Assembly (NCBI RefSeq): GCF_003018255.1
Contig: NZ_CP027440.1
DNA length: 64,000 nucleotides
Source: Escherichia coli
GTDB taxonomy: Bacteria; Pseudomonadota; Gammaproteobacteria; Enterobacterales; Enterobacteriaceae
Direction: 5' to 3' (one strand)
In this document: piece after piece, positions 1 through 64,000 of the stretch
Layout: every line of letters begins with the position of its first letter
How positions within the stretch are numbered: position 1 is the stretch's first letter
The notes under the pieces: generated by a model
Database searches by the model: none
What the model saw: the letters and a program-made list of their open reading frames with translations, nothing else
What the model was told of the DNA's origin: nothing
Made by a program: the position numbers and the translations under genes

Positions 1-5
1 GAATC

Positions 6-251
6 ATGCGCATTACTATTTACACTCGTAACGATTGCGTTCAGTGCCACGCCACCAAAAGGGCGATGGAAAACCGGGGCTTTGACTTTGAAATGATTAA
101 TGTCGATCGCGTTCCTGAAGCGGCGGAAGCGCTGCGTGCTCAGGGCTTTCGTCAGTTGCCGGTCGTGATTGCAGGCGATCTTAGCTGGTCTGGTTTCCGT
201 CCGGACATGATTAACCGTCTGCATCCAGCGCCACACGCGGCCAGTGCATGA
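6..251 (+). CDS. nrdH: glutaredoxin-like protein NrdH
   Basis: 81-aa ORF; translation recognised as NrdH; heads the nrdHIEF cluster. Confidence 0.9.
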
Positions 252-658
252 GCCAGCTCGTCTACTTCTCCAGCAGCTCCGAAAATACGCAGCGTTTTAT
301 CGAACGTTTAGGGCTGCCCGCGGTGCGCATTCCGCTCAATGAGCGGGAACGGATTCAGGTAGACGAGCCTTACATCCTGATCGTGCCCTCTTACGGCGGC
401 GGCGGTACGGCTGGCGCGGTGCCACGACAGGTCATTCGCTTTTTAAACGACGAGCATAACCGGGCGTTGCTGCGCGGCGTTATTGCTTCGGGTAATCGCA
501 ACTTTGGTGAGGCGTATGGCCGCGCCGGAGATGTGATTGCCCGGAAATGCGGCGTGCCGTGGCTGTACCGCTTTGAACTCATGGGTACGCAAAGCGATAT
601 CGAAAACGTTCGTAAAGGAGTAACCGAATTTTGGCAACGACAACCGCAGAACGCCTGA
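248..658 (+). CDS. nrdI: flavodoxin-like ribonucleotide reductase stimulatory protein NrdI
   Basis: 136-aa ORF overlapping nrdH stop by 4 bp; recognised as NrdI. Confidence 0.9.
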
Positions 659-2775
659 CGCAGGAAACGATGGATTATCACGCTCTGAATGCGATGCTTA
701 ACCTTTACGATAGCGCAGGTCGCATTCAGTTCGATAAAGACCGCCAGGCCGTTGACGCCTTTATTGCGACGCATGTGCGTCCGAACAGTGTGGCCTTCAG
801 TAGCCAGCAGCAGCGCCTGAACTGGCTGGTTAACGAAGGTTACTATGATGAAAGTGTCCTTAATCGCTACTCTCGCGATTTTGTCATTACGCTGTTTGCC
901 CACGCACACGCCAGCGGTTTTCGTTTTCAGACATTCCTCGGAGCATGGAAGTTTTACACCAGCTATACGTTGAAGACATTCGACGGTAAGCGTTATCTGG
1001 AAGATTTTGCCGATCGAGTCACGATGGTGGCGCTGACGCTGGCACAAGGCGATGAAACACTGGCGACGCAACTGACCGATGAGATGCTGTCAGGACGCTT
1101 TCAGCCTGCAACACCGACATTCCTCAACTGTGGTAAGCAGCAGCGCGGCGAACTGGTTTCCTGTTTTTTGCTGCGTATTGAAGACAATATGGAGTCGATT
1201 GGCCGGGCAGTAAATTCCGCACTGCAACTGTCGAAACGCGGCGGCGGCGTTGCATTTTTGCTGTCGAATCTGCGGGAAGCGGGCGCGCCAATTAAACGTA
1301 TTGAAAATCAATCTTCTGGCGTGATTCCGGTGATGAAAATGCTGGAAGACGCATTTTCCTATGCCAACCAGCTCGGCGCGCGTCAGGGTGCTGGCGCAGT
1401 CTATTTACATGCTCATCATCCCGATATTCTGCGTTTTCTCGATACAAAACGGGAAAATGCCGACGAAAAAATCCGCATTAAAACACTGTCGCTGGGCGTG
1501 GTGATCCCGGATATCACTTTCCATCTGGCAAAAGAGAATGCGCAGATGGCGCTGTTTTCGCCCTATGACATAGAGCGAGTTTATGGCAAGCCATTTGCCG
1601 ATGTCGCCATCAGTGAACACTATGACGAACTGGTTGCCGATGAACGCATTCGCAAAAAATACCTCAACGCCCGTGATTTCTTCCAGCGACTGGCAGAGAT
1701 CCAGTTTGAGTCTGGCTATCCGTACATCATGTATGAAGACACGGTTAACCGTGCTAACCCTATCGCCGGGCGCATAAATATGAGCAATCTCTGCTCAGAA
1801 ATTTTGCAGGTTAACAGCGCCTCAGAATATGACGAGAATCTCGACTATGCCCGTACAGGCCATGATATTTCCTGCAATTTAGGTTCGTTGAATATTGCCC
1901 ACACCATGGATTCCCCCGACTTTGCCCGCACGGTAGAGACTGCCGTGCGCGGTTTAACGGCAGTATCAGATATGAGTCATATCCGCAGCGTGCCGTCCAT
2001 CGAAGCCGGAAATGCCGCCTCGCACGCCATCGGACTGGGGCAGATGAATTTACACGGTTATCTGGCGCGAGAAGGCATCGCTTATGGATCGCCGGAAGCA
2101 CTCGATTTCACCAATCTCTATTTCTATACCATCACCTGGCACGCACTGCGTACCTCGATGTTGCTGGCGCGCGAACGCGGTGAAACCTTCGCCGGGTTCA
2201 AACAGTCACGCTATGCCAGTGGTGAATATTTTAGCCAATATCTGCAAGGGAACTGGCAGCCGAAAACGGCGAAAGTTGGCGAACTGTTTACCCGTAGCGG
2301 TATTACGTTACCTACCCGTGAGATGTGGGCGCAGCTGCGCGACGACGTGATGCGCTACGGCATTTACAACCAGAATCTTCAGGCGGTGCCGCCAACCGGT
2401 TCTATCTCTTATATCAACCATGCTACGTCGAGTATTCATCCGATTGTGGCGAAAGTAGAGATACGCAAAGAGGGCAAAACAGGACGCGTTTACTACCCTG
2501 CCCCGTTTATGACTAACGAGAATCTGGCGCTGTATCAGGACGCTTACGAAATTGGCGCAGAAAAGATCATCGACACCTACGCGGAAGCGACTCGCCATGT
2601 CGATCAGGGGCTGTCGCTGACGCTGTTTTTCCCCGATACCGCCACCACTCGCGATATCAACAAAGCGCAGATTTACGCCTGGCGCAAGGGTATCAAAACG
2701 CTCTATTACATTCGCCTGCGTCAGATGGCGCTGGAAGGCACTGAAATTGAAGGCTGCGTCTCCTGTGCACTTTAA
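631..2775 (+). CDS. nrdE: class Ib ribonucleotide reductase alpha subunit
   Basis: 714-aa ORF; recognised as NrdE; overlaps nrdI 3' end. Confidence 0.93.
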
Positions 2776-3744
<969 letters not shown>

Positions 3745-4099
3745 GGGGGTTATTTTCAAAAATATCACTACCCGCTGCAGGGAAATAATTCCCGCCAAAT
3801 AGCTTTATATCACGCAAATAATTTGTGGTGATCTACACTGATACTCTGTTGCATTATTCGCCTGAAACCACAATATTCAGGCGTTTTTTTGCTATCTTTG
3901 ACAAAAAATATCAACTTTTCTCGATTTGCTCTCAGCCCTTATATCATGGGAAATTCCGGCGATTTGCTCACATCAATATTCATGCCACATTTGCCATCAG
4001 GGGTTGCCTCAGATTCTCAGTATGTTAGGGTAGAAAAAAGTGACTATTTCCATTGGGTAATGTATCGACATAAACAAATAACAGGAATCTTTCTATTGC

Positions 4100-5302
4100 A
4101 TGGCAATTAAATTAGAAATTAAAAATCTTTATAAAATATTTGGTGAGCATCCACAGCGAGCTTTCAAATATATCGAACAAGGACTTTCAAAAGAACAAAT
4201 TCTGGAAAAAACTGGGCTATCGCTTGGCGTAAAAGACGCCAGTCTGGCCATTGAAGAAGGCGAGATATTTGTCATCATGGGATTATCCGGTTCGGGTAAA
4301 TCCACAATGGTACGCCTTCTCAATCGCCTGATTGAACCCACCCGCGGGCAAGTGCTGATTGATGGTGTGGATATTGCCAAAATATCCGACGCCGAACTCC
4401 GTGAGGTGCGCAGAAAAAAGATTGCGATGGTCTTCCAGTCCTTTGCCTTAATGCCGCATATGACCGTGCTGGACAATACTGCGTTCGGTATGGAACTGGC
4501 CGGAATTAATGCCGAAGAACGCCGGGAAAAAGCCCTTGATGCACTGCGTCAGGTCGGGCTGGAAAATTATGCCCACAGCTACCCGGATGAACTCTCTGGC
4601 GGGATGCGTCAACGTGTGGGATTAGCCCGCGCGTTAGCGATTAATCCGGATATATTATTAATGGACGAAGCCTTCTCAGCACTCGATCCATTAATTCGCA
4701 CCGAGATGCAGGATGAGCTGGTAAAATTACAGGCGAAACATCAGCGCACCATTGTCTTTATTTCCCACGATCTCGATGAAGCTATGCGTATTGGCGACCG
4801 AATTGCCATTATGCAAAATGGTGAAGTGGTACAGGTCGGCACACCGGATGAAATTCTCAATAATCCGGCGAATGATTATGTCCGTACCTTCTTCCGTGGC
4901 GTAGATATTAGCCAGGTGTTCAGTGCGAAAGATATTGCTCGCCGGACACCGAACGGCTTAATTCGTAAAACCCCCGGCTTCGGCCCGCGTTCAGCACTGA
5001 AATTATTGCAGGATGAAGATCGCGAATATGGCTACGTCATCGAACGCGGTAATAAGTTTGTCGGCGCGGTGTCTATCGATTCGCTTAAAGCCGCGTTAAC
5101 GCTGCAGCAAGGTCTTGATGCGGCGCTGATTGATGCGCCGTTAGCGGTCGATGCACAAACGCCTCTTAGCGAGTTGCTCTCTCATGTCGGACAGGCACCC
5201 TGTGCGGTGCCCGTGGTCGACGAGGACCAACAGTATGTCGGCATCATTTCGAAAGGAATGCTGCTGCGCGCTTTAGATCGTGAGGGGGTAAATAATGGCT
5301 GA
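4100..5302 (+). CDS. proV: glycine betaine/proline ABC transporter ATPase
   Basis: 400-aa ORF with Walker [10 protein letters not shown] and ABC signature LSGGMRQR; recognised as ProV. Confidence 0.93.
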
Positions 5303-6359
5303 TCAAAATAATCCGTGGGATACCACGCCAGCGGCGGACAGTGCTGCACAATCCGCAGACGCCTGGGGTACACCGGCTGCTGCACCGACTGACGGCGGTG
5401 GTGCTGACTGGCTGACCAGTACGCCTGCGCCAAACGTCGAGCATTTTAATATTCTCGATCCGTTCCATAAAACACTGATCCCGCTCGACAGTTGGGTCAC
5501 TGAAGGGATCGACTGGGTCGTTACCCATTTCCGTCCCGTCTTCCAGGGCGTGCGCGTTCCGGTTGATTATATCCTCAACGGTTTCCAGCAATTGCTGCTG
5601 GGTATGCCCGCTCCGGTGGCGATTATCGTTTTCGCTCTCATCGCCTGGCAGATTTCCGGGGTCGGAATGGGCGTGGCGACGCTGGTTTCGCTGATTGCCA
5701 TCGGCGCAATCGGTGCCTGGTCGCAGGCCATGGTTACCCTGGCGCTGGTGTTAACCGCCCTGCTGTTCTGTATCGTCATAGGTTTGCCGTTGGGGATCTG
5801 GCTGGCGAGAAGTCCGCGAGCGGCGAAAATTATTCGTCCACTGCTTGATGCCATGCAGACCACGCCCGCGTTTGTTTATCTGGTGCCAATCGTCATGCTG
5901 TTTGGTATCGGTAACGTGCCGGGCGTGGTGGTGACGATCATCTTTGCGCTGCCGCCGATTATCCGTCTGACGATTCTGGGAATTAACCAGGTTCCGGCGG
6001 ATCTGATTGAAGCCTCGCGCTCATTCGGTGCCAGCCCGCGCCAGATGCTGTTCAAAGTTCAGTTACCGCTGGCGATGCCGACCATTATGGCGGGCGTTAA
6101 CCAGACGCTGATGCTGGCCCTTTCTATGGTGGTCATCGCCTCGATGATTGCCGTCGGCGGGCTGGGTCAGATGGTGCTTCGCGGTATCGGTCGTCTGGAT
6201 ATGGGGCTTGCCACCGTTGGCGGCGTCGGGATTGTGATCCTCGCCATTATCCTCGACCGCCTGACGCAGGCCGTTGGGCGCGACTCACGCAGTCGCGGCA
6301 ACCGTCGCTGGTACACCACTGGCCCTGTCGGTCTGCTGACCCGCCCATTCATTAAGTAA
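5295..6359 (+). CDS. proW: glycine betaine/proline ABC transporter permease
   Basis: 354-aa hydrophobic ORF overlapping proV by 8 bp; recognised as ProW. Confidence 0.92.
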
Positions 6360-6416
6360 CTCTGCACTTGCCCGGTGACGCCGGGCATTATCACCCTGCC
6401 AAAAAAAGGAATAACA

Positions 6417-7409
6417 ATGCGACATAGCGTACTTTTTGCGACAGCGTTTGCCACGCTTATCTCTACACAAACTTTTGCTGCCGACCTGCCGGGCAAAGGC
6501 ATTACTGTTAATCCGGTTCAGAGCACCATCACCGAAGAAACTTTCCAGACGCTGCTGGTCAGCCGCGCGCTGGAGAAATTAGGTTATACCGTCAATAAAC
6601 CCAGCGAAGTGGATTACAACGTTGGCTACACCTCGCTTGCTTCCGGCGATGCAACCTTCACCGCAGTGAACTGGACGCCACTGCATGACAACATGTACGA
6701 AGCTGCCGGTGGCGATAAGAAATTTTATCGTGAAGGAGTATTTGTTAACGGCGCGGCACAGGGTTACCTGATCGATAAGAAAACTGCCGACCAGTACAAA
6801 ATTACCAACATCGCGCAACTTAAAGATCCGAAGATCGCCAAACTGTTCGATACCAACGGCGACGGTAAAGCGGATTTAACCGGCTGTAACCCAGGCTGGG
6901 GCTGCGAAGGTGCGATCAACCACCAGCTTGCCGCGTATGGACTGACCAATACCGTGACGCATAATCAGGGGAACTACGCAGCGATGATGGCTGACACCAT
7001 CAGTCGTTACAAAGAGGGTAAGCCGGTGTTTTACTACACCTGGACGCCGTACTGGGTGAGTAACGAACTGAAACCGGGGAAAGATGTGGTCTGGTTGCAG
7101 GTGCCGTTCTCCGCACTGCCGGGCGATAAAAATGCCGATACCAAACTGCCGAATGGCGCGAATTACGGCTTCCCGGTCAGTACCATGCATATCGTTGCCA
7201 ACAAAGCCTGGGCCGAGAAAAACCCGGCAGCAGCGAAACTGTTTGCCATTATGCAGTTACCAGTGGCTGATATTAACGCCCAGAACGCCATTATGCATGA
7301 CGGCAAAGCCTCAGAAGGCGATATTCAGGGCCACGTTGATGGCTGGATCAAAGCCCACCAGCAGCAGTTCGATGGCTGGGTGAATGAGGCGCTGGCAGCG
7401 CAGAAGTAA
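6417..7409 (+). CDS. proX: glycine betaine/proline periplasmic binding protein
   Basis: ORF 6375-7409; start placed at internal ATG 6417 ([11 protein letters not shown] signal peptide, about 330 aa); recognised as ProX. Confidence 0.88.
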
Positions 7410-7417
7410 TTTTTATT

Positions 7418-7498
7418 CGGGCGGATAAGGCGTTTTTGCCTCATCCGCCGCTCTGTACACAATGCCTGATGCGACGCTGGTGCGTCTTATCATACCTA
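7418..7498. repeat. REP-like palindromic elements downstream of proX
   Basis: Two GC-rich imperfect palindromes (gcggataaggcg...cgccgcatccg type and gcctgatgcgacgctggtgcgtcttatca) in the proX-ygaY spacer. Confidence 0.6.
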
Positions 7499-7600
7499 CA
7501 AACCACACCGCACATTTCAACAATCTATCTTTCATCCCATATTCATCAACATCCGCTATTATTGATTTCCAGCTTAATCATCACCTGATGAACAAAAATA

Positions 7601-8785
7601 ATGACTAAACCTAATCATGAGCTTAGCCCGGCGCTGATCGTGCTGATGTCTATCGCCACCGGCCTGGCGGTAGCCAGTAACTATTACGCCCAGCCATTGC
7701 TCGACACCATCGCGCGTAACTTTTCCCTTTCCGCCAGTTCGGCAGGCTTTATTGTTACCGCCGCGCAGTTGGGCTATGCCGCAGGTCTGCTGTTTCTTGT
7801 TCCCCTCGGTGATATGTTTGAACGCCGCCGCCTGATTGTCTCGATGACCTTACTGGCAGCAGGCGGCATGTTAATCACTGCCAGCAGTCAGTCGCTGGCG
7901 ATGATGATCCTCGGTACAGCATTAACCGGTTTATTTTCAGTCGTGGCACAAATTCTGGTTCCACTGGCAGCGACGCTGGCTTCACCGGACAAACGCGGCA
8001 AAGTGGTTGGCACCATTATGAGCGGTCTGCTATTGGGGATCTTACTCGCACGGACCGTTGCCGGATTGCTGGCGAATCTCGGCGGCTGGCGCACCGTCTT
8101 TTGGGTTGCTTCGATGTTAATGGCACTGATGGCGCTGGCATTATGGCGTGGTCTGCCACAAATGAAATCAGAAACCCACCTTAACTACCCACAGTTGTTG
8201 GGTTCCGTTTTCAGCATGTTTATCAGCAATAAGATCCTGCGCACCCGCGCGTTGCTGGGCTGCCTGACCTTTGCCAACTTCAGCATTCTCTGGACCTCAA
8301 TGGCCTTTTTGCTTGCCGCTCCACCTTTTAACTACAGCGATGGTGTAATTGGTCTGTTTGGGCTTGCGGGAGCTGCCGGAGCGTTGGGCGCTCGTCCGGC
8401 GGGCGGTTTTGCCGATAAGGGCAAATCGCACCACACCACAACTTTCGGTCTGCTGCTGCTGTTACTTTCATGGCTGGCAATCTGGTTTGGTCACACTTCC
8501 GTACTGGCGCTGATTATCGGCATCCTGGTGCTGGACCTCACCGTGCAGGGCGTGCATATCACTAACCAGACGGTAATTTATCGAATACACCCTGATGCGC
8601 GTAATCGCCTGACCGCAGGTTACATGACCAGCTACTTTATTGGCGGTGCCGCTGGTTCGCTAATTTCAGCCTCAGCCTGGCAACATGGCGGTTGGGCTGG
8701 CGTGTGTCTGGCTGGCGCGACGATTGCCCTGGTTAACTTACTGGTCTGGTGGCGAGGTTTTCATCGTCAGGAAGCCGCAAATTAA
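7601..8785 (+). CDS. ygaY: MFS-family transporter (intact ygaY-like)
   Basis: 394-aa uninterrupted hydrophobic ORF with multiple predicted TM segments; recognised as YgaY family. Confidence 0.8.
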   Translation: MTKPNHELSPALIVLMSIATGLAVASNYYAQPLLDTIARNFSLSASSAGFIVTAAQLGYAAGLLFLVPLGDMFERRRLIVSMTLLAAGGMLITASSQSLAMMILGTALTGLFSVVAQILVPLAATLASPDKRGKVVGTIMSGLLLGILLARTVAGLLANLGGWRTVFWVASMLMALMALALWRGLPQMKSETHLNYPQLLGSVFSMFISNKILRTRALLGCLTFANFSILWTSMAFLLAAPPFNYSDGVIGLFGLAGAAGALGARPAGGFADKGKSHHTTTFGLLLLLLSWLAIWFGHTSVLALIIGILVLDLTVQGVHITNQTVIYRIHPDARNRLTAGYMTSYFIGGAAGSLISASAWQHGGWAGVCLAGATIALVNLLVWWRGFHRQEAAN

Positions 8786-8908
8786 GCAATCAGCAACCGT
8801 TTTCGTGGCTTTACACTTATAAGGGTGTTAAGAAGCCCATCAGTCTGATAAGGTTAAGATATTCATTCAGTCTATTTATAATATTAACAATCGTTAAGCG
8901 TACACTCT

Positions 8909-9646
8909 ATGGAAAGCCCTACTCCACAGCCTGCTCCTGGTTCGGCGACCTTCATGGAAGGATGCAAAGACAGTTTACCGATTGTTATTAGTTATATTCC
9001 GGTGGCCTTTGCGTTCGGTCTGAATGCGACCCGTCTGGGATTCTCTCCTCTCGAAAGCGTTTTTTTCTCCTGCATCATTTATGCAGGCGCGAGCCAGTTC
9101 GTCATTACCGCGATGCTGGCAGCCGGGAGTAGTTTGTGGGTTGCTGCACTGACCGTCATGGCAATGGATGTTCGCCATGTTTTGTATGGCCCGTCACTGC
9201 GTAGCCGTATTATTCAGCGTCTGCAAAAATCGAAAACCGCCCTGTGGGCATTTGGCCTGACGGATGAGGTTTTTGCCGCCGCAACCGCAAAACTGGTACG
9301 CAATAATCGCCGCTGGAGCGAGAACTGGATGATCGGCATTGCCTTCAGTTCATGGTCATCGTGGGTATTTGGTACGGTAATAGGGGCATTCTCCGGCAGC
9401 GGCTTGCTGCAAGGATATCCCGCCGTTGAAGCAGCATTAGGTTTTATGCTTCCGGCACTCTTTATGAGTTTCCTGCTCGCCTCTTTCCAGCGCAAACAAT
9501 CTCTTTGCGTTACCGCAGCGTTAGTTGGTGCCCTTGCAGGCGTAACGCTATTTTCTATTCCCGTCGCCATTCTGGCAGGCATTGTCTGTGGCTGCCTCAC
9601 TGCGTTAATCCAGGCATTCTGGCAAGGAGCGCCCGATGAGCTATGA
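8909..9646 (+). CDS. ygaZ: AzlC-family branched-chain amino acid (L-valine) exporter subunit
   Basis: 245-aa membrane ORF; recognised as YgaZ. Confidence 0.88.
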
Positions 9647-9971
9647 GGTTCTGCTGCTTGGGTTACTGGTTGGCGCGGCGAATTATTGCTTCCGCTATCT
9701 GCCGCTGCGCCTGCGTGTGGGTAATGCCCGCCCAACCAAACGTGGCGCGGTAGGTATTTTGCTCGACACCATTGGCATCGCCTCGATATGCGCTCTGCTG
9801 GTTGTTTCTACCGCACCAGAAGTGATGCACGATACACGCCGTTTCGTGCCCACACTGGTCGGCTTCGCGGTACTGGGTGCCAGTTTCTATAAAACACGCA
9901 GCATTATCATCCCAACACTGCTTAGTGCGCTGGCCTATGGGCTAGCCTGGAAAGTGATGGCGATTATATAA
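9636..9971 (+). CDS. ygaH: AzlD-family exporter small subunit
   Basis: 111-aa membrane ORF overlapping ygaZ 3' end; recognised as YgaH. Confidence 0.88.
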
Positions 9972-10061
9972 CCCACAAGAATCATTTTTCTAAAACAATA
10001 CATTTACTTTATTTGTCACTGTCGTTACTATATCGGCTGAAATTAATGAGGTCATACCCAA

Positions 10062-10592
10062 ATGGATAGTTCGTTTACGCCCATTGAACAAATGCTAAAA
10101 TTTCGCGCCAGCCGCCACGAAGATTTTCCTTATCAGGAGATCCTTCTGACCCGTCTTTGCATGCATATGCAAAGCAAGCTGCTGGAAAACCGCAATAAAA
10201 TGCTGAAGGCTCAGGGGATTAACGAGACGTTGTTTATGGCGTTGATTACGCTGGAGTCTCAGGAAAACCACAGTATTCAGCCTTCTGAATTGAGTTGTGC
10301 TCTTGGATCATCCCGTACCAACGCGACGCGTATTGCCGATGAACTGGAAAAACGCGGTTGGATCGAACGTCGTGAAAGCGATAACGATCGCCGCTGCCTG
10401 CATCTGCAATTAACGGAAAAAGGTCACGAGTTTTTGCGCGAGGTTTTACCGCCGCAGCATAACTGCCTGCATCAACTCTGGTCCGCGCTCAGCACAACAG
10501 AAAAAGACCAGCTCGAGCAAATCACCCGCAAATTGCTCTCCCGTCTCGACCAGATGGAACAGGACGGTGTGGTTCTCGAAGCGATGAGCTAA
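10062..10592 (+). CDS. mprA: MarR-family transcriptional repressor of emrAB
   Basis: 176-aa ORF immediately upstream of emrAB; recognised as MprA/EmrR. Confidence 0.92.
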
Positions 10593-10718
10593 CGCGTCAT
10601 CTCGCTCAAAAATCCAGATTTATAAAAGAAAAAATGACTGGCCAGCATCGCAACATGCTGGCCTTTTTGGCAAGCAGGTCGGCTCAGCCGATGAGTTAAG
10701 AAGATCGTGGAGAACAAT

Positions 10719-11891
10719 ATGAGCGCAAATGCGGAGACTCAAACCCCGCAGCAACCGGTAAAGAAGAGCGGCAAACGTAAGCGTCTGCTCCTCCTTCTCA
10801 CCTTGCTCTTTATAATTATTGCCGTAGCGATAGGGATTTATTGGTTTTTGGTACTGCGTCATTTCGAAGAAACTGATGACGCATACGTGGCAGGGAATCA
10901 GATTCAAATTATGTCTCAGGTGTCTGGCAGCGTGACGAAAGTCTGGGCCGATAACACCGATTTTGTAAAAGAAGGCGATGTGCTGGTCACTCTCGACCCG
11001 ACAGATGCTCGCCAGGCGTTTGAAAAAGCCAAAACTGCACTGGCTTCCAGCGTTCGCCAAACCCACCAGCTGATGATTAACAGCAAACAGTTGCAGGCGA
11101 ATATTGAGGTGCAAAAAATCGCCCTCGCGAAAGCACAAAGCGACTACAACCGCCGTGTGCCGCTGGGCAATGCCAACCTGATTGGTCGCGAAGAGCTGCA
11201 ACACGCCCGCGACGCCGTTACCAGTGCCCAGGCACAACTGGACGTCGCTATTCAACAATACAATGCCAATCAGGCGATGATTCTGGGGACTAAACTGGAA
11301 GATCAGCCTGCCGTGCAACAGGCTGCCACCGAAGTACGTAACGCCTGGCTGGCGCTGGAGCGTACCCGTATTGTCAGTCCGATGACCGGTTATGTCTCCC
11401 GCCGCGCGGTACAGCCTGGGGCGCAAATTAGCCCAACGACGCCGCTGATGGCGGTCGTTCCAGCCACCAATATGTGGGTGGATGCCAACTTTAAAGAGAC
11501 GCAGATTGCCAATATGCGTATCGGTCAGCCGGTCACCATCACCACCGATATTTACGGCGATGATGTGAAATACACCGGAAAAGTGGTTGGTCTGGATATG
11601 GGCACAGGTAGCGCGTTCTCACTGCTTCCGGCGCAAAATGCAACCGGTAACTGGATCAAAGTCGTTCAGCGTCTGCCTGTTCGTATTGAACTGGACCAGA
11701 AACAGCTCGAGCAATACCCGCTGCGTATCGGTTTGTCCACGCTGGTGAGCGTCAATACCACTAACCGTGACGGTCAGGTACTGGCAAATAAAGTACGTTC
11801 CACACCGGTAGCGGTAAGCACCGCGCGTGAAATCAGCCTGGCACCTGTCAATAAACTGATCGACGATATCGTAAAAGCTAACGCTGGCTAA
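10719..11891 (+). CDS. emrA: multidrug efflux membrane fusion protein
   Basis: ORF 10707-11891; start placed at MSANAETQ (390 aa); recognised as EmrA. Confidence 0.92.
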   Translation: MSANAETQTPQQPVKKSGKRKRLLLLLTLLFIIIAVAIGIYWFLVLRHFEETDDAYVAGNQIQIMSQVSGSVTKVWADNTDFVKEGDVLVTLDPTDARQAFEKAKTALASSVRQTHQLMINSKQLQANIEVQKIALAKAQSDYNRRVPLGNANLIGREELQHARDAVTSAQAQLDVAIQQYNANQAMILGTKLEDQPAVQQAATEVRNAWLALERTRIVSPMTGYVSRRAVQPGAQISPTTPLMAVVPATNMWVDANFKETQIANMRIGQPVTITTDIYGDDVKYTGKVVGLDMGTGSAFSLLPAQNATGNWIKVVQRLPVRIELDQKQLEQYPLRIGLSTLVSVNTTNRDGQVLANKVRSTPVAVSTAREISLAPVNKLIDDIVKANAG

Positions 11892-11907
11892 TCCAGAGGT
11901 GCGTGTG

Positions 11908-13446
11908 ATGCAACAGCAAAAACCGCTGGAAGGCGCGCAACTGGTCATTATGACGATTGCGCTGTCACTGGCGACATTCATGCAGGTGCTGGACTCCACC
12001 ATTGCTAACGTGGCGATCCCCACTATCGCCGGGAATCTGGGCTCATCGCTCAGCCAGGGAACGTGGGTAATCACTTCTTTCGGGGTGGCGAATGCCATCT
12101 CGATCCCGCTTACCGGCTGGCTGGCAAAGCGCGTCGGGGAAGTGAAACTGTTCCTCTGGTCCACCATCGCCTTTGCTATTGCGTCGTGGGCGTGTGGTGT
12201 CTCCAGCAGCCTGAATATGCTGATCTTCTTCCGCGTGATTCAGGGGATTGTCGCCGGGCCGCTGATCCCGCTTTCGCAAAGTCTATTGCTTAATAACTAC
12301 CCGCCAGCCAAACGCTCGATCGCGCTGGCGTTGTGGTCGATGACGGTGATTGTCGCGCCAATTTGCGGCCCGATCCTCGGCGGTTATATCAGCGATAATT
12401 ACCACTGGGGCTGGATATTCTTCATCAACGTACCGATTGGCGTGGCGGTGGTGTTGATGACACTGCAAACCCTGCGCGGACGTGAAACCCGCACCGAACG
12501 GCGGCGGATTGATGCCGTGGGGCTGGCACTGCTGGTTATTGGTATCGGTAGCCTGCAGATTATGCTCGACCGCGGTAAAGAGCTGGACTGGTTCTCATCA
12601 CAGGAAATTATCATCCTTACCGTGGTGGCAGTGGTGGCTATCTGCTTCCTGATTGTCTGGGAGCTGACCGACGATAACCCGATAGTCGATCTGTCGTTGT
12701 TTAAGTCGCGCAACTTCACCATCGGCTGCTTGTGTATCAGCCTCGCGTATATGCTCTACTTCGGCGCGATTGTTCTGCTGCCGCAGTTGTTGCAGGAGGT
12801 CTACGGTTACACGGCAACGTGGGCAGGTCTGGCCTCTGCGCCGGTAGGGATTATTCCGGTGATCCTGTCGCCGATTATCGGCCGCTTCGCGCATAAACTG
12901 GATATGCGGCGGCTGGTAACCTTCAGCTTTATTATGTATGCCGTCTGCTTCTACTGGCGCGCCTATACCTTTGAACCAGGTATGGATTTTGGCGCGTCGG
13001 CCTGGCCGCAGTTTATCCAGGGGTTTGCGGTGGCCTGCTTCTTTATGCCGCTGACCACCATTACGCTGTCTGGTTTGCCACCGGAACGACTGGCGGCGGC
13101 ATCGAGCCTCTCTAACTTTACGCGAACGCTGGCGGGGTCTATCGGCACATCCATCACCACCACCATGTGGACCAACCGCGAGTCGATGCACCATGCGCAG
13201 TTGACTGAGTCGGTAAATCCGTTCAACCCGAATGCCCAGGCGATGTATAGTCAACTGGAAGGACTGGGGATGACGCAACAGCAGGCATCAGGCTGGATTG
13301 CCCAGCAGATCACCAATCAGGGGCTGATTATTTCTGCCAATGAGATCTTCTGGATGTCAGCCGGGATATTCCTCGTCTTGCTGGGGCTGGTGTGGTTTGC
13401 TAAACCGCCATTTGGCGCAGGTGGCGGCGGAGGTGGTGCGCACTAA
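11908..13446 (+). CDS. emrB: MFS multidrug efflux pump
   Basis: 512 aa from ATG 11908 (MQQQKPLEG); recognised as EmrB. Confidence 0.93.
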   Translation: MQQQKPLEGAQLVIMTIALSLATFMQVLDSTIANVAIPTIAGNLGSSLSQGTWVITSFGVANAISIPLTGWLAKRVGEVKLFLWSTIAFAIASWACGVSSSLNMLIFFRVIQGIVAGPLIPLSQSLLLNNYPPAKRSIALALWSMTVIVAPICGPILGGYISDNYHWGWIFFINVPIGVAVVLMTLQTLRGRETRTERRRIDAVGLALLVIGIGSLQIMLDRGKELDWFSSQEIIILTVVAVVAICFLIVWELTDDNPIVDLSLFKSRNFTIGCLCISLAYMLYFGAIVLLPQLLQEVYGYTATWAGLASAPVGIIPVILSPIIGRFAHKLDMRRLVTFSFIMYAVCFYWRAYTFEPGMDFGASAWPQFIQGFAVACFFMPLTTITLSGLPPERLAAASSLSNFTRTLAGSIGTSITTTMWTNRESMHHAQLTESVNPFNPNAQAMYSQLEGLGMTQQQASGWIAQQITNQGLIISANEIFWMSAGIFLVLLGLVWFAKPPFGAGGGGGGAH

Positions 13447-13454
13447 GGTTGTCA

Positions 13455-13480
13455 AAGGGAGCTGCGGCTCCCTTTTTATT
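13455..13480 (+). terminator. rho-independent terminator after emrB
   Basis: Stem GGGAGC / GCTCCC with loop TGCG, followed by TTTTT. Confidence 0.7.
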
Positions 13481-13703
13481 TGCTCATTTTGCAAACGGTT
13501 GTTTTATCCACTCATTCGGTGTATCTTTTCGCCGCCCCAAACTCTTCCATTCACCATTAACCGGTTCTGAGCATTCGCTCAGGTTGTTAATTCTCTTTTT
13601 CTTTCGCCCTCGCTTTCGCGGGTGATACTCACATTTTTCTTTTAACCCCATAACTCGCACCCTCGCGGGCGTACATTTATTACACACAAAATAATGGATT
13701 ATT

Positions 13704-14411
13704 ATGAATACCCAACGAAAATACGGGAGAACCTGGCATTATCCTTTCTCCCCCGGCACCACCAGCGATGACCGCATTAATGCCGATTACTGGCAGGATT
13801 TACAGGCCATCACGCAATTGGTGCACACAGAAAAACTCGACGGTGAAAATAACTGCCTTAACCGCTACGGCGTGTTTGCCCGTTCCCATGCCGCGCCTAC
13901 GCAGTCGGCATGGACCTATAAAATTCGCCAACGCTGGCAACTGCTGAAAAACGATCTCGGCGATCTGGAGTTGTTTGGTGAAAATCTTTATGCCGTGCAT
14001 TCGATTGAATATCGCGCCCTGGAGCAGGATTTTTATCTGTTTGCCGTTCGCTGCCAGGATATGTGGCTGAGCTGGGAAGAGGTGCAGTTTTACGCCGCTC
14101 TGTTTGATTTCCCCTGCGTTCCCGAAATCTCCGGCCCGCAACCGGGGAATGATGAAAAAAGCTGGCAACGTGATTTTCTGGCGCTGACCAATGCGCGCGG
14201 CGCGTTCGATCCCTGGGATACGCAAACCGGGCAACCCTGTACGCTGGAAGGCATTGTCAGCAGGAATCGTGATGCGTTTTCCGTCGCTGACTTTTCGCAT
14301 AACGTCTTCAAGTATGTGCGCAAAAATCATGTCAAAATCACCGTCCACTGGAAACGACACTGGCAACGGGCGCGGATGGCCCATGAGTTCGATTATGGAG
14401 AACAGTCATGA
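13704..14411 (+). CDS. putative ATP-dependent polynucleotide (RNA) ligase-like nucleotidyltransferase
   Basis: 235-aa ORF; motif I KLDGEN (K44, nt 13833-13850), motif III LFGEN (about residue 91), motif IV EGIVSR (182-187), motif [10 protein letters not shown] (203-211), in ligase order and Rnl2-like spacing; call rests on motif reading only. Confidence 0.62.
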
Positions 14412-15520
14412 TTTGGCAGCTTACCGACGACAAACGCTGGTCGGCGCTACGTCAGCGTTTTAGCTGGGTTGAGGAGATGCATCACACGCCACAAGACCCG
14501 GAGCATCATGGTGAAGGTGACGTCGGCGTGCATACCGAAATGGTGCTGAACGCCCTCGTTACTCAGCCAGAATTCCAGCAACTCCCCGCTCAACAGCAGG
14601 AAGTTTTATGGGCGGCGGCGTTATTGCATGATGTTGAAAAGCGCAGCACTACCGTGCAGGAAAACGGACGTATTCAGTCGCCTGGCCATGCTCGTCGGGG
14701 CGAACTGACGGCCCGACAAATTTTATGGCGCGATATCCCAACGCCGTTCGTGCTACGCGAGCAAATTGTTGCGCTGGTGCGTCTGCATGGGTTACCGCTA
14801 TGGTTACTGGAACGTCCGGAACCGGAGCGTTTGCTGCTCACGGCTGCAATGCGCATCGACACGCGTCTGCTCGCTTTGCTTGCTCGTGCCGATCTGCTTG
14901 GTCGCCAAAGCCCGGATCAGCAATCAATGCTGGAACGCATCGATCTGTTCGAGCTGTTTTGCCATGAGCAACAATGCTGGGGAAAAATGCGCCCGTTCGT
15001 TTCTGATTCCGCACGCTGGCACTACCTGACTCATGAGCAAAGTTCTCCTGATTTTGTTCCCTGGGAGGCTGAACCTTTTGAGGTTATTTTGCTGTGTGGC
15101 TTACCGGGTATGGGCAAAGATCGCTATATCAGTGAACAGTGCCAGGGAATGGACGTTATCAGCCTTGATGATATGCGGCGGCGAATCAATGCCAGTCCGG
15201 ACGACAAAACCGCCACCGGGCGTATTGTGCAACAGGCAAAAGAAGAGGCGCGCGTTTTTTTACGCCAGAAAAAGCCGTTCATCTGGAATGCAACGAACAT
15301 TACCCGCCAGCTGCGCAGCCAGCTCATCAGTCTGTTTACGGCTTACGGCGCACGAGTAAAAATCGTTTATCTGGAAGTGCCATGGGCGCAATGGAAGCAG
15401 CAAAATGCCAGACGCGAGTATGCAGTTCCTGAAGCGGTCGTGATGCGGATGGCCTCAAGGCTGGAAGTTCCTCAACCTGATGAAGCACATAGCGTGGAAT
15501 ATCGGATGACTGACAGGTAA
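14408..15520 (+). CDS. putative bifunctional HD-domain phosphoesterase / P-loop polynucleotide kinase (HD-Pnk-like end-healing enzyme)
   Basis: 370-aa ORF whose ATG overlaps upstream stop (ATGA); N-terminal His cluster H33-H34, H42 and HD dyad H74-D75; C-terminal Walker A-like GLPGMGKD (nt 15098-15121); domain assignment by motif only. Confidence 0.6.
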
Positions 15521-15525
15521 CAAAA

Positions 15526-15552
15526 GCCGGGCGGTGTTTTCACCAGCCCGGC
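15526..15552 (-). terminator. rho-independent terminator at luxS 3' end (possibly bidirectional)
   Basis: Stem GCCGGGC / GCCCGGC around a 13-nt loop; on the minus strand followed by TTTTG; lies between convergent ORF 14408-15520 and luxS. Confidence 0.65.
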
Positions 15553-15570
15553 CTCTTCTGCTTAAACTGA

Positions 15571-16086
15571 CTAAATGTGCAGTTCCTGCAACTTCTCTTT
15601 CGGCAGCGCCAGTTCTTCGTTGCTGTTGATGCGCACGTCACGTTCCAGAATGCTACGCGCAATATCCTGCGCTTCCTGCAACGAGTGCATCTGGTAAGTG
15701 CCACACTGGTAGACGTTCAGTTCCGGGATCTGATTCTGATCCTGCACTTTCAGCACGTCTTCCATTGCCGCTTTCCAGGCATCAGCAACACGCTGCTCAT
15801 CTGGCGTACCAATCAGACTCATATAAAAACCGGTGCGGCAGCCCATTGGCGAGATATCGATAATCTCTACACCATTACCGTTAAGATGGTTACGCATAAA
15901 ACCAGCAAACAGGTGCTCCAGGGTATGGATCCCTCTTTCTGGCATCACTTCTTTGTTCGGCACGCAGAAGCGCAGATCGAACACGGTGATTGCGTCGCCA
16001 TGCGGGGTGTTCATTGTTTTCGCCACCCGAACTGCAGGCGCTTCCATCCGGGTATGATCGACTGTGAAGCTATCTAACAACGGCAT
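15571..16086 (-). CDS. luxS: S-ribosylhomocysteine lyase (autoinducer-2 synthase)
   Basis: 171-aa ORF; recognised as LuxS (HTLEHL metal-binding motif). Confidence 0.95.
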
Positions 16087-16154
16087 TTAGCCACCTCCGG
16101 TAATTTTTTTTTAAAATTTTCTGAACTCTTTCTTCCCAGGCGAGTCTGAGTATA

Positions 16155-16227
16155 TGAAAGACGCGCATTTGTTATCATCATCCCTGAATTCAGAGATGAA
16201 ATTTTGGCCACTCACGAGTGGCCTTTT
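16155..16227 (+). ncRNA. micA: MicA (SraD) small regulatory RNA
   Basis: Matches remembered MicA sequence GAAAGACGCGCAUUUGUUAUCAUCAUCCCUGAAUUCAGAGAUGAAAUUUUGGCCACUCACGAGUGGCCUUUUU; divergent from luxS; 3' hairpin plus U-run. Confidence 0.85.
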
Positions 16228-16236
16228 TCTTTTCTG

Positions 16237-17820
<1,584 letters not shown>

Positions 17821-17865
17821 TTAATTAGCATAACTGTAATGGTGACCATATGTGCAGGCCTACAA

Positions 17866-18294
17866 TTAGTGCCACCACATCATGCCCTGAACGGTAGCTG
17901 CTGCAACTGCAACATAGCGTAACGCTTTACCAAGGCACAAAAAAAAGATTACCGGTCCCCACGAGATGCGCATCCATCCCGCTAACAGACACAGTAAATC
18001 GCCAACCACGGGCATCCAGCTTAATAATAGCGTGACTGCACCATAGCGTTTCAGCCAGCCGGTAGCTTTCTCTTGCCAGCGCGATGTTTTACGCAATGGA
18101 AAGAAACGCCCAAGGATAACGTTAGTTAACCCTCCAAGGCTATTACCCATTGTTGCTGTTAAAACTAAAACCCAGGGATGACTCACTCCGGAAAGCAACA
18201 TTGCCACCAGCACGACTTCGGAGTTGCCGGGTAATAGTGTAGCGCTGAGAAAACTACTGGCAAACAACGAGAAAAGCGATAACGCTTCACTCAC
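17866..18294 (-). CDS. yqaA: DedA/SNARE-associated-family inner membrane protein
   Basis: 142-aa hydrophobic ORF; recognised as YqaA. Confidence 0.85.
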   Translation of the reverse strand: MSEALSLFSLFASSFLSATLLPGNSEVVLVAMLLSGVSHPWVLVLTATMGNSLGGLTNVILGRFFPLRKTSRWQEKATGWLKRYGAVTLLLSWMPVVGDLLCLLAGWMRISWGPVIFFLCLGKALRYVAVAAATVQGMMWWH

Positions 18295-18857
18295 AGCAAG
18301 CGAACATCCACAGCGTCCATGCCTGCTGCACGGGCCGCCTGAATACCGAAATCGGCATCTTCAAAGACCACACACTGTGTCGGTTGCACGCCCATACGCT
18401 GCGCGCACAACAAAAATGTGTCTGGCGCGGGTTTATGGTGTTTGACGTGATCGGCAGCGACGACGGCGTCAAAATAACGGCGTAATCCCAGGTGTGCCAG
18501 CAATGCCTCAGCGATGGCGCTTTCACTCCCCGTTCCTACAGCCATTGGGCGACGACCATGCCAGCTTTTCACCACTTCAACAAGAGGAAGCGGCTCGACA
18601 CTATCCAGCAGCATACTTCTTACTGCTTCTGTTTTTTCACGCGCTAACGCATGCGGGTCGAGATCGGCCTGATTCAGCTCAATAATCGCCTGAGCAATAC
18701 GCCAGGTGGGCGAGCCATTAAGCGCAATCATCGCCTGAACATCGTACTGAAGACCGTAGTACCCTAATACTTCGCGCCACGCTTTACGGTGCGTAGGCTC
18801 GGTATCCAGGATGGTGCCATCCATATCAAAAATTAAACCTGCATAACGCTCGTACAT
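18291..18857 (-). CDS. yqaB: HAD-superfamily sugar phosphatase
   Basis: 188-aa ORF with HAD motif I FDMDGT; recognised as YqaB. Confidence 0.88.
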   Translation of the reverse strand: MYERYAGLIFDMDGTILDTEPTHRKAWREVLGYYGLQYDVQAMIALNGSPTWRIAQAIIELNQADLDPHALAREKTEAVRSMLLDSVEPLPLVEVVKSWHGRRPMAVGTGSESAIAEALLAHLGLRRYFDAVVAADHVKHHKPAPDTFLLCAQRMGVQPTQCVVFEDADFGIQAARAAGMDAVDVRLL

Positions 18858-19004
18858 GGTCTTCTCGCAAGTCGAAAAATATGACGCTACTTTAGCGTAA
18901 TTGCTTGATTTTGTCGCTGATGGAGAAGGAGAAGAAAATTCAGGAAATGGATAAAGTAGTTATTTAGAAATGAGATATTTTTGAAGGAAATTTTTTGGAG
19001 AAGA

Positions 19005-19137
19005 TGGTGCATCCGGGAGGATGACTCACTGGCGTTCGCCCTTCGGGCCGCTGCTGGCGCAACGTTATCCTCCCTGGTGCCTGCGGTTAATACCGCTACC
19101 TCTTCGATACCTTCATTGCTGAAGGTTACGGAGAATA
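19005..19137 (-). repeat. tRNA-Arg 3'-end-derived hairpin repeat (pseudo-tRNA fragment), copy 1
   Basis: Plus strand begins with the 17-nt tRNA-Arg 3' end incl. CCA (TGGTGCATCCGGGAGGA) then diverges into GGGAGGAT...ATCCTCCC inverted repeat; about 90% identical to copy at 19558-19691. Confidence 0.7.
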
Positions 19138-19214
19138 TGGTGCATCCGGGAGGATTCGAACCTCCGACCGCTCGGTTCGTAGCCGAGTACTCTATCCAGC
19201 TGAGCTACGGATGC
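19138..19214 (-). tRNA. argQ: tRNA-Arg (anticodon ACG)
   Basis: 77 nt; reverse complement matches remembered E. coli tRNA-Arg(ACG) incl. CCA; gene name by position is tentative. Confidence 0.9.
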
Positions 19215-19277
19215 ATTGGGAAAATTTATTTTACTGCTGATATTGATATCGCTACTAAAGCCATATCAAGTAAGAGA

Positions 19278-19354
19278 TGGTGCATCCGGGAGGATTCGAA
19301 CCTCCGACCGCTCGGTTCGTAGCCGAGTACTCTATCCAGCTGAGCTACGGATGC
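19278..19354 (-). tRNA. argZ: tRNA-Arg (anticodon ACG)
   Basis: Identical 77-nt copy; name by position tentative. Confidence 0.9.
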
Positions 19355-19416
19355 ATCGGGAAATTTATTTTACTGCTGATATTGATACCGCTACTAAAGC
19401 CATATCAAGTAAGAGA

Positions 19417-19493
19417 TGGTGCATCCGGGAGGATTCGAACCTCCGACCGCTCGGTTCGTAGCCGAGTACTCTATCCAGCTGAGCTACGGATGC
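19417..19493 (-). tRNA. argY: tRNA-Arg (anticodon ACG)
   Basis: Identical 77-nt copy; name by position tentative. Confidence 0.9.
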
Positions 19494-19557
19494 ATCTGGA
19501 AACTTACTTTACTGCAGATTTTTTGATACCGCTACTAAAGCCGTATCAAGTAAGAGA

Positions 19558-19691
19558 TGGTGCATCCGGGAGGATTACTCGCCTTGCGGCTCGCCCTTCG
19601 GGCCGTTGCTAAAGCAACGTTATCCTCCCTGGTGCCTGCGGTTATTACCGCCACCTCTTCCATACCTTCATCGCTGAAGGTACGTAGAATA
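19558..19691 (-). repeat. tRNA-Arg 3'-end-derived hairpin repeat (pseudo-tRNA fragment), copy 2
   Basis: Starts with TGGTGCATCCGGGAGGATT then diverges; same inverted-repeat core (cgcccttcgggcc ... atcctccc) as copy 1. Confidence 0.7.
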
Positions 19692-19768
19692 TGGTGCATC
19701 CGGGAGGATTCGAACCTCCGACCGCTCGGTTCGTAGCCGAGTACTCTATCCAGCTGAGCTACGGATGC
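19692..19768 (-). tRNA. argV: tRNA-Arg (anticodon ACG)
   Basis: Identical 77-nt copy; name by position tentative. Confidence 0.9.
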
Positions 19769-19771
19769 AAA

Positions 19772-19864
19772 TGGCGGTGAGGCGGGGATTCGAACCCCGG
19801 ATGCAGCTTTTGACCGCATACTCCCTTAGCAGGGGAGCGCCTTCAGCCTCTCGGCCACCTCACC
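19772..19864 (-). tRNA. serV: tRNA-Ser (anticodon GCU)
   Basis: 93 nt; reverse complement matches remembered tRNA-Ser(GCU) with long variable arm and CCA. Confidence 0.88.
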
Positions 19865-20145
19865 ACACGCCTCTTACGAGTGCTTCGAAGAACTTGTTTA
19901 TCGCTCATCGTCGCTGCGTGGCGCACATATTACTTTCTGAGACTTATAAGTCAAACAATTTTTCCCACACTTTTATCGTTTGCACACTTCACGCTCAATT
20001 AGTCTGTAAAAACGTCAAAAAGAGTGTTTTATCAACAGAAAAACGGAGGTCTGTCAGATAGCAGTAATGCAAAAAAATGGAGACTTAAGTTGAATGAACG
20101 GGAGTAAAGCGAAAAGACAATGGAGTGAAGAAGAAATTTTGAGGG

Positions 20146-20172
20146 TGCGTCTCACCGATAAAGATGAGACGC
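20146..20172 (-). terminator. hairpin downstream of csrA
   Basis: Inverted repeat GCGTCTCA / TGAGACGC directly 3' of the csrA stop. Confidence 0.5.
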
Positions 20173-20179
20173 GGAAAGA

Positions 20180-20365
20180 TTAGTAACTGGACTGCTGGGA
20201 TTTTTCAGCCTGGATACGCTGGTAGATCTCTTCACGGTGAACAGAAACTTCCTTCGGGGCATTTACGCCAATACGTACCTGGTTGCCCTTTACCCCTAAA
20301 ACTGTCACGGTGACCTCATCCCCAATCATGAGGGTCTCACCAACTCGACGAGTCAGAATCAGCAT
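20180..20365 (-). CDS. csrA: carbon storage regulator (RNA-binding global regulator)
   Basis: 61-aa [64 protein letters not shown]. Confidence 0.97.
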
Positions 20366-20599
20366 TCTTTGCTCCTTGAAAGATTAAAAGAGTCGGGTCT
20401 CTCTGTATCCCGGCATTATCCATCATATAACGCCAAAAAGTAAGCAATGACAAACACATTACATCTAAGCAGTCATGGCATTACATTCTGTTAAACCTAA
20501 GTTTAGCCGATATACACAACTTCAACCTGACTTTATCGTTGTCGATAGCGTTAATGCGAATGCCGTGAAGCGAGTCCACGGCATTGCCTGACGCTTATA

Positions 20600-23230
20600 T
20601 TATTGCAATTTCGCGCTGACCCAGCCTTTCACACTGGCTAACGCTGCAGGTAAGGCCGCAGCATCCGTACCACCGGCTTGCGCCATGTCAGGACGTCCAC
20701 CACCCTTGCCGCCCACCTGCTGAGCGACCATACCAATCAGTTCCCCTGCTTTCACACGATCTGTGACGTCCTTAGATACGCCTGCAATCAGAGAAACCTT
20801 ACCTTCGGCTACCGTTGCCAGCACGATAATTGTCGACCCCAGCTGATTTTTTAAATCGTCAACCATGGTACGCAACATTTTCGGCTCAACACCGCTAAGC
20901 TCGCTAACCAACAGCTTAACACCATTAACATCAATTGCCTTACTGGAAAGATTTGCGCTCTCCTGTGCGGCAGCTTGTTCTTTAAGCTGTTGTAACTCTT
21001 TTTCCAGCTGACGCGTACGTTCCAGTACTGAGCGCACTTTATCAGCCAGATTATTGCTATCGCCTTTCAGCAGATGCGCGACTTCGTTTAAGCGATCGCT
21101 GTCTGCATGAACGGTGGCGATAGCGCCTTCTCCGGTTACCGCTTCGATACGACGAACGCCTGCAGCAGTACCCGATTCAGAGATGATGCGGAACAGACCA
21201 ATATCACCAGTGCGACTGGCGTGAGTACCGCCACACAGCTCGGTGGAGAAATCGCCCATGCTCAGCACACGTACACGTTCATCATACTTCTCGCCGAACA
21301 GCGCCATCGCACCTTTCGCTTTCGCCGCTTCGAGATCCATGATGTTGGTTTCAATCGGCAAGTTACGGCGAATCTGTGCGTTCACCAGGTCTTCGACCGC
21401 ACGAATCTCTTCTGGTTTCATCGCTTCGTTGTGTGAGAAGTCGAAGCGCAGCACTTTGTCGTTAACCAGTGAACCTTTCTGCGATACATGAGTACCCAGA
21501 ACCTGGCGCAGCGCAGCGTGCATCAGGTGCGTTGCGGAGTGATTCAGACGAATACGGGCGCGACGAGCTTCATCAACATCAGCCTGCACCGCGTCGCCCA
21601 CTTTCAGAGAACCCGCAGCAAGTTTACCGATGTGACCAATCGCCTGGCCGTATTTCTGCGTATCTTCCACCGCAAAGGAGAAGTTAGCGCCTTTCAGTTC
21701 GCCTTTATCACCAACCTGACCGCCGGATTCCGCATAGAATGGCGTTTGATCCAGCACGACCACAGCTTCCTGGCCTGCATTGATGGCATCAACCGCTTTA
21801 CCATCAACAAACAGCGCGGTCACTTTGCCGTTCAGTTCCAGATGGTCATAGCCTTTAAATTCAGATGCACTGTTAACACGGATCATTGCGTTGTAATCGG
21901 CACCAAAGCCGCTGGCTTCGCGCGCACGACGACGCTGCTCTTCCATTGCTGCTTCAAATCCAGCTTCGTCAACTTTGATGTTGCGCTCACGACAAACATC
22001 AGCCGTCAGGTCAACCGGGAAGCCATAGGTGTCGTACAGACGGAAAGCCGTTTCACCATCCAGCGTATCACCAGAAAGTTTTGCCAGCTCTTCGTCCAGC
22101 AGCGCCAGACCGCGCTCCAGAGTACGGGCAAACTGCTCTTCTTCAGTCTTCAGCACCTGCTCAACCTGCGCCTGCTGGCGTTTCAGGTCTTCACCCGCAG
22201 AGCCCATTACGTCGATCAGCGGACCAACCAGTTTGTAGAAGAAGGTTTCTTTCGCGCCCAGCATATTGCCGTGACGCACTGCGCGACGAATGATACGACG
22301 CAGTACATAACCACGGTTTTCGTTGGACGGCATTACGCCATCCGCGATCAGGAACGCACAAGAACGAATGTGGTCAGCGATTACGCGCAGCGATTTGTTG
22401 CTCAAATCGGTCGCGCCAGTGACTTTCGCTACCGCCTGGATCAGCGTACGGAACAGGTCGATGTCATAGTTAGAGTTAACGTGTTGCAGCACCGCAGCAA
22501 TACGCTCCAGACCCATACCGGTATCTACAGACGGCTTCGGCAGCGGTTCCATCGTGCCATCTGCCTGGCGGTTGAACTGCATGAAGACGATGTTCCAGAT
22601 CTCAATGTAGCGGTCGCCGTCTTCTTCCGGACTTCCCGGAGGGCCACCCCAAATGTGGTCGCCGTGATCGTAGAAGATTTCGGTGCACGGGCCGCACGGA
22701 CCAGTGTCACCCATCTGCCAGAAGTTGTCAGATGCGTATGGCGCACCTTTGTTATCGCCGATGCGAATAATACGTTCGCGCGGGATCCCGACTTCTTTTT
22801 CCCAGATTTCGTAGGCTTCGTCGTCGCTTTCATAGACGGTAACCCACAGACGCTCTTTCGGCAGGGCAAACCATTTTTCGCTGGTCAGCAGTTCCCATGC
22901 AAACTGAATGGCATCGTGTTTGAAATAGTCGCCGAAGCTGAAGTTGCCCAGCATTTCGAAGAAGGTATGGTGACGCGCGGTGTAACCGACGTTTTCCAGG
23001 TCGTTGTGTTTACCACCCGCACGCACGCAGCGTTGGGAAGTGGTAGCGCGGGAATAATTACGCTTGTCGAGCCCAAGGAACACATCCTTGAACTGGTTCA
23101 TCCCGGCGTTGGTAAACAACAAAGTTGGGTCGTTATGGGGTACCAGGGAGCTGCTGGCAACTACCTGATGTCCCTTACTATGGAAAAAGTCGAGAAACGC
23201 CTGACGGATCTCAGCGGTGCTCTTGCTCAT
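20600..23230 (-). CDS. alaS: alanine--tRNA ligase
   Basis: 876-aa ORF; recognised as AlaS. Confidence 0.96.
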
Positions 23231-23357
23231 AATTATCCTGAAATCAAGCTAACGAAATATCGCCACCAGCTACAGCGTGTTTTAACCGCCGGGCTGGTAA
23301 CTGAAAAGTGGGAATAAGATAAGTTTTCTTGACTGGGAAGTAAAATCCCGTATGCGT

Positions 23358-23858
23358 TCAGTCGGCAAAATTTCGCCAAATATCCTGGATATCTTCCATC
23401 AGATAGCCACGATAGAGCAGAAAACGCTGGATCTTAACTTTTTCTGAAAAGACAGTTGGCAAAGGTTCGCCATATTTTCGCGTCGCCTGATCGCGCGCCA
23501 GTGCGCACCAGTCGATGTCACATTCACGCATCGCTTTTTCTGTCGCTTCGCGGGAAATACCTTTCTGATTCAGTTCCTGACGAATACGCGCAGGTCCATA
23601 ACCTTTGCGGCTACGGCTGGCGATAAAGCGCGCAACAAATCGGCTGTCATCGAGATAGCCATGTTCATGGCACCAGGCGATAACGCGCTCGTAATCTTCT
23701 GCCGTGGCATCAATCTCTTCCGGGCCATTTTTGCCCATGATCGGTGCCGCGAGTTTACGTCGCAATTCTTGCTCACTGTGATCGCGCACCGCCAGAATGC
23801 GTACCGCACGATCCAACAGGCGAGCATATGCCGGGCGACGGGACGTTGATTCTGTCAT
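23358..23858 (-). CDS. recX: RecA regulator RecX
   Basis: 166-aa ORF immediately downstream of recA; recognised as RecX. Confidence 0.92.
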
Positions 23859-23926
23859 GGCATATCCTTACAACTTAAAAAAGCAAAAGGGCCGCAGATG
23901 CGACCCTTGTGTATCAAACAAGACGA

Positions 23927-25067
<1,141 letters not shown>

Positions 25068-25565
25068 TCAAGTGTTTTGTAGAAATTGTTGCCACAAGGT
25101 CTGCAATGCATACGCAGTAGCCTGACGACGCACCGCATCACGGTCACCGCTGAAACATTCCCGCCGGGTAATGCCTTCACCACGGGCAGTGGCAAAAGCA
25201 AACCAGACGGTGCCGACAGGTTTCTCTTCACTGCCGCCATCCGGCCCGGCGATACCACTAATAGACACGGCGTAATCAGCACGAGCCGCTTTCAGTGCGC
25301 CTATCACCATTTCCACCACGACAGGTTCGCTCACCGCGCCATGCTGTGCCAGCGTCTCTTCGCGTACACCGATCATTTGCGCTTTTGCTTCGTTACTGTA
25401 GGTGACAAATCCGCGTTCAAACCAGGCGGAACTGCCGGCAATATCGGTAATCACTTTCGCTACCCAACCGCCGGTACAAGACTCAGCAGTTGTTACGGTT
25501 GCGCCACGGGCTTTCAGCGACTGCCCAACCTGTTCGCTTAACTGCATCAGTTCACTGTCAGTCAT
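25068..25565 (-). CDS. pncC: NMN amidohydrolase (CinA-like)
   Basis: ORF 25068-25568; about 165 aa; recognised as PncC/YgaD. Confidence 0.88.
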   Translation of the reverse strand: MTDSELMQLSEQVGQSLKARGATVTTAESCTGGWVAKVITDIAGSSAWFERGFVTYSNEAKAQMIGVREETLAQHGAVSEPVVVEMVIGALKAARADYAVSISGIAGPDGGSEEKPVGTVWFAFATARGEGITRRECFSGDRDAVRRQATAYALQTLWQQFLQNT

Positions 25566-25709
25566 CACAACCTCTGTCAGTCAAAAATTTATGCCGGACA
25601 AGATAACACTTTCGTCAGGAAGATGGTGTTGGCGTTGCAATTTTACGAGGAGGATTCAGAAAAAAGCTGATTAGCCAGAGGGAAGCTCACGCCCCCCTCT
25701 TACAAATAG

Positions 25710-26795
25710 TTACTGTACGCGCGCCAGCGCCACGGCTTGTCCTAACTGCCAGACCGCCATTGCGTAATGGGTGCTGTGGTTATAACGGGTAATGGTGTAG
25801 AAGTTCGGCAGACCGTACCAGTACTGGTAGCCGGTGCCAACATCCAGACGCAGCAGGCTGGCTTGTTGATGGTTGCCCAGCGGCTGCTGTGGCGTTAAAC
25901 CTGCCGCGGCAAGCTGCGAAATGCTGTACTTGGTTTTGAAGCCATTTGGCAAGCCTGGAGCCTGACCGTTTGCCATCACCGCAACCTGATCACCTTTCAC
26001 CCAGCCGTGCGCTTTGAAATAGTTCGCCACACTACCAATGGCATCAACCGGATCCCACAGGTTGATATGCCCGTCGCCGCTGAAATCTACCGCATATTGT
26101 TTGTAAGACGACGGCATAAACTGTCCGTAGCCCATCGCCCCGGCAAAGGAACCTTTCAGATTGAGCGGATCGTCCTGCTCGTCGCGCGCCATCAGCAGGA
26201 AGGTTTCCAGCTCGCCAGAAAAATACTCCGCGCGGCGTGGGTAGTTAAATGACAGCGTTGCCAGCGCATCGAGGATGCGAGTTTTCCCCATCACGCGCCC
26301 CCAGCGGGTTTCAACGCCGATAATCCCGACGATAATTTCCGGCGGTACACCATACACCTGCCACGCGCGATTCAACGCATCTTCATACTGATTCCAGAAA
26401 ACCACACCGTTCTGCACGTTGTCCGGCGTAATAAATTTTTTGCGATAACGCAGCCATGCGCCGTTCGGACCTGATGGCGGTTTCACCGATGTGGTTGGTG
26501 CCTGGTTATCCATCAGCCGCAGTACCGAATCCAGACGTTTCGCCTGGGAGAGAATTTCCTGCAACTGCTGACGATCGAAACCGTGTTTGTTCACCATTTT
26601 GTCGATGAACTGCTGGGCATTCGGATTATTGGCGAAGTCACCGCCCATCTGCATCACATTGTGCTGCGGCTCAAGCAGGAAGCCGCCAGACGGCGTTCCG
26701 GTGGTCGTTTCAGTCTCAGTAGGTTTTGGCTTGCTGCTACAGGCGGCAAGCAACACAAAAAGGGGAAGCAATGTTACATAACGACGCTTGAACAT
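25710..26795 (-). CDS. mltB: membrane-bound lytic murein transglycosylase B
   Basis: ORF 25710-26900; start placed at MFKRRYVTLLPLFVLLAACSS lipoprotein signal (361 aa). Confidence 0.88.
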   Translation of the reverse strand: MFKRRYVTLLPLFVLLAACSSKPKPTETETTTGTPSGGFLLEPQHNVMQMGGDFANNPNAQQFIDKMVNKHGFDRQQLQEILSQAKRLDSVLRLMDNQAPTTSVKPPSGPNGAWLRYRKKFITPDNVQNGVVFWNQYEDALNRAWQVYGVPPEIIVGIIGVETRWGRVMGKTRILDALATLSFNYPRRAEYFSGELETFLLMARDEQDDPLNLKGSFAGAMGYGQFMPSSYKQYAVDFSGDGHINLWDPVDAIGSVANYFKAHGWVKGDQVAVMANGQAPGLPNGFKTKYSISQLAAAGLTPQQPLGNHQQASLLRLDVGTGYQYWYGLPNFYTITRYNHSTHYAMAVWQLGQAVALARVQ

Positions 26796-27032
26796 GAGGG
26801 GTCCATTTAACAGATTCAACCAGGGGCAAGTATGGTAAAGCATCACGCCCCGCACAAGGAAGCGGTAGTCACTGCCCGATACGGACTTTACATAACTCAA
26901 CTCATTCTCCTCGCTATCCTTTTATTCAAACTTTCAAATTAAAATATTTATCTTTCATTTTGCGATCAAAATAACACTTTTAAATCTTTCAATCTGATTA
27001 GATTAGGTTGCCGTTTGGTAATAAAACAATAA

Positions 27033-28570
<1,538 letters not shown>

Positions 28571-28580
28571 AGGCTGAAAC

Positions 28581-29735
<1,155 letters not shown>

Positions 29736-29741
29736 TTAACA

Positions 29742-29766
29742 GCGGAGATCCGTTAAGGATCTCCGC
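29742..29766 (+). terminator. perfect hairpin after srlD
   Basis: GCGGAGATCC-GTTA-AGGATCTCCGC; no strong T-run follows, so terminator function is uncertain. Confidence 0.45.
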
Positions 29767-29780
29767 GAGACTAATAAAAT

Positions 29781-29805
29781 GCCTGATGCGCTACGCTCAT
29801 CAGGC
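29781..29805. repeat. REP element
   Basis: GCCTGATGCGCTACGCTCATCAGGC, classic REP palindrome, in srlD-gutM spacer. Confidence 0.75.
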
Positions 29806-29840
29806 ATACAGGACTTCCGCCACTACATTAAGGAAAAGTT

Positions 29841-30200
29841 ATGGTATCCGCACTCATCACCGTCGCCGTTATCGCCTGGTGTGCGCAACTGGCCTTAGGC
29901 GGTTGGCAAATTTCTCGTTTTAACCGTGCCTTCGACACACTATGCCAGCAAGGGCGGGTTGGCGTGGGCCGTTCCAGCGGGCGCTTTAAACCGCGGGTCG
30001 TGGTCGCCATCGCCCTGGACGATCAGCAACGCATCGTCGACACCTTGTTTATGAAAGGACTGACCGTCTTCGCCCGACCACAAAAAATTCCCGCAATTAC
30101 CGGTATGTATGCGGGTGATTTACAGCCCGATGTGATCTTTCCCCATGATCCACTATCACAGAATGCTCTATCATTGGCGCTTAAACTGAAACGTGGATAA
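29841..30200 (+). CDS. gutM: glucitol operon activator
   Basis: 119-aa ORF; recognised as GutM. Confidence 0.9.
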   Translation: MVSALITVAVIAWCAQLALGGWQISRFNRAFDTLCQQGRVGVGRSSGRFKPRVVVAIALDDQQRIVDTLFMKGLTVFARPQKIPAITGMYAGDLQPDVIFPHDPLSQNALSLALKLKRG

Positions 30201-30266
30201 TTTCGTTGTGAATGTTACTTGCTTGCGAAGTTATCATTTTGAAACCTAAATCAGGTAATCACGCCC

Positions 30267-31040
30267 ATGAAACCTCGTCAGCGTCAGGCCGCCATTCTGG
30301 AGTATCTGCAAAAGCAGGGTAAATGCTCGGTTGAAGAATTGGCGCAATACTTTGACACCACAGGCACAACCATTCGCAAAGATCTGGTCATTCTGGAACA
30401 TGCCGGAACCGTCATTCGTACTTATGGCGGAGTGGTGTTGAATAAAGAGGAATCCGATCCGCCAATCGATCATAAAACACTCATCAACACCCACAAGAAA
30501 GAGCTGATTGCAGAAGCTGCCGTTAGTTTTATCCATGATGGCGATTCGATCATTCTTGATGCTGGCAGTACCGTTTTGCAGATGGTCCCCCTGCTCTCGC
30601 GCTTTAATAACATCACAGTGATGACCAACAGCCTGCATATCGTCAATGCGCTATCCGAACTGGATAACGAACAAACTATCCTGATGCCAGGCGGAACATT
30701 TCGTAAAAAATCGGCCTCATTTCACGGGCAACTGGCAGAGAATGCCTTCGAGCATTTCACCTTCGATAAATTGTTTATGGGCACCGACGGCATCGATCTC
30801 AATGCGGGCGTAACCACGTTCAACGAGGTTTATACCGTCAGTAAGGCAATGTGCAATGCCGCGCGCGAAGTGATTTTGATGGCGGACTCATCAAAGTTTG
30901 GCCGTAAAAGCCCCAACGTAGTTTGCAGTCTTGAAAGCGTCGATAAGCTAATTACCGACGCAGGTATCGATCCAGCGTTTCGTCAGGCGCTGGAAAAGAA
31001 AGGGATCGACGTGATCATAACCGGAGAGAGCAATGAGTGA
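30267..31040 (+). CDS. srlR: DeoR-family glucitol operon repressor
   Basis: 257-aa ORF; recognised as SrlR. Confidence 0.92.
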
Positions 31041-31998
31041 AGCACTACTGAACGCGGGACGTCAGACGTTAATGCTGGAGTTGCAGGAAGCAAGCCGTTT
31101 ACCGGAACGTCTGGGCGATGATTTTGTTCGCGCCGCCAATATCATCCTGCACTGCGAAGGCAAAGTGGTGGTTTCGGGAATTGGCAAATCGGGCCACATT
31201 GGTAAGAAAATCGCCGCAACGCTTGCCAGCACCGGCACTCCTGCCTTTTTTGTCCATCCGGCAGAGGCATTGCACGGCGACCTGGGGATGATCGAAAGCC
31301 GCGATGTGATGCTGTTTATCTCTTACTCCGGTGGCGCGAAGGAACTGGATCTGATTATTCCGCGTCTGGAAGATAAATCTATCGCGCTGCTGGCGATGAC
31401 CGGCAAACCGACGTCACCGCTGGGCCTGGCGGCGAAAGCGGTGCTGGATATCTCCGTAGAACGCGAAGCCTGCCCGATGCACCTTGCGCCGACCTCCAGC
31501 ACCGTCAATACCCTGATGATGGGTGACGCGCTGGCGATGGCGGTCATGCAGGCGCGCGGATTTAATGAAGAAGATTTTGCCCGCTCCCACCCTGCTGGAG
31601 CACTGGGCGCTCGCTTGCTGAATAAAGTGCATCATCTGATGCGCCGTGACGATGCCATCCCGCAGGTGGCGTTAACCGCCAGCGTGATGGACGCGATGCT
31701 GGAACTTAGCCGCACCGGTTTAGGTCTGGTGGCAGTGTGCGATGATCAACGACTGGTGAAAGGCGTCTTTACCGACGGTGATTTACGTCGCTGGCTGGTT
31801 GGCGGCGGCGCACTCACCACGCCAGTCAATGAAGCGATGACGGTCGGCGGCACCACGTTGCAATCGCAAAGCCGTGCCATCGACGCCAAAGAAATCCTGA
31901 TGAAACGCAAAATCACCGCCGCACCGGTAGTGGATGAAAACGGCAAACTCACCGGCGCAATTAACCTGCAGGATTTCTATCAGGCCGGGATTATTTAA
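31033..31998 (+). CDS. gutQ: D-arabinose 5-phosphate isomerase (SIS + tandem CBS domains)
   Basis: 321-aa ORF overlapping srlR stop; recognised as GutQ. Confidence 0.92.
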
Positions 31999-33509
31999 TC
32001 CTTCAGCCCCAGACGTTTCGCCAGCCGATGCAGGTTGGCGACGTCGGTTTCCAGCATCCGCGCACAGGCGGCCCAGTTGTGATGATTTTGCGCCAGTGCC
32101 TGACGAATGGTTTCACGCTGGAACGCTTCTGTCGCTTCACGCAGGTTTTGCTTAACGATAGGCACCGCCGCCGCTTCTGGCGGCGGCAACGTCACCTCAG
32201 GAAAAGCAAAATGTTGCGCCTCAAGAATCACTTCATCGCCGCTGCGAGTGGCTCTCGACAGTACTACCGCCCGATGAATAGCATGTTCCAGTTCGCGCAC
32301 GTTTCCCGGAAAACTGTAGTGTTGCAGTAAATTTCGCGCCCCGGCACTTAATACCACGCGGGAGAGCCCCAGCCGCAAACGACACTGCTCGCAGAAATAC
32401 CCCGCCAGCAGAATGACATCATCGCCCCGCTCACGCAGCGGCGGCACCGAAAGTGGAAACACGCTCAGGCGATGAAACAAATCGGCGCGGAATCGCCCTG
32501 CCAGCACCTCTTCGCGTAAATCGCGGTTAGTCGCCGCCAGCACGCGCACATCGACCCGCAAACTGCGGTCATCGCCAACGCGCTGAATATCGCCATACTG
32601 CAACACCCTCAGCAGCTTGGCCTGCAATGCCAACGACAACTCGCCGATCTCATCGAGAAACAGCGTGCCGTTATCCGCCATTTCAAACTTCCCGCTGCGG
32701 TTACTGATAGCACCAGTAAACGCCCCTTTCACATGCCCGAACAACTCACTTTCCGCCACACTTTCCGGCAGTGCGGCACAGTTGAGATAGACCAGCGGAT
32801 TCACCGCCCGTGGCGAGGCTTCATGAATCGCTTTCGCCACCAGCTCCTTACCGGTTCCCGTCTCACCGCTAATTAAAACGTTGAGATCGGATGCCGCCAC
32901 AATCTCAATCTCTTTTTTCAATTGCGTCATGCCTGGGGACAAACCAATCATCTGCGTCTGTTTCACCGCTTCAAACGGCGCGGCATCGCCTGGCAGCATA
33001 TTCTGGCTTTCCAGTTGTTCAATCAGTAACGCATTACTTAACGCTCCCGCCGCCAGTGCGGCAATCAGCCGTAGCTCTTCGTCGCTGAAAACATCGAACT
33101 GATCGGGCTGCATCCCGTCGAGCGTCAAGGCACCGATCAGGTTTTGCCCGGCAAACAACGGCAAACCAACGCAGGCGTGAACCTTCAGACTCTCCTGCCC
33201 TGGAATCAAACCGTCATAAGGATCGGGCAATTCGCTGTCTGCGGGAAAGCGCACCACATCACCCGCGCGGGCAATCGCTTCCAGCCGTGGATGACCTTCC
33301 AGCGCAAAGCGTCTACCGAGTACATCCTTCGCCAGCCCGTCGATGGCAAGCGGAATAAACTGCCGCGAGTCGTAACGTAGCAACGCAGACGCATCGCACT
33401 CCAGCACCTGACGCAGCGTGGTGATCAGGCGCTGAAAACGATCCTGATGACCAATCCCACGCTGCAATTCGATGGCGATATTCGCCAGCACATCAACGGA
33501 AAAACTCAT
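31995..33509 (-). CDS. norR: sigma-54-dependent NO-responsive transcriptional activator
   Basis: 504-aa ORF with AAA+ Walker A GETGTGKE and GAFTGA sigma-54 contact motif; recognised as NorR. Confidence 0.94.
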
Positions 33510-33521
33510 CTTTGCCTCACT

Positions 33522-33577
33522 GTCAATTTGACTATAGATATTGTCATATCGACCATTTTATTGATAGTCATTTTGAC
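33522..33577. promoter_or_regulatory. three NorR enhancer sites (GT-N7-AC)
   Basis: GTCAATTTGAC (33522-33532), GTCATATCGAC (33543-33553), GTCATTTTGAC (33567-33577) in the norR-norV divergent spacer. Confidence 0.8.
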
Positions 33578-33632
33578 TACTCATTAATGAGCACAATTTT
33601 ATTTATAGAGTAAAAACAATTAGATAAAAAAC

Positions 33633-33648
33633 TGGCACGCAATCTGCA
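33633..33648 (+). promoter_or_regulatory. sigma-54 (-24/-12) promoter of norVW
   Basis: TGGCAC-gcaat-CTGCA about 50 nt upstream of norV ATG. Confidence 0.8.
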
Positions 33649-33695
33649 ATCAGCAAGACATCTTTTTAGAACACGCTGAATAAATTGAGGTTGCT

Positions 33696-35135
33696 ATGTC
33701 TATTGTGGTGAAAAATAACATTCATTGGGTTGGTCAACGTGACTGGGAAGTGCGTGATTTTCACGGTACAGAATATAAAACGCTGCGCGGCAGCAGCTAC
33801 AACAGCTACCTCATCCGCGAAGAAAAAAACGTGCTGATCGACACCGTCGACCATAAATTCAGCCGCGAATTTGTGCAGAACCTGCGTAATGAAATCGATC
33901 TGACGGATATCGATTACATCGTAATTAACCATGCTGAAGAGGACCACGCCGGGGCGCTGACCGAACTGATGGCACAAATTCCCGATACGCCGATCTACTG
34001 TACTGCCAACGCTATCGACTCGATAAATGGTCATCACCATCATCCGGAGTGGAATTTTAATGTGGTGAAAACAGGCGACACGCTGGATATCGGCAACGGC
34101 AAACAGCTCATTTTTGTCGAAACGCCAATGTTGCACTGGCCGGACAGCATGATGACTTACCTGACAGGCGACGCGGTACTGTTCAGTAACGATGCTTTCG
34201 GTCAGCACTACTGCGACGAGCATCTGTTCAACGATGAAGTGGATCAGACGGAGCTTTTCGAGCAGTGCCAGCGTTATTACGCCAATATCCTGACGCCGTT
34301 CAGCCGCCTGGTAACGCCGAAAATTACCGAGATCCTGGGCTTTAACTTACCAGTCGATATGATAGCGACCTCTCACGGCGTGGTATGGCGCGATAACCCG
34401 ACGCAAATTGTCGAGCTGTACCTGAAATGGGCGGCGGATTATCAGGAAGACAGAATCACCATTTTCTACGACACCATGTCGAATAATACCCGCATGATGG
34501 CCGATGCTATAGCCCAGGGTATTGCGGAAACCGACCCACGCGTAGCGGTGAAAATTTTCAACGTCGCCCGAAGCGATAAAAACGAAATCCTGACCAATGT
34601 CTTCCGCTCAAAAGGCGTGCTGGTCGGCACTTCGACGATGAATAACGTGATGATGCCAAAAATCGCCGGGCTGGTGGAGGAGATGACTGGTTTACGCTTT
34701 CGTAACAAACGCGCCAGTGCTTTCGGCTCTCACGGCTGGAGCGGCGGTGCGGTGGATCGTCTTTCCACACGCCTGCAGGATGCGGGTTTCGAAATGTCGC
34801 TTAGCCTGAAAGCCAAATGGCGACCGGACCAGGACGCTCTGGAGCTATGTCGTGAACACGGTCGCGAAATCGCCCGTCAGTGGGCGCTCGCGCCGCTGCC
34901 GCAGAGCACGGTGAATACGGTGGTTAAAGAAGAAACCTCTGCCACCACGACGGCTGACCTCGGCCCACGGATGCAGTGCAGCGTCTGCCAGTGGATTTAC
35001 GATCCGGCAAAAGGCGAGCCAATGCAGGACGTTGCGCCAGGAACGCCGTGGAGTGAAGTTCCGGATAACTTCCTGTGCCCGGAATGCTCCCTTGGCAAAG
35101 ACGTCTTTGACGAACTGGCATCGGAGGCAAAATGA
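33696..35135 (+). CDS. norV: anaerobic nitric oxide reductase flavorubredoxin
   Basis: 479-aa ORF; C-terminal rubredoxin CxxC...CxxC; recognised as NorV. Confidence 0.94.
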
Positions 35136-36265
35136 GCAACGGCATTGTGATCATTGGTTCGGGCTTCGCCGCCCGCCAACTGGTGAAAAATATTCGCAAA
35201 CAGGACGCCTGTATTCCATTAACCCTGATTGCCGCCGACAGCATGGATGAGTACAACAAACCGGACCTCAGCCATGTTATCAGCCAGAGGCAACGTGCCG
35301 ATGACCTTACCCGCCAGACGGCGGGTGAATTTGCCGAGCAGTTTAATCTGCACCTGTTTCCGCACACCTGGGTAACGGATATCGATGCCGAAGCCCATGT
35401 GGTGAAAAGTCAGAATAATCAGTGGCAATACGACAAGTTAGTGCTGGCAACCGGTGCCAGCGCCTTTGTCCCGCCAGTGCCCGGGCGTGAGTTAATGCTG
35501 ACGTTAAATAGTCAGCAAGAGTATCGCGCCTGTGAAACGCAACTGCGGAATGCCCGACGCGTGTTGATTGTTGGCGGTGGCTTGATTGGTAGCGAACTGG
35601 CGATGGATTTTTGTCGTGCAGGCAAAGCGGTCACGCTAATCGACAACGCTGCCAGTATTCTGGCAGCGTTAATGCCACCGGAAGTAAGCAGCCGCTTGCA
35701 GCATCGGTTGACGGAGATGGGCGTTCATCTGCTGTTAAAATCTCAGTTGCAGGGGCTGGAAAAAACGGATTCTGGCATTCTGGCAACGCTGGACCGCCAG
35801 CGCAGCATCGAAGTGGATGCGGTAATTGCCGCCACCGGACTGCGCCCGGAAACCGCCCTGGCACGACGCGCCGGGCTGACGATTAATCGCGGCGTTTGCG
35901 TCGATAGTTATCTGCAAACCAGTAATGCCGATATTTATGCGCTGGGCGATTGCGCGGAAATTAACGGTCAGGTATTGCCGTTCCTCCAGCCGATTCAACT
36001 TAGCGCGATGGTGCTGGCAAAAAATCTTCTCGGCAATAACACGCCGCTGAAACTCCCGGCGATGCTGGTGAAAATCAAAACGCCGGAATTACCGCTGCAT
36101 CTGGCAGGCGAAACCCAGCGTCAGGATTTACGCTGGCAAATTAATACCGAACGCCAGGGAATGGTGGCGCGCGGTGTTGATGATGCCGACCAGCTTCGCG
36201 CCTTTGTGGTCAGTGAGGATCGGATGAAAGAGGCGTTTGGATTGTTGAAAACGTTGCCGGTGTAG
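35132..36265 (+). CDS. norW: NADH:flavorubredoxin reductase
   Basis: 377-aa ORF overlapping norV stop; N-terminal GSGFA FAD motif; recognised as NorW. Confidence 0.93.
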
Positions 36266-36269
36266 GCGA

Positions 36270-36480
<211 letters not shown>

Positions 36481-36488
36481 AACACGCT

Positions 36489-38741
36489 TTATCCGTTCTG
36501 GACTTCACCCGCTAACCAGCGCGCCGCAGCAATAACCCCCTGCCCCAGAGACAATCCACCATCGCCCGCCGGTAAACTCTGCGGGAAGAGCAACGTAAAA
36601 TCAGCAAGATAATGCGCCAGACGTGCACGCAGCAAACGGTTATGAATAACTCCGCCGCTAAATACCAGCGTAGTGATACCCCGCATCGTGGCCTGCTCAC
36701 GCATCAACGCGGCAAAACCCTGCGCCAGCGCATCATGAAACGCCCACGCGCGTTGATTAACCGGAGCCTGCCAGCTCAGCCACTGCTGCCAGAAAGTGGC
36801 GAGATCCAGTTGATTGTCCACCAGCGGCATCGTCACCGGATGCGTCACTCCGTCGCACGAAGCTGCGAGCGCCTCCAGAGCACAAGCCGCTTCACCTTCA
36901 TAACTTAACGTGGCTGGCGCACAGCCCAGTCCCGCCGCCACAGCATCGAACAAACGCCCACACGATGACGCCAGCGGCGCGTTAATTCCACGCTCAATGG
37001 CCCGCGCCAGCACGCTCCAGTTTTGCTGTTGCACACTTGCCGTTTCAGGGTAATTCTGCCACTCCGGCACAAAGCGCAGGCACTGCGCCAGCAGGTTACG
37101 CCACGGCTGCTTCGCCGCCAAATCGCCCCCAGCAAGCGCCACTGCAGGCAAGCCGCCCAGGTGCTGGCATTCGCGATAGTTCACCCGCAGGCACTCGCCG
37201 CCCCACAAAGCGCCGTTCTCCCCCATACCGATACCGTCGAGCGTCAACGCAATGACATCACCGCCATCCAGTGGCCAGTGATGTTCTGCCAGACACGCCG
37301 CCGCATGAGCATGATGATGCAGCACCGTTTGCGTCGGCAGATTCATCTCACGCGCCCACTGGCTGGAGACATAGCCCGGATGCGCGTCATGCACAACGTA
37401 TTGCGGGGTGAAATCGTAGATGTTTTGCATCAGGCGTAACGCTTCGCGCCACTGCATCTGGATGCCATCGTCACTTAAATCGCCCAGATGCTGGCTCAAC
37501 ACCGCTTGTTCACCGCGCACCAGGCAGAAGGTATTTTTCAGATCCGCGCCGAGACACAGCACAGGCGGAACATTTTTAAAGCCCGGAGGCAAAGCCAGCG
37601 CATCCGGCACATACCCCCGCGAACGGCGCAGCATTTCGCCGCTTTCGCGCACCACCGAATCATCCATCCGCTGCACGATGTCGCGGTTATGTATCAAGAA
37701 TCCGTCGGCAATGCCCTGCAAATCCGCCAGCGCCTGTTCGTTGCTGATAGCCGGTGGTTTACCGCTCAGGTTGCCGGAGGTCATCACCAGCGGGCATTGC
37801 AGTTCCTGTAACAGCAAATGCTGGAGCGGGTTCGCAGGCAACATCACCCCAACTTCGTTAAGGCCAGGGGCGATATCATCACAAAGCTCAGGAACGTATT
37901 TTTTATCCACCAGCACAATCGGCGCGGCGGGTGTGGTAAGCAACTGACGGGCAGCGTCTGGTAAACCTTCTGCCACTGGCAACATAACCGCCAGCGGTTT
38001 CGCCGGGCGATGTTTGCGCGCCCGCAGTGTCGCCACCGCGTTACTGTTACGCGCATCGCAGGCGAGATGAAATCCGCCAATCCCTTTGATGGCGACAATG
38101 TTGCCCATTTTTAACTGTGCGATAGCTGCCTGTAATGCCGCCTCTTGTTCTGCATGTTCACCATGACTTACCCATTCAAGATGGGGGCCACACTCCGGGC
38201 AGGCCACCGGCTGGGCGTGGAAGCGACGATCGAGCGGGTCACGGTACTCTTTGTCACAGGCCGGACACAGCGGAAACGCCGCCATCACGGTAAACGGGCG
38301 GTCGTAAGGCATGGCGCGAATAATGGTGAAACGCGGACCACAGTGAGTACAGTTGATAAACGGATAACGCCAGCGTCGTTCGCCTGGGGTATTCATTTCG
38401 GCAAGACAAGCAGGGCAAGTCGCGGCATCCGGGACAATTTGCGTATTCATGACGCCACCCGCGCTCTGGCGGATGGTGAACTCAGTGGGCAGTTGTGACC
38501 AGATAAACGGCTCACGCTCGACGCTATCAATACGCGCCAGTGGCGGGCAGTGCTGATGCAACTGCACAAGAAACGTTTCCGGATCTTCCAGCAGCCGGAC
38601 TTCTACGCCATCGCCGTCATTACAGACATCGCCGTGAAGATTTAATTGCTGTGCCAGTTGCCAGACAAACGGACGAAAACCGACGCCCTGCACTTTGCCA
38701 CGAATACGCAGTTGGACACCGCAAGATGTGTTTTTTGCCAT
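36489..38741 (-). CDS. hypF: [NiFe]-hydrogenase maturation carbamoyltransferase
   Basis: ORF 36489-38813; start placed at [27 protein letters not shown] (750 aa); recognised as HypF. Confidence 0.92.
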
Positions 38742-38893
38742 TGAGTTATTCCCGCCATCATGAATTGCGTAACCCGCCCAGCCGGACACGACAGCGTCGC
38801 ATCCGGCAGTCACAGGTCGGCGATACTGCCCGCTTCGTATTCTACGAATATTTCCGGGAATTCCTTTGATGCCAGAACAGTTCAGTAAGATTT

Positions 38894-39421
38894 TTAGAAC
38901 ATCAGCGCCGTACGGCGACGTTTTTCTGCGCTCAGTTGTTCAAGTTTATTACGATCGACACAAATCAGCGCATGGGTCGGGCAAGCCGCCATACACGCCG
39001 GGCCGTCTTCACGATGGTTGCACAGGTCGCATTTATTGGCTTCGGCTTTGTCAGCCCGTACATTCAGCCCCGCGCCGCTGTTGCGAATCACCGGACGTAC
39101 CACCACTTCCATCGCGCCATACGGGCAAGCCACAACGCAGGTTTTGCAACCAATACAACGTTCCTGCATCACATGAACAAACCCTTTATCACGACTGATA
39201 GCACCATTCGGACAGACGTTAGCGCACGGTGCATCTTCACACTGACGGCAAACTGTCGCCGTGGAAATGTTCACACCTTTAATGACATGGATTCGCGGTA
39301 AAAAAGTTTCCGGGGTCAGCGATGCACAGTCCTGATTTTCCTGATGAGAAACCACGCACGCCACTTCACAGGTACGGCAACCAATACATTTACTCGCGTC
39401 AGCAATGATGAAACGGTTCAT
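38894..39421 (-). CDS. hydN: 4Fe-4S ferredoxin-type electron transfer protein
   Basis: ORF 38894-39436; start at [15 protein letters not shown] (175 aa); four CxxCxxCxxxCP clusters. Confidence 0.9.
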
Positions 39422-39527
39422 CAAATTCTCCAGCAATGACAGTTAATGCGCCGATACATTCACAAATCATGCCAGTTTTTAATTTACTGTTATTTAAAGA
39501 AATTAAATTCTGTAATGCAGGAAAAAC

Positions 39528-39568
39528 GATGTCATCGACACTAGTGACGATGACATGTGATGACAATG
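39528..39568. promoter_or_regulatory. candidate FhlA-type enhancer motifs upstream of hydN-hypF
   Basis: ATGTCATCGACA ... TGACATGTGATGACA repeats resembling the TGTCA-N-TCGACA motifs near hyc/hyp promoters; overlaps ascG 3' end. Confidence 0.45.
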
Positions 39569-39569
39569 T

Positions 39570-40580
39570 TTATCGCGAAAGAGCAATGAGGGAGTCGCGG
39601 CGGATCAGTTTTCCGCTGAAGGTTTTCGGCGGTGTGTAAGCACCACCATCGAGCATAAATATCAGCCGCCCAATTATTTCCTGAATCATCTCAGTCACCG
39701 GAATTTTTACGCTGGAGAGCGCCGGAACGGTGTAGGGGGCAATAGCGATATCATCGAATCCGATAACTGACACCTGCTCTGGCACCGCTACGCCGCGCTC
39801 GTGTAACGCTTTCATCGCACCTATCGCCATATCGTCGTTACTGGCAACTAACGCGCTAAATTTAGCCCCACGTTCGAGCAACATTTCTACCCCTTCGGCC
39901 CCGCTGGCAGGCGTCCATTTACCGTTAGCGATAAGTTTTTCATTGAGCGCAATACCATGCTGCGCCAGCGCGTCTTTATACCCGGCAAGACGTTCAACGC
40001 TGGTGGGGGAATCCATCGAACCGGTAAGGAAAGCAATCTCCTGATGTCCGGCGTTTATCAACTCTGCCACGGCGTTAAAGCTGGTCTGTTTATGATCGCA
40101 CCAGACGCTATGGCTGCTGTTTTTGCGCAGGCGGCGATTAAGCACCATTATCGGCTGACTGTGTGCGTCAATGATGTCATCAATCTCATCCACGCTTAAA
40201 AAACGCGGGTAAATCATAATGGCGTCGCAGCGCAAATCCAGCAGATACTGAATCGCCTGGCGCTCTTCTTCGGCGCTGTGTTTACCATCTGCCAATAGCA
40301 ACTGTCGCCCTTTCTCTTCCGCCATTCGCGCGGCATGAAAGAGTAATTCACTAAAATAAATGCCGTGGTAAAGCGTGTTGGTCACGACCAGCCCCAGCGT
40401 CTGAGTACTCTTCGCCGACAGATTGCGCGCCAGCAAGTTTGGACGGTAACCGCTCTCTTCTACCGCCTGAAACACGCGATCTTTAGTCTCCTGGCTGACG
40501 TAGCCATTACCTGAAAGCACGCGGGAAACGGTCGCTTTTGAAACCCCGGCGCGCTTCGCCACTTCCAGCATCGTCGTCAT
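39570..40580 (-). CDS. ascG: LacI/GalR-family repressor of ascFB
   Basis: ORF 39570-40646; start placed at MTTMLEVAKRAGVSKATVSRV (336 aa). Confidence 0.88.
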   Translation of the reverse strand: MTTMLEVAKRAGVSKATVSRVLSGNGYVSQETKDRVFQAVEESGYRPNLLARNLSAKSTQTLGLVVTNTLYHGIYFSELLFHAARMAEEKGRQLLLADGKHSAEEERQAIQYLLDLRCDAIMIYPRFLSVDEIDDIIDAHSQPIMVLNRRLRKNSSHSVWCDHKQTSFNAVAELINAGHQEIAFLTGSMDSPTSVERLAGYKDALAQHGIALNEKLIANGKWTPASGAEGVEMLLERGAKFSALVASNDDMAIGAMKALHERGVAVPEQVSVIGFDDIAIAPYTVPALSSVKIPVTEMIQEIIGRLIFMLDGGAYTPPKTFSGKLIRRDSLIALSR

Positions 40581-40839
40581 CATTTTCATCCCTTTACACG
40601 CAATCAACGCAGTGTACTGCACCGTTTGCCGATTGTCCTTGCGCAATCGGCGGGAAAAATATTCAGGTGACCGGTTTCACAAATATAAAAAATGAACAAT
40701 TAACTCTCTTGCTTATTCAGTGACAACTATTCATGATTTTGTGAAACCGGTTTCCTAATTCCGTTTCAGCATCGGCATTTTTCCGTCACGTCGACTGATA
40801 ACAACTACATCTACCCTACTGATAACAGGATAAAATCCG

Positions 40840-43730
<2,891 letters not shown>

Positions 43731-43736
43731 GTAACA

Positions 43737-43817
43737 GTGCCGGATGCGGCGTGAACGCCTTATCCGGCCTACATGTCGCACGAACCAGGTAGGCCCGATA
43801 AGCGCAGCGCATCGGGC
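43737..43817. repeat. REP elements
   Basis: gtgccggatgcggcgtgaacgccttatccggcctac and gtaggcccgataagcgcagcgcatcgggca between ascB and hycI. Confidence 0.75.
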
Positions 43818-43887
43818 AATCTGGCGTTTGCTATCAGTTCTGATTCCCTCATCAAGAACATCCCTGTCCTGATTCCTTACTGAAAAA

Positions 43888-44358
43888 CTACTCTTCTTCC
43901 ACCGCTAACTGCGCGAATCCGCCATTCCCTTCCCAGCCTTCCAGTCGTTGATAAACGGTTTCTACCGCATCTTTAATCGGCTGGGTCATCGGGTAGTAAA
44001 AGCCGACGATATCCGGCTGGATGCCGAGGAAAATCACTTCGCCAATGTCTTCTTTTAACTGGTCGATAAGGTAGTTCAACGGCATGTTATGGGTAGTCAT
44101 CATAAACATCTCGGCGATATCATCCGGATCGATGATGCGGATCTCGCCGGGGTTTAACCCCATATCCGTGGCGTCGACAATCAGCAGCCGTGTCGGGCGC
44201 AGTTCGCGGATGGCGACGATGTCGTTTTCCGGAGCGCTACCGCCGTCAATCACCACCCAGTTACCTTTCGGCGCGGCGGCGCACTTTTCCGCCAGCAGCG
44301 GGCCTGCGCCATCATCGCCCATCATGCTATTGCCAACACAAAGTAAAACGTCAGTCAC
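43888..44358 (-). CDS. hycI: hydrogenase 3 maturation endopeptidase
   Basis: 156-aa ORF; recognised as HycI. Confidence 0.92.
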   Translation of the reverse strand: MTDVLLCVGNSMMGDDGAGPLLAEKCAAAPKGNWVVIDGGSAPENDIVAIRELRPTRLLIVDATDMGLNPGEIRIIDPDDIAEMFMMTTHNMPLNYLIDQLKEDIGEVIFLGIQPDIVGFYYPMTQPIKDAVETVYQRLEGWEGNGGFAQLAVEEE

Positions 44359-44761
44359 GCAGTCTCCTCACCATCAAATAGATGGCGTTTTCCTGATGAA
44401 TATCATGCAGCATACTTAACAGCATTGTACTCCATTCTTTCTGCTGCGAAGTTTGCGCTGCCCGGGCTTTATCGAATGCGTTAGCCAGCATCGGCACATG
44501 GTTAATGTCGATGACGATCTCACCATATTTCGGCACGCCTTCCATTTTGCGGCGGGCTTCGCTGCCCGCCTCCAGAGTGGCAATCCATGCCAGATAGTCA
44601 TCCCACGGGCAGGTAAGCGCCGCTTCCAGGCAATCGATAACCCCAAGGTGGTGACCAATCGCCAGGCTGTAATAGACCACCTGCTGCGCCTCGGCGGGCG
44701 TAGCATCGTTCTCATCAATAAATTTACGGCTCAGTTGACTGAACACCACCTTTTCACTCAT
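44351..44761 (-). CDS. hycH: formate hydrogenlyase maturation protein
   Basis: 136-aa ORF; recognised as HycH. Confidence 0.9.
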
Positions 44762-45525
44762 CGGATACGCGCCTCTTCAACAACATGATTCAGATGGCTG
44801 ACAATCTCGTTCAGACGCGGATCGTTTTCCGCTTCCAGCCAGCGTGCAACCTGTTCTTCGCCCTGCCCTAACTGTGTAAGGTAATCATCGGCAATCTGAC
44901 GACCGTAACGATAACCCGCCAGGCGGCGTGCTTCGCGATCCACTTTCACACGCAGCGGCTGCACCATATCGCCATGCAGGATCTCCGCCGGTTGTTCATC
45001 CTGCTCACCCGGCCCACGGGCGTGAATTTTCTGCTCCAGCAGGCCGAGCGCCATTGCAAAGCCGTATAGCGTAGCGGCAGGCGTTGGCGGGCAGCCAGGG
45101 ATGTAGACATCTACCGGGACGATTTTATCCGTACCGCCCCACACGCAGTAGAGATCGTGGAAGATCCCACCACTGTTACCGCAGGCACCGTAGGAGATAC
45201 AGATTTTCGGGTCCGGCGCGGACTGCCACGCACGCAGCGCAGGGGATCGCATTGCACGGGTGACCGCGCCGGTAAACAGTAAAATATCCGCATGACGCGG
45301 TGAAGGAACGACTTTAATGCCGAAGCGTTCTGCATCAAACAGCGGCGAAAGCGTGGCGAAAATTTCGATTTCGCAGCCGTTGCAGCCACCGCAGTCCACG
45401 CGGTAAACGTAGGCAGAACGTTTGATTTTTTTCAGTAACGACGCCTTCATGCTGGCGATGGATTCATCCACCGTCATCGGGACCGGAATGCCGTTGGCGT
45501 CACGGGGGCCTAATAAATTGCTCAT
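44758..45525 (-). CDS. hycG: hydrogenase 3 small subunit
   Basis: 255-aa ORF; recognised as HycG. Confidence 0.92.
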
Positions 45526-46067
45526 CAGATGGCCTCTTTCATATGGCGAGTCAGTTCAATACGGTCGGACGGCACCAGGCATTTCTGGCGCTTACATTCC
45601 GGGCAAGTCTCAAAGCTTTCGCGGTGGTTTTCCGCGCGGCTGTCACCATTGTGCTTAAGCAGCGCAATGGCGTAGTCGATCTCTTTCTGGACGGCGAAAG
45701 GACGATTGCAGACGCGGCAGTTGCACAGCGCGAAGCGGGACTGTTGGAGGAAGTCTTCTTTCTTCCACACCGCCAGTTCGTACTCTTGCGACAGTTTGAT
45801 CGCCGCCGTCGGGCAAACTTCTTCGCAGCGTCCACAGAAGATGCAGCGCCCGAGATTAAACTCCCAGGCCAGCTCTCCTGTGGCGAGGTCGGTTTCAACC
45901 GTTAAGGCGTTTGACGGGCAGGCATTGACGCAGGCCGCGCAGCCGATGCACTGCTGCGGGTTCTGCTCTGGCTTACCACGGAAGTTTTTATCAACCGCAA
46001 TCGGCTCCAGCGGATAAGACGAGGTCGCCGTGCCGGTTTTGATGACTTTTTTGATAAAGGTAAACAT
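45525..46067 (-). CDS. hycF: formate hydrogenlyase iron-sulfur subunit
   Basis: 180-aa ORF with two 4Fe-4S CxxCxxCxxxCP motifs; recognised as HycF. Confidence 0.92.
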
Positions 46068-46076
46068 GGCGATTCC

Positions 46077-47786
46077 TTATTTCAGCGGCGAGTTTTTACG
46101 CTCAATGCTGTAACGCTCGAGTTCTTTGTACGGCACCACTTTGCTCTTCTTCTTACGCACATCGACCACGGTCATGCGGTCGGTACAGGAGTAGCAAGGG
46201 TCCAGGCTACCGATAATCAGCGGCGCATCGGAAACGGTGTTGCCGCGCAGCATGTAGCGCAGGGTCGGCCAGTTCGCGTAGGTCGCGGCACGGCAGCGCC
46301 AGCGGTACAGCTTCTGGTTGTCGCCGGTCATGCTCCAGTGGATATCGTCGCCGCGCGGCGCTTCGGCAAAGCCCAGCGCAAAACGGTGCGGAATGTAGGT
46401 AAAACCTTCTACCATCAACGGACCGCCCGGCAGGTTATCCAGACCGTAGTCGATCATGTTCAGCGCGGTATAGACCTCGTTGATTCGCACTTTCAGACGG
46501 GAAATAACGTCGCAGCCCTGCTCGCTGTGGACTTCCATTGGCAGCAGGCCATAACCGACAAACGGGTGATCGGCGCGAGTATCGCGGGCGTGACCGCTGG
46601 CGCGAACCATCGGGCCAACGTTACTGAAATCGCGGGCGATTTCCGGGTCCAGACGACCAATGCCGACGGTGCGCTGTTCCATGTTCGGTGTGCTCAGCAG
46701 CACATCCACCAGCTCCTGCACTTCACGACGCATCTGTTGTGCCAGATGGCGGGTCTGGATCATGTCGTCTTTCAGCAGATCGCGACGAATCCCGCCGATC
46801 AGGTTCAGGCCGTAGGTTTTACGTGCACCGGTAAGGATCTCTGCCATTTTCATGGAGGTTTCACGCACGCGGAAGAACTGCATAAAGCCGGAGTCGAAGC
46901 CGGTAAAGTGACAGGCGAGGCCGAGATTGAGCAGATGCGAGTGCAGGCGTTCCACCTCCAACAGAATGGCGCGGATCATCTGCGCACGTTCTGGCACCTG
47001 AATACCCATCGCGTTTTCCACCGACGTGGTGTAGGCGGTGCTGTGAGCAAAGCCGCAGATCCCGCACACACGGTCAGAGAGGAAGGTCACTTCGTTGTAA
47101 CCCATACGGGTTTCCGCCAGTTTTTCCATGCCGCGATGGACGTAGAACAGGCGGTAGTCGGCGTCGATAATGTTTTCACCATCGACAAACAGACGGAAGT
47201 GACCCGGTTCGTCAGAAGTGACGTGCAGGGGACCAATCGGCACGACGTTGTTTTTCTTGTCGCCCAGTTCGTTGATGAACTCGTAGGTTTCAGCATCGGT
47301 AGTCGGTGCCGGACGCTGACGATAATCCATGCTGTCTTTACGCAGAGGATAAAGTTCATCCGGCCAGTCATCCGGCAGCACCAGACGGCGTTCATCCGGC
47401 AGACCAACCGGAATCAAACCGTACATATCGCGCACTTCACGCTCGCCCCACACTGCCGCCGGAACGCGCGGCGTCACGGAAGGATACTCCGGTTTGTTGG
47501 CGTCAACTTCGACGCGCACCGTTACCCAACACTTAGTCCCCTTCTCCATCGACAGCACGTAATAAACGGCGTAATGACCATTCAGTTTGCGTTCGTCGTT
47601 ACCAAACAGCACCGACAGCCAGCCCCCCTGCTTGTAGTAGAGAAACTCCACCACTTCCGGCAGGTAGTTCACCTTCACGGTCACGGTCAGCTGATCTTTG
47701 GTCTGCCAGGCGTGGTCCAGCACGACGCCCGGAAATGCCTCATTCAGCGCGGCGAGATAATGTTGACCTAATTTTTCTTCAGACAT
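46077..47786 (-). CDS. hycE: hydrogenase 3 large subunit
   Basis: ORF 46077-47807; start at MSEEKLGQHYLAAL (569 aa); C-terminal DPCYSCTDR Ni-binding motif. Confidence 0.93.
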   Translation of the reverse strand: MSEEKLGQHYLAALNEAFPGVVLDHAWQTKDQLTVTVKVNYLPEVVEFLYYKQGGWLSVLFGNDERKLNGHYAVYYVLSMEKGTKCWVTVRVEVDANKPEYPSVTPRVPAAVWGEREVRDMYGLIPVGLPDERRLVLPDDWPDELYPLRKDSMDYRQRPAPTTDAETYEFINELGDKKNNVVPIGPLHVTSDEPGHFRLFVDGENIIDADYRLFYVHRGMEKLAETRMGYNEVTFLSDRVCGICGFAHSTAYTTSVENAMGIQVPERAQMIRAILLEVERLHSHLLNLGLACHFTGFDSGFMQFFRVRETSMKMAEILTGARKTYGLNLIGGIRRDLLKDDMIQTRHLAQQMRREVQELVDVLLSTPNMEQRTVGIGRLDPEIARDFSNVGPMVRASGHARDTRADHPFVGYGLLPMEVHSEQGCDVISRLKVRINEVYTALNMIDYGLDNLPGGPLMVEGFTYIPHRFALGFAEAPRGDDIHWSMTGDNQKLYRWRCRAATYANWPTLRYMLRGNTVSDAPLIIGSLDPCYSCTDRMTVVDVRKKKSKVVPYKELERYSIERKNSPLK

Positions 47787-47803
47787 GCTCAAACTCTCTT
47801 TAA

Positions 47804-48727
47804 TCACGCCGCCAGCAAGGAGACGAACGCTAAAAATGCAAAGCCAAAACCAGCCCAGGTAATGCGTGGAGTAATATCAAGACGCAAACGGGCCATGCTG
47901 TTTTCGAACAGCGCGATAACCAGTACGCCGACCACCAGTTTGACGATGGCAATCACCAGCGCCAGCAGCAGCCCACCGACGGTGAAGGTTTCCATTTGTC
48001 CCCACGGAATAAACACCCCGACGAACATCTGCAACACCACCAGCTGTTTCAGGCTGATGCCCCATTTCATGACGCCAAAGCCGCTGCCGCTATACTCAGA
48101 GAGCGGACCTTCCTGCAACTCCTGCTCGGCTTCCGCCAGGTCGAACGGCAGTTTGCCCATTTCGATAAAAGTGGCGAACGCACAGGCACAAAGCGCCAGC
48201 ACCAGCGGGATGCTCTGGCTCAGTGGCCAGTGATAAACGGTGTCGGTGATGTTGCTGATGTTGGTGGAACCGGCAACCTGTGCGGCGACCCACAGACCAA
48301 GCAGCAGCATCGGTTCAACCAACACGCCAAGCATCGCTTCACGGCTCGCGCCGATAGCGGTAAACGGGCTACCAGTATCCAGACCAGAAATGGCAAAGAA
48401 GAAACGCGCGATGGCGAAGAGATACAGTAAGGTGATCAAATCGCCCAGTTGCGGCAGCGGAGAGCCGACGGTCACCACCGGCAGCGCAGTGGCGATAGTC
48501 AGCATGACGCCCACCATCACATACGGCGTCAGGCGGAACACCCAGCCGGAGGCATCCGGGCCAACGCTCTGACGCCCCAGCAGTTTGATAATGTCGCGAT
48601 ACTCCTGCAACACGCCCGGCCCACGACGGTTATGCAAGCGGGCGCGCGCTACGCGGGTAATACCGGAGAGCAGCGGCGCAACGGCAAATAACACCAGCGC
48701 CTGAATTAACGGATATAAAACACTCAT
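47804..48727 (-). CDS. hycD: formate hydrogenlyase membrane subunit
   Basis: 307-aa hydrophobic ORF; recognised as HycD. Confidence 0.92.
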   Translation of the reverse strand: MSVLYPLIQALVLFAVAPLLSGITRVARARLHNRRGPGVLQEYRDIIKLLGRQSVGPDASGWVFRLTPYVMVGVMLTIATALPVVTVGSPLPQLGDLITLLYLFAIARFFFAISGLDTGSPFTAIGASREAMLGVLVEPMLLLGLWVAAQVAGSTNISNITDTVYHWPLSQSIPLVLALCACAFATFIEMGKLPFDLAEAEQELQEGPLSEYSGSGFGVMKWGISLKQLVVLQMFVGVFIPWGQMETFTVGGLLLALVIAIVKLVVGVLVIALFENSMARLRLDITPRITWAGFGFAFLAFVSLLAA

Positions 48728-48729
48728 TC

Positions 48730-50556
48730 TCAGGCTCCTCGTGAAACAATAATCACCACCAGTACCGCCAGTTCAACCAGCGCCATCCGGCGGAACAGCA
48801 ACGCACTCCCCTCGCACTGCCAGCCCGGCACCAGCGACACCGGATTCAGCCATTTGCGTAGTTTCAGCACCGGCGCAAACGCCTGTTTCACCGGCATGGC
48901 AAAACCGTGAGCGGTAATCACCATTGATTTTTCATGATCGTAGCCGCACACCCAGGCCGCGCCGCGGGAACGCGACGGCAAACGATCGCCTTTGCAAATC
49001 GCCATAATGATGAATGGCAGCAGCGGGCAGGCAATCAGCAGCAACGTGATCATGGGTTGAGAAACGGTGGTGTTAGCAGGCTCCAGCGGCAGAGGTACAG
49101 CAGCAGAGAGCATCGGCAGTAGCCACGGCGCAGCAACACCGCCAATTACGCAGCAAATCGCCAGTGCCACTACGCTTACGCTCATCAGGAGCGGCGCACA
49201 GGTGGCGTTTTCGGCCTCTTTGGTACGCGGCGCGCCGAGGAAAGTAACGCCATAAACTTTCGCCATACACATCACCGCCAGCGCACCGGTAATTGCCAGC
49301 CCCACGGCGAGCAGCGGCCCGAGAAGACGGGCAACAAACGCGCCACTATTGCTCAGTTTGAAGAAGGATTGATAGATAACCCATTCCCCGGCAAACCCGT
49401 TCAGCGGCGGCAGCGCAGCCATTGCCATCAGCCCGACTAACATGGCGATGGAGATAACCGGCATTTTCTTGCCAATACCACCGAGTTTTTCGATATCGCG
49501 ATGACCGGTACGGAACCAGACGCTCCCCGCACCAAGGAACAGTACGCTCTTGAACAGGCTATGGTTAAGCAGATGGTACAGACCACCAACCAGACCAAGG
49601 GCAATCAGCGCCGGTTGTTCGAGCGCGATACCCGTTACGCCAGCGCCCAGCCCCAGCAGGATGATGCCGATATTTTCCAGGGTGTGGTAAGCCAGCAGAC
49701 GTTGGATATTATGTTCCATCAACGCATACAGACCGCCGACGAATGCGGTGATCATGCCGAGTACCAGCAGTGCGATCCCCCACCACAGCGGTGCATTACC
49801 GCCCAGTAGTGACAGAGTTAAAATGCCCAGCAGGCCAATTTTCATGACTACCGTGGAAAACAGCGCGGCAGCTGGCGCAGAGGCGTTGGCATGTGCCTGT
49901 GGCACCCAGCCGTGCAGCGGAATAATCCCGGCCAGCAGGCCAAAGCCAATCACACCGAGCAGCCAGATATCGGAACCGAGCGGCAGCTGTTGCATACGCA
50001 TATCCAGCAGGCGCAGATCCAGCGTGCCGTAACGCTGCCACAGCAGCCAGCAGGCAATCGCCAGCAGCAGAGTGCCAAGACGCCCCAGCGCAAACCACAG
50101 TTTGCCCTCTTTGCTGTTGCTGGTGAGGAACACCGCACACAGGGCCATGATTTCGGCCATTACCACGAACATGCCGAGGTTGCTGGCGATGACGGCGCAG
50201 ACGGCGGCAGCCATCAACATATTGATCTGCAAGCCGTTGCACTTCACCTGCGCGTGGCGATGCCAGTCAATGTTGTAGAGGCTGACAAACAGACCGCATA
50301 GGCCGAGCGTAATCAGCCAAATCGCATTAAGCGGAGAGATTTGCACATCGTAGCTTACCAGCGACAGCGCACCGCTCACGCCAACCGCGCCAGTCAGCAC
50401 TGTGAAGCCCGCGGCTGCCGTATACAGGCTACCAACCGCGCCGCCAATTCCGGCTATCCAGCCGCTTAGCGCCTTTTGAAAAGAAAAGAGAAATGCCAGA
50501 ACAGCGGCGGCGACAAACCACGCCACGCCGCTATTGATCAGGGAAATTGCGCTCAT
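48730..50556 (-). CDS. hycC: formate hydrogenlyase membrane subunit (antiporter-like)
   Basis: 608-aa hydrophobic ORF; recognised as HycC. Confidence 0.92.
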   Translation of the reverse strand: MSAISLINSGVAWFVAAAVLAFLFSFQKALSGWIAGIGGAVGSLYTAAAGFTVLTGAVGVSGALSLVSYDVQISPLNAIWLITLGLCGLFVSLYNIDWHRHAQVKCNGLQINMLMAAAVCAVIASNLGMFVVMAEIMALCAVFLTSNSKEGKLWFALGRLGTLLLAIACWLLWQRYGTLDLRLLDMRMQQLPLGSDIWLLGVIGFGLLAGIIPLHGWVPQAHANASAPAAALFSTVVMKIGLLGILTLSLLGGNAPLWWGIALLVLGMITAFVGGLYALMEHNIQRLLAYHTLENIGIILLGLGAGVTGIALEQPALIALGLVGGLYHLLNHSLFKSVLFLGAGSVWFRTGHRDIEKLGGIGKKMPVISIAMLVGLMAMAALPPLNGFAGEWVIYQSFFKLSNSGAFVARLLGPLLAVGLAITGALAVMCMAKVYGVTFLGAPRTKEAENATCAPLLMSVSVVALAICCVIGGVAAPWLLPMLSAAVPLPLEPANTTVSQPMITLLLIACPLLPFIIMAICKGDRLPSRSRGAAWVCGYDHEKSMVITAHGFAMPVKQAFAPVLKLRKWLNPVSLVPGWQCEGSALLFRRMALVELAVLVVIIVSRGA

Positions 50557-51164
50557 TTAGCCTCTCCACTTTGAGCCTGCTGAAACAAGGTGAGATCGCC
50601 AAAATCCGTGTTAAAAGTCAGCTCACGCTTACGTTTGCTGACGCGGGCGATATCGGTGTTATCCACCAGATGCAGGGCTTTAGTCGGGCACATCCGCACG
50701 CAGGCCGGACCTTGTTCATCAAAGCTACAAAGGTCACATTTGACGGCGATCGCGCGAATACCTGGCACCCAGTCAAGCAATGTGCTGACACGCGCCGGAG
50801 CAGGCGGTGCCGGTGGCGCTTTCGGGGTATTGGCGTTTGCCGGAATATCCAGCGGACGGCTGCCGGAAAATTCAATTGCGCCAAACGGGCAGGCGATGCC
50901 GCACAGTTTGCAGCTTACGCACAGACTTTCATTCAACTGCACGGCCCCATCAACGCGGGTGATGGCGTTAACCGGGCAAACCACCGCACAGGGCGCATCT
51001 TCACAGTGGTGACAGAGCTGCGGCGCAGATTCTTTTTCATTGAGCATCACTCGCAGGCGCGGCATTGATTGCAGGCCGTGCTGGCGATGCGTCTCTGAAC
51101 AGGCGGCCTCACAGGTGTGGCAGCCGATACAGAGCGTGGAGTCAGCAATTACAAAACGATTCAC
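50553..51164 (-). CDS. hycB: formate hydrogenlyase iron-sulfur subunit
   Basis: 203-aa ORF with multiple CxxCxxCxxxCP motifs; recognised as HycB. Confidence 0.92.
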   Translation of the reverse strand: MNRFVIADSTLCIGCHTCEAACSETHRQHGLQSMPRLRVMLNEKESAPQLCHHCEDAPCAVVCPVNAITRVDGAVQLNESLCVSCKLCGIACPFGAIEFSGSRPLDIPANANTPKAPPAPPAPARVSTLLDWVPGIRAIAVKCDLCSFDEQGPACVRMCPTKALHLVDNTDIARVSKRKRELTFNTDFGDLTLFQQAQSGEAK

Positions 51165-51183
51165 CAGGCATTCCTCAGGTGAT

Positions 51184-51238
51184 TGTCATTTTTGACGAAA
51201 ACATGCCGATGAAATGTCATTTTCGACACTCATCGACA
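51184..51238. promoter_or_regulatory. candidate FhlA enhancer motifs in hycB-hycA spacer
   Basis: TGTCATTTTTGACG and TGTCATTTTCGACACTCATCGACA. Confidence 0.5.
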
Positions 51239-51288
51239 CGCCCATCCCCAAACAGGCGTAACGCCTGCAAAACGGGCAAAGCCTCAGC

Positions 51289-51750
51289 TCATGCTGCCGG
51301 GCTTTGTCCCTTTACCAGTTGGCTTAAATTCACCGGCACATTGTTTTCAATGGCGGTGTATAAGCTGTCGTAAACGCCAGCGATTTTTTCGAGATAGTGT
51401 TCCAGAACCTGTTCGCGATCGCGGATGTTGACCTTGCCATCAATCATGCCGTCAATGCTCAGTTGCGCCTGCGCAATCCGCTGTTTGTCTTCACCATCTT
51501 TTGTTTCGACGTAATACTCGATGGTGTGGCTGTTAAAGCCATCCGCCAGGGTGACGTAAATACGAAAATGTTCAAAAAGGACGAAACAGAGTTCTTTGTC
51601 CGGCGCGCAGCTCATGGCGTGATGCAGGCGCGCTTTCGATAACGTGATTCCCTGAACCAGCGAATTGCAGTAGATGTGCCACTGGTCCTGTAGGCGACGA
51701 TGCCGCTGTGCGATGTAATCGGCTTTCTCGCTTATTTCCCAAATAGTCAT
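51289..51750 (-). CDS. hycA: formate hydrogenlyase regulatory protein
   Basis: 153-aa ORF; recognised as HycA. Confidence 0.92.
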   Translation of the reverse strand: MTIWEISEKADYIAQRHRRLQDQWHIYCNSLVQGITLSKARLHHAMSCAPDKELCFVLFEHFRIYVTLADGFNSHTIEYYVETKDGEDKQRIAQAQLSIDGMIDGKVNIRDREQVLEHYLEKIAGVYDSLYTAIENNVPVNLSQLVKGQSPAA

Positions 51751-51786
51751 TGTCAGGTTACCCGTTTAACAGAGATGCCAGCTTTA

Positions 51787-51802
51787 AGCATTTTTTGTGC
51801 CA
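51787..51802 (-). promoter_or_regulatory. sigma-54 promoter of hyc operon
   Basis: Minus-strand TGGCAC-aaaaa-ATGC (GG/GC at canonical -24/-12 spacing) upstream of hycA. Confidence 0.65.
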
Positions 51803-51860
51803 ACTTTTAATTTATTGTTATTAAAGCGATTTTTAAGCTAAAGATGAATTTCGTCGCCGT

Positions 51861-51889
51861 GTCGACGTGTCATTTCGACATCATCGACA
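51861..51889. promoter_or_regulatory. candidate FhlA enhancer motifs in hycA-hypA spacer
   Basis: GTCGACGTGTCATTTCGACATCATCGACA between the divergent sigma-54 promoters. Confidence 0.55.
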
Positions 51890-51915
51890 TTATTCACCGC
51901 AGGGATAATCAACAC

Positions 51916-51931
51916 TGGCACAATTATTGCT
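51916..51931 (+). promoter_or_regulatory. sigma-54 promoter of hyp operon
   Basis: TGGCAC-aatta-TTGCT about 30 nt upstream of hypA ATG. Confidence 0.7.
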
Positions 51932-51961
51932 TGTAGCTGGCAATAGTTAATGGGAGGCGAT

Positions 51962-52312
51962 ATGCACGAAATAACCCTCTGCCAACGAGCACTGGAATTG
52001 ATCGAACAGCAGGCCGCAAAACACGGCGCAAAACGCGTAACTGGGGTCTGGCTCAAAATTGGCGCATTTTCTTGTGTCGAAACCAGCTCTCTTGCCTTTT
52101 GTTTTGATCTGGTTTGCCGCGGCAGCGTGGCGGAAGGTTGTAAACTGCACCTCGAAGAACAAGAGGCCGAATGCTGGTGTGAAACATGCCAACAGTATGT
52201 GACGCTACTGACCCAGCGCGTCCGCCGCTGTCCACAGTGTCATGGTGACATGCTACAGATTGTGGCAGACGACGGTTTACAGATTCGGCGGATAGAAATA
52301 GACCAGGAGTGA
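51962..52312 (+). CDS. hypA: hydrogenase nickel insertion protein
   Basis: ORF 51950-52312; start at MHEITLCQRAL (116 aa); CxxC...CxxC zinc site. Confidence 0.92.
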   Translation: MHEITLCQRALELIEQQAAKHGAKRVTGVWLKIGAFSCVETSSLAFCFDLVCRGSVAEGCKLHLEEQEAECWCETCQQYVTLLTQRVRRCPQCHGDMLQIVADDGLQIRRIEIDQE

Positions 52313-52315
52313 GCG

Positions 52316-53188
52316 ATGTGTACAACATGCGGTTGCGGTGAAGGCAACCTCTATATTGAGGGTGATGAACATAACCCTCATTCCGCGTTTCGTAGCGCGC
52401 CATTTGCCCCGGCGGCACGCCCGAAGATGAAAATCACCGGCATTAAAGCGCCTGAATTTACCCCCAGCCAGACTGAAGAAGGCGACCTGCATTACGGTCA
52501 TGGCGAAGCGGGCACTCACGCGCCGGGCATGAGCCAGCGTCGGATGCTGGAAGTCGAAATTGACGTGCTGGACAAAAATAACCGTCTGGCTGAACGCAAC
52601 CGCGCGCGCTTTGCTGCCCGCAAGCAACTGGTGCTCAACCTGGTTTCCAGCCCTGGTTCCGGTAAAACCACCCTGCTGACGGAAACTTTAATGCGCCTGA
52701 AAGACAGCGTTCCGTGCGCGGTTATTGAAGGTGACCAGCAAACCGTGAACGATGCCGCACGCATTCGCGCTACCGGCACCCCAGCGATTCAGGTGAACAC
52801 CGGTAAAGGCTGCCATCTTGACGCACAGATGATTGCCGACGCCGCGCCGCGCCTGCCACTGGACGATAACGGTATTCTGTTTATCGAAAACGTCGGTAAC
52901 CTCGTTTGCCCGGCCAGCTTCGATCTCGGTGAAAAACACAAAGTGGCGGTGCTTTCCGTTACCGAAGGTGAAGACAAACCGCTGAAATATCCGCACATGT
53001 TTGCCGCCGCCTCGCTGATGCTGCTCAACAAAGTTGACTTGCTGCCGTATCTCAATTTCGACGTTGAGAAGTGCATCGCCTGCGCCCGTGAAGTCAATCC
53101 AGAAATTGAAATCATCCTTATTTCCGCCACCAGCGGCGAAGGGATGGACCAGTGGCTGAACTGGCTGGAGACACAGCGATGTGCATAG
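52316..53188 (+). CDS. hypB: hydrogenase nickel-insertion GTPase
   Basis: 290-aa ORF; N-terminal [10 protein letters not shown] metal motif and GSPGSGKT P-loop. Confidence 0.93.
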
Positions 53189-53451
53189 GCGTTCCCGGCC
53201 AGATCCGCACTATTGACGGCAACCAGGCGAAAGTCGACGTCTGCGGCATTCAGCGCGATGTCGATTTAACGTTAGTCGGCAGCTGCGATGAAAACGGTCA
53301 GCCACGCGTGGGCCAGTGGGTACTGGTTCACGTTGGCTTTGCCATGAGCGTAATTAATGAAGCCGAAGCACGCGACACTCTCGACGCCTTACAAAACATG
53401 TTTGACGTTGAGCCAGATGTCGGCGCGCTGTTGTATGGCGAGGAAAAATAA
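53179..53451 (+). CDS. hypC: hydrogenase maturation chaperone
   Basis: ORF 53152-53451; start at MCIGVPGQI (90 aa). Confidence 0.9.
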
Positions 53452-54572
53452 TGCGTTTTGTTGATGAATATCGCGCGCCGGAACAGGTGATGCAGTTAAT
53501 TGAGCATCTGCGCGAACGTGCTTCACATCTCTCTTACACCGCCGAACGCCCTCTGCGGATTATGGAAGTGTGTGGCGGTCATACCCACGCCATTTTTAAA
53601 TTCGGCCTCGACCAGTTGCTACCGGAAAACGTTGAGTTTATCCACGGTCCGGGTTGCCCGGTGTGCGTACTGCCAATGGGTAGAATCGACACCTGCGTGG
53701 AGATTGCCAGCCATCCGGAAGTCATCTTCTGTACCTTTGGCGATGCCATGCGCGTACCAGGGAAACAGGGGTCGCTGTTGCAGGCAAAAGCACGCGGTGC
53801 CGATGTGCGCATCGTTTACTCGCCAATGGATGCGTTAAAACTGGCGCAGGAGAATCCAACCCGTAAAGTGGTATTCTTCGGCTTAGGTTTTGAAACCACC
53901 ATGCCGACCACCGCCATCACTCTGCAACAGGCGAAAGCCCGCGATGTGCAGAATTTTTACTTCTTCTGCCAGCACATTACGCTTATCCCGACGCTGCGCA
54001 GTTTGCTGGAACAGCCAGATAACGGTATCGACGCGTTCCTCGCGCCGGGCCACGTCAGTATGGTTATCGGCACTGATGCCTATAATTTTATCGCCAGCGA
54101 TTTTCATCGCCCGCTGGTGGTCGCTGGTTTCGAACCCCTTGATCTACTGCAAGGCGTGGTGATGCTGGTGGAGCAGAAAATAGCGGCCCACAGCAAGGTA
54201 GAGAATCAGTATCGTCGGGTGGTACCGGATGCCGGTAACCTGCTGGCGCAACAGGCGATTGCCGATGTGTTCTGTGTCAACGGCGACAGTGAATGGCGCG
54301 GCTTAGGCGTGATTGAATCTTCTGGCGTGCACCTGACGCCGGATTATCAACGATTCGATGCCGAAACACATTTCCGCCCGGCACCGCAGCAGGTCTGCGA
54401 TGACCCGCGTGCGCGTTGTGGCGAAGTCTTGACGGGCAAATGTAAGCCGCATCAATGCCCGCTGTTTGGTAACACCTGTAATCCTCAAACCGCGTTTGGT
54501 GCGCTGATGGTTTCCTCCGAAGGAGCGTGCGCCGCGTGGTATCAGTATCGTCAGCAGGAGAGTGAAGCGTGA
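53451..54572 (+). CDS. hypD: hydrogenase maturation Fe-S protein
   Basis: 373-aa ORF; GPGCPVC motif; recognised as HypD. Confidence 0.93.
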   Translation: MRFVDEYRAPEQVMQLIEHLRERASHLSYTAERPLRIMEVCGGHTHAIFKFGLDQLLPENVEFIHGPGCPVCVLPMGRIDTCVEIASHPEVIFCTFGDAMRVPGKQGSLLQAKARGADVRIVYSPMDALKLAQENPTRKVVFFGLGFETTMPTTAITLQQAKARDVQNFYFFCQHITLIPTLRSLLEQPDNGIDAFLAPGHVSMVIGTDAYNFIASDFHRPLVVAGFEPLDLLQGVVMLVEQKIAAHSKVENQYRRVVPDAGNLLAQQAIADVFCVNGDSEWRGLGVIESSGVHLTPDYQRFDAETHFRPAPQQVCDDPRARCGEVLTGKCKPHQCPLFGNTCNPQTAFGALMVSSEGACAAWYQYRQQESEA

Positions 54573-55579
54573 ATAATATCCAACTCGCCCACGGTAGCGG
54601 CGGCCAGGCGATGCAGCAATTAATCAACAGCCTGTTTATGGAAGCCTTTGCCAACCCGTGGCTGGCAGAGCAGGAAGATCAGGCCCGTCTTGATTTGGCA
54701 CAGCTGGTAGCGGAAGGCGACCGTCTGGCGTTCTCAACCGACAGTTACGTCATTGACCCGCTGTTCTTTCCTGGCGGTAATATCGGCAAGCTGGCGATTT
54801 GCGGCACCGCCAATGACGTTGCGGTCAGTGGCGCAATTCCGCGCTATCTCTCCTGTGGCTTTATCCTCGAAGAAGGATTGCCGATGGAGACACTGAAAGC
54901 CGTAGTGACCAGCATGGCAGAAACCGCCCGCGCGGCAGGCATTGCCATCGTTACTGGCGATACCAAAGTGGTACAGCGCGGCGCGGCAGATAAACTGTTT
55001 ATCAACACCGCTGGCATGGGCGCAATTCCGGCGAATATTCACTGGGGCGCACAGACGCTAACCGCAGGCGATGTATTGCTGGTTAGCGGTACACTCGGCG
55101 ACCATGGGGCGACTATCCTTAACCTGCGTGAGCAACTAGGGCTGGATGGAGAACTGGTCAGCGACTGCGCGGTGCTGACGCCGCTTATTCAGACGCTGCG
55201 TGACATTCCCGGCGTGAAAGCGCTGCGTGATGCCACCCGTGGTGGTGTAAACGCGGTGGTTCATGAGTTCGCGGCAGCCTGCGGTTGTGGTATTGAACTT
55301 TCAGAAGCGGCACTGCCGGTTAAACCTGCTGTGCGCGGCGTTTGCGAACTGCTGGGACTGGACGCCCTTAACTTTGCCAACGAAGGCAAACTGGTGATCG
55401 CCGTTGAACGCAACGCAGCAGAGCAAGTGCTGGCGGCGTTACATTCCCATCCATTGGGAAAAGATGCGGCGCTGATTGGCGAAGTAGTAGAACGTAAAGG
55501 TGTTCGTCTTGCCGGTCTGTATGGCGTGAAACGAACCCTCGATCTACCGCACGCCGAACCGCTTCCGCGTATATGCTAA
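54569..55579 (+). CDS. hypE: hydrogenase maturation carbamoyl dehydratase
   Basis: 336-aa ORF ending in C-terminal PRIC; recognised as HypE. Confidence 0.93.
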   Translation: MNNIQLAHGSGGQAMQQLINSLFMEAFANPWLAEQEDQARLDLAQLVAEGDRLAFSTDSYVIDPLFFPGGNIGKLAICGTANDVAVSGAIPRYLSCGFILEEGLPMETLKAVVTSMAETARAAGIAIVTGDTKVVQRGAADKLFINTAGMGAIPANIHWGAQTLTAGDVLLVSGTLGDHGATILNLREQLGLDGELVSDCAVLTPLIQTLRDIPGVKALRDATRGGVNAVVHEFAAACGCGIELSEAALPVKPAVRGVCELLGLDALNFANEGKLVIAVERNAAEQVLAALHSHPLGKDAALIGEVVERKGVRLAGLYGVKRTLDLPHAEPLPRIC

Positions 55580-55652
55580 TAAAATTCTAAATCTCCTATA
55601 GTTAGTCAATGACCTTTTGCACCGCTTTGCGGTGCTTTCCTGGAAGAACAAA

Positions 55653-57731
55653 ATGTCATATACACCGATGAGTGATCTCGGACAGCAAGGGTTGTTCGAC
55701 ATCACTCGGACACTATTGCAGCAGCCCGATCTGGCCTCGCTGTGTGAGGCTCTTTCGCAACTGGTAAAGCGTTCTGCGCTCGCCGACAACGCGGCTATTG
55801 TGTTGTGGCAAGCGCAGACTCAACGTGCGTCTTATTACGCATCGCGTGAAAAAGACACCCCCATTAAATATGAAGACGAAACTGTTCTGGCACACGGTCC
55901 GGTACGCAGCATTTTGTCGCGCCCTGATACGCTGCATTGCAGTTACGAAGAATTTTGTGAAACCTGGCCGCAGCTGGCCACAGGTGGGCTATACCCCAAA
56001 TTTGGTCACTATTGCCTGATGCCACTGGCGGCGGAAGGGCATATTTTTGGTGGCTGTGAATTTATTCGTCATGACGATCGCCCCTGGAGCGAAAAAGAGT
56101 TCAATCGTCTGCAAACATTTACGCAGATCGTTTCTGTCGTCACCGAACAAATCCAGAGCCGCGTCGTTAACAATGTCGACTATGAGTTGTTATGCCGGGA
56201 ACGCGATAACTTCCGCATCCTGGTCGCCATCACTAACGCGGTGCTTTCCCGCCTGGATATGGACGAACTGGTCAGCGAAGTCGCCAAAGAAATCCACTAC
56301 TACTTCGACATTGACGATATCAGCATCGTCTTACGCAGCCACCGTAAAAACAAACTCAACATCTACTCCACTCACTATCTTGATAAACAGCATCCCGCTC
56401 ACGAACAGAGCGAAGTCGATGAAGCCGGAACCCTCACCGAACGCGTCTTCAAAAGTAAAGAGATGCTGTTGATTAATCTCCACGAGCGGGACGATTTAGC
56501 CCCCTATGAACGCATGTTGTTCAACACCTGGGGCAACCAGATTCAAACCTTGTGCCTGTTACCGCTGATGTCTGGCGACACCATGCTGGGCGTGCTAAAA
56601 CTGGCGCAATGCGAAGAGAAAGTCTTTACCACTACCAATCTGAGCTTACTGCGCCAGATTGCCGAACGTGTGGCAATCGCTGTCGATAACGCCCTCGCCT
56701 ATCAGGAAATTCATCGTCTGAAAGAACGGCTGGTTGATGAAAACCTCGCCCTGACCGAGCAGCTCAACAATGTTGATAGTGAATTTGGCGAGATTATTGG
56801 CCGCAGCGAAGCCATGTACAGCGTACTTAAACAAGTGGAAATGGTGGCGCAAAGTGACAGTACCGTTCTGATCCTCGGTGAAACTGGTACAGGTAAAGAG
56901 CTGATTGCCCGCGCGATCCATAATCTCAGTGGGCGTAATAATCGCCGTATGGTCAAAATGAACTGCGCGGCGATGCCTGCCGGATTGCTGGAAAGCGATC
57001 TATTTGGTCATGAGCGTGGGGCTTTTACCGGTGCCAGCGCTCAGCGCATTGGTCGTTTTGAACTGGCGGATAAAAGCTCACTATTCCTCGATGAAGTGGG
57101 CGATATGCCGCTGGAGTTACAGCCGAAGTTGCTGCGTGTATTACAGGAACAGGAGTTTGAACGTCTCGGCAGCAACAAAATCATTCAGACGGACGTACGT
57201 TTAATTGCCGCGACTAACCGCGATCTGAAAAAAATGGTCGCCGACCGAGAGTTCCGTAGCGATCTCTATTACCGTCTGAACGTATTCCCGATCCACCTGC
57301 CGCCACTACGCGAGCGTCCGGAAGATATTCCGCTGCTGGCGAAAGCCTTTACCTTCAAAATTGCCCGTCGTCTGGGGCGCAATATCGACAGCATTCCTGC
57401 CGAGACGCTGCGCATCCTGAGCAACATGGAATGGCCGGGCAACGTGCGTGAGCTGGAAAACGTCATTGAGCGCGCGGTATTGCTAACACGCGGCAACGTG
57501 CTGCAGCTGTCATTGCCAGATATTGCTTTACCAGAACCTGAAACGCCGCCTGCCGCAACGGTTGTCGCCCAGGAGGGCGAAGATGAATATCAGTTGATTG
57601 TTCGCGTGCTGAAAGAAACAAACGGCGTGGTTGCCGGGCCTAAAGGCGCTGCGCAACGTCTGGGGCTGAAACGCACGACTCTGCTGTCACGGATGAAGCG
57701 ACTGGGAATTGATAAATCGGCATTGATTTAA
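55653..57731 (+). CDS. fhlA: formate hydrogenlyase sigma-54-dependent transcriptional activator
   Basis: ORF 55617-57731; start at MSYTPMSDLGQQGLF (692 aa); AAA+ GETGTGKE and GAFTGA motifs. Confidence 0.93.
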   Translation: MSYTPMSDLGQQGLFDITRTLLQQPDLASLCEALSQLVKRSALADNAAIVLWQAQTQRASYYASREKDTPIKYEDETVLAHGPVRSILSRPDTLHCSYEEFCETWPQLATGGLYPKFGHYCLMPLAAEGHIFGGCEFIRHDDRPWSEKEFNRLQTFTQIVSVVTEQIQSRVVNNVDYELLCRERDNFRILVAITNAVLSRLDMDELVSEVAKEIHYYFDIDDISIVLRSHRKNKLNIYSTHYLDKQHPAHEQSEVDEAGTLTERVFKSKEMLLINLHERDDLAPYERMLFNTWGNQIQTLCLLPLMSGDTMLGVLKLAQCEEKVFTTTNLSLLRQIAERVAIAVDNALAYQEIHRLKERLVDENLALTEQLNNVDSEFGEIIGRSEAMYSVLKQVEMVAQSDSTVLILGETGTGKELIARAIHNLSGRNNRRMVKMNCAAMPAGLLESDLFGHERGAFTGASAQRIGRFELADKSSLFLDEVGDMPLELQPKLLRVLQEQEFERLGSNKIIQTDVRLIAATNRDLKKMVADREFRSDLYYRLNVFPIHLPPLRERPEDIPLLAKAFTFKIARRLGRNIDSIPAETLRILSNMEWPGNVRELENVIERAVLLTRGNVLQLSLPDIALPEPETPPAATVVAQEGEDEYQLIVRVLKETNGVVAGPKGAAQRLGLKRTTLLSRMKRLGIDKSALI

Positions 57732-57775
57732 CAGATGTGGTTATACTCGATCAACATTCAATGAAAGGAGGCAGT

Positions 57776-58204
57776 ATGGCAGTTTCAGCAAGAAATCAAT
57801 TAACCGGAACAGTTAGCACAGTAGCAATGGGCGCTGTGAATGATGAAGTAGAACTGACGCTGGCAGGTGGTGCAAAGCTGGTGGCAATTGTGACTCACAG
57901 CAGCCAGCAAGCGCTGGGTCTGGCGAAAGGGAAAGAAGCGATTGCCCTGATTAAAGCCCCGTGGGTCACGCTGGCAACGGAAGACTGTGGACTGAAATTC
58001 TCTGCTCGCAACCAGTTTGCTGGCAGCGTGTCGACAATCACCGAAGGCGCAGTGAACGCCACTGTCCATATCAAAACGGATGCGGGTTTTGAAATTGTGG
58101 CAGTGGTAACAAATGAAAGTCAGGATGAAATGAAACTCACCACTGGCTCGCGCGTTATTGCATTGATCAAAGCATCAGCCATCCTGATTGCCACCAAAGC
58201 GTAA
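57776..58204 (+). CDS. tandem Mop/TOBE-domain (molybdate/tungstate-binding) protein
   Basis: ORF 57737-58204; start placed at ATG 57776 preceded by AAGGAGG at 57765-57771; two about 70-aa repeats of the Mop fold; hairpin terminator follows. Confidence 0.7.
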   Translation: MAVSARNQLTGTVSTVAMGAVNDEVELTLAGGAKLVAIVTHSSQQALGLAKGKEAIALIKAPWVTLATEDCGLKFSARNQFAGSVSTITEGAVNATVHIKTDAGFEIVAVVTNESQDEMKLTTGSRVIALIKASAILIATKA

Positions 58205-58215
58205 ACGCCTTATTT

Positions 58216-58250
58216 GCCGGAGAGTATGGCTCTCCGGCAGATTTATTTCT
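58216..58250. terminator. bidirectional hairpin terminator between Mop gene and ygbA
   Basis: GCCGGAGAG-TATGG-CTCTCCGGC followed by T-rich ATTTATTTCTTT. Confidence 0.65.
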
Positions 58251-58587
58251 TTGGACGATATTTTTCTGGCAACTCCGGCACCGGACGCTTGTCATCGATG
58301 AGATGACGCACGGTTAAGATCGGATGACGCCACAGCATTCTCGGCCCGGCCCAACGCATAATCTGTTTCATCTCTTCACGCTTTGCAGGCTGGTAACAGT
58401 GCACCGGACACTGCTTACAGGCTGGTTTCTCTTCACCGAACACACATTTATCCAGCCGCTTTTGCGCGTAAGCAAACAACGCCTCGTAATGCTCCGGCTC
58501 TGCTGACGCCTGCGGGCATTTCGCTTGATAAAGATCGATCATTTTTTTAATCGTCAGTTTTTCACGAGAGATACGCTTGCCGGACAT
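58243..58587 (-). CDS. ygbA: nitrous-oxide-stimulated-promoter-family protein
   Basis: 114-aa Cys-rich ORF; recognised as YgbA. Confidence 0.85.
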   Translation of the reverse strand: MSGKRISREKLTIKKMIDLYQAKCPQASAEPEHYEALFAYAQKRLDKCVFGEEKPACKQCPVHCYQPAKREEMKQIMRWAGPRMLWRHPILTVRHLIDDKRPVPELPEKYRPKK

Positions 58588-58872
58588 GCTGCCTCCATAC
58601 TCTTAAGGTGCATTTATATTACAACTTAATTTTAAAGGGGACTATGGCTCTGAAGGAGGAGGTTTCTTCAACCGACGAATTTGGCGATCTTGTTTCATCG
58701 TCATCACGCAAAAGCTGCAAAGCAGCATTTTTCGCGGAACCGACATCAAGAACTCACCTTTCGCGTCTTCCCCTGAAATGATTAACTCCGGTATCATGTG
58801 CGCCTTATGTGATTACAACGAAAATAAAAACCATCACACTACATTTAACATCAGGGAGCCGGACTTAACCCC

Positions 58873-61434
58873 ATGAGAACAATAGAAAATTTCGACGCCC
58901 ATACGCCTATGATGCAGCAGTATCTCAAGCTGAAAGCCCAGCATCCCGAGATCCTGCTGTTTTACCGGATGGGCGACTTTTATGAACTGTTTTATGACGA
59001 CGCAAAACGGGCGTCGCAACTGCTGGATATTTCACTGACCAAACGCGGTGCTTCAGCGGGAGAGCCAATCCCGATGGCGGGGATTCCCTACCATGCGGTG
59101 GAAAACTACCTCGCCAAACTGGTGAATCAGGGCGAATCGGTTGCTATTTGTGAACAGATTGGCGATCCGGCGACCAGCAAAGGGCCGGTCGAGCGCAAAG
59201 TTGTCCGTATCGTTACGCCGGGCACCATCAGCGATGAAGCGCTGTTGCAGGAACGTCAGGACAACCTGCTGGCGGCTATCTGGCAGGACAGCAAGGGGTT
59301 CGGCTACGCCACGCTGGATATCAGCTCCGGGCGTTTTCGCCTGAGCGAACCGGCGGACCGCGAAACGATGGCGGCAGAACTGCAACGTACGAATCCAGCG
59401 GAATTACTGTATGCGGAAGATTTCGCCGAGATGTCGCTGATTGAAGGTCGCCGCGGCCTGCGTCGTCGCCCGCTGTGGGAGTTTGAAATCGACACCGCTC
59501 GCCAGCAATTGAACCTGCAATTTGGCACCCGAGATCTGGTCGGTTTTGGTGTGGAGAACGCACCACGCGGACTTTGTGCTGCCGGTTGTCTGTTGCAGTA
59601 TGCGAAAGATACCCAACGCACGACCCTGCCGCATATTCGTTCTATCACTATGGAACGTCAGCAGGACAGCATCATTATGGATGCCGCGACGCGTCGTAAC
59701 CTGGAAATTACTCAGAACCTGGCCGGCGGTGCGGAAAATACGCTGGCTTCAGTGCTCGACTGTACTGTAACGCCGATGGGTAGTCGTATGCTGAAACGCT
59801 GGCTGCATATGCCAGTGCGCGATACCCGCGTGTTGCTTGAGCGCCAGCAAACTATTGGCGCATTGCAGGATTTCACCGCCGAGCTGCAGCCGGTACTGCG
59901 TCAGGTCGGCGACCTGGAACGTATTCTGGCGCGTCTGGCTTTACGAACTGCTCGTCCACGCGATCTGGCCCGTATGCGTCACGCTTTCCAGCAACTGCCG
60001 GAGCTGCGCGCGCAACTGGAAGGTGTCGATAGCGCCCCGGTACAAGCACTGCGTGAGAAGATGGGCGAGTTTGCCGAACTGCGCGACCTGCTGGAGCGAG
60101 CAATCATCGACACGCCGCCGGTGCTGGTACGCGACGGTGGTGTTATTGCGACTGGTTATAACGAAGAACTGGATGAATGGCGCGCGCTGGCTGACGGCGC
60201 GACCGATTATCTGGAGCGTCTGGAAGTCCGCGAGCGTGAACGTACTGGCCTGGACACCCTGAAAGTCGGCTTTAACGCGGTTCATGGTTATTACATTCAG
60301 ATCAGCCGTGGACAAAGCCATCTGGCACCCATCAATTACATGCGTCGCCAGACGCTGAAAAACGCCGAGCGCTACATTATTCCAGAGCTAAAAGAGTACG
60401 AAGACAAAGTTCTCACTTCAAAAGGCAAAGCACTGGCACTGGAAAAACAGCTTTATGAAGAGTTGTTCGACCTGCTGTTGCCGCATCTGGAAGCGTTGCA
60501 ACAGAGCGCGAGCGCGCTGGCGGAACTCGACGTGCTGGTGAACCTGGCGGAACGGGCCTATACGCTGAACTACACCTGCCCGACCTTTATTGATAAACCG
60601 GGTATTCGCATCACCGAAGGCCGCCATCCGGTGGTTGAACAGGTGCTGAATGAGCCGTTTATCGCCAACCCGCTGAACCTGTCGCCGCAGCGTCGCATGT
60701 TGATCATTACCGGTCCGAATATGGGCGGTAAAAGTACCTATATGCGCCAGACCGCACTGATTGCGCTGATGGCCTACATCGGCAGCTATGTACCGGCACA
60801 AAAAGTCGAGATTGGACCTATCGATCGCATCTTTACCCGCGTAGGGGCAGCGGATGATCTGGCATCCGGGCGTTCAACCTTTATGGTGGAAATGACCGAA
60901 ACCGCCAATATTTTACATAACGCCACCGAGTACAGTCTGGTGCTGATGGATGAGATTGGGCGTGGAACGTCCACTTACGATGGTCTGTCGCTGGCGTGGG
61001 CGTGCGCGGAAAATCTGGCGAATAAGATTAAAGCGTTGACGTTGTTTGCTACCCACTATTTCGAGCTGACCCAGTTACCGGAGAAAATGGAAGGCGTCGC
61101 CAACGTGCATCTCGATGCACTGGAGCACGGCGACACCATTGCCTTTATGCACAGCGTGCAGGATGGCGCAGCGAGCAAAAGCTACGGCCTGGCGGTTGCA
61201 GCTCTGGCCGGCGTGCCAAAAGAGGTTATTAAGCGCGCACGGCAAAAACTGCGTGAGCTGGAAAGCATTTCGCCGAACGCCGCCGCTACGCAAGTGGATG
61301 GTACGCAAATGTCTTTGCTGTCAGTGCCAGAAGAAACGTCGCCTGCGGTCGAAGCACTGGAAAATCTCGACCCGGATTCACTGACTCCGCGTCAGGCGCT
61401 GGAGTGGATTTATCGCTTGAAGAGTCTGGTGTAA
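58873..61434 (+). CDS. mutS: DNA mismatch repair protein MutS
   Basis: 853-aa ORF; Walker [10 protein letters not shown]; recognised as MutS. Confidence 0.96.
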
Positions 61435-61440
61435 TAACAA

Positions 61441-61470
61441 TTCCCGATAGTCTTTTGCTATCGGGAATAT
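61441..61470 (+). terminator. hairpin after mutS
   Basis: TTCCCGATAG-TCTTTTG-CTATCGGGAA. Confidence 0.5.
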
Positions 61471-61539
61471 TAACGACAACTGACGAATCAAATAAAAATA
61501 CCCTGTATAATAGGAAATCTTATTTTACAGGGTAAAACC

Positions 61540-62196
61540 ATGCCATCTACACGCTACCAAAAAATCAATGCCCATCACTATCACCATATATGGGCCGTTG
61601 GTGATATTCATGGTGACTATCAATTATTACAATCCCGCTTACATCAACTCTCTTTTTGTCCTGAAACCGACTTGCTTATTTCTGTCGGCGATAACATCGA
61701 TCGTGGGCCCGAGAGTCTTAACGTGCTGCGCCTGTTAAACCAGCCCTGGTTTATCTCCGTCAAAGGCAACCACGAAGCGATGGCGCTTGAGGCATTCGAA
61801 ACTGGCGATGGAAATATGTGGCTTGCCAGCGGTGGTGACTGGTTTTTCGATTTAAATGATTCAGAGCAACAAGAGGCAATAGATCTGTTGCTGAAATTCC
61901 ATCACCTTCCACATATTATTGAAATCACTAACGACACCATAAAATATGTCATCGCACATGCAGATTATCCGGGGAAGGAGTATCAGTTTGGCAAAGAAAT
62001 AGCGGAGAGCGAATTACTCTGGCCTGTTGATCGTGTGCAGAAATCACTTAATAGCGAATTACAAAAAATAAACGGCGCTGATTATTTTATATTTGGACAT
62101 ATGATGTTTGATAACATTCAGACGTTCGCAAACCAGATTTATATTGATACCGGATCGCCGAAAAGCGGGCGGCTGTCATTTTATAAAATAAAGTAG
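61540..62196 (+). CDS. pphB: serine/threonine protein phosphatase 2
   Basis: 218-aa ORF with metallophosphatase GDIHG and GNHE motifs; recognised as PphB. Confidence 0.92.
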   Translation: MPSTRYQKINAHHYHHIWAVGDIHGDYQLLQSRLHQLSFCPETDLLISVGDNIDRGPESLNVLRLLNQPWFISVKGNHEAMALEAFETGDGNMWLASGGDWFFDLNDSEQQEAIDLLLKFHHLPHIIEITNDTIKYVIAHADYPGKEYQFGKEIAESELLWPVDRVQKSLNSELQKINGADYFIFGHMMFDNIQTFANQIYIDTGSPKSGRLSFYKIK

Positions 62197-62225
62197 TCTC
62201 ATGCTTCTTCTGTGAAGCATGAGTA
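62197..62225. terminator. bidirectional hairpin between pphB and ygbI
   Basis: CTCATGCTT ... AAGCATGAG inverted repeat. Confidence 0.5.
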
Positions 62226-62246
62226 ACCCGGCGTTATTGCAGGTCA

Positions 62247-63044
62247 TTATTCATTTTTCGCTACCAGCAAAGAGAGATCCAGCTTCGCCAGCGCGCGGCT
62301 GGCACTCTCCGGCAGACCATCGTCAGTAATGATCTGATCAAACTCGCTTAATGGTAACGCCAGCCATGTCGCCACCTGTCCATATTTCGTCGCATCACAG
62401 ACCAAAACTCGCTGGCGGCTGGCACTGGCAATCGCCCGTTTCACCGTGACTTTATCTTCTGCTGGCGTAGAGATCCCCCGCACACTCCATGACGATGCAG
62501 AAATAAAAGCCTGATCAATCATCAGGCTACGCAGCATGGTCGCAGCGGCTTCCCCAACACAGGAACGGTTTTCCCGACACACTGCGCCGCCAGTGTGAAT
62601 AATTGTGCAATTACTGTTGTCGAGCAAGTAGTCCGCAATAACGAAGTCGTTAGTAACCACTGTGAGTGGCTCCATGTGAGTCAGATGCTGTGCAATCGCT
62701 AACGTGGTCGTTCCCGCATCCAGATAGATACAACGTCCCGGCTGAACAAGACTTGCCGCCAGCTTGCCAATAGCCGCTTTTTGCGTCATTGCCAGCGCAG
62801 TTTTTACCTGATGAGAAGGTTCATGCGCCACCCGTCCCGGAGACTGGACGCCCCCGGACACCAACACAACGGCTCCCTGCTGCTCCAGTTTTTGTAAATC
62901 CCGACGAATGGTCATATGTGACACATTCATTCTGTCCGTTAGTTCAGCAATACTAACAATGCCTTTTTCAGCTACCATCTCAAGGATGATTTGGCGACGC
63001 TCTACGGGTATCAACTTTTGCTCCTTCCTTTGTCCTGCTGACAT
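62247..63044 (-). CDS. ygbI: DeoR-family transcriptional regulator
   Basis: 265-aa ORF with N-terminal HTH and C-terminal sugar-phosphate-binding DeoR domain; true start may be internal. Confidence 0.8.
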   Translation of the reverse strand: MSAGQRKEQKLIPVERRQIILEMVAEKGIVSIAELTDRMNVSHMTIRRDLQKLEQQGAVVLVSGGVQSPGRVAHEPSHQVKTALAMTQKAAIGKLAASLVQPGRCIYLDAGTTTLAIAQHLTHMEPLTVVTNDFVIADYLLDNSNCTIIHTGGAVCRENRSCVGEAAATMLRSLMIDQAFISASSWSVRGISTPAEDKVTVKRAIASASRQRVLVCDATKYGQVATWLALPLSEFDQIITDDGLPESASRALAKLDLSLLVAKNE

Positions 63045-63209
63045 TCTACGCTATTTGCCTGCGAAACGTGCGCGGCGCAACTAACGCTTAGTTCACATAA
63101 AATAACATACAATGTTAATTTTTGTGAATCAGCTCACCATATCGTTATCTTTCCGCGCTTATATTCACAACATCAAACAAAATATCACTTAAATTAACAA
63201 GGAGAGCAG

Positions 63210-64000
63210 ATGAAAACGGGATCGGAGTTTCATGTCGGTATCGTTGGCTTAGGGTCAATGGGAATGGGAGCAGCACTGTCATGTGTCCGCGCAGGTCTTT
63301 CTACCTGGGGCGCAGACCTGAACAGCAATGCCTGCGCTACGTTGAAAGAGGCAGGTGCTTGCGGAGTTTCTGATAACGCCGCGACGTTTGCCGAAAAACT
63401 GGACGCTCTGCTGGTGCTGGTGGTCAATGCGGCCCAGGTTAAACAGGTGCTGTTTGGTGAAACAGGCGTTGCACAACATCTGAAACCCGGTACGGCAGTA
63501 ATGGTTTCTTCCACTATCGCCAGTGCTGATGCGCAAGAAATTGCTACCGCTCTGGCTGGATTCGATCTGGAAATGCTGGATGCGCCAGTTTCTGGTGGTG
63601 CAGTAAAAGCCGCTAACGGTGAAATGACTGTCATGGCCTCCGGTAGCGATATTGCCTTTGAACGACTAGCACCCGTGCTGGAAGCCGTTGCCGGAAAAGT
63701 TTATCGCATAGGTGCAGAACCGGGACTAGGTTCGACCGTAAAAATTATTCACCAGTTGTTAGCGGGCGTACATATTGCTGCCGGAGCCGAAGCGATGGCA
63801 CTTGCAGCCCGTGCGGGGATCCCGCTGGATGTGATGTATGACGTCGTGACCAATGCCGCCGGAAATTCATGGATGTTCGAAAACCGGATGCGTCATGTGG
63901 TGGATGGCGATTACACCCCGCATTCAGCCGTCGATATTTTTGTTAAGGATCTTGGTCTGGTTGCCGATACCGCCAAAGCCCTGCACTTCCCGCTGCCATT
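63210..64000 (+). CDS. ygbJ: NAD-dependent 3-hydroxyisobutyrate-dehydrogenase-family oxidoreductase, 3'-truncated by window end
   Basis: ATG 63210 preceded by AAGGAG; Rossmann motif GIVGLGSMGMG; reading frame open to window end. Confidence 0.8.
   Translation, partial: MKTGSEFHVGIVGLGSMGMGAALSCVRAGLSTWGADLNSNACATLKEAGACGVSDNAATFAEKLDALLVLVVNAAQVKQVLFGETGVAQHLKPGTAVMVSSTIASADAQEIATALAGFDLEMLDAPVSGGAVKAANGEMTVMASGSDIAFERLAPVLEAVAGKVYRIGAEPGLGSTVKIIHQLLAGVHIAAGAEAMALAARAGIPLDVMYDVVTNAAGNSWMFENRMRHVVDGDYTPHSAVDIFVKDLGLVADTAKALHFPLP

Follow-up and report, generated by a model that had tools for sequence, protein, structure and literature searches.

An intact, probably ancestral ygaY in Escherichia coli and the 7-bp deletion behind its K-12 pseudogene

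The stretch of Escherichia coli DNA analysed here, 64,000 nucleotides of contig NZ_CP027440.1 and hereafter called the window, carries at positions 7601-8785 what is very probably (about 0.9) an intact, ancestral and selection-maintained ygaY, encoding a 394-aa inner-membrane secondary transporter of the MFS with 12 helices, an N-in/C-in topology and a place in the YnfM family. It is an ordinary core enterobacterial transporter gene, and its contrast with the K-12 pseudogene is already known: RefSeq lists the K-12 copy as a pseudogene and other E. coli genomes routinely carry the label 'MFS transporter' at this locus. For ygaY, K-12 is unrepresentative of its species, since BL21(DE3) and most wild strains have an intact copy that is under strong purifying selection. 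To this picture the present analysis adds the mechanism of the K-12 lesion and the allele on which it arose, the restriction of the lesion to K-12 among the listed carriers, a structural model and a family signature.

The ygaY frame and its surroundings

In the ORF listing, the gene is one continuous plus-strand frame of 394 codons from an ATG start to a TAA stop. PGAP places an 'MFS transporter' (WP_000165690.1) at identical coordinates in strain 2014C-3338, whose record shows 100% identity over window positions 7401-8900. Together with the Pfam MFS_1 match described below, these observations confirm the intact 394-aa MFS reading frame that the first-pass annotation had proposed for this locus. 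The features on which the argument rests are the following.

7410-7600, plus strand: proX-ygaY spacer, 191 bp, 42% GC, with a hairpin and a REP-like sequence
7601-8785, plus strand: ygaY coding sequence, a 12-TM MFS transporter of the YnfM family (TC 2.A.1.36), from the ORF, Pfam, PGAP, AlphaFold2 and Foldseek
7853-7870, plus strand: site of the K-12 lesion, CTG GCA GCA GGC GGC ATG, encoding L85 A86 A87 G88 G89 M90 in TM3
8786-8908, plus strand: ygaY-ygaZ spacer, 123 bp, 36% GC

The gene is flanked by proX, which ends at 7409, and ygaZ, which starts at 8909, within the order nrdHIEF-proVWX-ygaY-ygaZH-emrR-emrAB, and no dedicated regulator gene lies next to it. Its position between proVWX and ygaZH-emrRAB, its length of 394 aa and a protein identity of at least 93% place it in the enterobacterial ygaY orthologue group.

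The proX-ygaY spacer must hold the putative promoter and translation-initiation region of ygaY. A consensus scan of its 191 bp returned no sigma-70-like promoter, and inspection of the sequence upstream of the gene revealed no obvious Shine-Dalgarno sequence. Just 3' of the proX stop lies a hairpin with 12-nt arms (7420-7431 and 7438-7449, 92% complementary) and a 6-nt loop, followed within the region 7410-7500 by a REP-like palindromic sequence. A 1.5-kb query around ygaY matched 7163 places in 5418 genomes, which is consistent with a dispersed repeat in this spacer, and strains 98207 and E1620 carry about 100 extra bp there. At the other end of the spacer, a six-codon mini-ORF (ATG AAC AAA AAT AAT GAC TAA; 7588-7608, plus strand) overlaps the ygaY start out of frame, in A-rich surroundings where an obvious Shine-Dalgarno sequence was likewise not seen. 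The terminator scan gave 'terminator-like' matches within the gene at background frequency. Downstream, a promoter-like site precedes ygaZ at 8854-8882 (TTAAGA-17-TATAAT, 10 of 12 positions agreeing with the consensus), and this is a consensus match only.

The K-12 lesion and its spread

In MG1655 (NC_000913.3), ygaY (b2681, 2808316-2809493, 1178 bp) is annotated as a pseudogene, and PGAP labels the gene 'frameshifted' in another K-12 record; the pseudogene status given in the first-pass annotation is therefore correct. A chromatin study of proVWX calls the K-12 gene cryptic, with in-frame stops, and elsewhere in the literature it is treated as a known pseudogene and has served as a neutral deletion control or an integration site. 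Pairwise alignment, the check that had been suggested, located the sole K-12 lesion as a 7-bp deletion of gene nucleotides 255-261 (window 7855-7861), inside TM3, so that the K-12 copy is neither identical to the window gene nor intact over this span and the contrast drawn at first inspection stands. The K-12 translation ends after residue 88, all 88 residues being native, within the AlphaFold2 helix 75-94. Fourteen stops follow in the frame that ends there, and the native frame is open over the remaining 318 codons. Apart from the deletion, 33 synonymous and 2 nonsynonymous substitutions separate the two genes.

The allele on which the deletion arose survives in nature. In pig isolate PI12 (NZ_CP074005.1) the 394-aa frame of ygaY is intact and matches K-12 at 1178/1178 shared bases, and its lesion site reads CTG GCG GCA TGC GGC ATG, a perfect tandem GCGGCAT-GCGGCAT of which K-12 has a single unit. 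The corresponding codons are GCA GCA GGC GGC in the window and GCG GCA GGC GGC in BL21(DE3), both with G88. Since Citrobacter encodes the residues A-A-G-G at this site, as the window does, G88 is the older state. These comparisons show that a natural G88C allele gave rise to the K-12 pseudogene. In that allele point substitutions had produced a perfect 7-bp tandem duplication, completed by G88C; one GCGGCAT unit is missing from K-12, and the resulting frameshift ends translation after residue 88, in TM3. As the simplest reading, we propose that slipped-strand replication removed the unit, and that this happened once, in the K-12 lineage. The window allele does not have the perfect repeat, the feature that made the K-12-type allele prone to slippage.

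To follow the spread of the deletion, an 80-bp query spanning the K-12 junction was compared with 5405 complete E. coli genomes. It matched at 100% over 80 bp in 354 of them, which carry the deletion, and spanned 87 bp in the other 5051, which keep the seven bases; nothing fell between the two classes. The 60 carriers that were listed among the 354 are all K-12 laboratory strains or derivatives, including MG1655, C600, DH5alpha, DH1, J53, RR1, HMS174 and NCM3722, and the early stock WG1 also carries the deletion. The exact 87-bp two-copy K-12-type allele occurs in 679 genomes (a wider identity band that includes one-mismatch alleles takes in 1098). A synthetic junction for a three-copy allele matched the 354 K-12 records and no other genome, each of these records aligning as two flanking pieces, and given that no three-copy allele was found, the site is not phase-variable. 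Because the lesion is the loss of one 7-bp repeat unit and the parent allele is intact in 679 genomes, restoration of the K-12 gene would amount to a 7-bp edit.

Independent ygaY lesions outside K-12 exist but are rare. Strain Ec1119 (carrots, Germany; locus L014, 482-1671) has gained 5 bp at ygaY nucleotide 829, where CACCA goes from 2 to 3 copies, and in PCP06021 (seawater, Galapagos; locus L013, 2701-2859) a deletion fuses ygaY at nucleotide ~159 with ygaH, and ygaZ is lost. Among the 37 non-K-12 records of the ranked sample, with PCP06021 left aside as its deliberately weakest row, only about 1 carried another lesion. Such sporadic lesions in natural isolates show that ygaY is dispensable in some settings. 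The extra 100 bp of strain 98207 are intergenic and do not disrupt the gene.

Ancestry, selection and strain background

Intact orthologues of 394 aa are present in Shigella, E. fergusonii (97%), E. marmotae (98%), E. albertii (95%) and Citrobacter (93%), and the Citrobacter array is identical (nrdEF-proVWX-ygaY-ygaZH-emrRAB). Nei-Gojobori estimates of omega are 0.029 between the window and PI12, which carries the K-12-type allele (dS 0.12), and 0.043 between the window and Citrobacter (dS 1.09). The orthologues, the Citrobacter synteny and the low omega together indicate that the intact gene is ancestral and under strong purifying selection. The first-pass annotation had likewise spoken of ancestral content, and for ygaY this is borne out by the 5051 of 5405 genomes that keep the seven bases, by the orthologues in other species and genera, and by the gene order and A-A-G-G residues of Citrobacter.

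It had also been suggested that the window comes from a non-K-12 lineage. This holds: across the 7 kb from proV to emrA the window shares 97.8% identity with MG1655, clinical isolates at 99.8% are its nearest complete genomes, and an accessory cassette is present between emrB and luxS. The intact ygaY itself is the norm of the species; it indicates only 'not K-12' and no special lineage. Strain 2014C-3338 (NZ_CP027452.1) was considered as the source and ruled out, its identity being 99.07% over the whole window despite 100% around ygaY, with the best complete genome at 99.8%. The same record has about 125 extra bases at window position about 3800, in the nrdF-proV spacer, where its BLAST blocks (127-3801 and 3799-64000) are offset. 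Compared with MG1655, the window has a mosaic substitution density from about 4250 to 11500, with 9-15 differences per 250 bp over proX and ygaY (6500-8750) and 0-5 per 250 bp from 8750 on (ygaZ, ygaH, emrR, emrA); within ygaY there are 2 differences in nucleotides 1-254 and 33 afterwards. This distribution of substitutions suggests recombination breakpoints in or around ygaY.

Three further elements of the window deserve mention. The cassette between emrB (which ends at 13446) and luxS (15571-16086, minus strand) occupies 13704-15520 on the plus strand and consists of two overlapping genes, the former for a 235-aa RNA ligase (PF09414, E=3.5e-28) and the latter for a 370-aa protein whose C-terminal domain is AAA_33 kinase-like (E=3.5e-32). 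The pair looks like an RNA-repair kinase and ligase. Just 998 of the 5426 complete E. coli genomes carry it at full length, and a PADLOC scan of its proteins gave no defence-system match. An ORF of 155 codons, listed with a GTG start (57737-58204, plus strand), lies between fhlA (which ends at 57731) and ygbA (58243-58587, minus strand); it corresponds to the 'TOBE domain-containing protein' of strain 2014C-3338 and is the 'Mop gene' of the first-pass annotation. Tandem repeats at about 19000-19770, with 92-97% identity and a period of about 140 bp, correspond to the run of tRNA-Arg genes annotated downstream of tRNA-Ser in a related record.

How else could an intact frame in the window and a broken one in K-12 be explained? 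The frame could be intact in a cryptic gene, a silent or decaying relic, with K-12 merely further along a path common to all lineages. The absence of a recognisable promoter or Shine-Dalgarno sequence upstream, the H-NS signal and H-NS/NAP-mediated bridge reported at K-12 ygaY and the independent lesions of Ec1119 and PCP06021 would fit such a relic, which is nonetheless very unlikely in view of an omega of 0.03-0.04 across a dS of about 1.1, a length that stays at 394 aa from Escherichia to Citrobacter with all family-invariant residues kept, and a frame that about 93% of genomes keep at the K-12 site, other lesions being confined to about 1 in 37 of the sampled non-K-12 records. It is also conceivable that the window's gene is a formerly broken copy, repaired or replaced through horizontal recombination. 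The mosaic substitution density does indicate that the region has been shuffled; however, the deletion is seen only in K-12-derived records, no ancestor of the window's lineage shows a sign of it and the outgroups share the intact structure and residues, which makes repair highly improbable. Finally, there is hardly any room for the view that the 7-bp difference, instead of being a mutation fixed in K-12, reflects reversible phase variation (a contingency locus) or an error of assembly. The K-12-type allele is indeed a perfect two-unit tandem repeat at the site, and the Ec1119 lesion is likewise a change in the copy number of a short repeat. However, the one-copy state recurs in 354 independently sequenced genomes, with 60 of the 60 listed being K-12 derivatives, the exact two-copy allele is found in 679 genomes and a three-copy allele in none, and the window itself carries no perfect repeat at the site. 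Two repeat units are, moreover, too few for efficient phase variation. Ancestral retention of an intact, selected ygaY, with a single fixed lesion in K-12, thus remains the preferred reading.

Fold, transport direction and related transporters

YgaY matches Pfam MFS_1 (PF07690) at 138.3 bits (E=3.8e-40, cutoff 33.4) and MFS_4 (PF06779) at 31.4 bits (cutoff 26.3), and since both scores exceed the gathering thresholds, the ORF at 7601-8785 has not arisen by chance. The hydrophobic regions resolve to 12 TM segments in a Kyte-Doolittle profile, and Lys/Arg clusters at the N-terminus, in the loops TM2-3, TM4-5, TM6-7, TM8-9 and TM10-11 and at the C-terminus correspond to the N-in/C-in MFS topology. 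A search of 1.84 billion representative proteins gave 1140 matches with E<=1e-30, and 104 full-length relatives with 33-55% identity were aligned. From this alignment, AlphaFold2 predicted 12 membrane-length helices with a mean pLDDT of 95.4 and a pTM of 0.93. The full set of hydrophobic segments noticed at first inspection is thereby recovered by hydropathy and by structure prediction alike, and the predicted model shows the canonical two-bundle MFS fold. Its elements, and the signatures taken from the 104-sequence alignment, are listed below by residue.

About 10-40, 45-65, 75-94, 99-126, 129-161 and 163-184: predicted helices of the N-terminal half
196-209: amphipathic short helix in the central loop of the model
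211-239, 247-272, 276-298, 301-327, 331-360 and 362-390: predicted helices of the C-terminal half
Y28-Y-x-Q31-P32-L: family signature in TM1
P68-L-G70-D71-x3-R-R-R: family signature at motif A
D312-x3-Q316-x5-N322-Q323: family signature in TM10

All the family-conserved residues are present in YgaY, namely Y28, Q31, P32, P68, G70, D71, R75-77, G137, G142, G146, R151 and G155 in the N-terminal half and G268, D272, D312, Q316, N322, Q323 and R336 in the C-terminal half. The MFS motif A of the TM2-TM3 loop (G-x3-D-[RK]-x-G-R-[RK]) is found as the variant V67-P-L-G-D71-M-F-E-R75-R-R77-L, in which P68 is invariant across the 104 relatives, 102 of them keep D71 and 86 keep R75; the TM8-TM9 loop holds a second copy of the motif, G268-x-x-x-D272. 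TM5 is rich in glycine (G133, G137, G142, G146, G155), and its R151 is kept in 103 of 104 relatives. The DHA1 motif C (G-x8-G-x3-G-P-x2-G-G) is absent from TM5, which has no G-P dipeptide, and it is for this reason that YgaY, DHA1-like by fold, is not filed under DHA1 (TC 2.A.1.2). A scan against NCBIfam gave 23 partial matches, none near its cutoff, and reached no named equivalog; the best were PRK03545 (SotB-type; 63.6 bits against a cutoff of 401) and Bcr/CflA TIGR00710 (48.8 against 200.9). A sequence search of the PDB returned weak matches only (GlcP, Qdr2, SotB). The fold search was more informative, with SotB, MdfA and NorA ranking first in Foldseek at TM-scores of 0.80-0.85 and 15-17% identity. 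With E. coli YnfM, YgaY shares 25% identity over its full length (residues 1-390, E=1e-19), and this similarity, together with orthology to K-12 ygaY/P76628, places it in the YnfM family (TC 2.A.1.36). TCDB holds E. coli YgaY (P76628) as 2.A.1.36.3, a member of the YnfM family with function unknown (PMC5417439).

Based on the fold, the family and an exporter-rich neighbourhood, YgaY would be a proton-coupled exporter that moves some small organic metabolite through an alternating-access cycle, and the membrane-embedded conserved residues D312 (TM10) and R151 (TM5) are candidates for coupling or substrate binding. Within the preferred reading, we hold this mechanism, including the part given to D312 and R151, to have a little better than even odds. 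The full-length alignments are best to efflux proteins, PRK03545 (SotB-type) and Cmx/CmrA in NCBIfam and 6kki in the PDB. An importer in the form of a solute:H+ symporter is the less likely alternative, with the balance of the evidence against it. The direction of transport cannot be read from MFS fold and sequence alone, YgaY lacks the canonical antiporter motif C, and some of the partial NCBIfam matches are to symporters, among them aromatic acid/H+ symporters (TIGR00895, N-terminal half), MhpT and sugar porters. On the other hand, the closest structures (SotB, MdfA, NorA) are exporters, the sequence aligns over its full length with exporters (PRK03545, Cmx/CmrA, Bcr/CflA), the family namesake YnfM is one too, and ygaY is part of a series of exporter genes that includes ygaZH and emrRAB, without linked catabolic genes or binding proteins in Escherichia or Citrobacter.

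As to the substrate of the putative exporter, YnfM of BL21(DE3) is reported to be a CCCP-sensitive glutarate exporter, and deletion of ynfM alone abolishes glutarate export in that strain (PMC12622518). The ygaY of BL21(DE3) is intact, so the loss of export without ynfM means that under those conditions YgaY does not back up YnfM in glutarate export, and glutarate is unlikely to be its substrate. The nearest non-enterobacterial relatives (P0124, P0125 and P0126; 50-57% identity) lie in three unrelated contexts that offered no clue to a substrate, and our literature searches found no transport or other experiment on any YgaY. Collections based on K-12 cannot reveal a ygaY phenotype. One could speculate, though we give the idea little weight, that YgaY matters physiologically as an exporter and has gone unnoticed because E. 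coli genetics (Keio, ASKA, transporter screens) mostly uses K-12. If so, ygaY could form an export island with ygaZH (a valine exporter) and emrRAB, and K-12 would differ from natural E. coli in its tolerance to, or efflux of, some metabolite.

Overall, three known systems frame the window's gene. The K-12 gene (b2681, P76628) occupies the same proX-ygaZ locus at ~97% nucleotide identity, and its reconstructed protein differs from that of the window at 3 residues (G88C, M172V, N210D); K-12 makes an 88-aa fragment at most, whereas the window copy is whole. YnfM (b1596; TC 2.A.1.36.1, 'acriflavin-sensitivity family'), whose reported glutarate export is described as proton-dependent, is, like YgaY, a 12-TM MFS protein of the same TCDB family, alignable over its full length, and the two have in common the TM1 Y-x-x-Q-P, a motif-A-like loop and, in a TM5 rich in glycine, a conserved Arg. 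They differ in genomic context, ynfM being paired with the divergent LysR-type gene ynfL. Finally, SotB (6kkk/6kkl), MdfA (4zow/6euq) and NorA (8ttf) have the same 12-helix architecture as YgaY, superposing with an rmsd of 2.4-4.1 Å over about 385 columns. However, YgaY is only 15-17% identical to these DHA1 antiporters, lacks their canonical motif C and stays below their NCBIfam cutoffs, and the resemblance is one of fold, and probably of mechanism, rather than of family membership.

Follow-up and report, generated by a model that had tools for sequence, protein, structure and literature searches.

Pairs of genes encoding a ligase-like nucleotidyltransferase and an end-healing enzyme have been described in Deinococcus radiodurans and Runella slithyformis. 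The Deinococcus operon, DR_B0100 (LigB/DdrP)-DR_B0099-DR_B0098, is located on a megaplasmid and is induced by radiation (PMC6300522), and a gene for a PARG-type hydrolase lies between the ligase-like gene and the HD-Pnk gene (PMC11833690). DR_B0100 self-adenylylates. Its K40 carries AMP, a K40A mutant is not adenylylated, motif V was reported to be missing and no tested DNA or RNA substrate was sealed (PMC1997131). DR_B0098 has 5'-kinase activity (PMC1997131). Loss of HD-Pnk makes D. radiodurans sensitive to ionising radiation (PMC6300522); the title of Schmier and Shuman 2018, cited in PMC6300522, names mitomycin C as well. A separate gene near the operon encodes DraRnl, the Rnl5 ligase of D. 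radiodurans, which is annotated as 'RNA ligase (ATP)'.

[quoted passage not shown] HD-Pnk combines an N-terminal HD 2',3'-phosphoesterase with a C-terminal 5'-OH kinase, LIG adenylylates itself and sealed no DNA or RNA substrate that was tried, and genes for Tpt1 and a methyltransferase-HIT protein adjoin the pair.

The third comparison is with phage T4 Pnkp and Rnl1 and with bacterial Pnkp/Hen1, in which a 5'-kinase, a 3'-end phosphoesterase and an ATP-dependent ligase mend RNA cut by ribotoxins. The phosphoesterase of T4 Pnkp is of the DxDxT (HAD) type and that of bacterial Pnkp is of the calcineurin type.

The emrB-luxS cassette

The window is the whole stretch of Escherichia coli DNA that was analysed (64,000 nucleotides, contig NZ_CP027440.1). 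In it emrB runs to 13446 and luxS lies on the minus strand at 15571-16086, which leaves a spacer from 13447 to 15570 (2,124 bp). Two intact plus-strand ORFs lie in this spacer: ORF1, or LIG, at 13704-14411 (235 aa) and ORF2, or HD-Pnk, at 14408-15520 (370 aa). Only 63 bp separate emrB and luxS in a K-12-type genome. The earlier note on this DNA had described a 2.1-kb insert, missing in K-12, with two co-directional ORFs overlapping by 4 bp, and the measured positions agree with that description. The segment is 100% identical to that of E. coli 2014C-3338 (NZ_CP027452.1), in which RefSeq names the products 'RNA ligase family protein' (ORF1) and 'ATP-binding protein' (ORF2). Both ORFs are real genes rather than chance ORFs, as indicated by the dN/dS values given below and by the number of homologues at E <= 1e-5, which exceeds 2,000 for ORF1 and likewise for ORF2.

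Several non-coding elements frame the two genes. A terminator scan identified the emrB terminator hairpin AAAGGGAGC-TGCG-GCTCCCTTT, followed by a T run (13454..13475, plus strand). It is kept in other Enterobacteriaceae loci and sets the cassette apart from the emrRAB transcript. The 228-nt region that follows (13476..13703, plus strand), compared in an alignment of seven Enterobacteriaceae loci, is presumably the cassette promoter and 5' leader. In this alignment, blocks at about 13497-13590 are kept across genera and contain the inverted repeat CTGAGC-N6-GCTCAG (13566..13583, plus strand), whose stem is invariant and whose loop is variable in the aligned loci. It may work at the RNA level, as a structure, or at the DNA level, as an operator. 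The two readings are indistinguishable because no covariation was seen in the stem, which never varies. The promoter scan found no sigma-70 consensus on the plus strand of the leader, and the leader had no Rfam match; over 13000-16600 the sole Rfam match was MicA. At the gene junction a GGAG Shine-Dalgarno sequence stands 8 nt ahead of the ORF2 start, and the four-base overlap reads ATGA, an arrangement read from the sequence as a translational coupling junction (14397..14411, plus strand). Between the convergent HD-Pnk and luxS genes, direct reading of the sequence identified a GC-rich hairpin, GCCGGGC-N13-GCCCGGC (15526..15552, no strand assigned), followed by a TTTTGT run on the minus strand. 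It is probably a bidirectional terminator, which the terminator scan missed because the loop exceeds 8 nt.

A mobile element or genomic island was considered and rejected for several reasons. First, no meaningful direct or inverted repeats flank the insert at its borders. Secondly, no integrase or transposase gene lies within it. Third, its GC content (0.48-0.56) is close to that of the adjoining DNA. Lastly, the emrB-luxS site also houses the cassette in five other Enterobacteriaceae genera. A known anti-phage defence system was also rejected, since neither protein matched any family among the PADLOC-DB 2.0 defence models at E <= 0.01. Our search of the literature found nothing on the emrB-luxS cassette locus in E. 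coli. The type of system was already known from Deinococcus (PMC1997131) and from Runella (PMC6097658).

LIG, HD-Pnk and their relatives

LIG (13704..14411, plus strand) consists of a nucleotidyltransferase domain only, as indicated by Pfam, the AlphaFold2 model and homology to DR_B0100. It matched Pfam RNA_ligase (PF09414) with an E-value of 4.4e-28 over model positions 2-171 of 171 (residues 38-205) and the PHROG 'RNA ligase' families with an E-value of 2e-30, and it matched no NCBIfam family. The only PDB sequence matches, hemocyanin and the designed repeat protein Tako8, were rejected as spurious because they added up many weak repeats, none with a per-domain E-value better than 0.2. When the AlphaFold2 model (pLDDT 87.6) was compared with the PDB by Foldseek, the first 33 matches were all RNA ligases (probability 1.00, TM ~0.45-0.51) and DNA ligases ranked below them. 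The nearest solved folds were the RNA ligases of Naegleria gruberi, phage T4 (Rnl2) and fungal Trl1. The best structural match, the Rnl5 enzyme NgrRnl of N. gruberi (Foldseek E 2e-6), also belongs to PF09414, but identity is 18-20%, TM is ~0.5 and Rnl5 has an extra N-terminal domain (~340 aa vs 235 aa in LIG). Rnl1, Rnl2 and Rnl4 differ in having C-terminal domains, none of which is present in LIG. These profile and fold matches place ORF1 in the RNA-ligase branch (PF09414) of the covalent nucleotidyltransferase superfamily.

The LIG motifs were assigned by sequence inspection. Of 79 loci, 76 have motif I, EK44LDGEN, and motifs III (FGE93N) and IV (E182GIV) are invariant or near-invariant in the family alignments. 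Motif V, as tentatively placed, is atypical: K203-Y-V-R206-K207, not K-x-K. LIG shares 35% identity with DR_B0100 (E 6e-26, hhalign probability 99.8%), and its K44 (codon 13833-13835, plus strand) aligns with the proven K40 of that protein. By analogy, LIG is predicted to accept AMP at K44.

Profiles, fold and homology to DR_B0098 point to HD-Pnk (14408..15520, plus strand) as a 370-aa bifunctional end-healing enzyme. Pfam matches were AAA_33 (E 7e-32, residues 226-355) and, weakly, HD (E 0.02, residues 62-139). HD/HDIG signals extend over residues 11-139, and the NCBIfam matches, to Pnkp, PSTK, the CCA-adding enzyme and HDIG, were all partial and below threshold. The model has two domains (pLDDT 92.9). 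The HD phosphoesterase domain, about residues 25-190 (14480..14977, plus strand), is predicted from family alignments, from HDIG and CCA-adding HD-region matches and from a profile match to the A-adding enzyme 3wfo. Its invariant residues H34, H42, H74-D75 (codons 14627-14632), H94, H127 and D162 may serve as metal ligands. The polynucleotide-kinase domain, about residues 222-360 (15071..15487, plus strand), is predicted from AAA_33, profile matches and Foldseek. It contains the P-loop G231-LPGMGK237-D238 (15098-15121, plus strand), D254-x-x-R257 and R336. Across 37 sequences H42, H74-D75, H94, H127, D162, K237, D254, R257 and R336 are invariant. In the E. coli clade the P-loop has GKD in place of GK[ST], and it ends in Asp in 69 of 79 loci. 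Profile matches of the kinase were to PSTK (7e-12, the best), the C. thermocellum Pnkp kinase (4e-10) and T4 Pnk. Foldseek gave a TM of 0.75 to 4gp6, and the closest folds were the kinase of the C. thermocellum RNA-repair enzyme Pnkp, mammalian PNKP and T4 Pnk. By its profiles and fold, ORF2 is a fusion of an HD phosphoesterase with a P-loop polynucleotide kinase. The earlier note had assigned both proteins to these classes and had compared ORF2 with the bacterial HD-Pnk family; the assignments stand, and the comparison is accurate. HD-Pnk shares 29% identity with DR_B0098 over its full length (residues 5-361, E 5e-33).

The cassette resembles the Deinococcus operon in that the ligase-like gene comes first, DR_B0100 likewise has the adenylylation domain only and DR_B0098 has the same HD-then-kinase order. 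It differs in that the Deinococcus operon has the intervening PARG-type hydrolase gene, its megaplasmid location and its radiation control, and in that DR_B0098 is 413 aa long with a canonical GKS P-loop, in contrast to 370 aa and GKD in E. coli. The architecture of the Runella pair is as in E. coli, a comparison made with the published description (Munir and Shuman 2017, via PMC6097658). By homology to DR_B0100/DR_B0098 and by its fit to the Runella LIG/HD-Pnk description, the cassette is not a new type of system. With T4 Pnkp and Rnl1 it shares the combination of kinase, phosphoesterase and ligase-type enzymes, and its kinase domain is akin to T4 Pnk in fold and sequence. It differs from T4 Pnkp and bacterial Pnkp in that the phosphoesterase is an HD domain, and from Pnkp/Hen1 in that it has no Hen1 methyltransferase.

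The two genes are strictly paired. The survey of synteny that the earlier note had called for found, in addition to the shared site in other genera, that HD-Pnk is directly preceded by a LIG homologue (full-length or contig-truncated) in 79 of 80 species loci; in the remaining locus (L075) only a short LIG fragment is left. The LIG stop and the HD-Pnk start overlap in 58 of the 79. Flanking-ORF clustering of the 80 loci identified no recurrent neighbour besides LIG, a difference from Runella with its adjoining Tpt1 and methyltransferase-HIT genes. Reading of the locus in Dyadobacter, which is in the same family as Runella, found no upstream gene pair of the Runella type. Identity between E. 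coli and Bacteroidota homologues, including those of Dyadobacter, is 49-59% for HD-Pnk and 52-68% for LIG. Among the homologues retrieved with Dyadobacter HD-Pnk as the query, none was named as a Runella protein, and the direct sequence comparison was made with Deinococcus.

Healing, presumed sealing and the likely substrate

We hold with moderate confidence that the locus represents the bacterial LIG/HD-Pnk cassette in E. coli, a module of two genes that would heal, and presumably seal, broken nucleic-acid ends. HD-Pnk would turn 'dirty' break ends into ligatable ones, with the C-terminal P-loop domain phosphorylating 5'-OH ends and the N-terminal HD domain stripping 2',3'-cyclic, 3'- or 2'-phosphates. 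LIG, co-translated with HD-Pnk from the overlapping upstream ORF, would react with ATP to form LIG-AMP at K44 and then, presumably, activate the healed 5'-phosphate and 3'-OH ends and join them. LIG itself contains no substrate-binding domain, so it probably depends on HD-Pnk, on some other partner or on a particular substrate. Kinase, phosphoesterase and self-adenylylation activities are known from homologues; sealing, RNA as the substrate and the biological trigger are what we infer. The domain identities, the conserved catalytic residues, the homology to studied enzymes, the strict gene pairing and the purifying selection support this explanation. Against it are the homologues without sealing, the DNA-damage phenotypes in Deinococcus, the atypical motif V, the GKD P-loop and the patchy and sometimes broken carriage in E. 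coli.

Of the two candidate substrates, RNA is likelier than DNA; tRNA or rRNA that ribotoxins have cut or that stress has damaged would be examples. We lean to RNA because the HD domain is similar to the HD domain of the tRNA CCA-adding enzyme, the best kinase profile match is the tRNA kinase PSTK and LIG homologues occur in jumbo phages. One huge phage carries the whole cassette, and jumbo and huge phages have been reported with RNA-repair genes that counter host tRNA cleavage (PMC7824862).

It is rather unlikely that the cassette mends DNA strand breaks instead, with HD-Pnk acting like PNKP on 3'-phosphate/5'-OH DNA ends from oxidative or radiation damage and LIG acting as a partner-dependent back-up ATP-dependent DNA ligase. 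The top fold matches of the kinase domain include mammalian PNKP, and the Runella HD-Pnk reportedly takes off DNA 3'-phosphates too. The Deinococcus operon is radiation-induced and its HD-Pnk mutant radiation-sensitive (PMC6300522), but this phenotype does not discriminate between RNA and DNA because radiation damages RNA too. One study (Kota 2010, as cited in PMC6300522) described DNA ligation by DR_B0100 when DR_B0098 and PprA were present, whereas in the hands of Blasius et al. the three operon proteins, in whatever combination, ligated no DNA (PMC1997131). The fold and the Pfam family of LIG are also of the RNA-ligase type, with DNA ligases lower among the matches, the LIG model contains no OB or other DNA-binding domain, and no LexA-box-like sequence was apparent in the leader when it was read by eye, with no formal motif search. 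The earlier proposal of RNA repair is upheld as regards the RNA-ligase-family domains, and RNA as the target is not established, given the radiation response in Deinococcus (PMC6300522).

The results with homologous LIG proteins bear on whether LIG joins strands at all. The proposal of a resealing system is borne out for the set of healing and ligase domains; sealing is an assumption, since DR_B0100 (PMC1997131) and Runella LIG (PMC6097658) adenylylate themselves but ligated none of the DNA or RNA substrates tried. That self-adenylylation without sealing was obtained in two independent laboratories could mean that LIG is an adenylyltransferase and not a strand joiner, making a 5'-adenylylated (AppN) cap or signal or changing a non-canonical end made by HD-Pnk, so that the pair would tag or process ends. 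Its bare nucleotidyltransferase domain and atypical motif V would fit this, as would the enzymes acting on modified ends that are linked to the cassette in some genomes: in Runella, Tpt1 together with a methyltransferase-HIT protein (PMC6097658) and, in Deinococcus, a PARG-type hydrolase (PMC11833690). However, motifs III and IV, for the later ligation steps, are invariant, LIG is almost universally linked to an enzyme producing the 5'-phosphate and 3'-OH ends that a classic ligase requires, and the negative sealing results may reflect a missing substrate or partner. We consider this role improbable. Only slightly less doubtful is that LIG is a ligase with an unusual end requirement, sealing only 3'-OH/2'-phosphate ends as fungal Trl1 does, or acting only in a complex with HD-Pnk on broken tRNA. 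Such a requirement would explain the adenylylation without sealing in both laboratories.

Carriage, selection and meaning

The cassette was present in 998 of 5,426 complete E. coli genomes (~18%), including ST131 and CFT073, and absent from the other 4,428 (~82%). CFT073 carries a frameshift in LIG, and O145:H28 RM13516 a stop codon within HD-Pnk. The cassette is thus dispensable, being absent from most genomes and broken in these two strains. Both the absences and the broken copies would be expected of a decaying, functionless remnant kept by chance in some lineages. This is very unlikely, because translation gave both ORFs intact in the window and in seven other E. coli alleles, the catalytic residues are all kept and five other Enterobacteriaceae genera have the same locus occupied. 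Six of the seven alleles, as well as the record identical to the window, are annotated as intact in RefSeq. In addition, dN/dS between E. coli alleles is 0.03-0.17 and the cassette is under purifying selection. The HD-Pnk dN/dS against Klebsiella spallanzanii was discarded, as an indel had shifted the register.

The preferred reading of a healing and presumably sealing module leaves the role of LIG as the main question. AMP self-charging of the ligase-like component has been on record since 2007. If LIG seals 3'-OH/2'-phosphate ends, the cassette would be the missing source of 2'-phosphate RNA junctions for bacterial Tpt1/KptA, and a Tpt1 pathway was put forward for Runella in PMC6097658. If LIG acts in a complex with HD-Pnk, the cassette may confer immunity to ribotoxins, for example colicins, contact-dependent toxins and phage-triggered anticodon nucleases, in ExPEC lineages. 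The carriers among complete E. coli genomes include the pandemic ST131 lineage. E. coli is amenable to genetics, its strains differ naturally in whether they carry the cassette at the one fixed locus, and it offers natural single-gene knockouts in CFT073 (no working LIG) and in an O145:H28 strain (no working HD-Pnk). These make the question of the role of LIG easier to test.

Organization of the emrB-luxS locus

The emrB gene ends at 13446 and luxS lies on the minus strand at 15571-16086. The 2,124 bp between them contain two plus-strand ORFs, the ligase-like LIG (ORF1, 13704-14411, 235 aa) and HD-Pnk (ORF2, 14408-15520, 370 aa), an HD phosphoesterase joined to a polynucleotide kinase. The ORFs overlap at ATGA, with GGAG 8 nt upstream of the ORF2 start codon. 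In a K-12-type genome the spacing is only 63 bp, which is one terminator hairpin. The earlier note had described two overlapping ORFs here and a short spacer in K-12, and this description is accurate, since the layout, the overlap and the 63-bp gap all agree. Both genes already carry generic annotation; in E. coli 2014C-3338 (NZ_CP027452.1), which is 100% identical to the window at the cassette, RefSeq names them "RNA ligase family protein" and "ATP-binding protein." As expected in E. coli, the MicA small RNA (16156-16227; Rfam RF00078, 83.9 bits) is encoded between luxS and gshA.

In the untranslated region 5' of LIG (13497-13590), seven Enterobacteriaceae loci share conserved blocks. Among these are GTGTATCTTTACGCCGCCCC, CTTCCATTCAC and a perfect inverted repeat, CTGAGC-N6-GCTCAG (13566-13583), with an invariant stem and a variable loop. 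An Rfam search of the LIG upstream region and a sigma-70 consensus scan of its plus strand each gave no match. The inverted repeat may serve as an operator or form a structure in a leader RNA.

Domains and relatives of LIG and HD-Pnk

LIG consists of nothing but a nucleotidyltransferase domain. The Pfam RNA_ligase model (PF09414) is matched over its whole length (E 4e-28), and phage "RNA ligase" PHROG families also match. Sequence searches of the PDB detected no relative of LIG; matches to hemocyanin and Tako8 were rejected as artefacts of summed weak repeats. The AlphaFold2 model of LIG is confident (pLDDT 87.6), and its closest Foldseek matches are the ATP-dependent RNA ligases Naegleria NgrRnl, Candida Trl1-LIG, T4 Rnl2 and archaeal Rnl3, with DNA ligases ranked lower, at a TM of only about 0.5 and 15-20% identity. 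Family alignments show little or no variation in the catalytic motifs EK44LDGEN (motif I), FGE93N (motif III) and E182GIV (motif IV), and the same holds for F113/R116. Motif V is atypical (K203-Y-V-R206-K207).

The C-terminal domain of HD-Pnk is AAA_33 (E 7e-32). Its nearest relatives are polynucleotide and tRNA kinases, namely PSTK (7e-12), the Clostridium thermocellum Pnkp kinase (4e-10), T4 Pnk and a Mucorales RNA kinase, and Foldseek gave a TM of 0.75 to 4gp6. Signals of the HD/HDIG type were found in the N-terminal helical domain, which also matches CCA/A-adding enzymes in their HD region. H42, H74-D75, H94, H127, D162, K237, D254, R257 and R336 are invariant in 37 HD-Pnk sequences. The P-loop (15098-15121, residues 231-238, GLPGMGKD) has Asp after the Lys instead of Ser/Thr, at a position that normally binds magnesium. 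GxxGxGKD is found in 69 of 79 loci and GKN in three; the Asp substitution is specific to the HD-Pnk clade of the window.

The family and its operon architecture were known before, from Deinococcus in 2007 and Runella in 2017-2018, and our literature search found no study of the E. coli genes. The Runella slithyformis report describes an HD-Pnk with an N-terminal HD 2',3'-phosphoesterase and a C-terminal 5'-OH kinase, and a putative ATP-dependent ligase ORF directly upstream whose 3' end overlaps it (PMC6097658). The Runella cluster is likened to the E. coli pair by this description, and sequences were compared with Deinococcus and Bacteroidota homologues. In Deinococcus radiodurans the same pair is DR_B0100 (LigB/DdrP) and DR_B0098 on megaplasmid MP1, although a PARG-type gene, DR_B0099, lies between them. 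DR_B0100 is 35% identical to LIG (E 6e-26, hhalign probability 99.8%), and its K40, mutation of which abolishes adenylylation (PMC1997131), aligns with LIG K44. DR_B0098 is 29% identical to HD-Pnk over the full length (E 5e-33), but its P-loop is GKS rather than GKD. Bacteroidota homologues, including Dyadobacter, are closer (49-59% for HD-Pnk, 52-68% for LIG).

Distribution and allelic variation

With one genome scanned per species, an HD-Pnk relative was confirmed in at least 571 species, and neighborhoods were analyzed for the best 80 loci. The two genes are coupled. A LIG homologue is directly upstream of HD-Pnk in 79 of the 80, the remaining locus (L075) having only a short LIG fragment, and no other conserved neighbor was found in this set. 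Of the 79 pairs, 58 have a LIG stop that overlaps the HD-Pnk start, 26 of them by 4 nt as in the window.

The cassette also lies between emrB and luxS in Klebsiella spallanzanii, Phytobacter, Kosakonia, an Enterobacter sp. and Superficieibacter, and the insert in the window is free of repeats and mobility genes and not anomalous in composition. For these reasons, the location is old in Enterobacteriaceae, and the fact that most E. coli lack the cassette is most readily interpreted as loss, or as its replacement via recombination in the flanking genes. In loci from Kosakonia (L007, 7151-12449) and UBA3516 (L004), HD-Pnk and luxS are separated by unrelated genes spanning about 5 kb, which encode an FkpA-like protein rich in repeats, a protein resembling 2-isopropylmalate synthase and a regulator of the AraC type; thus, the emrB-luxS gap is a variable site. 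Elsewhere the cassette is carried on plasmids, and 57 plasmid or megaplasmid records have an HD-Pnk relative. For example, Pseudomonas aeruginosa plasmid p4782_002 has a more distant pair (3023-5041 of L092, about 35% identity) between two IS21 copies.

Within E. coli, the cassette is present in 998 of 5,426 complete genomes, each with one chromosomal copy, and its carriers include ST131, APEC O1:K1:H7, ATCC 25922, CFT073 and O145:H28. The cassette is under purifying selection (dN/dS of 0.03-0.17 for E. coli alleles against the window allele). No internal stops interrupt seven other E. coli alleles, six of which are also intact in RefSeq annotation. Two strains are natural single-gene knockouts: CFT073, in which LIG is annotated as frameshifted (L083, 1305-2002), and O145:H28 RM13516, whose HD-Pnk is interrupted by an internal stop (L084, 2009-3121). 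Alleles of the ATCC 25922 type show the shortened LIG match seen in CFT073, at 95.9% identity, and may share its frameshift. Between the window and most other E. coli alleles (L085-L090), synonymous divergence over 13704-15520 is about 0.21 in LIG and only 0.05-0.08 in HD-Pnk, and just seven genomes match the window at 99% identity or more over the cassette, a pattern suggestive of a recombination mosaic within it.

Proposed mechanism and substrate

In homologues, HD-Pnk is reported to act as a kinase and phosphoesterase, and the ligase-like protein to adenylylate itself (PMC1997131, PMC6097658). HD-Pnk would heal ends and LIG, we infer, would seal them. Sealing was negative in two studies of LIG homologues, which is consistent with the possibility that LIG joins no strands at all. 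As LIG itself lacks a binding domain, any sealing by it probably requires a complex with HD-Pnk or a special substrate.

RNA is favored as the substrate on three grounds. First, the LIG fold is of the RNA-ligase type. Secondly, the kinase and HD domains have their nearest relatives among enzymes that act on tRNA or RNA. Third, huge phages carry the cassette, and such phages are reported to have RNA-repair functions against host tRNA cleavage (PMC7824862). Jumbo phages carry LIG homologues; in an uncultured 462-kb huge phage (LR756500.1; L093, 1856-4059), LIG is fused to an N-terminal HNH-nuclease-like domain (364 aa), and an HD-Pnk gene, also with GKD, starts 2 nt later. DNA repair is a live rival because of the Deinococcus data: radiation induces the operon, the HD-Pnk mutant is sensitive to radiation, and DNA ligation requiring DR_B0098 and PprA is described in one report (PMC6300522).

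The E. coli cassette is of practical value for finding the substrate of this ligase-like clade, as E. coli is a tractable host in which the cassette shows a clean presence/absence polymorphism and natural single-gene knockouts exist.

Follow-up and report, generated by a model that had tools for sequence, protein, structure and literature searches.

A pair of overlapping genes lies between emrB and luxS in this Escherichia coli genome, raising the question of what the two proteins do and whether the pair is a resident of the chromosome or a mobile element. The analysis covered the surrounding 64,000 nucleotides, referred to in the following as the window, and homologous loci in other genomes. 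The operon had been correctly read in the original prediction and is an ordinary one, a further example of the HD-Pnk/ligase type of Runella. Most probably, the emrB–luxS pair is a self-contained operon of an RNA ligase and an HD-Pnk (end-healing kinase/phosphatase), a type that has already been described.

Organization of the locus

The features of the locus are as follows, with the basis of each assignment in brackets where one applies:

13454–13482, plus strand: emrB intrinsic terminator, a 9-bp stem with a GCGG-type loop followed by a T-tract (terminator scan, folding)
13499–13527, plus strand: predicted sigma-70-type promoter of the pair (cross-genus conservation)
13528–13703, plus strand: conserved leader, a putative 5' UTR of ≈170 nt (alignment of 15 leaders, RNAalifold)
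13704–14411, plus strand: ORF1, RNA-ligase-like nucleotidyltransferase, 235 aa
14397–14411, plus strand: coupling junction, a GGAG Shine–Dalgarno sequence and an ATGA start/stop overlap (read from the sequence)
14408–15520, plus strand: ORF2, HD-Pnk, 370 aa
15526–15552, no strand assigned: shared hairpin in the 50-nt convergent spacer (folding, cross-genus comparison)

The ATG of ORF2 (14408–14410) overlaps the TGA of ORF1 (14409–14411), forming the predicted ATGA at 14408–14411, and a GGAG sequence is found within the 3' end of ORF1 at 14397–14400, 7 nt upstream of the ORF2 ATG. This start is supported by the invariant M1 and W3 in the homologues. A 4-nt overlap alone is common in operons. 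The overlap between ORF1 and ORF2 is nevertheless more than chance, because tight coupling of the two genes is conserved across two phyla: the ligase and HD-Pnk ORFs overlapped or were no more than 26 nt apart in all 84 co-oriented loci examined (five of them from E. coli); 19 of these have an ATGA and 21 an overlap of 17 nt. Co-expression of the pair, as originally proposed, is supported by this tight arrangement, which is conserved throughout the family. Translation of ORF2 is presumably coupled to that of ORF1 via the ATGA, and the overlap would also be consistent with the fixed stoichiometry that had been suggested.

ORF1 is related to RNA ligases

ORF1 matched the Pfam RNA_ligase family (PF09414) with E = 4e-28, while no NCBIfam model matched it. 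Ligase motifs I (KxDGxN), III, IV and V, labeled by pattern, were present as T42-E43-K44-x-D46-G47-E48-N49, F91-x-E93-N94, E182-G183-x-V185-x-R187 and K203-x-V205-R206-K207, and were invariant in 35 ORF1 homologues, including residues K44, D46, G47, N49, E93, N94, E182, G183, R187, K203 and K207. Lys44, in the sequence EKLDGEN, is the predicted AMP acceptor. Sequence and profile matches of ORF1 to hemocyanin and picornavirus VP2 in the PDB were considered spurious and were replaced by a fold search.

The AlphaFold2 (AF2) model of ORF1 (pLDDT 87.5) had a nucleotidyltransferase fold. In the Foldseek search, its top matches were the Naegleria RNA ligase, T4 Rnl2, the fungal Trl1 ligase domain and archaeal Rnl3, and the top 29 PDB matches were all RNA ligases or Trl1, with E ≤ 1e-3. 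The best of these, the Naegleria gruberi RNA ligase (Rnl5) and T4 Rnl2, gave E-values of 5e-7 to 1e-5 at a TM-score of ≈0.5, and share with ORF1 the KxDGxN lysine motif and the pattern of motifs III, IV and V. However, their identity to ORF1 is only 15–20%, and ORF1 has no counterpart of the Rnl5 N-terminal domain or of the Rnl2 C-terminal domain. Indeed, the 235 residues of ORF1 comprise the nucleotidyltransferase domain only, and no accessory domain specific to any of the classes Rnl1–Rnl5 was found in them. Because of this, and because the TM-score was only ≈0.5, the identity to any class 15–20% and a sequence match in the PDB lacking, ORF1 was not filed in any of Rnl1–Rnl5. Taken together, the conserved motifs and the modeled fold indicate that ORF1 is a minimal ATP-dependent RNA-ligase-like nucleotidyltransferase.

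ORF2 is a predicted HD-Pnk

The sequence and model of ORF2 likewise indicate a fusion protein, in which an HD phosphoesterase is followed by a P-loop polynucleotide kinase. The N-terminal HD domain includes the His/Asp metal-ligand residues H34, H74-D75, H94, H127 and D162, all invariant in 36 homologues. The C-terminal part corresponds to a P-loop 5'-OH polynucleotide kinase, with the sequence GLPGMGKD at residues 231–238 and D254, R257, R303 and R336; the P-loop pattern GxxGxGK(D) and these four residues were invariant in the homologues. Pfam assigned AAA_33 to ORF2 with E = 7e-32. The Pfam HD match was weak (E = 0.021), and HD is recorded for many ORF2 homologues. NCBIfam matched the HD region of CCA-adding enzymes (E = 1e-5) and HDIG (1e-3), as well as, again weakly, the bacterial Pnkp kinase.

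A profile search against the PDB matched ORF2 to the Clostridium thermocellum Pnkp kinase (6e-10) and T4 Pnk (8e-5), with further matches to PSTK and to class II CCA- and A-adding enzymes. The AF2 model (pLDDT 93) superimposed on the C. thermocellum polynucleotide kinase (4gp6) with a TM-score of 0.73 and an rmsd of 2.7 Å. The kinase fold is thus shared with the kinase domains of C. thermocellum Pnkp and T4 Pnk, and Foldseek matched it to mammalian PNKP as well. Over its full length, ORF2 was 48% identical (E = 3e-135) to the HD-Pnk of Runella sp. P0127. This orthologue, from a locus with the published gene set, was used for comparison since the R. slithyformis protein was absent by name among the top matches. 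The present annotation, "ATP-binding protein / AAA family ATPase", could become HD-Pnk.

Conservation of the operon across bacteria

The ligase/HD-Pnk family spans Bacteroidota and Proteobacteria at 50–59% identity, and homologous pairs are also found in very large (jumbo-phage-sized) phage genomes or contigs and on megaplasmids. Of 80 Enterobacterales and Bacteroidota loci, 79 had the ligase gene directly upstream of the HD-Pnk gene, and in most the two overlapped. In R. slithyformis, the gene set consists of Tpt1, MTase-HIT, ligase and HD-Pnk, with the ligase ORF overlapping that of HD-Pnk (PMC6097658). The Runella sp. locus has the same four genes, with one extra gene interrupting the set, and here, too, the ligase gene overlaps the HD-Pnk gene. 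The E. coli pair resembles the R. slithyformis system (Munir and Shuman 2017, J Bacteriol 199:e00739-16; described in PMC6097658) in having an N-terminal HD and a C-terminal P-loop Pnk in a protein of ≈367–370 aa, and a ligase of ≈235 aa encoded immediately upstream in an overlapping ORF. Unlike in Runella, the E. coli locus consists of the bare two genes, lacking linked Tpt1 and MTase-HIT, and is located at a fixed core-genome junction with a conserved leader specific to Enterobacteriaceae.

Other RNA repair genes recurred as neighbors: RtcB in 12 loci, PrfH in 7 and Tpt1 in 4, in Serratia, Bacteroides, Prevotella and Runella. In Serratia and Bacteroides, rtcB–prfH is directly upstream of the ligase–HD-Pnk pair and co-oriented with it. 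None of Tpt1, RtcB and PrfH was found in the E. coli window. RtcB2–PrfH has been shown experimentally to be a repair module for ribosomes damaged by colicin E3 (PMC9304027, PMC9223846), and resembles the E. coli pair in being an accessory RNA damage repair gene pair with overlapping ORFs. Its chemistry, however, is unrelated, as RtcB joins 3'-P and 5'-OH ends directly with GTP. HD-Pnk, Pnk and polynucleotide kinase are nowhere mentioned in the PrfH paper, and a literature search on the emrB / luxS / RNA ligase family locus returned nothing relevant.

Proposed function

From the domains, the conserved catalytic residues and the published biochemistry of the Runella HD-Pnk orthologue, a sequence of steps can be proposed. 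ORF2 would act on the ends that metal-independent RNases leave behind, with the HD domain converting a 2',3'-cyclic phosphate or a 3'-phosphate to a 3'-OH and the P-loop kinase converting the 5'-OH to a 5'-phosphate. ORF1 would then become adenylylated on Lys44 and seal the 3'-OH to the 5'-phosphate. We consider it likely that the locus is such a two-gene "heal-and-seal" nucleic acid end-repair operon of the Runella HD-Pnk/ligase type. Its most likely role would be to mend tRNA or rRNA after cleavage by ribotoxins; colicins, contact-dependent toxins and anticodon nucleases are examples of such toxins. The sealing step and the substrate are unproven for the family as a whole, because the Runella ligase, although it adenylylates itself, sealed none of the 3'-OH/5'-PO4 substrates tried (PMC6097658).

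The same set of activities, a 5' kinase, a 3' phosphoesterase and an ATP-dependent ligase for 2',3'-cyclic phosphate/5'-OH ends, which in E. coli is predicted, is found in phage T4 Pnkp and Rnl1 and in the bacterial Pnkp–Hen1 and Pnkp1–Rnl–Hen1 systems. The E. coli pair differs from these in that the phosphoesterase of ORF2 is an HD domain rather than of the DxDxT (T4) or calcineurin (bacterial Pnkp) type, and in that the ligase is a separate, minimal polypeptide lacking accessory domains. Unlike the Pnkp–Hen1 systems, the E. coli locus has no Hen1 methyltransferase.

One alternative is that the pair repairs DNA, acting on nicks with 3'-phosphate and 5'-OH ends as mammalian PNKP does with a ligase. 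According to Munir and Shuman in 2017, HD-Pnk reportedly acts on DNA 3'-phosphate ends as well, and the ORF2 kinase fold does match PNKP, while DNA ligases share the ORF1 fold at lower Foldseek rank. HD-Pnk is also titled a DNA/RNA end-healing enzyme in a reference cited by PMC6097658. We nevertheless think this unlikely, given that the best fold matches of ORF1 were all to RNA ligases and its Pfam family is RNA_ligase, that it has no OB or DNA-binding domain, that the HD region of ORF2 resembles the HD/body region of tRNA CCA enzymes, and that the recurrent neighbors RtcB, PrfH and Tpt1 are RNA-specific. The failure of the Runella ligase to seal any of the 3'-OH/5'-PO4 substrates might instead point to a more specialized reaction: ligation that needs a particular end (e.g., a 2'-phosphate, later removed by Tpt1/KptA), a ribonucleoprotein substrate such as a damaged ribosome, or modification of RNA ends. 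The fungal Trl1 ligase domain among the fold matches, the lack in ORF1 of the accessory domains of Rnl1–Rnl5, and the linkage to Tpt1 in 4 loci and to RtcB–PrfH in 7–12 would fit such a reaction. However, the same authors reportedly found that HD-Pnk takes off 2'-, 3'- and cyclic phosphates alike, so that a plain 2',3'-diol is left, and with Tpt1, RtcB and PrfH all absent from the window, this also seems improbable to us.

Instead of a housekeeping operon for repair, the pair might be argued to form a module for anti-phage defense or toxin immunity. It belongs to the accessory genome of E. coli, it has homologues in jumbo-phage-sized contigs, and RNA repair enzymes do act in phage–host conflicts, as with T4 Pnkp/Rnl1 against PrrC. 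Yet no PADLOC 2.0 family matched ORF1 or ORF2 at E ≤ 0.01, the locus is outside any defense island and has core genes for neighbors, and it includes no nuclease, toxin or sensor component. Its long vertical residence (see below) is also unlike the typical turnover of defense genes. We regard a defense module as very improbable. The natural substrate and the role of the end-repair operon that we favor can be tested in E. coli, where the pair is naturally present or absent at one fixed junction; its linkage to rtcB–prfH in other taxa offers a further handle.

Transcription signals and leader

The terminator scan placed the emrB terminator stem-loop, previously assigned to 13455–13480, at 13454–13475, followed by TTTATTT. 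The hairpin was confirmed by folding (−15.7 kcal/mol, z = −2.8), and its stem is maintained across genera by compensatory changes (GGGAGC/GCTCCC vs. GGGATC/GATCCC). An untranslated leader of 257 bp had been described between this hairpin and ORF1. This length is correct if counted from the stop codon of emrB to the ATG of ORF1 (13447–13703), whereas only ≈221–228 bp separate the hairpin from ORF1.

Downstream of the terminator, a candidate promoter consists of a −35 element, TTGTTT (13499–13504), a 17-bp spacer and a −10 element, TATCTT (13522–13527), followed by a GC-rich CGCCGCCCC block. It is a weak candidate, with 7 of 12 consensus positions, and was missed by the scan. The block varies very little among Escherichia, Citrobacter, Salmonella, Kosakonia, Phytobacter and ENNIH3, and at the same position in the Enterobacter and Superficieibacter group, TTGCAA is followed after 17 bp by TATTCT or TATTAT. 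From this conservation, we infer that the promoter of the pair is at 13499–13527. No sigma-54, sigma-32 or LexA-type motif conserved across genera was seen in the leader when it was read by eye.

The leader contains two hairpins, at 13566–13583, followed by GTTGTTAATTCTCTTTTT, and at 13605–13624, a CG-rich element at 13656–13671, and a conserved AATAATGGATTAT immediately 5' of the ORF1 ATG. In an alignment of 15 leaders and in RNAalifold, the hairpins were kept across genera, and in pair counts 95.5% of cells were paired, compared to 24–45% in slid controls. Covariation was thin, however, with compensatory changes in only 3 pairs, and a leader RNA structure was for that reason dropped as a firm claim. 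No Rfam family matched anywhere in 13300–15700, even at E ≤ 1. The leader is single-copy and confined to genomes that carry the cassette. Transcription of the pair would probably start at its own promoter, downstream of the emrB terminator, and proceed through the conserved, structured leader. A more far-reaching reading, which we hold to be rather doubtful, is that the pair and leader form an ancestral enterobacterial operon responsive to RNA damage, in which the ligase would have a dedicated substrate (e.g., ribotoxin-cut rRNA or tRNA handled together with RtcB2–PrfH, or junctions processed by the orphan Tpt1 homologue KptA) and the ≈170-nt leader, with its terminator-like hairpin, would be a new cis-regulatory attenuator.

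At the other end of the locus, the strong hairpin predicted between ORF2 and the convergent luxS gene is real by its folding energy, which was −24.3 kcal/mol on the plus strand and −26.3 kcal/mol on the minus strand. Since a proper U-tract (UUUUGUU) follows the hairpin on the minus strand only, in the direction of luxS, it is primarily a luxS terminator. The tail on the plus strand is CUCUUCUGCUU, and the terminator scan made no call there. For the pair, the hairpin is possibly a weaker bidirectional stop at best. A single strong hairpin, in a spacer of 41–62 nt, is also present in most of the other genera examined, although its sequence is not conserved. In E. albertii, a REP-like insert brings the convergent spacer to ≈200 nt.

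Origin of the emrB–luxS cassette

Mapping of the junction across the pan-genome, as the original prediction had proposed, found the pair in 999 of 5,426 complete E. coli genomes (≈18%), always as a single chromosomal copy at the emrB–luxS site, while 4,312 had the K-12-type junction. The order emrB, pair, luxS was also found in E. albertii, Citrobacter, Kosakonia, Enterobacter and Superficieibacter, and in Phytobacter emrB is likewise directly upstream of the pair. At least six other Enterobacteriaceae lineages share the site.

The absence of mobility genes, terminal repeats and target duplications noted from the sequence held up in the annotation and in junction repeat searches. In the RefSeq annotation of the identical strain, the ≈6 kb to each side are free of integrase and transposase genes, and the repeat searches, which might have contradicted the proposed indel, found neither terminal repeats, inverted or direct, nor a target-site duplication at either junction; the only repeats were short ones attributable to chance. 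Composition was also flank-like, as predicted: the pair has a GC content of 52–54% and GC3 of 55–59%, with an RSCU correlation within the range of the flanking genes. The dN/dS ratio was 0.04–0.17 for the pair and 0.04–0.08 for ORF1, dS was close to that of flanking core genes, including in comparison with E. albertii, and the neighbor-joining gene tree roughly follows the taxonomy. The single copy, the one site in all 999 carriers and the native composition agree with a compact chromosomal indel rather than a mobile island.

A recently acquired horizontal cassette, which would have entered the emrB–luxS interval of certain E. coli lineages by insertion or recombination, would account for the patchy distribution in the species (18%), and might be suggested by the spread of the family over Bacteroidota and Proteobacteria at 50–59% identity, by the homologous pairs in very large phage genomes and on megaplasmids, and by the IS elements and extra genes that the junction draws in some strains and species. 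We consider such a recent gain quite improbable: the site is identical in at least six other lineages, the pair and the flanking core genes have similar dS even against E. albertii, codon usage is native, the gene tree is roughly congruent with taxonomy, and the pair has no integrase, terminal inverted repeats or target-site duplication and was never found on an enterobacterial plasmid or in two copies. The shared site and flank-like dS argue that the pair has most likely resided here from ancient times and was lost in K-12-like strains, so that the indel would not be an insertion. Most likely, the K-12 state reflects loss, and the pair is an old chromosomal resident of the Enterobacteriaceae that has disappeared from most E. 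coli. It appears to have been held at the emrB–luxS junction since ancient times and to be under purifying selection in ≈18% of complete E. coli genomes, and would provide a pan-genome example of accessory genes with a long history and repeated losses, as opposed to a recent gain.

Homology to K-12 breaks off at 13447 and is regained at 15566, no repeat marking either point, and in place of the ≈2.1 kb the K-12 allele has a spacer of ≈57–63 bp that resembles neither the cassette allele nor any of the fetched loci. Because this unrelated spacer, with its own terminator, replaces the cassette, the K-12 allele is not a clean deletion, and a simple deletion as its origin is not demonstrated.

Carriers of the pair include the E. 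coli W derivative KO11FL and "clone D i2", a uropathogenic lineage; these genetically tractable strains make the operon accessible. In some strains or species, the emrB–luxS junction has taken up IS elements and additional genes, and the occasional IS elements in other strains do not conflict with the reading of this window.

Organization of the locus

The window is E. coli chromosomal sequence with 100% identity to strain 2014C-3338. The gene order around the pair was emrR-emrA-emrB, ORF1, ORF2, followed by convergent luxS, micA and gshA.

Features of the ORF1-ORF2 pair and its borders
13454–13475: stem-loop of the emrB terminator, 9 bp, after the emrB stop and followed by a T-tract (terminator scan and folding)
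13499–13504 and 13522–13527: promoter-like element, TTGTTT and TATCTT separated by 17 bp (15-leader alignment)
13528–13539: GC-rich CGCCGCCCC block just 3′ of the putative −10, conserved across genera
13566–13583: hairpin, then GTTGTT and a T-rich run, terminator-like by scan
13605–13624: second leader hairpin
Just 5′ of the ORF1 ATG: AATAATGGATTAT, a block conserved in the 15 leaders
13704–14411: ORF1, 235 aa
14408–15520: ORF2, 370 aa
15526–15552: hairpin with a 12-bp interrupted stem, filling the 50-nt ORF2-luxS spacer

The overlap of the ORF2 ATG with the ORF1 stop, proposed in the original prediction, was confirmed: an ATGA at 14408–14411 is common to the ORF2 ATG and the ORF1 TGA, and a GGAG lies 7 nt 5′ of the ORF2 start. 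This start is real, since M1 and W3 of ORF2 are invariant among homologues from two phyla. The family scan, run on one genome per species, yielded 80 loci (Enterobacterales, Bacteroidota and a single Neisseriaceae), and 79 of them had a same-strand ligase homologue directly upstream of HD-Pnk. The two ORFs overlapped or lay ≤26 nt apart in all 84 co-oriented loci, including five from E. coli; 19 had an ATGA junction and 21 an overlap of 17 nt. [quoted passage not shown] Because this tight coupling holds family-wide, the overlap in the window is no chance feature. The two products may be made in equal stoichiometry or form a physical complex.

ORF1 and ORF2 as a predicted RNA repair pair

ORF1 was matched by Pfam RNA_ligase (E = 4e-28). 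Alignment of 35 homologues revealed an invariant lysine motif, T-E-K44-x-D-G-E-N, together with invariant F-x-E93-N, E182-G-x-V-x-R187 and K203-x-V-R-K207. The AF2 model was confident (pLDDT 87.5) and matched only RNA-ligase nucleotidyltransferase domains by fold. The best of these were Naegleria RNA ligase, T4 Rnl2, the ligase domain of fungal Trl1 and archaeal Rnl3 (TM ≈0.5, 15–20% identity), but ORF1 has none of the accessory domains by which those classes are defined. Sequence searches against the PDB gave spurious matches only.

ORF2 has the HD-Pnk architecture, in which an HD phosphoesterase domain is fused to a P-loop polynucleotide kinase. The C-terminal AAA_33 kinase domain was clear (E = 7e-32) and the N-terminal HD match was weak. 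A profile of the ORF2 family matched the Clostridium thermocellum Pnkp kinase domain, PSTK and T4 Pnk and, over residues 63–188, class II CCA/A-adding enzymes. The AF2 model (pLDDT 93) superposed on the C. thermocellum polynucleotide kinase with a TM of 0.73. Invariant in homologues were the HD ligands H34, H74-D75, H94, H127 and D162, as well as the kinase residues of the P-loop (G-x-x-G-x-G-K237-D), D254, R257, R303 and R336. The P-loop itself reads G-L-P-G-M-G-K-D (residues 231–238); an Asp or Asn in place of the usual Ser/Thr after the lysine is nearly invariant in the HD-Pnk family, Runella included.

A Runella sp. orthologue was 48% identical to ORF2 over its full length (E = 3e-135). 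Its locus contained Tpt1, MTase-HIT, ligase and HD-Pnk, with one oppositely oriented gene between MTase-HIT and ligase. The same gene set has been published for R. slithyformis, where the ligase ORF overlaps that of HD-Pnk (PMC6097658), as it does in the E. coli pair. The E. coli pair is a further, uncharacterised case of this known operon type.

Based on the domains and conserved catalytic residues, the HD domain of ORF2 would strip a 2′,3′-cyclic or 3′ phosphate, the P-loop kinase would phosphorylate the 5′-OH, and the ORF1 ligase would seal the ends in an ATP-dependent manner. The repair logic is that of T4 Pnkp/Rnl1 and bacterial Pnkp/Hen1, although the modules differ. The Runella ligase self-adenylylates and sealed none of the substrates tested (PMC6097658); sealing is thus putative for the whole HD-Pnk/ligase family.

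The gene neighbourhoods support a presumptive role in RNA repair, since rtcB, prfH and Tpt1 occur as neighbours: RtcB near 12 loci, PrfH near 7 and Tpt1 near 4. In Serratia and Bacteroides, prfH (TIGR03072) and a release-factor-associated rtcB (TIGR03073) were directly upstream and co-oriented, and one or both were also near the pair in Parabacteroides, Prevotella and others. The complete rtcB-prfH-ligase-HD-Pnk cluster was found in Serratia oryzae (locus L011:3480-7116) and in five other fetched loci (L012, L019, L026, L042 and L063). Ribosomes cut by colicin E3 have been shown to be repaired by RtcB2-PrfH (PMC9304027, PMC9223846), and the four genes together would constitute an RNA/ribosome repair cluster in Proteobacteria and Bacteroidota. 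This linkage was not mentioned in a PrfH paper checked for it. The E. coli pair is in itself of modest interest; it offers a tractable model, and both the rtcB-prfH link and the conserved leader merit further work.

Distribution and age of the pair

The pair segment was present in 999 of 5,426 complete E. coli genomes, always chromosomal and in single copy, and a K-12-type junction without it in 4,312, which agrees with the compact chromosomal indel originally proposed. The remaining ≈110 genomes had other junction states, such as an IS30. Carriers included 'clone D i2', a uropathogenic lineage, and KO11FL, an E. coli W derivative. In K-12, emrB and luxS are 63 bp apart. Homology between the window and K-12 stops one base past the emrB stop and restarts five bases before the luxS stop. 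Between these points the window has ≈2.1 kb and K-12 has ≈57 bp of unrelated sequence, which carries a terminator of its own. By this comparison, the empty allele appears to be a replacement and not a clean deletion.

The emrB/ligase-HD-Pnk/luxS-gshA order was also found in E. albertii and a cryptic Escherichia, as well as in Citrobacter amalonaticus, Kosakonia, Superficieibacter, an Enterobacter sp. and three metagenomic enterobacteria. In Phytobacter and isolate ENNIH3, emrB was directly upstream of the pair and luxS fell outside the fetched flank; in Serratia and Morganellaceae the pair lay at other sites. Nucleotide identity to other genera was 79–81% for the ligase and 71–73% for HD-Pnk, against 79–85% for emrB, luxS and gshA. 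Relative to E. albertii, the pair had dS values of 0.41 and 0.24, compared with 0.28–0.34 in the flanks; dN/dS was 0.04–0.17. In a neighbour-joining tree of HD-Pnk, Enterobacterales were monophyletic, with an internal order roughly following taxonomy.

No integrase or transposase was found within ≈6 kb of the pair, and no terminal inverted repeats, direct repeats or target duplication at the junctions. GC, GC3 and codon usage were in line with those of the neighbouring genes. The original reading of a locus that lacks mobility genes, resembles its flanks in composition and is not a mobile island thus held up. PADLOC gave no match for the pair, which was on no enterobacterial plasmid; plasmid matches were megaplasmids or chromids of other phyla. 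Ligase and HD-Pnk were adjacent in the same order in the 462-kb uncultured phage LR756500 (LR756500.1:24519-26287; hits H86 and H100), at 38% and 34% identity. Both genes also occurred on one strand in seven large IMG/VR contigs (L100-L108), 1–3 kb apart with genes between them in six and only ≈100 nt apart in the seventh, and several jumbo phages of Caulobacter, Agrobacterium and Sinorhizobium had the ligase without HD-Pnk. These phage copies bear on the ligase/HD-Pnk family, not on the E. coli locus. The most economical reading is that the pair is an old resident of the emrB-luxS junction in Enterobacteriaceae rather than an insertion, and that most E. coli have lost it or swapped it for the empty allele via recombination.

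In L007, a GTDB representative labelled E. coli (SCPM-O-B-8794), dS to the window was 0.05 for HD-Pnk, far below the 0.36 for emrB and 0.26 for the ligase, and this mosaic divergence suggests recombination inside the locus. In E. coli 0H23 (L006), emrB is truncated by IS30 at a K-12-type junction. E. coli Ecol_542 (L098) has a multi-kb deletion from an upstream MFS-transporter gene to midway through the ligase gene; HD-Pnk is intact there.

Leader and flanking hairpins

The predicted emrB terminator hairpin upstream of ORF1 was recovered, and its stem showed compensatory changes across an alignment of 15 Enterobacteriaceae leaders. The 257 bp originally given for the leader counts from the emrB stop codon, not from the hairpin, up to where ORF1 starts. 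Blocks in the leader were conserved above the level of coding sequence. At the position of the promoter-like element, the Enterobacter and Superficieibacter group had TTGCAA, 17 bp and then TATTCT or TATTAT. The CGCCGCCCC block resembles discriminators of stringently controlled promoters. RNAalifold paired this block with GGGCG at 13667–13671. The proposed pairs were 95.5% paired, compared to 24–45% in slid controls; since double changes occurred in three pairs only, an RNA structure is plausible rather than proven. The leader was single-copy and found only in cassette-carrying genomes; it had no Rfam match, and its motif was not found 5′ of the pair outside Enterobacteriaceae. The leader is conserved and probably regulatory, and we infer that the pair has its own promoter and a possible attenuator.

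In the bovine E. coli strains XJ34 and XJ6-3, an IS200C lies in the leader right after the emrB terminator T-tract (L005:2350-2808; window equivalent ≈13481–13482), parting the putative promoter region from emrB. Four Morganellaceae loci (L014, L015, L023 and L044) had a conserved motif, ATGTAATACCAAC(A/T)CTTGA, ≈100 nt 5′ of the ligase instead of the Enterobacteriaceae leader blocks.

The strong hairpin predicted between ORF2 and luxS was present. In E. coli its U-tract is on the luxS strand; the tail on the + strand is CUCUUCUGCUU. The best reading is a shared terminator, mainly that of luxS. Most genera examined had a single strong hairpin of unrelated sequence in a spacer of 41–62 nt. In E. 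albertii the spacer was ≈200 nt, ≈150 bp of which were REP-like palindromes (L087:5114-5307). The corresponding region of ENNIH3 (L092:3651-5975) encoded a 774-aa protein without a Pfam match and a YuaE-family gene, and Citrobacter europaeus (L093:3861-5228) had one extra gene, Porin_8, between the pair and luxS.

Rfam matches elsewhere in the window were MicA between luxS and gshA (16156–16227, +), the REP-derived naRNA4/CssrE (7419–7496, +) and a cluster of four tRNA-Arg and one tRNA-Ser (19141–19864, −), all expected for this region.

Follow-up and report, generated by a model that had tools for sequence, protein, structure and literature searches.

A chromosomal cassette of Escherichia coli encoding a putative HD-Pnk-type end-healing enzyme with a rearranged Walker A/Walker B site, and its ligase-like partner

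Both DNA and RNA ends are substrates of HD-Pnk enzymes. The Deinococcus radiodurans protein DR_B0098 is the HD-plus-kinase protein that was studied by Blasius et al. and later named HD-Pnk (PMC1997131). In Runella slithyformis, the gene lies in a MTase-HIT/Tpt1/ligase/HD-Pnk cluster where the ligase ORF overlaps the HD-Pnk ORF, and the HD-Pnk protein, described by Munir and Shuman in 2017, is reported there to be an active kinase (PMC6097658). The partner ligases of these two proteins behaved in the same way: Deinococcus DRB0100 (PMC1997131) and the Runella ligase (PMC6097658) both form ligase-AMP, and neither sealed any of the substrates tested.

We analysed a window of 64,000 nucleotides of E. 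coli (contig NZ_CP027440.1, assembly GCF_003018255.1), in which emrR, emrA and emrB occupy the + strand up to position 13446. Two overlapping ORFs follow emrB on the same strand, and luxS, MicA and gshA lie downstream of both. The features of this locus are as follows.

13454..13475, + strand: terminator-like hairpin, a 9-bp stem then a T run, just past the emrB stop codon.
13476..13703, + strand: upstream non-coding part of the cassette, about 230 nt, with a hairpin at 13566-13583.
13704..14411, + strand: ORF1, a stand-alone nucleotidyltransferase-domain RNA-ligase-like protein of 235 aa.
14408..15520 (stop included), + strand: ORF2, HD-Pnk, 370 aa with an ATG start; the HD phosphoesterase covers residues ~1-205 and the P-loop polynucleotide kinase ~225-367.
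15526..15552, no strand assigned: inverted repeat rich in GC, GCCGGGC...GCCCGGC, located between the stop codons of ORF2 and luxS.

Taken together, the comparisons reported below point, with a probability of roughly 85%, to ORF2 being a bifunctional nucleic-acid end-healing enzyme of the HD-Pnk type and ORF1 being its dedicated ATP-dependent ligase-like partner, for which a sealing function is presumed. The preliminary description of this DNA had already placed ORF2 at 14408-15520 with a P-loop GLPGMGKD at nt 15098-15121, and these positions were exact (14408 + 3x230 = 15098). ORF1 and ORF2 overlap by 4 nt (ATGA, 14408-14411), where the ATG of ORF2 runs into the stop codon of ORF1.

When the window was aligned with K-12, which lacks the cassette and has an emrB-luxS gap of 63 bp, homology stopped directly after the emrB stop codon and returned just before the luxS stop. 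The sequence of the 13454..13475 hairpin is already unlike K-12 and marks the left edge of the inserted segment. The upstream region 13476..13703 is conserved between E. coli and Citrobacter; a promoter scan upstream of ORF1 gave no convincing, strong sigma-70 consensus site, and an Rfam search returned no match within the cassette, only MicA being found, downstream. At the right end, the 15526..15552 repeat is followed by TTTT on the minus strand, with K-12 homology returning just beyond; it is probably the terminator of luxS and perhaps that of the cassette too.

ORF2 is a real gene, with thousands of homologues and a dN/dS of 0.09-0.12 within E. coli. The same ORF carries the RefSeq annotation 'ATP-binding protein' in identical E. 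coli genomes. Its AlphaFold2 model has a mean pLDDT of 97.5. In Pfam, residues 226-355 match AAA_33 (E=7e-32) and the HD domain is matched weakly (E=0.021). The best NCBIfam matches are bacterial Pnkp, for the kinase region only, PSTK, the HD region of Cca, and HDIG, all far under their cut-offs. As a single sequence searched against the PDB, ORF2 matched best the CthPnk kinase domain, T4 Pnk and PSTK. With a family profile built from 143 sequences, the kinase half matched PSTK (1e-17), CthPnk (2e-15) and T4 Pnk (3e-13), followed at lower rank by a fungal RNA kinase (2e-9), mammalian PNKP (6e-8) and PFK-2 (6e-5 or worse), while the N-terminal half matched the HD region of the Aquifex A-adding enzyme (5e-13) and also an HD hydrolase. 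In a Foldseek search with the model, CthPnk, mammalian PNKP, fungal RNA kinases and T4 Pnk came first. The nearest sequence and fold relatives of the kinase domain are thus polynucleotide and tRNA kinases.

These matches bear on an alternative in which the C-terminal half would phosphorylate small molecules, as kinases of the gluconate, shikimate or PFK-2 type do, and would be joined to an HD nucleotide phosphohydrolase, giving the protein a role in metabolism and not in repair. The Pfam match is indeed the generic AAA_33 family, and the PFK-2 kinase domain and gluconate kinase do appear among the weaker structural matches. However, the top sequence, profile and fold matches are all polynucleotide or tRNA kinases, PFK-2 being weaker by many orders of magnitude; the Pnk-specific motif D-x-x-R is conserved, as is the Thr that contacts the acceptor phosphodiester; and a ligase gene accompanies the ORF2-type gene in every case. 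We regard a metabolic kinase as the least credible of the alternatives considered here. The preliminary description had named a placement among gluconate or shikimate kinases as what would speak against it; the domain falls outside these families, gluconate kinase ranking only 50th in the Foldseek search.

Residue conservation was assessed in a set of 144 sequences, made of 141 representatives at 50% identity and the E. coli, D. radiodurans and R. zeae proteins. The residues on which the assignment of ORF2 turns are located as follows.

14627..14632, + strand: HD dyad H74-D75 in LLHDVEK, H74 in 142/144 and D75 in 143/144 sequences.
15098..15121, + strand: P-loop G231-LPGMGK237-D238, non-canonical, with Asp at the position after the lysine (K+1).
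15167..15178, + strand: D-x-x-R motif D254-D-M-R257, aligned with CthPnk 38-DFCR-41; D254 and R257 each in 141/144.
15287..15298, + strand: N294-A-T-N297 at the end of beta-strand 291-294, aligned with CthPnk V-V-D-A-T-N.
15413..15415, + strand: R336, the predicted lid arginine contacting the gamma-phosphate, R in 138/144.

In the HD domain, each of H34, H42, H74, D75, H94, H127 and D162 is either invariant or kept in at least 90% of the sequences, and nearly all close homologues share the motif L[LM]HD[VI]EK. The dyad reported in the preliminary description is present in nearly all of the alignment. The His cluster that it proposed (H33, H34, H42) is correctly placed and stands for H34 and H42; position 33 is occupied by H, Y, W or F in the family, hence H33 is not conserved.

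In the kinase domain, K237, D254, R257, T296, R303 and R336 are nearly invariant across the 144 sequences. Weak conservation of the P-loop lysine or of the HD dyad among orthologues, which had been named as another observation that would speak against the original proposal, was thus not what the alignment gave. In CthPnk, the Asp of the D-x-x-R motif is the general base and the Arg binds the first phosphodiester (PMC3902929); by analogy, D254 would be the general base acting on the 5'-OH and R257 would bind the first phosphodiester. According to the alignment, with the strand taken from the AlphaFold2 model, N294 stands at the position equivalent to Walker B with Asn in place of Asp, and T296 matches CthPnk Thr80. 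Judging by its sequence context, R336 probably equals T4 Pnk R126 and DRB0098 R371, the rationale for the latter being given by Blasius et al. (PMC1997131).

The canonical Walker pair, GxxxxGK[S/T] with a Walker-B Asp, is replaced in ORF2 by D238 and N294. The Asp after the P-loop lysine, already noticed in the preliminary description, is real, and it is the majority state of the family rather than a peculiarity of E. coli: the K+1 residue is D in 112 of the 144 sequences, S in 22, N in 5, T in 3 and E in 2, and the check among orthologues that had been suggested found D or N in every one of some 209 full-length close homologues whose motif could be located. Positions 238 and 294 covary. The combination D+N occurs in 109 sequences and S/T+D in 19, with GKD paired with N-A-T-N and GK[S/T] with D-A-T-N; Asp at both positions was found in 0 of the 144, and a single sequence, E+D, is acidic at both. 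In 133/144 sequences just one of the two positions is acidic, a value reached by 0 of 10,000 permutations. The S/T+D sequences form about 15 separate clades in a rough NJ tree. It appears that the active-site carboxylate has been shifted from the Walker-B strand to the P-loop and not lost, the Asn keeping the hydrogen bond.

One reading of this substitution is that the GK-D domain is a dead or repurposed kinase, which would only bind nucleotide or nucleic acid, ORF2 then being effectively an HD phosphoesterase alone. The literature on P-loop NTPases gives it some ground: Kozlova et al. describe the K+1 Ser/Thr and the Walker-B Asp as a strictly conserved, essential hydrogen-bonded pair, for which the only common exceptions named are Gly substitutions in NMP kinases (PMC9599734), and in CthPnk the Walker-A serine, Ser22, is essential and the only protein ligand of the catalytic Mg2+ (PMC3902929). 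Against it, near invariance of K237, D254, R257, T296, R303 and R336 would be unexpected in a dead domain, and the reciprocal covariation of D/N and S/T-D indicates selection for keeping one carboxylate. Moreover, the Runella enzyme is reported to be an active kinase (PMC6097658) and its congeners all carry GK-D. An inactive domain is thus very unlikely in our view, though a shade less so than a metabolic kinase. The GK-D kinase domain is instead predicted to be, most likely, an active kinase, because the other catalytic residues are nearly invariant and all the Runella relatives carry GK-D. The precedent for activity of a GK-D enzyme is drawn through the congener of R. slithyformis and the sampled Spirosomaceae homologues: GK-D is present in the R. 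zeae protein (GLPGSGKD) and in all of the latter. Since GK-D is the norm of the family and is offset by the Walker-B Asn, the site would be rearranged but working.

Beyond single residues, ORF2 is homologous to D. radiodurans DR_B0098 from end to end and collinearly, with 29% identity over 394 columns (E=5e-33), and T4 Pnk is among its best PDB matches. R. zeae was located using residues 5-178 of RslTpt1 (PDB 7kw8) as a query against genome contigs, the best match being 64%; there, the genes for MTase-HIT, Tpt1, a 238-aa ligase and a 368-aa HD-Pnk stand in a row, and this HD-Pnk is 49% identical to ORF2. ORF2 thus combines an N-terminal HD domain with conserved His/Asp metal ligands, a C-terminal kinase domain with the P-loop Lys, D-x-x-R and lid Arg, collinear homology to a characterised member and an operon with an ATP-dependent ligase-like gene, which is usually directly upstream. 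It is a new E. coli member of the family described in 2017. The T4-type order, an N-terminal kinase followed by a C-terminal DxDxT HAD 3'-phosphatase, is not that of ORF2, in which an HD phosphoesterase precedes the kinase; the order likened in the preliminary description to HD-Pnk and not to T4 Pnk is thus borne out by full-length homology to the D. radiodurans HD-Pnk and by the orthologue in the Runella cluster. Nor does ORF2 belong to the Pnkp-Hen1 type: TIGR04075 scored 32.9 bits against a cut-off of 750, over the kinase region only, and no Hen1-like gene neighbours the cassette.

ORF1 matches the Pfam family RNA_ligase (PF09414, E=4e-28) and is 35% identical to D. radiodurans DRB0100 and 58% to the R. 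zeae ligase. The predicted AMP-accepting lysine is K44 in EKLDGEN. In 48 homologues, the invariant nucleotidyltransferase motifs include EK44xDGxN, and the invariant residues include E43, K44, D46, G47, N49, R60, E93, E182, G183, K203 and R206. The ORF1 model has a pLDDT of 88 and by fold comes nearest to Naegleria Rnl5, T4 Rnl2, archaeal Rnl3 and the ligase domain of fungal Trl1. Matches of ORF1 to the PDB by sequence, to hemocyanin repeats and a designed repeat protein, were spurious summed matches and were discarded, only the fold comparison being informative. ORF1 has neither an OB domain nor another nucleic-acid-binding domain. The partner ligase may need unusual ends, e.g. a 2'-phosphate.

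The 1.8-kb cassette was found in 999 of 5426 complete E. coli genomes (about 18%), in single copy and always chromosomal, placed between emrB and luxS; E2348/69, Nissle 1917 and ATCC 25922 are among the carriers. No mobility genes flank it in E. coli. In Citrobacter amalonaticus the cassette lies at the same emrB-luxS site, while in Providencia, Pragia, Enterobacillus, Xenorhabdus and Serratia the ligase and HD-Pnk unit lies at unrelated sites, and Pseudomonas and Variovorax plasmids carry it as well. The module is widespread: the pairing of a ligase gene followed by HD-Pnk was found in 10 other genera, including Salmonella and Deinococcus. Both genes are under purifying selection within E. 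coli, the dN/dS of the ligase being 0.04-0.08. The annotation of Nissle 1917 gives a frameshift in the ligase gene next to an intact HD-Pnk, and ATCC 25922 is likewise a natural ligase-frameshift variant. HD-Pnk may also work without the ligase, because the ligase is frameshifted with HD-Pnk intact in some E. coli B2 strains, such as Nissle 1917. The PADLOC defence-system models matched neither ORF at E<=0.01.

By homology to the Runella and Deinococcus enzymes, a pathway for the cassette can be proposed. It would start from a strand break with a 5'-OH on one side and, on the other, a 2',3'-cyclic phosphate or else a 3'- or 2'-phosphate. The site of the HD domain, formed by H42, H74, D75, H94, H127 and D162 and probably a transition metal, would convert the 3'-terminal phosphate to a 2'-OH/3'-OH end. 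The P-loop kinase would transfer the gamma-phosphate of an NTP to the 5'-OH, with K237 and Mg2+ stabilising the transition state, D254 as the general base, R257 and T296 holding the first phosphodiester and R336 as the lid arginine. In this site, Asp238 and Asn294 would replace the Walker-A Ser/Thr and the Walker-B Asp, leaving one carboxylate and one hydrogen-bonding partner beside Mg2+-NTP, which should keep the site active. The ORF1 ligase, with K44 as the AMP acceptor, would presumably then receive the 3'-OH and 5'-PO4 ends, which are those that a classical ligase takes.

RNA is favoured over DNA as the main target of the cassette because ORF1 falls in the RNA-ligase branch, Tpt1 is present in the Runella cluster, and rtcB and prfH-like genes are present in Serratia, where the ligase/HD-Pnk pair stands directly after them. 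This linkage is not general, Serratia being the only one of the genera sampled to have it. The rtcB/prfH module, known for the repair of ribosomes and rRNA, is described as rescuing and repairing ribosomes damaged by colicin E3 (PMC9304027, PMC9223846). The cassette could instead heal DNA breaks with 3'-phosphate and 5'-OH ends that arise from oxidative or radiation damage, as was proposed for Deinococcus DRB0098-DRB0100. The activity of HD-Pnk enzymes on DNA as well as RNA ends is compatible with this, as is the full-length homology of the two E. coli proteins to DR_B0098 and DRB0100. Furthermore, the Deinococcus operon is radiation-induced and DRB0098 phosphorylates DNA 5'-OH ends (PMC1997131). 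However, the ligase sits in the RNA-ligase branch by family (PF09414) and by fold (Rnl5, Rnl2, Rnl3), the informative neighbours, Tpt1 in Runella and rtcB with the prfH-like gene in Serratia, are RNA repair genes, and the HD domain finds its nearest relative in the HD region of tRNA CCA-adding enzymes. DNA repair as the main role is thus unlikely, although it is the most plausible of the alternatives to RNA end healing by ORF2 and ORF1.

What this locus offers beyond routine annotation is the compensated exchange between Walker A and Walker B and the natural presence, absence and ligase-null variants within E. coli. The exchange poses a compact, testable question of enzymology, namely how P-loop kinases place Mg2+ and protons. 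If the carboxylate has indeed moved, HD-Pnk enzymes would amount to a swap experiment made by nature on the catalytic model for this pair of residues. The presence of an intact cassette in roughly a fifth of complete E. coli genomes, including the tractable E2348/69, has practical value, and the genotypes with presence, absence or partial loss allow tests of function, e.g. survival after RNA cleavage triggered by colicin, CDI or phage. If the ligase needs 2'-phosphate ends, the cassette would also supply a bacterial substrate for E. coli KptA/Tpt1.

Among known systems, the HD domain of class II CCA-adding enzymes (E. coli Cca; Aquifex A-adding enzyme, 3wfo/3wfp) is the best sequence and fold match for residues ~11-190 of ORF2, with which it shares the motif Q-D-P-x-H-H-x-E-G-D-V-x-x-H. 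The HD domain of Cca has Ni2+-dependent 2',3'-cyclic phosphodiesterase and phosphatase activity. The CCA-adding enzymes carry a nucleotidyltransferase head, whereas ORF2 is devoid of such a head and has its HD domain fused to a kinase. CthPnk and T4 Pnk provide the nearest solved structures of the kinase domain and share with ORF2 the P-loop Lys, the D-x-x-R motif, the acceptor-binding Thr and the lid Arg. They differ in having the kinase first, Ser at K+1 and phosphatase modules unrelated to the HD domain of ORF2. This module is a binuclear metallophosphoesterase in the case of Pnkp and a DxDxT acylphosphatase in that of T4; Pnkp, in addition, has its own ligase domain and pairs with Hen1.

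The R. slithyformis system, compared through its congener R. zeae, has the same HD-then-kinase order and an upstream overlapping ligase, but the E. coli cassette comprises two genes only, without adjacent Tpt1 or MTase-HIT. In D. radiodurans, a macro-like gene (DRB0099) separates the ligase from HD-Pnk, the genes are on a megaplasmid and are linked to radiation and DNA damage, and the kinase has a canonical GPSGSGKS P-loop with a D-A-T-T Walker B, whereas the E. coli protein has GK-D with N-A-T-N. DR_B0098 has the same HD-Pnk architecture as ORF2, and its partner ligase consists of the adenylyltransferase domain only, as does ORF1.

The ligase/HD-Pnk pair was found in several distinct genetic settings among the compared loci. 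In Serratia, it is accompanied by an rtcB gene and a prfH-like gene.

3520-7116 of the Serratia loci L087 and L088, all on the same strand: rtcB (370 aa), prfH-like gene of the RF-1 family (205 aa), RNA-ligase gene and HD-Pnk gene

The four genes stand in tandem, head to tail, and either overlap or are separated by gaps of about 50 nt, so that two distinct RNA-repair routes are apparently combined in a single operon. This linkage of rtcB and the prfH-like gene to the ligase and HD-Pnk genes was observed in Serratia only, being absent from the remaining genera sampled, and the one PrfH study consulted makes no mention of such an arrangement.

A more distant pair, with about 35% identity, is carried by a Pseudomonas aeruginosa plasmid.

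743-8509 of the plasmid p4782_002 locus (L093): ligase and HD-Pnk pair flanked by istA/istB copies

The two IS21 (istA/istB) copies, one on either side of the pair, are identical, and the segment that they enclose looks like a composite transposon. In Runella zeae, a further open reading frame directly precedes the genes for MTase-HIT, Tpt1, the ligase and HD-Pnk.

8011-9126 of the Runella zeae locus (L005), same strand as the four genes and directly upstream of them: ORF of 371 aa

By-eye inspection of its translation revealed an apparent HNH-type motif, and this ORF may be a fifth gene of the cluster.

In E. coli Nissle 1917 (601-1298 of its locus), the annotation marks a frameshift in the ligase gene, and HD-Pnk is intact. 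The cassette match in ATCC 25922 and UPEC 26-1 spans 1807 nt compared to 1817 nt, i.e. it is 10 nt shorter, as in Nissle 1917. The Nissle 1917 frameshift, together with the shorter match common to the other two strains, suggests that the sealing half of the cassette is decaying in part of phylogroup B2. Additionally, several large E. coli protein clusters among the homologue search matches (P0024, P0036, P0053, P0057 and others) correspond to shortened HD-Pnk forms, one of which (252 aa, n = 216 member sequences) loses the frame just ahead of the P-loop. These clusters may represent lineage-specific pseudogenes, or assembly or contig-end artefacts.

We also considered the region 5' of the E. 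coli ligase gene and two other features of the window.

13476-13703: non-coding stretch of about 230 nt upstream of the ligase gene
16156-16227: MicA sRNA (Rfam match, 83.9 bits)

The non-coding stretch, including a hairpin at 13566-13583, shows about 80% conservation between E. coli and Citrobacter; neither a recognisable sigma-70 promoter nor an Rfam match was found in it. At 18981-19820, ORF translations resembling ...[10 protein letters not shown]...IQLSYG... recur, a pattern characteristic of the conceptual translation of clustered tandem tRNA genes; this stretch may be the serV-argV region, downstream of yqaB. MicA lies between luxS and gshA, which is also its position in K-12, and is an ordinary feature.

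Follow-up and report, generated by a model that had tools for sequence, protein, structure and literature searches.

A micA small RNA gene in the interval between luxS and gshA of an Escherichia coli genome

The short interval between luxS and gshA in the 64-kb stretch of Escherichia coli DNA analysed here (hereafter referred to as the window) raises the question of whether it harbours an RNA gene of its own and, if so, whether that RNA serves the regulation of envelope mRNAs or that of the adjacent luxS gene. An earlier note, made from the letters alone, had assigned the segment 16155-16227 to the small regulatory RNA MicA. MicA is one of the well-characterised components of the sigma-E response to envelope stress.

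At Rfam gathering thresholds, the MicA model (RF00078) matched positions 16156-16227 of the plus strand with a score of 83.9 bits, twice the gathering score of 41 (E=1.4e-11). The match covered model positions 1-75 of 75, with no truncation, and was the only MicA match in the whole 64 kb. The sequence from 16156 to 16228 (plus strand), GAAAGACGCGCATTTGTTATCATCATCCCTGAATTCAGAGATGAAATTTTGGCCACTCACGAGTGGCCTTTTT, is identical at 73/73 nt to micA of E. coli K-12 (b4442), which is listed in the MG1655 record as an ncRNA of 73 nt at 2814802-2814874 ("small regulatory RNA MicA"), with luxS (b2687) on one side and gshA (b2688) on the other. Alignment over the whole intergenic region showed that, beginning at the -35 box, the window matches K-12 without a difference across the terminator and into gshA, and the 331 bp around micA were found at an identity of at least 95% in 5423 of 5426 complete E. 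coli genomes, every time on the chromosome. The window is accordingly a piece of an E. coli chromosome. The full-length covariance-model match, the complete identity to a characterised gene and the conserved synteny described below place this assignment far beyond chance. The plus strand of 16156-16228 is thus almost certainly E. coli micA, encoding an Hfq-dependent small RNA of about 72 nt that is driven by sigma-E and represses envelope mRNAs, and the identification made in the earlier note holds; no feature of the sequence speaks against it. The present analysis established the identity and anatomy of the gene, its promoter motif, its conservation and synteny, the covariation of its structure and its complementarity to ompA. 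Its dependence on sigma-E and on Hfq, the repression of its targets and the processing of luxS mRNA by RNase III come from the literature. The finding is a re-discovery of a textbook small RNA gene that has already been fully described. The coordinates of the features are collected in Table 1.

Table 1. Features of the micA locus, in window coordinates
Feature	Position	Strand	Basis
luxS coding sequence (S-ribosylhomocysteine lyase), divergent from micA	15571..16086	-	ORF; RefSeq annotation of matching genomes
AT-rich tract preceding the -35 box, AATTTTTTTTTAAAATTTT, UP-element-like; on the minus strand, part of the luxS leader	16102..16120	+	sequence; PMC1851643
Sigma-E-type promoter: -35 GAACTC (16123-16128), 16-nt spacer, -10 TCTGA (16145-16149), 6-nt discriminator GTATAT	16123..16149	+	pattern scan, footprint, published geometry
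micA gene (MicA/SraD small RNA, 72-73 nt)	16156..16228	+	RF00078 match; 100% identity to K-12 b4442
5' target-pairing region, predicted single-stranded, MicA nt 8-24	16163..16179	+	duplex prediction with ompA; unpaired in Rfam consensus
Stem-loop 1 (CAUC-C-CUG / CAG-A-GAUG)	16179..16198	+	minimum free energy fold, Rfam consensus, homolog pairing
A/U-rich linker AAAUUUU between the hairpins	16199..16205	+	sequence; published Hfq-binding site (PMC4618604)
Rho-independent terminator: stem GGCCACU/AGUGGCC (16206-16223), loop CACG, T-run TTTTTCTTTT	16206..16233	+	terminator scan
gshA coding sequence (glutamate-cysteine ligase), convergent with micA; stop codon TGA at 16237-16239	16237..17793	-	ORF; RefSeq annotation
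Site homologous to the published luxS P1 promoter and start (16418)	16418..16457	-	PMC2956633; K-12 identity; activity in this strain presumed

The boundaries of the gene required a small correction. The 3' end lies at 16227 in the Rfam match and at 16228 in the RefSeq equivalent, so that the end of the segment first proposed coincides with that of Rfam, but its start lay one base too far in the 5' direction: base 16155 is a T, and the mapped +1 of MicA is the G at 16156, around which the plus strand reads TCTGAACTCTTTCTTCCCAGGCGAGTCTGAGTATAT followed by GAAAGACGCGCATTTGTTATCATCATCCCTGAATTCAGAGATGAAATTTTGGCCACTCACGAGTGGCCTTTTTCTTTTCTGTCA. The flanking ORFs, of 171 and 518 aa, are named luxS and gshA in the matching RefSeq genomes. 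Exactly 150 bp (16087-16236) separate the luxS start codon (16086) from the gshA stop codon, as the earlier note had counted, and 69 bp separate the luxS coding sequence from the +1 of MicA, with no overlap. The divergent arrangement claimed for micA and luxS was also recovered, micA lying on the strand opposite to both neighbours, as in K-12 and in every homologous locus for which this could be tested (see below).

The anticipated sigma-E promoter was found upstream of the gene, in the form GAACTC-N16-TCTGA. The pattern GAACTY-N15-17-TCNRA has a single match on the two strands of the 64 kb (16123-16149, plus strand), and the G at +1 directly follows the 6-nt discriminator GTATAT. As about one chance match to this pattern is expected per 64-kb window, the evidence for the promoter lies in the placement of the motif: the estimated chance of its falling within a few bases of the right distance, on the right strand, is about 1 x 4/128,000 = 3e-5. 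In an alignment anchored on +1 of 119 sequences (118 Enterobacterales-type loci among the matches listed, plus the window), the -35 core (G/A)AAC(T/C) and the -10 element GTCT(G/T)A were fixed relative to +1, with a variable spacer between them, and the two boxes constitute a phylogenetic footprint. The geometry agrees with the published description of the micA promoter, in which the spacer measures 16 bp and the discriminator 6 bp, the C of the -10 box is invariant and an AT-rich element lies upstream (PMC1851643). Transcription of micA is sigma-E-dependent in K-12, the sequence of which is identical to that of the window (PMC1851643).

We then considered the conservation of the locus beyond E. 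coli. The first 28 nt of MicA recurred without any mismatch in over 120 species-representative genomes among the matches listed, in genera including Yersinia, Serratia, Pantoea, Erwinia, Edwardsiella, Hafnia, Rahnella, Tatumella and Sodalis, although the homolog set was gathered with this exact 28-nt 5' seed, and the invariance of the 5' end is therefore partly by construction. The order luxS/micA/gshA was found by tblastn in 113/113 loci for which sufficient flanking DNA was available on either side (among the matches listed), with luxS upstream, the 3' end of gshA downstream and both on the strand opposite to micA. Locus L120 seemed to depart from this order, but only through a split-alignment artefact. 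Across the loci listed, the median distance was 72 nt from the luxS ATG to the +1 of MicA and 84 nt from this +1 to the last codon of gshA.

The conserved 5' stretch includes a region of complementarity to ompA. The window contains no ompA gene, and the first 25 nt of MicA were tested against the 5' leader of K-12 ompA. In the predicted duplex (-23.1 kcal/mol), MicA nt 8-11 and 13-24 pair with ompA positions -21 to -6 (GAUGAUAACGAGGCGC), across the Shine-Dalgarno sequence; shuffled 25-mers gave a mean of -13.7 +/- 2.4 kcal/mol, and only 1/2000 equalled the value for MicA. With full-length MicA, the prediction against the ompA leader was a long-looped structure, and 17/500 shuffles were equally good. 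In the established model, MicA, together with Hfq, occludes the ribosome-binding site of ompA and promotes decay of the mRNA, further direct targets including ompX, lamB and phoPQ (PMC4618604). The predicted ompA duplex fits this model. On this basis, envelope stress or the stationary phase would activate sigma-E, and RNA polymerase would start at G 16156 and stop at the GGCCACU hairpin with its U-run. The unstructured nt 8-24 of the resulting RNA, with Hfq, would pair with the ribosome-binding regions of ompA, ompX, lamB, phoPQ and more, and this pairing would block translation and accelerate mRNA decay, lowering the outer-membrane-protein load. MicA would also pair perfectly with long luxS leaders, leading to processing by RNase III, with an unclear consequence for the LuxS protein.

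The last of these steps bears on the alternative that the main role of MicA is cis-antisense control of luxS (AI-2 synthase), through leader pairing or transcriptional interference, with the regulation of omp mRNAs secondary. In K-12, the sigma-S-dependent luxS promoter P1 starts transcription at a G located at -332 from the AUG, and its transcripts traverse all of micA (PMC2956633). This position corresponds to 16418 in the window, a G on the minus strand, inside gshA, and the segment 16397-16480, which covers the P1 promoter, is identical to that of K-12. We infer from this identity that P1 may also be active in this strain, in which case its luxS transcripts would be fully antisense to micA. 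The earlier note had described MicA as antisense to the luxS 5' region, which stands for the long luxS leaders mapped in K-12 but not for the luxS coding sequence, 69 bp away. The overlap with MicA is limited to about 14-15 nt in a shorter luxS species (PMC2956633). The inclusion of the whole of micA in the P1 transcript, the retention of the arrangement in all testable loci among the matches listed and the requirement of one luxS mRNA species for both MicA and RNase III (PMC2956633) all speak for an action on luxS. However, MicA left the level of LuxS protein unchanged (PMC2956633), and a review grades the effect on luxS as unclear (PMC4618604). Moreover, overlap alone gives perfect complementarity without accounting for an identical 28-nt start in so many species (in a seed-selected set), the invariant 5' stretch includes the ompA-complementary region, and a promoter of the sigma-E type responds to an envelope-stress signal rather than to a quorum signal. 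We consider it unlikely that control of luxS is the main role of MicA, although cis-antisense action on luxS may be an additional function.

Two weak sigma-70-like sequences, each matching at 9/12 positions, were also noted in this region and rejected. The first (16149-16178, minus strand) overlaps the 5' end of MicA and implies a start at about 16142, which misfits the published luxS 5' end (about 16169-16170); the second lies at 16088-16117 on the plus strand. The two matches are probably due to chance.

Upstream of its -35 box, the micA promoter has an AT-rich tract, an element conserved at this position (PMC1851643), which lies just upstream of the luxS Shine-Dalgarno sequence when read on the minus strand. 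It contains a homopolymer (16104-16112) that is T9 in the window, within T9A4, as against T7A5 in K-12 and T8A4 in strain 2014C-3338; the closest genomes have T8. None of the 5426 complete E. coli genomes matched the 331-bp query at 100%; the best match was 99.7% identical, with one indel. The T9 run may be a true difference in length or an error in the sequencing of the homopolymer. If it is real, run length could displace the UP-like element with respect to the -35 box of micA, and the luxS leader could change just upstream of its Shine-Dalgarno sequence. That the length of the run tunes divergent micA and luxS expression between strains nevertheless strikes us as very improbable.

The RNA itself is predicted to fold with an open 5' region that is followed by stem-loop 1 (nt 24-43), the AAAUUUU linker and a terminator hairpin (nt 51-68), with a minimum free energy of -20.5 kcal/mol (z = -2.9 against shuffles), in agreement with the Rfam consensus. 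The seven pairs of stem-loop 1 were paired in 98.7% of cases across 76 homologs, with compensatory change in three pairs, and the seven pairs of the terminator stem in 99.4% (among the matches listed). The innermost terminator pair was A-U in 66 of the homologs listed, U-A in six and C-G in one. Taken together, the 14 pairs were standard in 99.1% of cases (76 distinct homologs, among the matches listed), and four displayed changes on both sides; in a control in which the 3' partners were slid by 1-3 columns, 29-52% of cells paired. The covariation score was reached by 0/500 shuffles. The covariation of the stems is real, but modest, because 9 of the 14 pairs never vary. The Hfq site of MicA has been placed between its two stem-loops (PMC4618604) and, by this published description, the AAAUUUU linker is the Hfq-binding site; both the linker and the 3' U-tail are present in the MicA of the window.

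A terminator scan of 15900-16500 identified one terminator-like site, on the plus strand, consisting of the hairpin 16206-16223 followed by TTTTTCTTTT. This site contains the GGCC stem and U-run (GGCCACT/AGTGGCC) that the earlier note had described at the end of the segment, and its T-run stops at 16228, 8 bp short of the gshA stop codon, in agreement with the description of the terminator as abutting the gshA 3' end. The same hairpin might suggest that the segment is just the terminator of gshA, on the minus strand, together with the luxS leader, with no separate RNA gene: it lies 13 bp beyond the gshA stop codon and also folds on the minus strand (-16.3 kcal/mol). On that strand, however, it is followed by AAAAUUUCAUCU rather than by a U-run, and the scan of the same interval called zero minus-strand terminators. 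This explanation would also leave the full-length Rfam match, the sigma-E promoter at a fixed distance and the invariant 28 nt unaccounted for, and the RNA has been detected in K-12, which has an identical sequence, on published Northern blots (PMC1851643). We regard it as hardly credible, although the MicA hairpin may contribute in part to the formation of the gshA 3' end. Least plausible of all, to the point of being negligible, is a small protein encoded by a 48-aa ORF on the plus strand (16154-16300), which does have an ATG start overlapping the MicA 5' end, but this ATG (16154) lies 2 nt upstream of +1 and hence outside the transcript, has no Shine-Dalgarno sequence ahead of it and opens a frame within which transcription terminates (about 16228), and conservation is RNA-like (invariant blocks, loop indels and paired covariation) rather than codon-periodic.

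The identification of the segment as micA is relevant to annotation only, with no new biology, as the gene is often omitted from PGAP-annotated E. coli genomes. In the closest E. coli genomes, for example NZ_CP027452.1 (4088-4236), the PGAP/RefSeq annotation has no ncRNA between luxS and gshA, and the micA sequence is identical to that of K-12. The absence of micA from such annotations is an annotation omission and not evidence of absence of the gene. In the design of luxS or gshA deletions in this strain, it should be borne in mind that these 150 bp are common to micA, the micA promoter and the long luxS leader.

Several other features of the window were recorded. A two-gene cassette (13704-15520, plus strand) lies between emrB and luxS; it is absent from K-12 and was found in 999/5426 complete E. 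coli genomes. The product of its first gene is a member of the RNA ligase family of 235 aa (Pfam RNA_ligase, 3.5e-28), and this gene overlaps the second by 4 bp. The product of the second, 370 aa long, has a kinase-like AAA_33 domain at its C-terminus (3.5e-32), and no Pfam match was found in its first 225 or so residues. Judging by these domains, the cassette looks like an RNA-repair-type accessory module (ligase plus kinase). The segment 7419-7496 (plus strand) matched naRNA4 (RF02564, nucleoid-associated ncRNA 4/CssrE) with 60.0 bits, barely over the gathering score of 59.5; this family is derived from REP elements. Finally, a tRNA cluster at 19141-19864 (minus strand) contains four identical 74-nt tRNAs (tRNA-Arg in the matching genomes) and a longer one (tRNA-Ser). 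The cluster is located between yqaB and csrA, downstream of the former and upstream of the latter, in the ordinary arrangement also seen in K-12, and we take it to be the argQ/Z/Y/V and serV cluster of K-12.

Among known systems, the closest is MicA of K-12 itself (SraD, b4442, RF00078), with which the locus of the window shares the 73-nt RNA, the sigma-E boxes, the spacer, the discriminator, the terminator, and the neighbours luxS and gshA with their orientation. The only nearby difference is the T-run upstream of the -35 box (T7A5 in K-12 versus T9A4 in the window); farther away, the strain of the window carries the two-gene insertion between emrB and luxS, which K-12 lacks. RybB of E. coli and Salmonella resembles MicA in its sigma-E promoter, Hfq dependence, 5' seed and repression of omp mRNAs (PMC4618604), but is unrelated in sequence and locus, and the 64-kb window contained no Rfam match to RybB. 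VrrA of Vibrio cholerae differs from MicA in its length (140 nt), in not stringently needing Hfq, and in its family and locus, and is a functional analogue of MicA rather than a homologue.

Follow-up and report, generated by a model that had tools for sequence, protein, structure and literature searches.

The window, a 64,000-nucleotide stretch of Escherichia coli DNA, contained the serV-argV-argY-argZ-argQ operon on the minus strand (positions 19005–19864), flanked by csrA and yqaB. The first gene of the operon was tRNA-Ser(GCU), serV (19772–19864), which was found by ARAGORN and by the Rfam tRNA model (56.8 bits) and was annotated by RefSeq in an identical genome. It was followed on the same strand by four tRNA-Arg(ACG) genes, which were identical to one another. 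The first of these (19692–19768), the positional equivalent of argV, and the last (19138–19214), the positional equivalent of argQ, were each supported by ARAGORN, Rfam, and the RefSeq annotation. The second gene (19417–19493) and the third (19278–19354) were found by ARAGORN and Rfam. When compared with K-12, the third gene was followed by a spacer of 63 nt at the place where K-12 has the element raZ. A promoter-like site (TTGACT, 16-nt spacer, TAATAT) was located upstream of serV (19927–19954, minus strand), and a terminator-like hairpin, ACGCUAAAGUAGCGU followed by CAUAUUUUUC, was located on the minus strand at 18884–18898. Both sites were pattern matches from consensus scans; the former is probably the operon promoter, and the latter possibly forms the end of the operon transcript. 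The RefSeq genome was identical over the 1101 bases compared, with the same tRNA genes annotated and the intervals between them left blank.

Two related elements occupied part of this unannotated sequence. Copy B (134 nt; 19558–19691, minus strand) was located inside the 198-nt gap behind the first Arg gene, and copy A (133 nt; 19005–19137, minus strand) was located in the 3′ trailer of the operon, with the terminator-like hairpin ~107 nt past it. Each element began one base past the CCA of a genuine tRNA-Arg(ACG) gene, and the boundaries proposed in the first-pass annotation were exact for both. Each element terminated in an exact repeat of the last nucleotides of tRNA-Arg, CCA included, as had also been noted, with a length of 19 nt in copy B (19558–19576, minus strand) and 18 nt in copy A (19005–19022, minus strand). 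The 18-mer ATCCTCCCGGATGCACCA occurred six times in the window, always on the minus strand, at the four tRNA 3′ ends and at 19005–19022 and 19558–19575; it was absent from 100 shuffles. The spacer past the CCA of copy B (UCUCUUACUUGAUAC) was the same as the spacer past the real tRNA-Arg genes. The two elements were close copies of each other, with an identity of 87.4% (118 of 135 aligned columns), slightly lower than the value of about 90% given earlier.

Neither copy was called by ARAGORN or the Rfam tRNA model as a cloverleaf with D, anticodon, and T arms. A plus-strand "tRNA-Arg(tcg)" reported by ARAGORN at 19677–19748 was rejected as an artefact, antisense to a real gene. The open reading frames overlapping copies A and B were mechanical ones running through the tRNA genes, with no counterpart of the tpr frame of tyrT among them, and the promoter and terminator scans gave no site inside either copy.

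The long inverted repeat reported in the first-pass annotation, GGGAGGAT...ATCCTCCC, was found in both copies. A repeat search with default settings returned no inverted repeat for the elements because the arms are interrupted, and the helix became visible on folding. The minus-strand RNA of copy B had a minimum free energy of −63.0 kcal/mol (z = −6.4) and that of copy A −56.2 kcal/mol (z = −5.0), with none of 200 shuffles equally stable in either case, in agreement with the earlier proposal of a minus-strand hairpin ending in the acceptor 3′ strand and CCA. The plus strand folded with about the same stability, and the strand was therefore set by the tRNA genes, not by folding.

The predicted fold of the Arg elements was composed of two distinct parts, a 5′ region with two hairpins and a 3′ minihelix domain. 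In copy B, hairpin 1 was formed by CGUACCUUCA-GCGA-UGAAGGUAUG (19661–19684, minus strand) and hairpin 2 by GCGGU-AAUA-ACCGC (19638–19651, minus strand). The RNAalifold pairs 42–45 with 52–55, which belong to hairpin 2, included two-sided changes. In Enterobacter, Citrobacter, and Pluralibacter, a hairpin of different sequence occupied the place of hairpin 1, and both 5′ hairpins were retained outside Escherichia despite sequence change. The minihelix domain of copy B comprised 78 nt (19558–19635, minus strand) and was supported by the fold, the consensus fold, and pair counts. Its 5′ strand, GCACC-A-GGGAGGAU, paired with AUCCUCCC-GG-A-UGC, which left ACCA-3′ single-stranded and enclosed a cassette of three small hairpins. 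This closing helix was predicted to contain 13 bp with two one-base bulges. Because it is built from the T-stem 3′ and acceptor 3′ strands of tRNA-Arg, it resembles a stacked acceptor/T-arm minihelix, with the three hairpins at the position of the T loop.

The cassette of copy B (19581–19619, minus strand) consisted of CGUUGC-UUUA-GCAACG, GCCC-GAA-GGGC, and GCC-GCAA-GGC, the last of which was variable. In copy A, the corresponding minihelix domain had 76 nt (19005–19080, minus strand) and its third hairpin was weaker (ACGCCAGUG). The cassette was common to the repeats behind Tyr, Lys, Pro, and Ser tRNA genes and only the last 18–19 nt were derived from tRNA, so that the earlier description as a pseudo-tRNA fragment was an overstatement. 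Mismatches in the helices were present in copy A and in the K-12 elements raQ and raZ; these fit weak selection on each copy, and they would also fit the decay of a once-functional element.

The elements are almost certainly known tRNA-linked repeats (TLRs). TLRs were first seen in 1978 by Egan and Landy, and 22 copies at 10 K-12 loci were catalogued by Rudd in 1999 and in EcoGene (all as cited in PMC8144298, published in 2021). A TLR is defined by its last 18–19 bp, which repeat exactly the 3′ end of the gene directly before it (PMC8144298). Copies A and B were both located directly behind a stable-RNA gene on the same strand and ended in an exact tail of 18 and 19 nt, respectively. The K-12 locus contained three elements, behind argV, argZ, and argQ. 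Of these, the element behind argV shared 99.3% identity with copy B, and that behind argQ shared 97.0% identity with copy A. From position and identity, we therefore infer that copy B is raV and copy A is raQ, with the names assigned to the K-12 elements by their positions. The first-pass annotation had thus described the anatomy correctly and missed the named family, of which raV, raZ, and raQ belong to this operon.

The strain under study carried two copies, compared with three in K-12, and raZ behind the third Arg gene was absent. The K-12 raZ was a hybrid in which the 5′ half resembled raQ and the 3′ half was identical to raV. The search for the element beyond the window, as suggested in the first-pass annotation, gave these K-12 orthologues and matches throughout E. 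coli and in other genera of Enterobacterales. The Arg-specific 5′ part was found in 5258 of 5426 complete E. coli genomes (97%), at 1–6 places in each (median 3), never on plasmids and never annotated. In the literature searched, no expression data were found for raV or raQ, and matches to the arg gene names were papers at the level of the tRNA. The TLRs in tRNA operons have no known function (PMC8144298), although they were described more than 45 years ago. The elements are real, as first observed, and already catalogued.

To describe the family outside E. coli, one genome per species was scanned with an exact 19-nt core motif, which gave at least 120 loci. About 35 of these, located in coding DNA from unrelated bacteria with a high GC content, were discarded as chance matches of a motif that is itself GC-rich. 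Among the matches listed, 88 elements from Enterobacterales, Gilliamella, and Photobacterium were kept. All 88 were directly downstream of a tRNA gene on the same strand, and all 88 ended in an 11–20 nt (mostly 18–20 nt) copy of the 3′ end of their own upstream tRNA. The upstream gene was Arg-ACG for 18 elements (mostly 132–136 nt), Tyr for 28 (172–180 nt), Lys for 32 (about 99, or 154–170 nt), Pro for 8 (160–168 nt), and Ser, in Photobacterium, for 2 (175 nt and longer). The core was also found behind tRNA-Arg(CCG) in Marinobacterium and Amphritea; these loci were outside the 88 because the copied tail was shorter than the required match length. The Amphritea element scored 66.6 bits against the Rfam RtT model.

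The 5′ strand of the closing helix was specific to the tRNA type, with CAGGGAGGAT in Arg, GGGGAAGGAT in Tyr, and CGTGAAGGAT in Lys elements. At least 9 of 10 closing-helix pairs were formed in 78% of the elements among the matches listed, compared with 3% of shuffles. In the alignment of the short Arg and Lys elements, 96% of cells were paired, compared with 27–54% when the partner strand was slid, and four pairs were changed on both sides. In Hafnia, the change of the 3′ strand from CCUCC to CUUCC, which belongs to the tRNA T stem, was matched by a change of the 5′ strand from GGAGG to GAAGG. The likeness of the 5′ strand to the acceptor and T-stem 5′ strands was considered as a sign of descent from a deleted tRNA copy and was rejected as uninformative, since pairing with that 3′ sequence imposes such a likeness on any strand. 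At this operon, the architecture was conserved over the range from Escherichia to Hafnia and Brenneria. Across many genera, therefore, the family rule holds and the closing helix is tRNA-like. Furthermore, the cassette core was identical from Escherichia to Photobacterium and Gilliamella in the exact 19-nt motif search. This conservation is more than a neutral by-product should keep and is partly built in by the search, since the motif contained cassette hairpins 1 and 2 and their invariance follows in part from it.

Taken together, we propose that the two elements are TLRs of the Arg operon that are transcribed with it and excised as by-product RNA, and we consider this account as a whole, including the by-product reading, to be probable. 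Both elements would be co-transcribed with the serV-argVYZQ tRNA genes, since they lie between or after these genes, on the same strand, and without a promoter of their own. The RNA would contain the two 5′ hairpins, followed by a domain of 76–78 nt imitating the acceptor and T stems of tRNA-Arg and ending in ACCA-3′. By analogy with tRNA maturation, the tRNA 3′-end machinery would act on the copied tail, with an RNase E cut just downstream and exonuclease trimming to CCA; this is suggested by the identity of the last 18–19 nt to tRNA-Arg and, in copy B, by the identical spacer. The product of each element may be a discrete, stable, exonuclease-resistant RNA of ~133 nt, as judged from the relatives, and RNase P might cut further at the foot of the minihelix. 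The earlier suggestion of processed, tRNA-like small RNAs holds for the relatives RtT and RrB, which are released from their precursors, and would extend to the Arg elements by analogy.

The closing helix may also have a local role. It would sequester the duplicated tail, which could otherwise pair with the 5′ halves of nearby tRNAs, and because it blocks such mispairing it would be favoured in any case; this could explain the maintenance of the helix by itself. In the DNA, repetition of the unit made of a tRNA gene and an element would drive unequal recombination, and recombination between the repeats could account for the variable copy number (two here, three in K-12) and the hybrid raZ. The Arg elements are most likely tolerated by-products that are disposed of by the tRNA processing machinery.

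The elements could instead be functional trans-acting sRNAs, which would be released from the tRNA transcript and report tRNA-operon transcription, and thus growth rate, through binding of a protein or an RNA. The models would be the 3′ trailer of leuZ, which sponges sRNAs, and the 5S-linked relatives RrA, RrB, and RrF. The latter undergo processing, and Hfq and CsrA bind them in vitro (PMC8144298), which indicates that exaptation occurs in the TLR family, and the conservation of the cassette sequence across several orders, the compensatory changes in the hairpins, and the presence of the elements in 97% of E. coli genomes point in the same direction. However, all 19 TLRs of tRNA operons scored below 0.01 in a CsrA-binding predictor, the one functional claim for RtT, a starvation phenotype, was later retracted, and the published strain table lists a strain without all 22 TLRs, including "argY/Z/Q, raQ/Z/V" (PMC8144298). 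The copy number of 1–6 and the helix-breaking mismatches in individual copies also argue against a functional RNA, which we regard as rather unlikely. Explanations at the level of DNA, without constraint on the RNA, would take the elements as scars of unequal crossing-over among tRNA genes or of a site-specific integration at the T loop that left a 3′ fragment of ~18 nt. The T loop, in which the direct repeat of 18–19 nt starts, is also the starting point of the att cores used by tRNA-targeting integrases. In addition, raZ is a recombinant of raQ and raV and the copy number is polymorphic, so the part of the first-pass annotation that spoke of relics of recombination is supported by the chimeric middle copy of K-12 and the range of 1–6 copies in E. 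coli. A scar free of constraint is contradicted by the tRNA-matched strand: upstream of the cassette, this strand differs from one tRNA type to another in such a way that the helix is preserved, which a scar would not do. Two-sided changes were also found in cassette hairpin 3 and in the 5′ hairpins, and, as noted above, the architecture at this operon is conserved from Escherichia as far as Hafnia and Brenneria. No integrase or island accompanied the elements, which are only 99–180 nt long, and the interval, unlike that of an attachment-site remnant, was 115 nt of structured non-coding sequence in which RefSeq annotates no gene. Such relics are thus an improbable explanation.

An action in cis, in which the elements would aid processing or folding by separating the tRNAs, or would tune transcription of the distal Arg tRNAs as a pause site or partial terminator, might be expected from strong hairpins between genes and from the long-type relatives, whose units open with a terminator-like hairpin and a U run. 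However, no U run follows the hairpins of the Arg elements, and the terminator scan gave no match within the elements. In the strain under study, two of the three inter-Arg gaps contain no element, and the placement of the elements differs between this strain and K-12 around the same four tRNA genes, which makes a cis function very unlikely. The three-hairpin cassette might alternatively be a small module, mobile or insertional, with hairpin loops as its landing sites, and TLRs would be tRNA-like minihelices that acquired it. The same cassette was located behind tRNAs of five kinds, with flanks that matched the tRNA in each case, and also within an ERIC-like dispersed repeat of Dickeya oryzae with no tRNA nearby. 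Transposition machinery and target duplication were not evident, and cassette variants from different genera grouped according to their tRNA type, a pattern that points to ancient vertical inheritance. Movement of the cassette would need no mobility function if recombination took place through the universal GGTTCGAATCC in the T arms of tRNAs, and a mobile module has very little probability.

With the by-product reading preferred for the Arg elements, the cassette itself deserves separate consideration. It comprised ~45–55 nt, arranged as CGYUGC-loop-GCARCG, GCCC-GAA-GGGC, a variable hairpin, and GAGUMA, and related matches were found in Oceanospirillales genera. It is conceivable, if unlikely, that the cassette is a unit in its own right, either a module for binding protein or RNA that is carried on a tRNA-like minihelix or an insertional module of hairpin loops, and that the repeats are not mere debris. 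If the binding module were true, the cassette would be produced in step with transcription of the tRNA operon. As a discovery, the elements carry little weight, since they are catalogued and a published strain table includes a K-12 strain that lacks all 22 members. The comparative picture, composed of the tail match, the 5′-strand match, and the conserved cassette, leads to testable predictions of RNase E and RNase P cut sites.

When the elements were compared with the Rfam RtT family (RF00391), copy B scored 29.2 bits, or 34.7 bits with the alignment cut at the 5′ end, and copy A 23.5 bits, against a threshold of 45. In the scan of the whole window at gathering thresholds, neither element was matched, and the RtT matches appeared only in permissive searches. 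The Arg element aligned to positions 46–130 of the RtT model (E = 1.4e-05), which is the 3′ half of the model and contains the cassette and the tRNA tail. The Rfam RtT model was built from the longer units of the tyrT type; for this reason the arginine copies carry no RefSeq annotation, and they will go on being "re-discovered" in sequence scans.

The K-12 TLRs raV, raZ, and raQ are the closest known counterparts of the two elements. They share the locus, the position behind argV and argQ, the 18–19 nt copy of the tail, and 97–99% identity, and the differences are the absence of raZ from the strain under study and a few point differences.

The RtT RNA of tyrT (rttR; RF00391), the most familiar member of the TLR family, which scored 134 bits against the RtT model and carries the RefSeq label "RtT sRNA", is released from the tyrT transcript (Bosl and Kersten 1991, as cited in PMC8144298). 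Like the Arg elements, it is located behind a tRNA, ends in a 19-nt copy of the tRNA 3′ end, and has a closing helix complementary to the tail. The cassette, ...CGUUGC-loop-GCAACG-R-CCCGAAGGGCGA-hairpin-GAGUAAUCC, including the GAGUAAUCC junction, is also shared. However, the tail of the tyrT RtT is that of tRNA-Tyr, with the matching 5′ strand GGGGAAGGAU. RtT units are longer (172–180 nt) and contain two extra hairpins within the closing helix, one T-arm-like hairpin and its inverted copy. In the Arg elements these inner hairpins are missing, and two hairpins unrelated to them are located outside the helix. In addition, RtT overlaps the small ORF tpr, whereas the Arg elements contain no credible ORF.

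RrA, RrB, and RrF are the TLRs behind 5S rRNA in rrnA, rrnB, and rrnD. Each repeats the 3′ end of the stable RNA upstream of it, in this case 5S rRNA, and it is by this definition that they belong with the Arg elements. RrB begins 3 nt past the 3′ end of 5S rRNA and terminates 3 nt past the repeat; both ends were attributed to RNase E (PMC8144298).

The lysT-valT operon contains short Lys-tRNA repeats that carry an Rfam-derived annotation as RtT sRNA; these repeats exceed the Rfam threshold (55–61 bits) only because the match runs into the real tRNA-Lys. They are ~99 nt long, compared with 133 nt, lack the two-hairpin 5′ region, and have a closing helix that matches tRNA-Lys (CGTGAAGGAT / ATCCTGCACG). 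As in the Arg elements, this helix leads directly into three hairpins, and their cassette (GGATAACGTTGC...GAGTCATCC) is near-identical to that of the Arg elements.

The element behind argZ in K-12, the middle copy (L002:1642-1776; L-numbers denote loci in other genomes, with positions within each locus), was a chimera, in which the 5′ 60 nt resembled the argQ-linked copy and the 3′ half was identical to the argV-linked copy. The closing helix of this element, formed by the 5′ strand and the copied tRNA 3′ tail, contained two mismatches, and the element had an MFE of -50 vs -63 kcal/mol.

A terminator-like hairpin plus a U run stood at the start of each long-type repeat linked to a Lys, Pro, or Ser tRNA (L015:317-1679, L017:2034-2501, L020:1006-1173, and L117:3003-3177). 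In Klebsiella and Pantoea, these repeats were arrayed in tandem as 156-nt units. Therefore, each unit can be described as a "terminator plus repeat". A hairpin composed of the 5′ half of a T arm and its inverted copy lay within the closing helix of these repeats. The short Lys-linked repeats of the E. coli lys-val tRNA operon (L064:2266-2433 and 2489-2655) scored 55-61 bits with the Rfam RtT model (RF00391), above the threshold of 45 bits, only because the match extended into the real tRNA-Lys gene, the T arm of which was aligned to the 5′ part of the model. As a result, the 166-170 nt "RtT sRNA" annotations in such operons overlap a tRNA.

In the window, the ARAGORN "tRNA-Arg(tcg)" at 19677-19748 on the plus strand was rejected as an antisense artefact; it overlapped both the genuine tRNA-Arg gene on the minus strand and the end of the repeat at 19558-19691. 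The weak Rfam "Plastid-ycf2" matches, present opposite each of the tRNA-Arg genes on the plus strand, were artefacts of the same kind. The sole other Rfam matches in the window were the MicA sRNA (16156-16227, plus strand, 83.9 bits) and a REP-derived, naRNA4-type match (7419-7496, plus strand), which barely reached the threshold (60.0 vs 59.5 bits).

The csrA gene (20183-20368, minus strand) was located directly upstream of the serV-arg tRNA operon, an adjacency that is probably a coincidence. The 5S-linked relatives of the repeats, RrA/RrB/RrF, bound CsrA in vitro, and the tRNA-operon repeats were predicted to be non-binders (PMC8144298).

In Dickeya oryzae, the hairpin cassette (AACGCTGC-TT-GCAGCG, GCCCGAAGGGC, GGCCC...GGGCC, GAGTAAC) was found (L029:1318-1336, L030:1034-1052, L031:1887-1905, and L032:2008-2026) within a dispersed repeat of ~330 bp. 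No tRNA was found in the vicinity of the copies at these four loci. Four copies were present among the matches listed, one of which lacked a further 71-nt internal segment. The ends of the repeat were inverted (TATACCC...GGGTATA), and its middle part was similar to the ERIC consensus. The cassette may be common to the tRNA-linked and ERIC-type repeats.
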